A DNA stretch of 27,906 nucleotides from Reclinomonas americana ATCC 50394 (taxonomy: Eukaryota): contig PS015023.1 in the NCBI GenBank assembly GCA_048213135.1, positions 174,314-202,219 of the forward strand. Reading direction: 5' to 3'. The notes under the pieces were generated by a model, which did not search any database, was not told the DNA's origin, and saw nothing but the letters and a program-made list of their open reading frames with translations. Both the position numbers and the translations under genes were made by a program. Positions 1 to 27,906 of the stretch are shown here, one piece after another (position 1 is the first letter of the stretch; every line of letters begins with the position of its first letter).

Positions 1-1
1 C

Positions 2-1826
2 TCAAGCCGCGCCAACTTGAATGGCGAAGAAGAGGTTGGAGTCGGGCTGCGCCTGCACCGTCGTGTACACGCAGCCGGAGCCGCAGCGACCCGGCGCCTG
101 CAGCATCTGAAACACCTCGGTCTCGTCGCCAAGGCGCTCGGCCAGCGATTCCGGACGCGGCGCGTGAGCCGGGCGGCGATCGTAGACGCCATTCGACTTG
201 CGCGAGCCGTGCACGAATTGCGGCGTGTTGAGGTGGATCGAGTGGGTGAGCATCTCCGACCACAGGCTCAGCTTGAAGTGGAACTTGGGCGCGTACACCA
301 GCTTGCGGCTCTGGCCATTGGCCGAGGCGCGCTTCTTCGGTCCGTCCTTCTTGCACTTGAGTTGGTAGTGCATCTCCACAATGACAAAGTCGTCCTTGGA
401 GTCGGCCGGGTTGAGCGTGTCGACCGTGATCGACATGGCGGTCTTGATGAACTGGATGTCGGGGTACACCAGCTCGCCCGACGGCGACATCTCCAGGAAG
501 TCGTGACCATTGTGCGAGAACAGCTCCAGGTCGGCGTTCCAATCGACGTAGCGCGCGTGCGGCACGCGGAACACGAATTTGTAGCGGAGCTTGGCATTGT
601 CTGTGTGGGAGGGAGAGAAAGAGTGAGATCAAGGGGAAGGGGAGAACAATAAGGAACAAGTGAGAGGAAAACTCACCAGGACCGAGGACCTCGGGGAAAC
701 CAGGCAACCAGGCGCCGCGCTGTGTGCTCTCGAGCACCACAAACGTCAGCGCATGCGGCTGCAGCGACTGGCGAATGGCGTGGCACAAGTCGGCCGGTGG
801 CGTGCCAGCGTCTTGCGGCGCATACGGCATCTGCTCCAGCTCATCCTCCGTCGGCGCCACACGGAAAGTCTCCGGCAGACGCGACGACAGGCCACTGGCG
901 CCCACCATCGACGGCGTCATGTCGGCCGAAGCCGAGTAGTTGTACGACAACTCGCGCTTGATCTGTTGCTGCTGCTGCGGCACGGCGGCAGTCTCCTGCA
1001 GCTGCTGCATTTGCTGCAAGTGACGCGCCTGTTGCAAGTAGAACACCGCGGCCTTGAGCACCTCGGGCGTGAGTCCGGCCACACCAGCCGCCGCGGCAGC
1101 AGCGGACGGCGACATGGGCGAGCCAGCAGCCGACGACGGCAAGTAGGCGGACACTGGAGCCGGCTGCGGCACCGGCGGCATCGCGTACTGCATGGCGTAC
1201 TGCGGCGGCGCCATAAACACCGACGGCTGCGCGTAGTACGGCGACGGTTCCGGTTCGAAAGCGGGCGCCGGCATCGCGGAGCACGCCATAAACTGCGGGA
1301 ACGGGAGAATTTGAGCATTCGGAGTTGCTCGCTCGCGACGCCGCGGCGCGGGAATTTCTTACTGCAACGCAACTGCTTGCTCCTCTTCGGCCTCGTCAAA
1401 CGCCACTCCATCAAGATGACCGCCGGTCTCCGAGTCGGCCGCACCCGGCTGCCCGCTCATGTACGACAAGGGCATCATGAACGACGGGGCAGAGGCAGTG
1501 GCGGCTGCGGAGGCGTCGTCCCAAGCCGATTCATCACCGCCATCCCACATGTCCACGTCGCCGTCGCCCATCTCCACGAGAGCAGACGACTCGGCGAATG
1601 ATGCCACGTGGCTGGTGGGCATGGAGGGGCCGCCGTGCGCGCCACCACCAAAGGAATCGTCGTGGTGACCGTTGAACGGTTCGAGGTATTCGCCGGCGAC
1701 AGGCGCTGTGTGTGCACAAATAGATGAGAAGGCGATGCACACAGCGCCGGTGACGCGTTACACAAAGGAGGCGCAACTGATGGGTGGCTCCCACTGGAAG
1801 CGATCAGAGGTGAAGCGGTGGAACAT
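2..1826 (-). CDS. Uncharacterised protein: acidic/Pro/Gln-rich N-terminus plus a ~230 aa beta-rich C-terminal domain; possible p53/NDT80-like (Ig-fold) transcription factor
   Basis: Spliced model: ATG 1826; introns 1706-1777, 1293-1373 and 601-676 give one open frame MFHRFTSDRFQWEPPITPVAGEY...PDNAKLRYKFVFRVPHARY...QVGAA*. The 3' end is at the window edge and may continue. Function is inferred only from composition and motif spacing. Confidence 0.6.
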
Positions 1827-2153
1827 TCAGAGAGAGTGTGTGTGTTTTGTTGGAGAGTTGGTGCGCGCGCGCGAACGATGCGAATGAAGTTTGATTGACT
1901 GGAATTTTCGGAGCCTGACTATTTATACCCCCGATCGCCGCGTGTGATTTTGAACCGCACGATTTGCGTTGCACATTCGGCGCAGGTTCACATTGTTCAC
2001 CACTGTTGGCGCGAGTCGGCTTTGGCAGACAACAGACGGGATGGAGTATGGCTGTCAGTGCTGCCGGAATTTATTTCGTGCCGCTGCAGTGCAATGCAGC
2101 GCGACGTGCGTGTGCAACTGATGCACCGGCCGATATTTCTTCCGCGCGCTCCT

Positions 2154-5953
<3,800 letters not shown>

Positions 5954-6327
5954 CTGTTGTGTGAGAGACAACTCGAACAATGAGATCGGAGAATCTCTCA
6001 CTTTGAAGCTCGCAGAGAGGCAGAGTGAGCAACATGATGAAAGAACAGCAGATGACAGACAACACGCGCGCGAGAGAGAGAGTGACACAACACGGCAAAG
6101 GCGTGCAACATTTCACGGCCATGGCACTTTTGTCACCGGAAAAAATACAACATGCAAGCATGCAAGTGCACAGAGAGCGCGCGCAACACACACAGCACAT
6201 ATAGAGAGCGAGAGAGACGAGTGTGCCACACCTCCATGATCGCAAACGAAAGTAACTAGAGGGACAACCGCGCTCGCGCCACCGGTACTGTCCCTTCTCT
6301 GTGTGTGTGAGAGCGCGTGTCTTCCCA

Positions 6328-7841
6328 ATGGACTCGTTGTGCGTCTCGCAAACGCCGCCTCTGCTGCTGCTGCTTGCTGCATGTGGCTGACACACACACG
6401 CAAAACACGCACACTTTTTGGTGTTGTTGTTTGTTGTTGTTGTTGTGCATCATGCCATCTCCCAAACGTGCAGACGCGAACTCAACAAGGTACTGTTGTG
6501 CATGATGCCACAAGAGTGTCTACTCGTGTTGGGCACTGACAGTGTGTGTGGCGCACAGACTGCTGCGGAGCGAATTCGTGAAAAATTGCAACGGCGACAA
6601 CAAGGACGCGAGCGACTTGCACACACAAGGTCAGTCTCTCCCTCCACTCCTTCGCCTCCTTCCACACCGAGACAAGAGATAGCTATGATGTTATTAGCTT
6701 TAAATGACGAGATCGATATGGCGTGGAGCGCGCTTGTTGGGCCGCCGTGTGGTGATCACATGACTCGCGTTCTGCGTGGCTGCTGATTGCTGCACGTGTG
6801 GTCTCTTGCGGTCTGCTCCACTTGTCAGATGTCGAACACCTTAAGCACTGAGCAAACAAAAAGAAACAATCGATGTTTTTCAGATGGTGGCATCGGATGA
6901 TTGACTTGCGCTTCGCTTGCAGTGCGGTGCAGACGGCGGAGAGTCGTCGCAAGTTTGAGGCGGAGGAGTCGGCGCTGGACGACGACATTCGGCATCTGCG
7001 GCGGCATGAGCGCAAGCGCAGTGCATCACGTTCTCGGTCGCCACCACCATCGCGCGCCAGAAAGGAGGCCGAGGATGACGAGAAACCGCGCGTCAAGAGA
7101 CCAAAGGTCGTACTGCCCAAGTACGATCCGAAGAGCGATGCTCGTGGACGTGGAACGGGGCATGGATGGGAGCGCTTTGATTGTTGCGTGCGTGTGCTCG
7201 CGTCAATCACAAGTCCTTGGCGCTCACTTCTTGCTGTGTTCTCCACAGTGTCGCATGCCTTCACTGCCGACGAACTGGAGGTGACAGCGGCCTCGCGGTT
7301 ATCGTCATCCAAGACTGCCACCTCCTCCGCTTCCTCCTCCGGCGGCGTCTCCACTGGCGACATTGCGCGTCGTGCGGCGCTGCTGGCAGCCATTGAGGAC
7401 GAATCGTCGGCCAGCATTGAAGGCAGTGCTCGTTGCGTTGTCGCTGCCCCTCCTCGATACTCGCAAGTCACAATGCTGACGTCTCCTGTCACCCTCGCAG
7501 ATCACCGACACTTCCAGGCAGCACCGGCTGATGTTGTGCAAGATCGGCGCTCCGTCGACGACTCGCACTTTGCCGCCATCTTTGGCACCGCCGGCTTGGA
7601 GACGCTGGCGCACATGCGTGAACCGGCCTCGCGTCTGGTCGTCGACAAGCGCGGTTTCGCCGCTGCTGTTCCTCCACCACCTCCACCTCCATCATCGTCA
7701 TCATCATTATCAGCAGCAGGAGCAGGAGCAGGAGCAGGGGGTGGCGACCTCGCGGCCGAGGGCCTGGTGTCGCAGGCGGGCGGTTGGAAGGCCAAGAGGA
7801 AACAAATGCTGCAGCAGCGTGAGGCTGGCGGTGGAGAATGA
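6328..7841 (+). CDS. Conserved hypothetical protein with an RS/charged segment and GWERFD...H..AIFG motifs
   Basis: Model MDSL|RELNK|TAAERIREKLQ...|SAVQTAESRRKFE...RSASRSRSPPP...GHGWERFD|LSHAF...HFAAIFG...GGWKAKRKQ. Introns at about 6339-6473, 6490-6558, 6630-6922, 7183-7248 and 7432-7500; the last two are in frame and inferred from splice signals. The 5' exons are tentative. Confidence 0.65.
6681..6791 (+). ncRNA. Probable intronic box C/D snoRNA, SNORD44(U44)-like guide for 18S rRNA 2'-O-methylation
   Basis: Lies in the unusually long 293 nt intron. C-like box ATGATGT 6685-6691; guide TATTAGCTTTA 6692-6702, antisense (one G-U) to the conserved 18S sequence UAGAGCUAAUA; D' ATGA 6704-6707; internal stem ATATGGCG/CGCCGTGT; C' GTGATCA 6752-6758; D box CTGA 6783-6786; short AGC/GCT terminal stem. 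Confidence 0.6.
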
Positions 7842-7938
7842 ACGCAATGCTTTGTTACACAATCAGCGCGATATATATCCAGGAAGAGTGAAGAAGGGAA
7901 GGGAAGGAGAGAGAAAGAAAGACCATTATCCAACACCA

Positions 7939-8569
7939 TCACGGTGGAAAGGCGGCCGCCAGCTGCTGCCGCAAGTCCTCGACAATCGGCATCATTTGCT
8001 CGTCGGCCTTGGACATGTCGACAGTCTCCAATGACGCACCGTGCATCTCCGTAAAGAACGCCAGCAACTGGAGCACCAGTGAGGGACCGCGAAGAGACAC
8101 ACACGGATGAGACAGAGAGACGCAACATGATCGCCCACATCGTAACAACTAAAGAGACTCCTTGTGCCCTTGACATGTATCACTGGGCATCCCCGTTGGC
8201 CAACCACAGATGCTACTCACATGCAAACAGTGAGAACAAAGGCTGCACACACACACACTTCTCTCTCATTGCACGCACGAACCAAACTGCAACGCCGATC
8301 GCTTCAATGATGAGATTAGTGTAAACAGATCGTCGTCTGGCATGTGCTCGGAGGCATTCTTGACACTGTGTGTGCATGCAGACAGAAGAGATGAGTTATT
8401 GTCTCGAGTCTCTCTCAAACACACACACACGCAACATGACTCGTCCATCACCCGCCATGATCACCGACACCTTGGTGCCGGGGAACACAGTGGGAATGGA
8501 GTCCAGCTTGCGTCGGAGCAGCTCGACACCACGCGGTGCTGCTCGTTCGCGACAACATGACCCACCCAT
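7939..8569 (-). CDS. Small (~140 aa) Roadblock/LC7(MglB)-like protein with an N-terminal MGGSCC acylation motif
   Basis: Four exons join in frame: MGGSCCRE...LDSIPTVFPGTKVSVIMAGDGRV|IVKNASE...ISSLKRSALQF|ASVVGQRGCPVIHVKGTRSLFSCYDVGDH|LLAFFTE...IVEDLRQQLAAAFPP*. The alpha-beta-beta-alpha-beta-beta-beta-alpha pattern and 'PG...V...DG' fit a Roadblock fold. Confidence 0.7.
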
Positions 8570-8662
8570 TCGCAATGCATGCCCGCAGGACACCGCACAC
8601 CGTCGTTCTTTTTCATTCCTCCCTCCCTCCCTCTCCCGGTCCCTCATCAAGTTGCGTTTTTT

Positions 8663-10285
8663 TCAGCGCCACCGCTTGGCCTCGGCAATGCGCCGCGCCG
8701 CCTCCTCCTCAATGCCGCTGGAGGCATACGAGTAGACCTTGACGTGACCGTGCTTGTAGTCGGCCACCATGATCTCGGCGGCGCCGTCGCCGTTCACGTC
8801 CTTGGCCAGGGCGTAGCCGACGGTGCCACCGGTTGTGCACAACACGTTGGTGTCGTAGGTCCAGTCGGAGGGATCCTCGGAGCGCGGCACCAGAATGTAG
8901 GCCGACTCGCTGCCGTCGCCCGACAGCACCACCCACGGCTTGGTGCGTCCGGCCATGGAGGCGTGCGGGAAGAAGGCCTGCGCGTTGCCGGGCGCCGCCT
9001 GTCCGGGACCAGGCACCAGCACCTTGAAGCCGCCTGTGGATGATACACAGAGTTGTGAGGAAACCGGTCACATATAAAATGTACACTGCACAATGCTGGC
9101 TGGAGCGACGCGCAACTGGCAATGGTGTGTCGCACCCACGAGGAGGGCTTGCGCGGGTCGGCGGAGCGCGACGTGTACTGGTACACAAAGACGGCGCTCT
9201 TGCTAATGTCGTTGACGTGGTTGGTGACCAGCATGTCGAGCAGGCCGTCGCCGTTCATGTCGGCAAACTTGACGCCGAACAAATCACCGGCCTGATCATC
9301 AATCACAGTGTACGCCACGCCCGACGGGTTCGCCAACCACGACAACCCGGTGGCGTTGGCCGCCGACGGCGACGCGTAGTACATGACCAGCTTGGCGTTG
9401 AAGAAGACCGAGGCGGCGATCAGCAGCGATCCGGTGCCCTGCGGGTCGGCCACATCGAAAAAGATGTCGGGCGACACGCTCTTGTCGCTCGTCAGCACAT
9501 GCTCCTGCCACGTCTGCGTGTACGAGCCCGGGTTCTCCAGCCACAAGAACTCACCGCCGGCCGAGCCAATCAGCACCGGCTTGGTCGCACGCGCCGTGAC
9601 AATGTCCAGCAGCCCGTCGCCATTCACATCGGAAAAGTACGCCTGGTGGAAAAAGTAGCCCGAACGATCCGTGGTCAGCTTGTGCGCCGAGAACGACGAG
9701 GAGCCACTGCCGGCCGGCACCAGCGCCGTAATGGCACCGGTGGTGTGTCCGGGGACGAGGAAACCACCGGGCACGATCACGGTCTGCCCGGCGGGGTCGG
9801 GAGTCACCAGATTCGGCCAGTTGATCGACGCGTCAATGGCGGTGGTGGTGATGCCGGCCACGTTGTGCAGCTGCGCGCCAAAGTTGTCCACGGCAAACAC
9901 CTTGCCTGTGCGCGCACACATGGCCAATGAGCAGCAGCGCGACAGAGCAAAAAAAAGGGGGGTCTGTGACTGACCAGACACGAGGGGGTCGCCGGAGAAT
10001 GACGACAACAGGAGCGTGTCATTGCGCCCGGCCGCTGTGCCATGCACAATGAAGCTCACATCGGGCGCAGTCGTGATGTCGCCCAGATAGCCCGGCTGCC
10101 ACGCATTGTCAGCGAACTCCACGTGCACCACTGATGCACGCACAATGTCAGTGACAGGTGCAAGGGAGCGAGCAAGGAAGTGGCGCGAGTGGCTCACCAG
10201 AGAGCGATCGGCGACGAGTGGCCGCCTGTGTGCACACAGCAACAGCAAGCAGTGCAAGCAGCAGAAGAAGCGCAAGACTCCGCAT
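8663..10285 (-). CDS. Secreted FG-GAP/VCBS-repeat beta-propeller protein
   Basis: Signal peptide MRSLALLLLLALLAVAVC; repeats DVNGDGLLDIV, DMNGDGLLDML, DVNGDGAAEIM; WLENPG motif; 3 introns, the last at 9034-9116. Confidence 0.85.
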
Positions 10286-10370
10286 TCTTATGTCGAGAAA
10301 TCTATGGTTTGTTGGACAGCAGCGTGACTCACCCGTGCAATTGTCTTTCACTTTTAAATCATCGTCGATC

Positions 10371-10984
10371 ATGGGCCGTGGACGCAAGCGAGTGGCGGAG
10401 GAAGAGCTTCAGCGCGCCGAGGACGAGACAAAGCGCGGGCGTCTCTCTGGCAAGCAATCGCTGAAGTTGGCGTCGCGACAGACGGCTGCTGCTCAGCGTG
10501 GAGAGGAGCGCGATGAGGAGGATGGGAGTGATGAGGAGAATGGTGGTGGTGCGTCGGGGTCCATGTCCAAGGTGGCGGCGGCTGCGGCGGCTGTAAAGGC
10601 GGCGTCGGCGGTGATGGGCGGCAAGAAGGTGGTGTATCGGAACAAGAAGAAGACGGTGAGTGCGTGCGTGTGCGTGTGTGTGCGCGGAGGAGAAGGAAGC
10701 AGGGAGAGAAGAGAAAGCGTGGCAAGCAAGGAGAGACAGAGCGCGCGCGCGTGTGTTTTTGTGTTGCGGGGCATGTGCACATTCACATCACCGCCGCCGA
10801 CGACGACCACCGTCACTCAACGCGTTCTTCTCTTCTCTTATTGGTGTTTGTTTGTGTGTAGTTGGTGCTCTCCAACCGATCGATTACGACGCGGTACCGG
10901 CATATGCTGTCGGACTTGGTGTCGCTGATGCCGCATGCGAAGAAGGATGCCAAGTTGGATTCCAAGGTGAGGCGCGCGTGAGAG

Positions 10985-11022
<38 letters not shown>

Positions 11023-12995
11023 TGTGCAGGACGAGAGAGATGCAGGCAACGCAGGTGTTGCTGCAATCAGTCAGTCTTGCAGTCTTGATCTTGCAATCAA
11101 AGCTCAGGTCTCTTCATTTTCTGCGACTCGTGTGATCTGCTCCCACACTGTGTGCATCAACGCTGTCTCCACCTCTGATCTCCCTTGCATCCCCNNNNNN
11201 NNNNNNNNNNNNNNNNNNNNNNNNNNNNNNNNNNNNNNNNNNNNNNNNNNNNNNNNNNNNNNNNNNNNNNNNNNNNNNNNNNNNNNNNNNNNNNNNNNNN
11301 NNNNNNNNNNNNNNNNNNNNNNNNNNNNNNNNNNNNNNNNNNNNNNNNNNNNNNNNNNNNNNNNNNNNNNNNNNNNNNNNNNNNNNNNNNNNNNNNNNNN
11401 NNNNNNNNNNNNNNNNNNNNNNNNNNNNNNNNNNNNNNNNNNNNNNNNNNNNNNNNNNNNNNNNNNNNNNNNNNNNNNNNNNNNNNNNNNNNNNNNNNNN
11501 NNNNNNNNNNNNNNNNNNNNNNNNNNNNNNNNNNNNNNNNNNNNNNNNNNNNNNNNNNNNNNNNNNNNNNNNNNNNNNNNNNNNNNNNNNNNNNNNNNNN
11601 NNNNNNNNNNNNNNNNNNNNNNNNNNNNNNNNNNNNNNNNNNNNNNNNNNNNNNNNNNNNNNNNNNNNNNNNNNNNNNNNNNNNNNNNNNNNNNNNNNNN
11701 NNNNNNNNNNNNNNNNNNNNNNNNNNNNNNNNNNNNNNNNNNNNNNNNNNNNNNNNNNNNNNNNNNNNNNNNNNNNNNNNNNNNNNNNNNNNNNNNNNNN
11801 NNNNNNNNNNNNNNNNNNNNNNNNNNNNNNNNNNNNNNNNNNNNNNNNNNNNNNNNNNNNNNNNNNNNNNNNNNNNNNNNNNNNNNNNNNNNNNNNNNNN
11901 NNNNNNNNNNNNNNNNNNNNNNNNNNNNNNNNNNNNNNNNNNNNNNNNNNNNNNNNNNNNNNNNNNNNNNNNNNNNNNNNNNNNNNNNNNNNNNNNNNNN
12001 NNNNNNNNNNNNNNNNNNNNNNNNNNNNNNNNNNNNNNNNNNNNNNNNNNNNNNNNNNNNNNNNNNNNNNNNNNNNNNNNNNNNNNNNNNNNNNNNNNNN
12101 NNNNNNNNNNNNNNNNNNNNNNNNNNNNNNNNNNNNNACTCTCCTCATCGCCCCCTCCCACGCAGGACGAGGTCAAAATGGTCACCGAGCTGTGCGAACT
12201 GCGCGGATGCAATGGCGCCGTGTTCTTCGAGGTCAGGAAACACCAGGACTTGTATCTGTGGGTGGCAAGAACACCTGCCGGTCCCTCGGTCAAGTTCCAC
12301 GTCGCGAATGGTGTGTGTGTGTGTGTGTGCATGCCCTTTTTCTCTGTTTTCTCTTTCCGCATGTTACTCACCACACCACCGCAGTGCACACGATGGAGGA
12401 GCTGAAGATGATTGGCAACTGCCTGAAGGGATCACGATCGCTGCTGCATTTCGATGCACCGTTCGACGCCGAGGACCAGCCGCACCTGCGCGTGATGAAG
12501 GAGCTCTTTACGCACGTGTTCAGTGTGCCTCTCGGACACCCCAAGTCCAAGCCCTTTATCGATCACATGCTGGCCTTCTTCCACGTCGACAATCGCATAT
12601 GGTTCCGCAACTACCAGGTTTGTGCCCACCACCACCATCTTCTACTACTCCACCACCACGCATGCACTTGGCTGACTGGTTTCTCTTTTGCGCAGCTGGT
12701 GGAGGACACCTCTGGCAAGCGCACCACGGGCGTGGAGCTGGTGGAGGTCGGTCCGCGCTTTGTCATGACACCGATCCGCGTGCTGGCCGGCAGCTTTTCG
12801 GGCACGGTGCTGTGGGACAATCCGAACTTTGTGTCGCCGAACGTGTCGCGCGCACAGGAGCGCAAGGCGGAGCAGGCCAAGTTTGTCAACAAGATGAAGT
12901 CGAAGAAGCGCAGCCAGATCAACGACTTGCTGAAGACGCTGCCGGGCGACGTGGCCGACGACGTGTACCTCAACCTGCCCATGGACGAGGATTAG
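10371..12995 (+). CDS. BRX1: Ribosome biogenesis protein BRX1 (Brix domain)
   Basis: Exons give RYRHMLSDLVSLMPHAKKDAK, FFEVRKHQDLYLW, GPSVKFHV, HTMEELKMIGNCLKGSR, HPKSKPFIDH, IWFRNYQ, LVEVGPRF and GSFSGTVLWDNP. Intron 2 contains the assembly gap. Confidence 0.95.
11195..12137. other. Assembly gap (run of N) within a BRX1 intron
   Basis: 943 consecutive N. The BRX1 exons on either side join in frame (DSK|DEV). Confidence 0.99.
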
Positions 12996-13059
12996 TGTGG
13001 GTGTCGCTCGTCATGAACGTCTCCCCCTCCCTCGTTGGCAATGACTTGTCGAAAGAGAT

Positions 13060-14326
13060 TCATTCCAATGCCGGTGTCGTCGTCGTCGTCGTCGTGGCAG
13101 CAGTTGCTGGGGGCTGGCGTTCTTCCAGGTGTTTTTCCATTTCGTACCAACCCGGCACGTTTTGTACCCAACTGCGGTGAAGCGTGAGCGGAAACAAGGA
13201 GGAGGAGGAGGAGGTGGACGGCTGACGCAACGTGAATGGTACGCAGAAACCACACCAGCGGCCCCACTTCCACGTTTCTGTGATTTCGAATCCGAAACGC
13301 TGGCACGCATGCTTCGTCAGCAAGAAGAAGAGGATGCATGCCACTCTCTCCCCATCCTCGCTCACCTCGTACAACTGCACCGCCCGACTGTTGGAGGCCA
13401 CATACAGCATCCTGCACGAAACAAAAAAAGGTCACACCCAAGCCTCCTTACCCGAGACGGCGAGCGCGCATCACGCAACATGTAGCCGCAGTTCCACTCG
13501 TCGGCCTTGGCCTGCGCCCACTCCAGCAAGCGAGTGCCGATGCCGCGGCCCTGTGCCCGCGGCTCGACGCACAGGAACTTGACGTAGCACTGGCCGACAT
13601 CGGGATCGTGCTCCCAGTTGTCGAGGCGCGTGGTGAAGCAACAGGCGGTCCAACAGCGCGAGCGACCGAGTGCACGCGCCGCTGGACCCACCGGCGTCCG
13701 TTCATTCCGCATACCGTGCGTCATCACCAGCGCAAAGCCCAGCAGCGATCCATCTGCCGGATCGCGCACAATGCCCAGCGTGCCCGGCGTGAAATTCCGA
13801 CGCAGATCCTCCGCCTCCCACCCGCCAGCCTCCTTGGCCGACAGCGACATGGCTGCATGCGCGATCGCCATTGTGAGTGGCAGGGAAGAGCCGCAAATAG
13901 TACCCTTGACTGCACACACACGAAGACGAACCTTGCCACTTGGGCTCAAAGAGTCGCGCCTGCAAGTCGGCCACCTCTGCATGCACACACCTGCGTGAGA
14001 GGAGGAGGAGAATGGAGCCCACACGCAGATGCAGAGATTCCATCCACACACCTGGCAGATCGTCGACTGTGCCATCGATAATCTGCACCTCCGCAGCGGC
14101 GCCACGCGTCTCACTCGCCACAGGTGCATCGACACTACCCACTGGTTCACTGTCCTCGCGATCCACTGCAGAGGAACGCGATGAGCAGCATGAAGGCGCC
14201 GGCATGAATGCATTGGTTGTCATGAACGTAACAGATCGCTGTCCGCTCGCCTCCATCGACGCCGTCCACATGCACAGCAGCCGCACTCACCACGTCATCG
14301 TTCACCGTCGTCGCCACCGTCGCCAT
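13060..14326 (-). CDS. GNAT-family acetyltransferase
   Basis: Motif A YVKFLCVEPRAQGRGIGTRLLEWA; motif B LYVASNSRAVQLYE|RFGF; LLGFALV upstream. Internal 5' exon boundaries are partly uncertain. Confidence 0.88.
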
Positions 14327-14449
14327 TCCTTCGCACAAGAGAGCCTAATTAAGGATTCCTGACAAACAGGACAAGTCGCGAACTCCGTGTCCTCTGAACT
14401 CCGCTTTCTTTTCGCCTCGCGTGTGCGAGAGAGCGTTGTTCGGTGGACG

Positions 14450-15844
14450 ATGAAGTGCTCCCGAGCCTCGGCGAGAACCACACTCGGAGTGCTGATTGTC
14501 GTCGGCATTGCAGTGTCGTGGGTGGCCGCCACACAATTCAGTCAATCCACACAACATGCGGCGGCAACGTACGACTCCGCACCTCCCTTCTTCATCGTCT
14601 ACTTTTCGGTGACTACTACCTGCTGCAACCATGTCTTTTTGTCTCACTTTTGTTGTCTCACACCCACTCGTCGCACCAGACGTGCTGGTCAGTGCTGCTG
14701 TACCCTCTATATTGGCTGCTGGTGGCGCTGCCGAGCCGCGTGCAGCGATCACGTGCGGAGAAGCGCTACTCGCGACTGACAACTCTCTCCTCGAGCTCGT
14801 CCTCTGTGAACACCACGACTGTGATTGCTGCGAATGGTGACAGCGACGAGGAGACGGAGCAACCGGTTGTGCTGGTCGAGTCCATTGGTTCCAACGTGCG
14901 GCTGGTGGCCGTCGCCAGTGGCTTCCTGCTGATGTGGCTTACCGCCAACTACCTGTACACGCATGCGTTGGGGACCACGCCGGCGGCGGATGTCACTGCT
15001 GTGTTCTCGGCCACACCATCGATTGTGTATGTGCTGTCGTTGTTCTTGCTGCCGGCGATCACGCGTGTTCGAGTGTTGAAGGTGGGCGCGGTGCTGCTGG
15101 CGATTGTGGGCATTGTGTTGCTGTGCATTGGCGGCATTCAGGTGTCGACGGACGTGGCGGTGGGACTGGCGTTGACATTTGCTGCGGCGATTGCGGCTGC
15201 CGTGTACAAGGTGCTGTTCAAGCGCACGGTTGGCGACGCGTCGTTGGCGCTCGTGTCGCGCTTCCTCACCGCGCTCGGTGTGGTGAATCTGCTCACCGGC
15301 TGGGTGGTCGTGCTGGTGCTGCACTATGCGGGATGGGAGCGCATGCCTGCCCTCGGTCGCCTCCCGTGGCAGTACTTGTGTGCGTCGGCGGTGAGTGGAG
15401 CACATCGCAACTATTATCTTTGTTGTTGTCGTCGCTGTCGACTGAGTGTTGTTGGTGCAGGCCCTGGCACTGCTCTTCAACTTTCTGATTGGCTTCGGCA
15501 TCGCCTTCACCAATCCACTCTTTGTCTCACTCGGCACCATTCTTGGCGTGCCGCTGAACACCGTGGTCGACTCGTTGCTGCGTGGCACGCAGTTGAGTAC
15601 CAGCGCCACGCTTGCATCTCTTCGTAGCTTGTGTTGACGTCTCTCTCTGTCGTGCAGCTTCGGGTGGCTGGAGTTGTCGGGCAGTGGCGCCGTGATTGTC
15701 GCCTTTTTCATGCTGGTATTCGATCCGGAACGTCCGCCGACTCCACCCGCGGCATTGTCGTCGTCGCAGCCGCATCTCGTCGGTGTCTCCAGCACCGACA
15801 ACAACCACAGCAACGGCACCAAGAGTCGGCTGGAGACCGTGTAG
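14450..15844 (+). CDS. Drug/metabolite transporter (EamA/DMT), SLC35F3/F4-like
   Basis: About 10 hydrophobic segments; SWVAATQF, PFFIVYFS, ANYLYTHAL, DVTAVFS, AAVYKVLFKR, FNFLIGFGIAFTNPLFVSLGTILGVPLN; 3 introns, the last at 15592-15657; TAG 15842-15844. Confidence 0.85.
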
Positions 15845-15916
15845 TGCAATCATGTACATATTGTGTGTGTAAATACTCGCGCTTGTTTGCTTTTCTGTGT
15901 GTGATTCGAGTGGAGA

Positions 15917-16968
15917 ATGTTGCTGGTTCGGGAAAGCCACTCTCCTCCCCTCATTATCATCGCACTGAATCGCTTCACGCCAGCATCCGTGGCTGGCCAA
16001 ACTTGCTTCAGTGCCTTCACTGTCGCCGACCACTCGTGTGTTGACTTTCCTCACCGCCAACGTGGCCGCCGGCGATGTGACGAATGCAGGTCTCACACAG
16101 CACAAGCACTCTCATACACACACTCTTGTCTCTCTTTCGTTGACACAGCACACAGTCCGCGACTGGTCATTTCTTCCGGCCGAGGCTCGTCATCGCGGCT
16201 TCGAAGCCGTCTTGCAGACACATCTCTTTGCCGGCTATCGTTACCTGCATTCTTCCCTCCTTCCAACTGCACAAGCTCGATCTCACACCGCACAGCACGT
16301 GTGCTGAATGCGTTGGCGGGCATTGGACAACTCGATCTCTCGTCACCATCGTCGTCGCAGTCGCCACCCGTGCCCGCCGACGCTCTCCGGCACGATGAGG
16401 CCGACTATGGACTCATTGGAGAGGCTCTCTGTCGCACCATCTACGGCGACGAACTCTATCCGCGTCTCCGACAGCGCATCCAGTCGTTGCATCCGGTTTG
16501 CGACTCCCGCGTCGTCCCTTGTGACCGCACTTGCTCACCGTGCACCCATCGCGCAGGCCATTGATCGCTGGATCATTGATCACGCCTAGTTGCGCATCGC
16601 GGTCCTCGCGTCTGCTTCATCGCAGCTCACCTCACTTATGATCAGCGGTCGGGTCTTGTCACGCAAGGGCATGGACATTAGGGAGCGGGAGCTGTGTGCC
16701 GTGGCGGTGCTGGCCGGCCAGAATGTGGCACCACAGCTGCTGTCGCACATCACGGGCGCGCTGCGGGTCGGCAACTCGCGCGACGACGTGCGTGGCATTC
16801 TCGATCAGACGCATCTGGTGTGGGGCGAACGGGCGCAAGACGAAGCCGTTGCGTATTGCGTAGCTCCCGTCCGTCCATCTCCGTCACTCTGTCGTGGACT
16901 CACTGTGTGACCCCACACTCCAGGACGCCGTGTGGCACACCCTCGGCTCGGCACGATACGGCCTGTGA
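15917..16968 (+). CDS. Carboxymuconolactone decarboxylase (CMD)/AhpD-like protein
   Basis: Spliced EAVLQTHLFAGYPRVLNA, GEALCRTIYG, WIIDHAYGRVLSR..RERELCAVAVLA..QLLSHITGALRVG; about 6 introns; no CxxC motif. Confidence 0.8.
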
Positions 16969-17009
16969 TCAACTAATGTACACTTTCCTTTCTGTCGCAA
17001 ATCTCCTCC

Positions 17010-20000
17010 TCATGCCAGCTCCAACAACAGGTCACCGGCGTGCACTCGGTCGCCCGGGGCGCAGCACACGCGTCGCACAGTGCCCGAGTGTGGTGCGGCG
17101 ACAACCACCTCCATCTTCATGGCCAGGATCACCGCCAGCGTGTCGCCCTGTGCCACACGAGCGCCCTCACGCACGCGAATGGACAACACAGCACCCGGCA
17201 CTGGCACCGGTACTGACCGCTCGTTCGCGGGATCGGCCTTCTCGCGCGGACTGCGCTGCTCGAGTTGCTGGCGATCCTTGACGTGCACGGTGCGCGACTG
17301 TCCATTCACCTCAAAGTGCAACTCGCGTTGCCCCTGGTGATCGAGGCCGCCAACCGAGCACAGCTTGACGTGCACGCGCTGTCCACGTTGCAGCTCCACT
17401 TGCAGCTCCTCGCCGATGCGCGGACCGGTGAAGAAAATGCGCGTCGGTATCCGGCTCACGTCGCCGAAATCGTGACGGAACTTGACAAAATCGTTAAACA
17501 CCTTGGGATAGAGTGCCGCAGTGAGGCAGTCGACCTCCTCCACATCCTCGCTCTCCGACGACGGGAGCGTGGAGGCCAGCATCTTCTTCAGCGCGGTAAA
17601 GTCGATGGGCGGCAGCGACGCACCCGGTCGTTCCTGCACCACCGGCAGGCCACGCGTGATGATGCTACGCAACGGCTCCGGGAAACCACCCGGCGGCTGT
17701 CCAATGTAGCCCTGGAAGTACTCAATCACCGAACTCGGGAAGATCAAGTGCTTGGCCTGCTCCACCACGTCCTCCTCTCGCAGATTGTGTTGCACCATGA
17801 AGTGTGCCAGATCGCCCACCACCTGCTCGCAACAACAATATAAATGCGTGATCACAAACATGCACATGGTGGCATTGACAGCACCTTGGAGGAGGGCGTG
17901 ACTTTGGGGATGTCACCTGCAAAAAAATGGCAAACGGTCAGGCGCGCTTGTGTCGTCTGACAAACACGGACGACGGTGACGTACCCAATATGCGATTGGC
18001 GGCCGCATAGGCCTGCTTGATCTCGGGCCACTTGGAGGCGAGACCGAGTGAGTACGCTTGGAAGTGCAGATTGCTGTACTGGCCACCGGGAATCTCGTGA
18101 TTGTACCTGCGCACACAGCGGTGCGGTGAGTGTCTCTTGCCATCACTGGCGTTGTAGCGCAACAAGTGCACGCACACATCAGCCGAGCCGCTCTTCATCG
18201 TGAGTGAGGTGGCCTCGAACGGTGCGTACAGAGCACGCGCGCCTTCCCAGTACGTTGAAATCTCCGTGGCCTCGCTCAGCGAGATCTCCGGGGCAAAGTG
18301 CGAGCCATCGAGGCCAGCAAGCTGTTTCACAGAAGCACAATAAGCAGGAGCCATACAGCACATGCTGCATGCATGTGTGCGCACCAGTGCTCCCATGCTC
18401 GGTTGCGACGTGAGACCACTCATGGAGTCGACGGCCACGTCCACCACATCGGCACCGGAGCGCGCCGCTGCCAACATTGAGGCCACTCCCAGTCCGCCCG
18501 TATCGTGCGTGTGCACATGAATTGGTACGTTCGGGTGCTGTTGCCGCAGTGCTGTGAAAAACGGAAGGCACGGTCAACCACTGTGAATACACCACATCAT
18601 ATTTCGCGACTCACCAGAAACAAGCATGCGAGCTGAGCGCGGTTTCAGCAGTCCAGCCATGTCCTTGATGCACAGCACGTGCGCACCAGAACTCATCAGC
18701 TGCTTGGCCAGATTGAGGTAGTAATCCAGCGTGTACAGGCGATGACCCGGGTGCACAACATCAGCCGTGTAGCAAATGGCCGCCTCGACCACCGCGTCCG
18801 TCTGCATTGGATCGACATGAGTTGGAGGGGACGACACACATGGTTGGTGGTGATATGCACCTTGAGCGCCGCGTCAATGCCCAGCAGCAAGTTGGGCAAG
18901 TAATTCAGCGAATCAAACACACGGAAAATGTCAATGCCGCGCTGGTGAGCGACCTCGCAAAACTCGTACACCACATTGTCGGGATACGACGTGTAGCCGA
19001 CGGCGTTGGCGCCACGCAAGAGCATCTGGAATGGAATGTTGGGTATCTGTGCGCGAGATACTCAGGTTGATTACCAGGTCTCTCATCAAGATACGAATGC
19101 GCGCGCACACCTTCTCGCGCAGCTGCGACAGTCGCTCCCACGGGCACTCGTGCAGGAAACGCATGGACGTGTCAAACGTGCCGCCACCCCACATCTCCAG
19201 ACTGTACGCATTGCTCAATGCGTGCGCCGTGTACGGAGCGATGGCCAGCATGTCAATAGTGCGCACACGTGTGGCGAGCAGCGACTGTTGTGCGTCACGC
19301 AGAGTGGTGTCGCACAGAAGCAGTGCCGAGTGCTTGCGTACGGCACGCGCGAATCCCGCTGGCCCTTCCTACTCGCACAACGACTTGCATGAGCACCAGC
19401 GCACGACTTTTCATCTCCCTACTCCGCACAGCGACGCAACTCGTTGCAGCACATCACGCCACCCGGCCGGCGGCTTCTCCTTCACTGGATCGGCGATGAA
19501 CGACGGCAACAGTGGTTCCTCCTCGCGCGGTTTGGCGAGGGCGTTGCCGAGCGGTGTGAGCGATCCATTGACGGCCACTTCGCCCAAAAAGTGCACGAGC
19601 TTGAGAGTGGACTCACGTTGCGCGAGTGCCTTGAAGAGTTCCTCGGTCGAATCCACCCACGCGGTGGAGATCTGGCCACTCAAAAACTGCCACGAGTGTC
19701 ACGAGATTTTGAGTGCAAGTTGTCGACCATCGTACTGGCATCTGCAACACTGACCGCGGGATGTTGGACGACGCGCTCCAGGAAGCACACGTTGTTGCGC
19801 AGGCCCACAATGATGAACTGCGGGGAGGAGTAAAGGGTGAGGCTCTCTCTCTCTCTCTCTCATCCTGCAGCAGTACAACACGCACCTCACGGAGTGCAAT
19901 GAGCAGCTTGCGGGAGGTCATGTGCAAGTCGGTCGAGTGCGCGGTGACGTTGCAGAGAACGGGTGCGTAGTACGGCGTGATGCGATTGCCGGCGTAGCCC

Positions 20001-21805
20001 TCAGCACGCTCGACACGCACGCCCTTGCCCTCTACGCACATCCTCATCAGTGAGACAAAAGGGGAACGAGAGAGAGAGAGAGAGAGAGAGAGAGGAGTCC
20101 ACACCTCCCACACGGAATGCCTCCAGACGGCCCGTGTCGACTGCAAAGCCGGACTCGGGATCCTCGGTGGTCACGGAGCACTGCACAGCGCAGCCAATGG
20201 TGCGCAGCTTGTCCTGCGTCAGGTCGAGCTCGGAGAGCGTGCGACCAGAGGCCAACTGGATCTGCGCTTGCACAATGTCCACCGAGGTGATTTCTTCGGT
20301 GACCTGGCTCAACCAGGCTCAGGTTAAGGAAAAACACAACCCCTGTGGATGGAGAAATACGTACCGAGTGGTCCGCCTGCAGACACGGAACGAGATCGGA
20401 GAACCAGTACTCACCCGTGGTCGACACGAGGTAGACGGCGCTGGCGGCATTGGTCAGATTGATCGACCGCGCGAAGCGAATGGCGTCGTCGGCGAGTTGT
20501 GCGTGCAGTTTCGGTGACAGGTTCGGCGCCGGTGCCACATGGAAGAGCTTCTGGTAGTTGCGCTGGACCGAGCTGTCGCGATCGAACAAGTGAACTGCAT
20601 CAATCACCACCACCTCTTCGTGAGGGCCGAGCACTCGGGCGAGCACAATGAGAAAAGAGTGCAGGCGCGAGCATCCCCACCAATCTCTCCAGCGTGGTCG
20701 CCCAGCAGCTGCACCTCAATGTGCCGCACTTGACCGAGGAAGTGCTCGACAAACACAGAGCCGTCGCCGTAGGCCGCTCGCGCCTCGTTGCGTGCACGCG
20801 CAAAGGCCTCGGACAGCTGACGACGATCGGCAGCCACACACATGCCAATGTTGCCGTAGAGAGGCTTGAGGATGACAGGATATCCGACTCTGCGCACGAG
20901 CGAGTGAATCAACAAGCTTGTCTCGCTCGCGACATTGCCGACGCACTTGTCACAATACTCTCGCGCCTGCTCAATGGTGGTGACCGCTCGCGTCGACCCG
21001 TGTACAATCGGAAGGCCGACATTCGCCGCCAGCTGACGAGCACTCATCTTGTCGCTGACCGTCTCGAGAATCTTCACCCAAGATGATGAGAACGCACGCA
21101 GACAGAGGTGAGCGCACACAAAGGAGGCACACCTTGGCACTGGGCCCAATGAAGATCAAGTTATTATCGTCGCACGCACGTGCAAAGTCGGCGCGCTCCG
21201 CCAGAAACCCTACATATGCAAACACATGGGAGATCCGACTTGTTGTGGCACTTGAGCATGACAAAGCGTACCATAGCCCGGGTGCACGGCATTGCAGCCA
21301 GCAGTGATGGCCACATCGATGAGCTCATTGATGTTGAGGTAGGCAGTGGTGGGGTTGAGGCCGCGCCCAATCAGATAGCTCTCCGCGCACTGTCACATGG
21401 AACAGTGTCAAATGAAGGAATGATCATCAGTGGACATCATCTCGTGCGCACCTGTTGTCGATGAAGGCTGCCGCTGTCCTCCTGTGAGTAGACGCCCACA
21501 GTGGGAATGTTCAGCTCCGCAGCTGCTCGGAACACTCGCGTGGCCACTTCACCACTGTCAATGAGAGAGGTGAGAAGAGACACACACAGATTGCTCTCTT
21601 CTTCTTCTTCCTTACTCACCGGTTGGCCACGAGAATCTTGGTCTGTGGTGCACCGTGTGAGCGACCTCTCAAATGTGTCAGACTCTGTGTGCGTGTGTGT
21701 CAGTGTGAACGCAACAACCGGTCTGCGCGGGAGTGGCGGGTGCGGATGATGGTGATGATGATGCGAGAAGAGACGCACATGCGCCAGGCACGATTGGCGC
21801 CACAT
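17010..21805 (-). CDS. PC: Pyruvate carboxylase-like protein (BC-CT-BCCP) with a mitochondrial-type presequence; BC domain apparently catalytically degenerate
   Basis: [103 protein letters not shown] and AMKM; about 19 introns; N-terminal [14 protein letters not shown]. Confidence 0.93.
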
Positions 21806-21903
21806 ACAGGCGAGACCTTCTCTCCTCTTGCTCCTCTTTTTTACTTTTGAAACAAAAGCGCGGGACAGTGACATGATAACAGGGGGTTGATTCGTTGAGC
21901 GCA

Positions 21904-23367
21904 TTAAGGGGCCGGCTGCTCGACCACCAGCACTGGTAGGTCGAGTGGAGGGGCAGCTGGAAGAGGAGGAGGAGGTGGTGGTGGTGGTGAAGCTTCTGCG
22001 GTGGTGGTGGTGGTGGTGGTGGCAAACGTGGCGAACCACTCGCTCAGTGCCGCCTCGGTGACAACTCGATCTACAATGTACGGGTGCTGCAGGAGCTGTC
22101 GAGCCGTCTTGCGATCCTCTGGTTTGGTTTGCAGACTGAGAGGCGGGGGAGTGTCAGACGGTTATTCATGGCGGGGGAAGATGTGCAGTGGTACGCACCA
22201 ACACGTGATAAAGTCACACAGCTCCTCCGAGAAACCGTCGTCGGCGGTGAGCCGGGGCGGTGGCTTGGTGCACACACTCATGATTATTTCGTGTGCGCCG
22301 GTTCGCGGTCCGCTCGGTGGATACGGATGCTTGCCGGTGATGGACTCGAACAGGGTGATGCCCAGCGCCCAAATGTCGGTCGATGTGTCGTGCCCGCTGC
22401 CCATGATTCGCTCCGGCTGCGCCACTGGAGTGTGAGATGCACAGACAAGGGACAGCGATGCGACAGAGGGGACACACGGAACGCACCGACATGTACACCT
22501 CGGTGCCGGTGTACGTCCTGCCGCGATCGTGTGTGCCCTTCAGTTTCCGTGACACATTGAAATCGGCGAGTTTGGCCTCTCCCTTGCCTGCTCGCGAGCG
22601 AGTGAGACACACAGAGAGACAGAGAAGAACGGAAAAAGAGAGAGTGAGTATCGCAACTGTTGAGCAGAATGTTGGCGGGCTTGATGTCGCGGTGAATGTA
22701 CGACACCGGACGCGCCGTGTGCATGCTGGCCAACGCCTCCAACACCTGCGCGTCACGTGAACCGTCATTTAGGAAGAGAAGACACGATCAGAACAACGCG
22801 GAGTCGCACCTGCGCCGTGATGCACGCCATCTTGTCCTCGGGAACACGCGACACCTTCTTCTTTACAGAACTCAACGAGCCCACATCCATGTACTCCAGG
22901 AGCAGGTACACGGCCGACTCCTCGGCCCACGCGCCCTTGAACTCAATCACCCGCGGAAAGCCACTCATCTATGGAGCAGTACGGTGACTGAGTGCACGGA
23001 TTGAGGACACTGCACGACGCCGACGCACCTCTTGCAACACAAGAACCTCGCCGAGTGGCGACGACGATTCATCGGTCTCCAGATACACACGCTGTAACGC
23101 ACACACACCGTCAGTCTCCACGCGCCGCCTCCTCCACGCGATGCAAGGACCACACGTACTTTTACCGCATACTGCTCGCCAGTGACAGCATGCGTCGCCA
23201 GGTACACTGTGGAGAAGTTCCCGACGCCTGCAGAAAAACCCACCCCCCAAATCAGCCAAAGAAGCAAGTCGTCACGAACACAGCTCACCGCACCGATCTC
23301 GCGACCGAGCACAATGTCACGCTTCAGCCGTTGCCCATCGGCGAATAACCGTTCCACGGCCTCGGCC
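21904..23367 (-). CDS. MAP kinase kinase (STE7-like), 5'-incomplete
   Basis: GVGNFSTV, AVK, LEYMDVGSL, HRDIKPANILLN, KLADFN, TYTGTEVYMSPERI, DIWALG and PPPRL..FSEELCDFI; Pro-rich tail; TAA 21904-21906. The first visible exon begins at a splice acceptor and no start codon was found. Confidence 0.88.
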
Positions 23368-23578
23368 TGGAGTGGATCACGCAAAAAACGAGAATGTGTC
23401 AGTCGCAAGCAATGTGTCCGGATTGCGTCCGCCAACCCCCCCAGTGAGAGAGTGGATGGGTGTAAAGGGGCAATGAGAGAGAGAGAGAGAGAGTGGGAAG
23501 GGGGCAGGAAGAGAGAGAGAGGGAAAGAGTGAGACGTGGTGCAAGAGTATGTACGTGATTGTGTTCGGATGTGCTTGT

Positions 23579-23735
<157 letters not shown>

Positions 23736-23791
23736 CATTCTTTCATGCTATGACCTTTCGAGTACCAACTATTGCCTTGTTTGACCGGCAG

Positions 23792-24390
23792 CATTGACAC
23801 GGGCACTACATACACACACCCGGACCAGCCGGCCCTGGAGGTGTTGTCACAGCTCGTCAGCCGCACCTATCTGCACGCAGCTGTGCGTGAGAAGGGTGGC
23901 GCCTATGGCAGCGGGTGCTCCCTGGGTCTGGACGGCGTGTTCTCGTTCTCTTCGTTCCGCGACCCGCAAGCCCTGGCCACTCTGCGAGTGATGGAGGACG
24001 CCGGTCGATGGGTGGCCGAGGAGGCACCACTTACCGATCGCGACCTGCAAGAGGCCAAGTTGGGCGTCTTCAAGCAGCTCGATGCGCCCGTGCCGGTGCA
24101 GCTGCGTGGCCGTGCACTGTTCTCGTTCCAGCTGACGGACGAGATGCGCTTGCGGTGAGCCTCTTTTTTTCTTTGGCTGTCGTGCATGTTGATAGACTTT
24201 CGGTATCCACTCAACATGTCTGTACAGGCGACGAAATCTGCTGTTCGAGGTGACTGCCGATGACGTGCGTCGTGTGGCGCGGTCGTATTTGTTGCCCGGT
24301 GTGATGCCTTCGGCATCCGTCATCTTTGGTACGCGAGCCATGGGCGAACAGCTGCGCGCCGATCCTGCTTGGAAGGTGCACTCGTTTTGA
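23792..24390 (+). CDS. PITRM1: Presequence protease PreP/Cym1 (peptidase M16C), C-terminal fragment only
   Basis: YTHPD..LEVLSQL...YLHAAVREKGGAYG, FSSFRDP, EAKLGVFKQLDAP and LFEVTADDVRRVARSYL; one intron at about 24155-24227; TGA 24388-24390. Most of the ~1000 aa family protein is absent. Confidence 0.85.
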
Positions 24391-24449
24391 TGATCATCGT
24401 AGACGTCGTTGACAGTGTGAGAGTAATGCATATTAGACTGCATTGTGCA

Positions 24450-24469
24450 CTATTTCTCTCCACTTCCGC

Positions 24470-24503
<34 letters not shown>

Positions 24504-27424
24504 GGCCTCGCTCTCATTCCTCTTCTCCACCTCCGGGAAATCCAGCAGGCGCGCTCCGTTCTCCGCCCGCCACTCCTGAATCGCCTGTCGCAGCGCCAAA
24601 TTCGGTGTAACTTGATCCGACGGCATGGTCTCCAGCGTCATGGGGTCCGATCGCGCATGGTCACGCAACCACAGTTCGAGAGCCGCCCGCTCGTACGTGT
24701 GGCCGAGTGACGAGATGACCGGGTCGACCATGATCTGCTGCGTGATTGGACACACCCACAGCCACTGCGGCGGCGGCTGTGGATCGCGCGGCAGCGCGTC
24801 GTTCACACGCTGCACGCTAGCGCGCACAGACAACAACTCCTCTCTCAACGACGGCGAGTCGCTGAGTACCTCGGCGAAGCGCGTGAGCATGCGACGCATT
24901 TGCTTGCGCGTGCGAGCCACTCGTCTTTGCGGCGTGGACATGACTGTTGATACGACCATTGACGAGCGGTCGGCGACAGGAGGCTCTTCCGAACCACTGG
25001 CCACTGGTGGTGCGACGGGTGCGTTGAACGCTTCGCCATTGCCAGCGTGCACACCACTCGCCGCGGCCTCGATTCCCGCTCCCTGGTCCTCCTCCTCCTC
25101 CTCCTCCACTTCGTCCTCCTCTTCCTCCTCATCGTCTTCGTCCAGATCAAATGGTACAGCCACGGAGGAGGGCTCATCCGGCTCCGCAAGTGAAGGTGGA
25201 ACCGGTGAGACGGAGATTGGAGGCTGGTGCTGGCCACCGCCAATGCCGAGCTCCGTCAAGTTCAGCAGCGGCACCGGCACCGGAGAGCCAACGGCGCTCG
25301 GCGAAGCGACTGGTTCGGCCATCTGCAGTGGCGGAGGATTCTCTGCACCGACACCATGCAGCGGTTGCAAGCGTTGCCGGAAGGCTGCAGCCGCGTGGAG
25401 TGAGTAGTCGGTCGAGCGACGCTTCCTCTACGCAGGCAAATGGGGGAAGAAATCACCTTCACGGCCTCCGTGCTCATTTGCCAGCGCCTCAGAATCATGC
25501 CATAGCGGCGGCGACTCTGTGTTGCACGGATAATCTGGTGGTGAGCAAGAAGGAAGGAGCAACAAAAGGGTGCAGCTGCGTACCAGACTGCCTAAGTGGC
25601 TCAGGTGCGGCAGCCGAGGGCTCGACTGCGGAAAACGTCGACGAGCGCGGCGAGCGTGGTGAGCGCGGCTTGAAGATGCCGTCGAACATGTTGGGAGGTC
25701 GCGGCGAGTGACCAGCTGCCACCTCGTTGGCTCGCACCACGGCCTCGGCAGCGGATATGCCGCGCTCGTCGTCCGACAATATCTCACCGCCAGCGCTCTC
25801 CTCGTCACTGAAATATGCCTCCTCGAACGTGAATGGCGCATCAGCTGGTGCGTTTGGGCGCGCGCGCGAATATGGTAAGCGACAAAGGAGGAGAGAAGAC
25901 GTGCACGTAGGAAACGCAACGAAGGGTGACTTCCCAAAAGTCGTTCAAGGCGCTCGCATTGGTGGCATCGGCCAGTGAGCAGCCGCCAAACAAAACTGCT
26001 TTACGAGGCTCGATCATCACCATTGTGTGGCCCCAACGCGCGCACGGCGATGAGTGTGTGTCCTCCAGCGGAGAATAGTCGGTGAGGTCGTACCACACCA
26101 GGGAAGCTGGGTGGCGATTTTGCGGTGAGTAATCCTTGGGGCGGGAGAGGGGAGATGATCTTGCACGCAACCCAAATCCAGCTCGTAGCAGCAGCGTTTT
26201 TGAGAGGACGGATTCGCCCGATCGACGCCGCCCCACATCAGGAAGCGGCGGTCGGATTCGATGATCACCGCGGCCGCACCACCAATCACGGGCGGAGTGA
26301 TGCCGGTGCAAACAAGACGCGACCACACCCACGTTTCTGTGCAGGAGGAGGAATGAGGACTGGAAACAGCAGAATGGGCGACGGTGCGTCACACACGACA
26401 CGCAACTCGTATTCAACACATAAGTGTCACACAAATCCGGTCGACCGCCGACCATCAGCATGCGATTCTTGCTGATCATCCTCGCAATGTGGAATGCACG
26501 AGGACCGGGGACGTCGCCCGAGAATTGCACACGACGGCACGTCATGGTGTCTGCGCACACGGTGAGCGAGCGAGCTCCCACATTTTCAGTCTGACGGAAC
26601 GCAACTCAAGTCAAACACAAATCCATCCTCAAACGCAATGCCGGTTCCGTCAGCGCCACCATAAACAAACACGCGTCCACGACCAATCTGCACCGCAGAG
26701 TGGCCATCGCGCGCACTCGGCATCTCGCCCGAAAAATGTACACCGGACCATATCGGCGGGCGATTGGACACTGTGAGCGTGGTAAAGCGTGAACACATAC
26801 ACACACACCCGGAATGCGAACTGCATGTGCACACTCGCACCTTCGCCCACCACCGAGTCCAAAATAAAAGCCTCGCGCGTCTGCCGCCCCGGCATGCGCA
26901 CACCTCCAAACATGAAAGCCTTGCGTGTGGGATCACCGGCCGACGACACCACGGGAACCATGGCCGCTCCATCACGGCCCGACGGCACAATGCCCGTGCA
27001 CTCGCACCGTCGCACAGTGTTTCGCTCTGGTGAGCGCACAGTGTGTAAGAGAGAGAGAGAGAAGTGCCCTTGGCCACAGACGACTGACACGACTACACAC
27101 ACACCGACGTTGAACACAAAAGTGTCATTCATCCACCGCTGCCGATCCCACCCGCCAAACAACACCATCTCGGTGGCCGACAGGCGGAACGCACAGTGAT
27201 TCCACCGCATTGGCGGCATCGGCACTCCGCGCATGTCCTCGAAAGGGTCATCGGGAGGTGCCTATTAGTATGAAGGAGAAGAATGGAAACCGTCAGCATG
27301 TTTGCAGAATGCAGGATCAGGGAGATGGACACGGGACGAGACCTCGGCATCCCACTTCAGATCGCTGGCCAGTGTGCCCACTTCCTGCGCGATCAGCGAC
27401 ACGGTTTCTCGGTGGTACGGAGAG
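24450..27424 (-). CDS. Kelch-repeat / U-box protein (putative E3 ubiquitin ligase), 5' end not defined
   Basis: Kelch repeats (PMRWNH..VLFGG, PSGRDG..FMFGG, PSARDGH..FVYGG, PGPRAFH..LMVGG, LMWGG, PCARWGH..VLFGG) splice in frame through a Pro/acidic linker into a U-box (PQWLWVCPITQQIMVDPVISSLGHTYERAALELWL..SDPMT..PNLALRQAIQEW). Confidence 0.82.
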
Positions 27425-27906
27425 CTGTGAGGAGAGGGGGGCAGCGGTGGTGAGCGGAACAAGAAGGCGACGAGGCACAGAGCGGGAGACAGGGAGGGGA
27501 GAAGAAAAGAGAAGAGTGCAGAGGAGGGAAGAGAGGAGGAGGAGGAGGAGACACAAGAGAGAAAAGGATTGCGCTGAACAAAGTGCTGTCGGAGAAACAC
27601 AAAGAGGGGGATACCAACAGGGAAGGCAACAGCTGCTGTTGCTGCTCAGCGCACACTCGACCTCTCTCAAGGCCTTCTTCTAAATCGTTCTGGACCCTTT
27701 GCAGTGTCTCTTATCTTGCTGGTGTTTATCTCTTCTCGTTGCTTGCCTGCCATCATGTGTACCTGTGTCGCACTAACTCAAGGCTGTATAGTTCCAGTTT
27801 CGTTTCCGCTCGTTTCCTGAGTAACCCTCAATCGCTTTTCTGTCACCTCTCTCTTCCACTGTGTTTCTCTTTCTCATCTCAGTGTCCGTCAAATCCTTCT
27901 TCTGCT

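What the first reader, a model, noticed from the sequence alone, without database searches (positions are those of the whole stretch)
19900..21642. Pyruvate carboxylase with a catalytically dead biotin-carboxylase domain but intact CT and biotin-carrier domains
Seen in sequence, compared with canonical BC motifs (E. coli AccC numbering): the Gly-rich ATP loop KAAYGGGGRGMR reads [25 protein letters not shown] reads [22 protein letters not shown]...FIEVNxRLQVEH reads NAASAVY...[12 protein letters not shown] (E276V, E288D, N290V, R292C, E296D, without gaps); QCRVTTEDP reads QCSVTTEDP (R338S); YDS reads YAP (D382A). These are the Mg-ATP, bicarbonate and biotin-contact residues. The frame is open, the scaffold residues and introns are normal, and the CT motifs (RD, IKDMAG, HTH, VTPSSK) and AMKM biotinylation site are conserved, so it does not look like a pseudogene. 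Inference: it cannot fix bicarbonate alone. It may be a soluble mitochondrial oxaloacetate decarboxylase or transcarboxylase, or a CT-only or regulatory subunit in heterotetramers with an active PC paralog.
Basis: partly seen in the sequence, partly recalled or inferred. Interest (0 to 1): 0.8.

Follow-up and report, generated by a model that had tools for sequence, protein, structure and literature searches.

The report
Pyruvate carboxylase copy lacking carboxylation site
This protist carries, beside a normal pyruvate carboxylase gene, an intact second copy whose ATP-driven CO2-loading half has lost its catalytic residues while the CO2-transfer half and biotin arm are kept, and two unrelated environmental gene fragments show the same rebuilt site, which points to a conserved partner subunit or a reverse-running enzyme rather than decay.

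Summary
Observation confirmed and extended. The gene (minus strand, 21805-17010, 20 exons, about 1178 aa, no stop) is a full-length pyruvate carboxylase (PC). Against 83 canonical PCs it has lost 42 of 134 near-invariant columns in the biotin carboxylase (BC) domain, 2 of 113 in the carboxyltransferase (CT) and 0 of 11 in the biotin carrier. Gone: phosphate loop, Mg ligands, bicarbonate and biotin residues, and half of the acetyl-CoA site. Kept: adenine/ribose pocket, BC dimer residues, domain length. The genome holds a canonical sister PC that shares 10 intron positions. Two environmental fragments (49-59% identical, BC only, unknown organisms) share the same derived residues and form one clade, so the rebuilt site is conserved. 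It almost certainly cannot fix bicarbonate alone. Most likely role (0.4): acetyl-CoA-blind partner or dampening subunit in mixed tetramers with the canonical PC. Main rival (0.27): soluble oxaloacetate decarboxylase. Caveats: no expression data, mitochondrial leader only inferred, two invariant CT-site residues changed, no biochemistry. Ten literature searches and the scan's earlier notes showed no natural PC of this kind; a nematode PC fragment looks independently degenerate.

The parts
21719..21805 (-). Inferred first exon: 29-aa leader, 4 Arg, no acidic residue, possible mitochondrial presequence; followed by an inferred 76-nt intron (21718-21643)
   Evidence: Exon 2 has no in-frame ATG, so an upstream exon is needed; this is one of three candidate ATGs (21874, 21805, 21780); no RNA support
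19657..21642 (-). BC (ATP-grasp) domain, model residues 1-441, exons 2-12 start; catalytically dead but full length
20841..20867 (-). Remodelled phosphate-binding T-loop KPLYGNIGM, two residues shorter than canonical; Lys kept; same in P0032 (KPLYGNEGM)
20365..20594 (-). Exon carrying C226S, H232Y, E237H, E272V, E285D, N287V, R289C, E293D (model numbers; human E276, E311, E324, N326, R328, E332)
20175..20177 (-). Arg that stabilises deprotonated biotin (QCRVT motif) replaced by Ser; Arg in 83 of 83 references
   Evidence: role from PMC9581989 passage
19964..19966 (-). YDS Asp replaced by Ala; Asp in 83 of 83
   Evidence: role from PMC11077971 passage
21384..21454 (-). Acetyl-CoA site, N-terminal half: KADE reads QCAE across intron 3
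   Evidence: site residues from bioRxiv 10.1101/2025.11.11.687647 passage
19806..19814 (-). Acetyl-CoA 3'-phosphate arginine pair: FRIRG reads FIIVG
19363..19656 (-). First allosteric (PT) segment, with R457S (19609-19611; Arg in 83 of 83)
17505..19362 (-). CT domain, residues 516-985: metal and substrate residues R537, D538, Q541, R610, K707, H735, H737, T875, S878 kept; H540Q (19288-19290) and A576G (19180-19182) changed
   Evidence: roles from PMC9581989 section 7
17280..17504 (-). Second allosteric segment
17010..17279 (-). Biotin carrier domain with AMKME lysine (17115-17117) and stop codon (17010-17012)

Best explanation
A duplicate of this lineage's own PC whose BC domain became a pseudo-domain: it keeps the fold, the BC-BC dimer surface and an adenine/ribose pocket, but cannot make carboxyphosphate or carboxylate biotin, and is probably blind to acetyl-CoA. 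CT and biotin carrier still work. Shown: the residue pattern, the sister relationship, conservation of the rebuilt site. Inferred: it co-assembles with the canonical PC in mixed tetramers, where its carrier and CT take carboxyl groups loaded at the partner's BC sites. Because the BC step is rate-limiting and the acetyl-CoA site is built from both BC monomers, such a subunit would lower and uncouple from acetyl-CoA the flux from pyruvate to oxaloacetate: a tuning subunit, not a booster.
For: Domain-specific loss. BC still under structural constraint: 92 of 132 invariant columns equal the paralog against 56 of 185 variable columns, p 4e-12; only 2 residues of length difference to two of three references checked, 6 to the third. 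Dimer-interface residues named in PMC5059739 (R19, E23, K442; passages) correspond to R17, E21, K403, all kept. Canonical sister PC in the same genome, support 97 on the non-BC part, also with an Arg-rich leader. Engineered hybrids of BC-dead and CT/carrier-dead PC subunits recover activity through several carrier paths (PMC5895798, parts 1-3 of 7 read). Natural PCs with twice as many CT/carrier as BC units exist (alpha2beta4, PMC5059739 passages).
Against: No binding or expression evidence. The paralogs are only 50% identical in BC, 47-51% in the allosteric segments and 46% in the carrier, so co-assembly is not given. The RePC hybrid xBC/xCTxBCCP gave about 10-12.5 per min against 150-1200 for wild type. 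Fixed new residues in the old active site (Y232, H237, S226, S270, P158, N162) are more than a passive scaffold needs. P0014 and P0032 are BC fragments; whether their genomes hold a canonical partner, or even a CT domain, is unknown. Two invariant CT-site positions changed.
Confidence: 0.4

Rival explanations
1. A stand-alone, soluble, biotin-dependent oxaloacetate decarboxylase: CT moves CO2 from oxaloacetate to biotin and the rebuilt BC pocket (or solvent) releases it, possibly gated by an adenine nucleotide bound in the retained pocket.
For: CT and carrier intact. [quoted passage not shown] Loss of the acetyl-CoA site fits an enzyme that should not respond to the signal for making oxaloacetate (inference). 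The derived pocket residues are shared by three lineages; adenine/ribose contacts K115, K157, E197, H205, Q229 are kept in the window and in P0032. A610G and H574Q could reflect a changed direction or substrate (inference).
Against: The published reverse activity needs oxamate as acceptor; no natural route for CO2 release is shown. No OadB-type decarboxylating subunit found. It would form a futile cycle with the canonical PC if both are in one compartment. Keeping five pocket residues at 54% overall identity is only weak evidence of nucleotide binding.
Confidence: 0.27
2. The rebuilt BC site still does chemistry (slow carboxylation, or another ATP-grasp reaction), with Asp standing in for Glu at two positions.
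For: E285D and E293D are conservative; nucleotide-side residues are kept; the new loop begins like the loop of other ATP-grasp enzymes (at least three of five prokaryotic pattern hits sit in an ATP-grasp-like loop that I recall as glutathione synthetase type).
Against: Both arginines (bicarbonate, biotin), one Mg ligand (E272V; Ala in P0032), N287 and the Gly loop are gone; the loop is two residues shorter than those prokaryotic loops.
Confidence: 0.1
3. A non-catalytic or moonlighting protein (scaffold, biotin sink, assembly factor) in which neither half-reaction matters much.
For: CT branch is 1.6-1.7 times longer than the paralog's; two invariant CT positions changed. Moonlighting of yeast PC and plant BADC pseudo-subunits are recalled, not read.
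Against: 111 of 113 invariant CT columns and all metal, substrate and Thr/Ser residues kept.
Confidence: 0.1
4. An ATP-independent transcarboxylase arm exchanging carboxyl groups with an acyl-CoA CT such as the propionyl-CoA carboxylase beta subunit.
For: CT plus carrier resemble 5S plus 1.3S; the CT exon matches 5S at E 1e-11.
Against: Only two single-CT genes plus ACC among the eukaryote-type matches, no extra 12S-like gene; the CT is far closer to PC (E 2e-34); a retained BC is not needed.
Confidence: 0.07
5. A decaying duplicate or an assembly artefact.
For: Only one copy found while the other carboxylases appear twice; no transcript seen.
Against: No stop or frameshift in 1149 codons at 38% divergence from the paralog outside BC; many key changes need two base changes; same derived residues in two independent records.
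Confidence: 0.04

Closest known systems
Single-chain eukaryotic pyruvate carboxylase (human PC, PDB 7WTA; the genome's own canonical PC on G000 C393 and C1227/C1228)
   Same: Domain order and length, CT active site, AMKME lysine, BC dimer residues, 10 of 18 internal intron positions shared with the paralog; 69% identity in CT
   Different: BC catalytic residues and Gly loop lost; acetyl-CoA site half lost; H574Q and A610G in CT
Engineered xBC and delta-BC R. etli and A. nidulans PC (PMC5895798)
   Same: BC-dead subunit with working CT and carrier; shows both hybrid rescue and reverse half-reaction are possible
   Different: Laboratory mutants, not a natural conserved paralog
Beta subunit of two-subunit PC, alpha2beta4 (PMC5059739; PDB 5KS8)
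   Same: CT plus carrier that depends on a separate BC; acetyl-CoA insensitive
   Different: Has no BC domain at all; bacterial; here a whole pseudo-BC is kept
Oxaloacetate decarboxylase alpha subunit (PDB 2NX9) and transcarboxylase 5S (PDB 1RQB)
   Same: Homologous CT working without a BC (matches at E 2.5e-14 and 1e-11)
   Different: Much more distant than PC; need OadB/OadG or 12S partners, not found here
Gnathostoma spinigerum PC fragment MFH4983606.1 (P0143)
   Same: PC-type BC with 24 of 95 invariant columns changed, including the bicarbonate Arg
   Different: Groups with nematode PCs (weak support), shares only 2 of 32 derived residues, keeps E274, E286, E294, R341, D382 equivalents; independent and unstudied here

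Membership tests
Single-chain pyruvate carboxylase | BC-PT-CT-PT-BCCP in one chain of about 1150-1180 aa | tested here: met
Single-chain pyruvate carboxylase | BC catalytic set (T-loop, two Mg-binding Glu, bicarbonate Arg/Glu, biotin Arg) | tested here: not met
Single-chain pyruvate carboxylase | CT metal and substrate residues (Arg-Asp, carboxy-Lys, two His, Arg, Thr, Ser) | tested here: met
   two neighbouring invariant positions changed
Single-chain pyruvate carboxylase | Biotinyl lysine in MKM | tested here: met
   (motif only; biotinylation not testable)
Single-chain pyruvate carboxylase | Acetyl-CoA site (typical, not universal) | tested here: not met
   K42Q, A43C, D44A, R412I, R414V, R457S lost; R40, S46, R359 and the VNGQxR segment kept
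Single-chain pyruvate carboxylase | ATP- and bicarbonate-dependent pyruvate carboxylation; tetramer | not testable with these tools
   Needs protein
Na+-pumping oxaloacetate decarboxylase | CT-carrier chain without BC | tested here: not met
   Full BC domain present
Na+-pumping oxaloacetate decarboxylase | Membrane beta subunit (PF03977) in the genome | tested here: inconclusive
   0 matches, but the assembly may be incomplete
Transcarboxylase (5S/12S/1.3S) | Dedicated 12S-type acyl-CoA CT partner | tested here: inconclusive
   No extra eukaryote-type PF01039 gene beyond two single-CT genes and ACC; loci judged by contig count, not annotated one by one
Pseudogene | Stops, frameshifts, broken splice sites, uniform drift | tested here: not met

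The most novel reading that the evidence does not exclude
A new kind of soluble eukaryotic enzyme: pyruvate carboxylase rebuilt to run backwards, in which the former biotin-carboxylase pocket, with its clade-wide new His/Tyr/Ser residues and retained adenine site, is a nucleotide-gated carboxybiotin decarboxylation site, giving mitochondria an energy-sensing oxaloacetate valve opposite the acetyl-CoA-activated canonical PC.
Probability: 0.18. Interest if true: 0.87.

Novelty: new variant of a known kind. Interest (0 to 1): 0.66.

Why it matters
Biotin carboxylase active sites are among the most invariant in metabolism, and BC-dead PC subunits were found in my searches only as laboratory mutants. 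A natural, conserved one makes two questions testable in a native system: whether PC paralogs form mixed tetramers that use the alternative carrier paths seen in vitro, and whether a PC scaffold can be turned into a decarboxylase or nucleotide sensor. It also warns that such genes are annotated as ordinary PC and would be counted as anaplerotic capacity.

Tried and rejected
Expression: no RNA holder listed, so no reads were laid; no evidence either way. More orthologs: DNA pattern scan of metagenome contigs gave 7 matches, all chance; prokaryote genomes 5 matches, none a PC; viral contigs 46 pattern matches, none confirmed; three protein searches added no dead-type protein beyond P0032, and no full-length one; among all 399 stored proteins only P0014 and P0032 carry the signature; ten proteins without a Gly loop match were frameshifted or chimeric fragments or minor loop variants with canonical downstream motifs. 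ESM Atlas gave only generic ATP-grasp clusters. Second haplotype of the gene: none found, so no allelic dN/dS. dN/dS against orthologs not possible (protein fragments only). RNA editing as a rescue rejected: 8 of 14 listed BC and acetyl-CoA changes need two base changes and six bases are deleted. Alignment artefact rejected. Neighbours (CMD-family, kinase, PreP fragment, U-box, Kelch) show no link.
Full report
Gene. The window is G000:C15:174314-202219. A minus-strand gene runs from 21642 to a stop at 17010-17012 through 19 exons and 18 GT-AG introns of 57-86 nt, giving 1149 codons with no internal stop. Exon 2 has no in-frame ATG, so a first exon is needed; ATG 21805 with a donor at 21718 gives a 29-aa leader with four Arg and no acidic residue. 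Two other ATGs are possible, and mitochondrial targeting is an inference. Residue numbers below count from 21642; add 29 for the leader model. GC3 is 0.72-0.76 in all domains.

Observation. Direct alignment to human PC gives E276H, E311V, E324D, N326V, R328C and E332D without gaps and a two-residue gap in the Gly loop. I aligned the model with the 83 of 390 retrieved proteins that were at least 1000 aa and matched the CT region; the set is biased (search hits, many actinobacterial, some animal and fungal). Columns at least 95% invariant that the window has lost: BC 42 of 134 (two by deletion), allosteric segments 3 of 7 and 1 of 7, CT 2 of 113, carrier 0 of 11; Fisher p 2.5e-10 for BC against CT. 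The canonical paralog loses 4 of 132 in BC.

What is lost and what is kept. Roles come from PMC9581989 (passages on the BC domain and the whole CT section read); I mapped its L. lactis numbers by motif and spacing, not by a printed alignment. Lost: the T-loop that holds the polyphosphate, Mg ligands E274 (Val) and E286 (Asp), ribose contact N234 (Tyr), bicarbonate residues R290 (Cys) and E294 (Asp), biotin-stabilising R341 (Ser) and its salt-bridge partner E239 (His); also the YDS Asp, listed as a ligand contact in PMC11077971 (passages). Kept: K116, K157, E199, H207, Q231, which bind adenine, ribose and one phosphate. The acetyl-CoA site, as listed for the mycobacterial enzyme (bioRxiv 10.1101/2025.11.11.687647, passages), has lost K42, A43, D44, R412, R414, R457 and kept R40, S46, R359. 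BC dimer residues R19, E23, K442 (PMC5059739 passages) correspond to R17, E21, K403, all kept. The BC domain is still constrained: 92 of 132 invariant columns match the paralog against 56 of 185 variable ones (p 4e-12). In CT all listed metal, substrate and biotin residues are kept, but H540Q (human H574) and A576G (human A610) are new. A610 lies in the CT site and A610T blocks biotin binding; Gly is smaller, so blocking is not expected, but the CT may be altered.

Genome context. G000 holds a second intron-containing PC with all canonical BC motifs (C393; near-identical copy on C1227/C1228), plus what look like PCC, MCC and ACC genes in two copies each, and bacterial contigs including an intronless PC on C3235 (the enzyme labels are my reading of the translations). 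Identity to the paralog: BC 49.7%, CT 69.0%, carrier 45.5%. Ten of 18 internal intron positions are shared (8, 43, 296, 362, 411, 432, 662, 724, 828, 869). The two are sisters among 30 rows on the non-BC part (SH-aLRT 97) and among 49 rows on CT (0.92). So this is a duplication inside a eukaryote lineage, not a transfer. No second copy of the window gene was found. No OadB-type gene and no extra acyl-CoA CT gene were seen. An earlier scan note calls the organism a jakobid protist; I did not test that. The mitochondrial proteome table of the jakobid Andalucia lists one PC, canonical in the 400 residues shown (PMC7050145, one passage and one supplement row; one supplement file was not searchable).

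Conservation elsewhere. Of the 150 best hits to the dead exon among 1.84 billion representatives, 2 share its signature: P0014 (ENA, 614-nt contig) and P0032 (Logan, 1165-nt contig), both unnamed singletons that look like intron read-throughs. P0032 is also the top hit for the loop exon (103 bits against 80) and reads KPLYGNEGM, with the same deletion. Exonic identity to the window is 53.5% (P0032) and 57.6% (P0014), and 60% to each other. Where the window lost an invariant residue, P0032 has the same new residue at 7 of 16 positions and P0014 at 7 of 9; P0032 keeps the five nucleotide-side residues. The three form a clade (0.999) on a long stem (0.45), sister to the paralog (0.78). Limits: both are BC fragments that end before E286-E294; their organisms, CT domains and partner genes are unknown. 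Further searches found no more members.

Mechanism. That the protein cannot carboxylate biotin itself is a strong inference (about 0.9). An intact CT and carrier need a source or sink for carboxyl groups. I favour mixed tetramers with the canonical paralog (0.4): the fold and dimer surface are kept, the partner exists, engineered hybrids work (PMC5895798, parts 1-3 of 7) and CT-rich natural holoenzymes exist. As BC is considered rate-limiting and hybrid activity was low, the effect would be damping and loss of acetyl-CoA control. Against it: modest identity of the interface domains and fixed new residues in the old active site. These favour the main rival, a soluble oxaloacetate decarboxylase with a repurposed pocket (0.27); delta-BC RePC runs the oxamate-induced reverse reaction faster than wild type, but no natural release step is known to me. 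Altered BC chemistry, a non-catalytic role, transcarboxylase and decay share the rest.

Novelty. It works like a PC beta subunit or an engineered xBC subunit, but it fails the defining BC test for PC and the partner tests for OAD and transcarboxylase. Searches that bear on prior description: (listings and abstract starts only) showed no natural BC-dead PC; some searches served background. The library lacks most subscription papers, and bioRxiv supplements are closed, so absence from print is not proven. Earlier scan notes hold two analogous dead-CT cases in bacteria but not this one. Plant BADC pseudo-subunits and yeast PC moonlighting are recalled analogies, not read. Verdict: real, conserved, new variant of a known kind; interest 0.66.

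Noticed in passing
P0143 (Gnathostoma spinigerum, MFH4983606.1): A nematode PC fragment with its own degenerate BC site (24 of 95 invariant columns changed, bicarbonate Arg to Glu, RHIE His to Val), apparently independent of this clade; may mark a second BC-impaired PC lineage.
   Followed up: partly
L023 and L024 (G000 C1228, C393), canonical paralog BC: The otherwise canonical PC reads MGFK where most BCs read MGDK, in both copies.
   Followed up: no
L024:1680-2453 (G000 C393): The middle CT exons of the canonical PC lie on the opposite strand to the rest of the gene; similar inversions appear in the PCC-like (C60), MCC-like (C68) and CT (C170) loci. Probably a scaffolding artefact.
   Followed up: no
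G000 contigs C1, C2, C14, C3235: Intronless bacterial-type genes (AccC, CarB, PCC/MCC operon, PC): bacterial contigs in the assembly.
   Followed up: no
L074, L075, L077 (prokaryote genomes): The dead clade's KPLYGNxGM pattern also matches an ATP-grasp-like loop in prokaryotic proteins that I recall as glutathione synthetase type; probably convergence on a general ATP-grasp loop.
   Followed up: partly
window 16308-16910 (+): Spliced CMD-family (carboxymuconolactone decarboxylase-like) gene converging on the PC stop about 100 nt away.
   Followed up: no
window 21904-23350 (-): Spliced protein kinase gene whose stop lies about 100 nt upstream of the inferred PC start; very tight packing.
   Followed up: no
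window 23754-24393 (+): Only the C-terminal part of a presequence protease (PreP, M16) follows a long GT repeat; the rest is not in the window, possibly an assembly join.
   Followed up: no
window 24450-27400 (-): Kelch-repeat plus U-box protein gene.
   Followed up: no
window 11195-12137: Run of 943 N.
   Followed up: no
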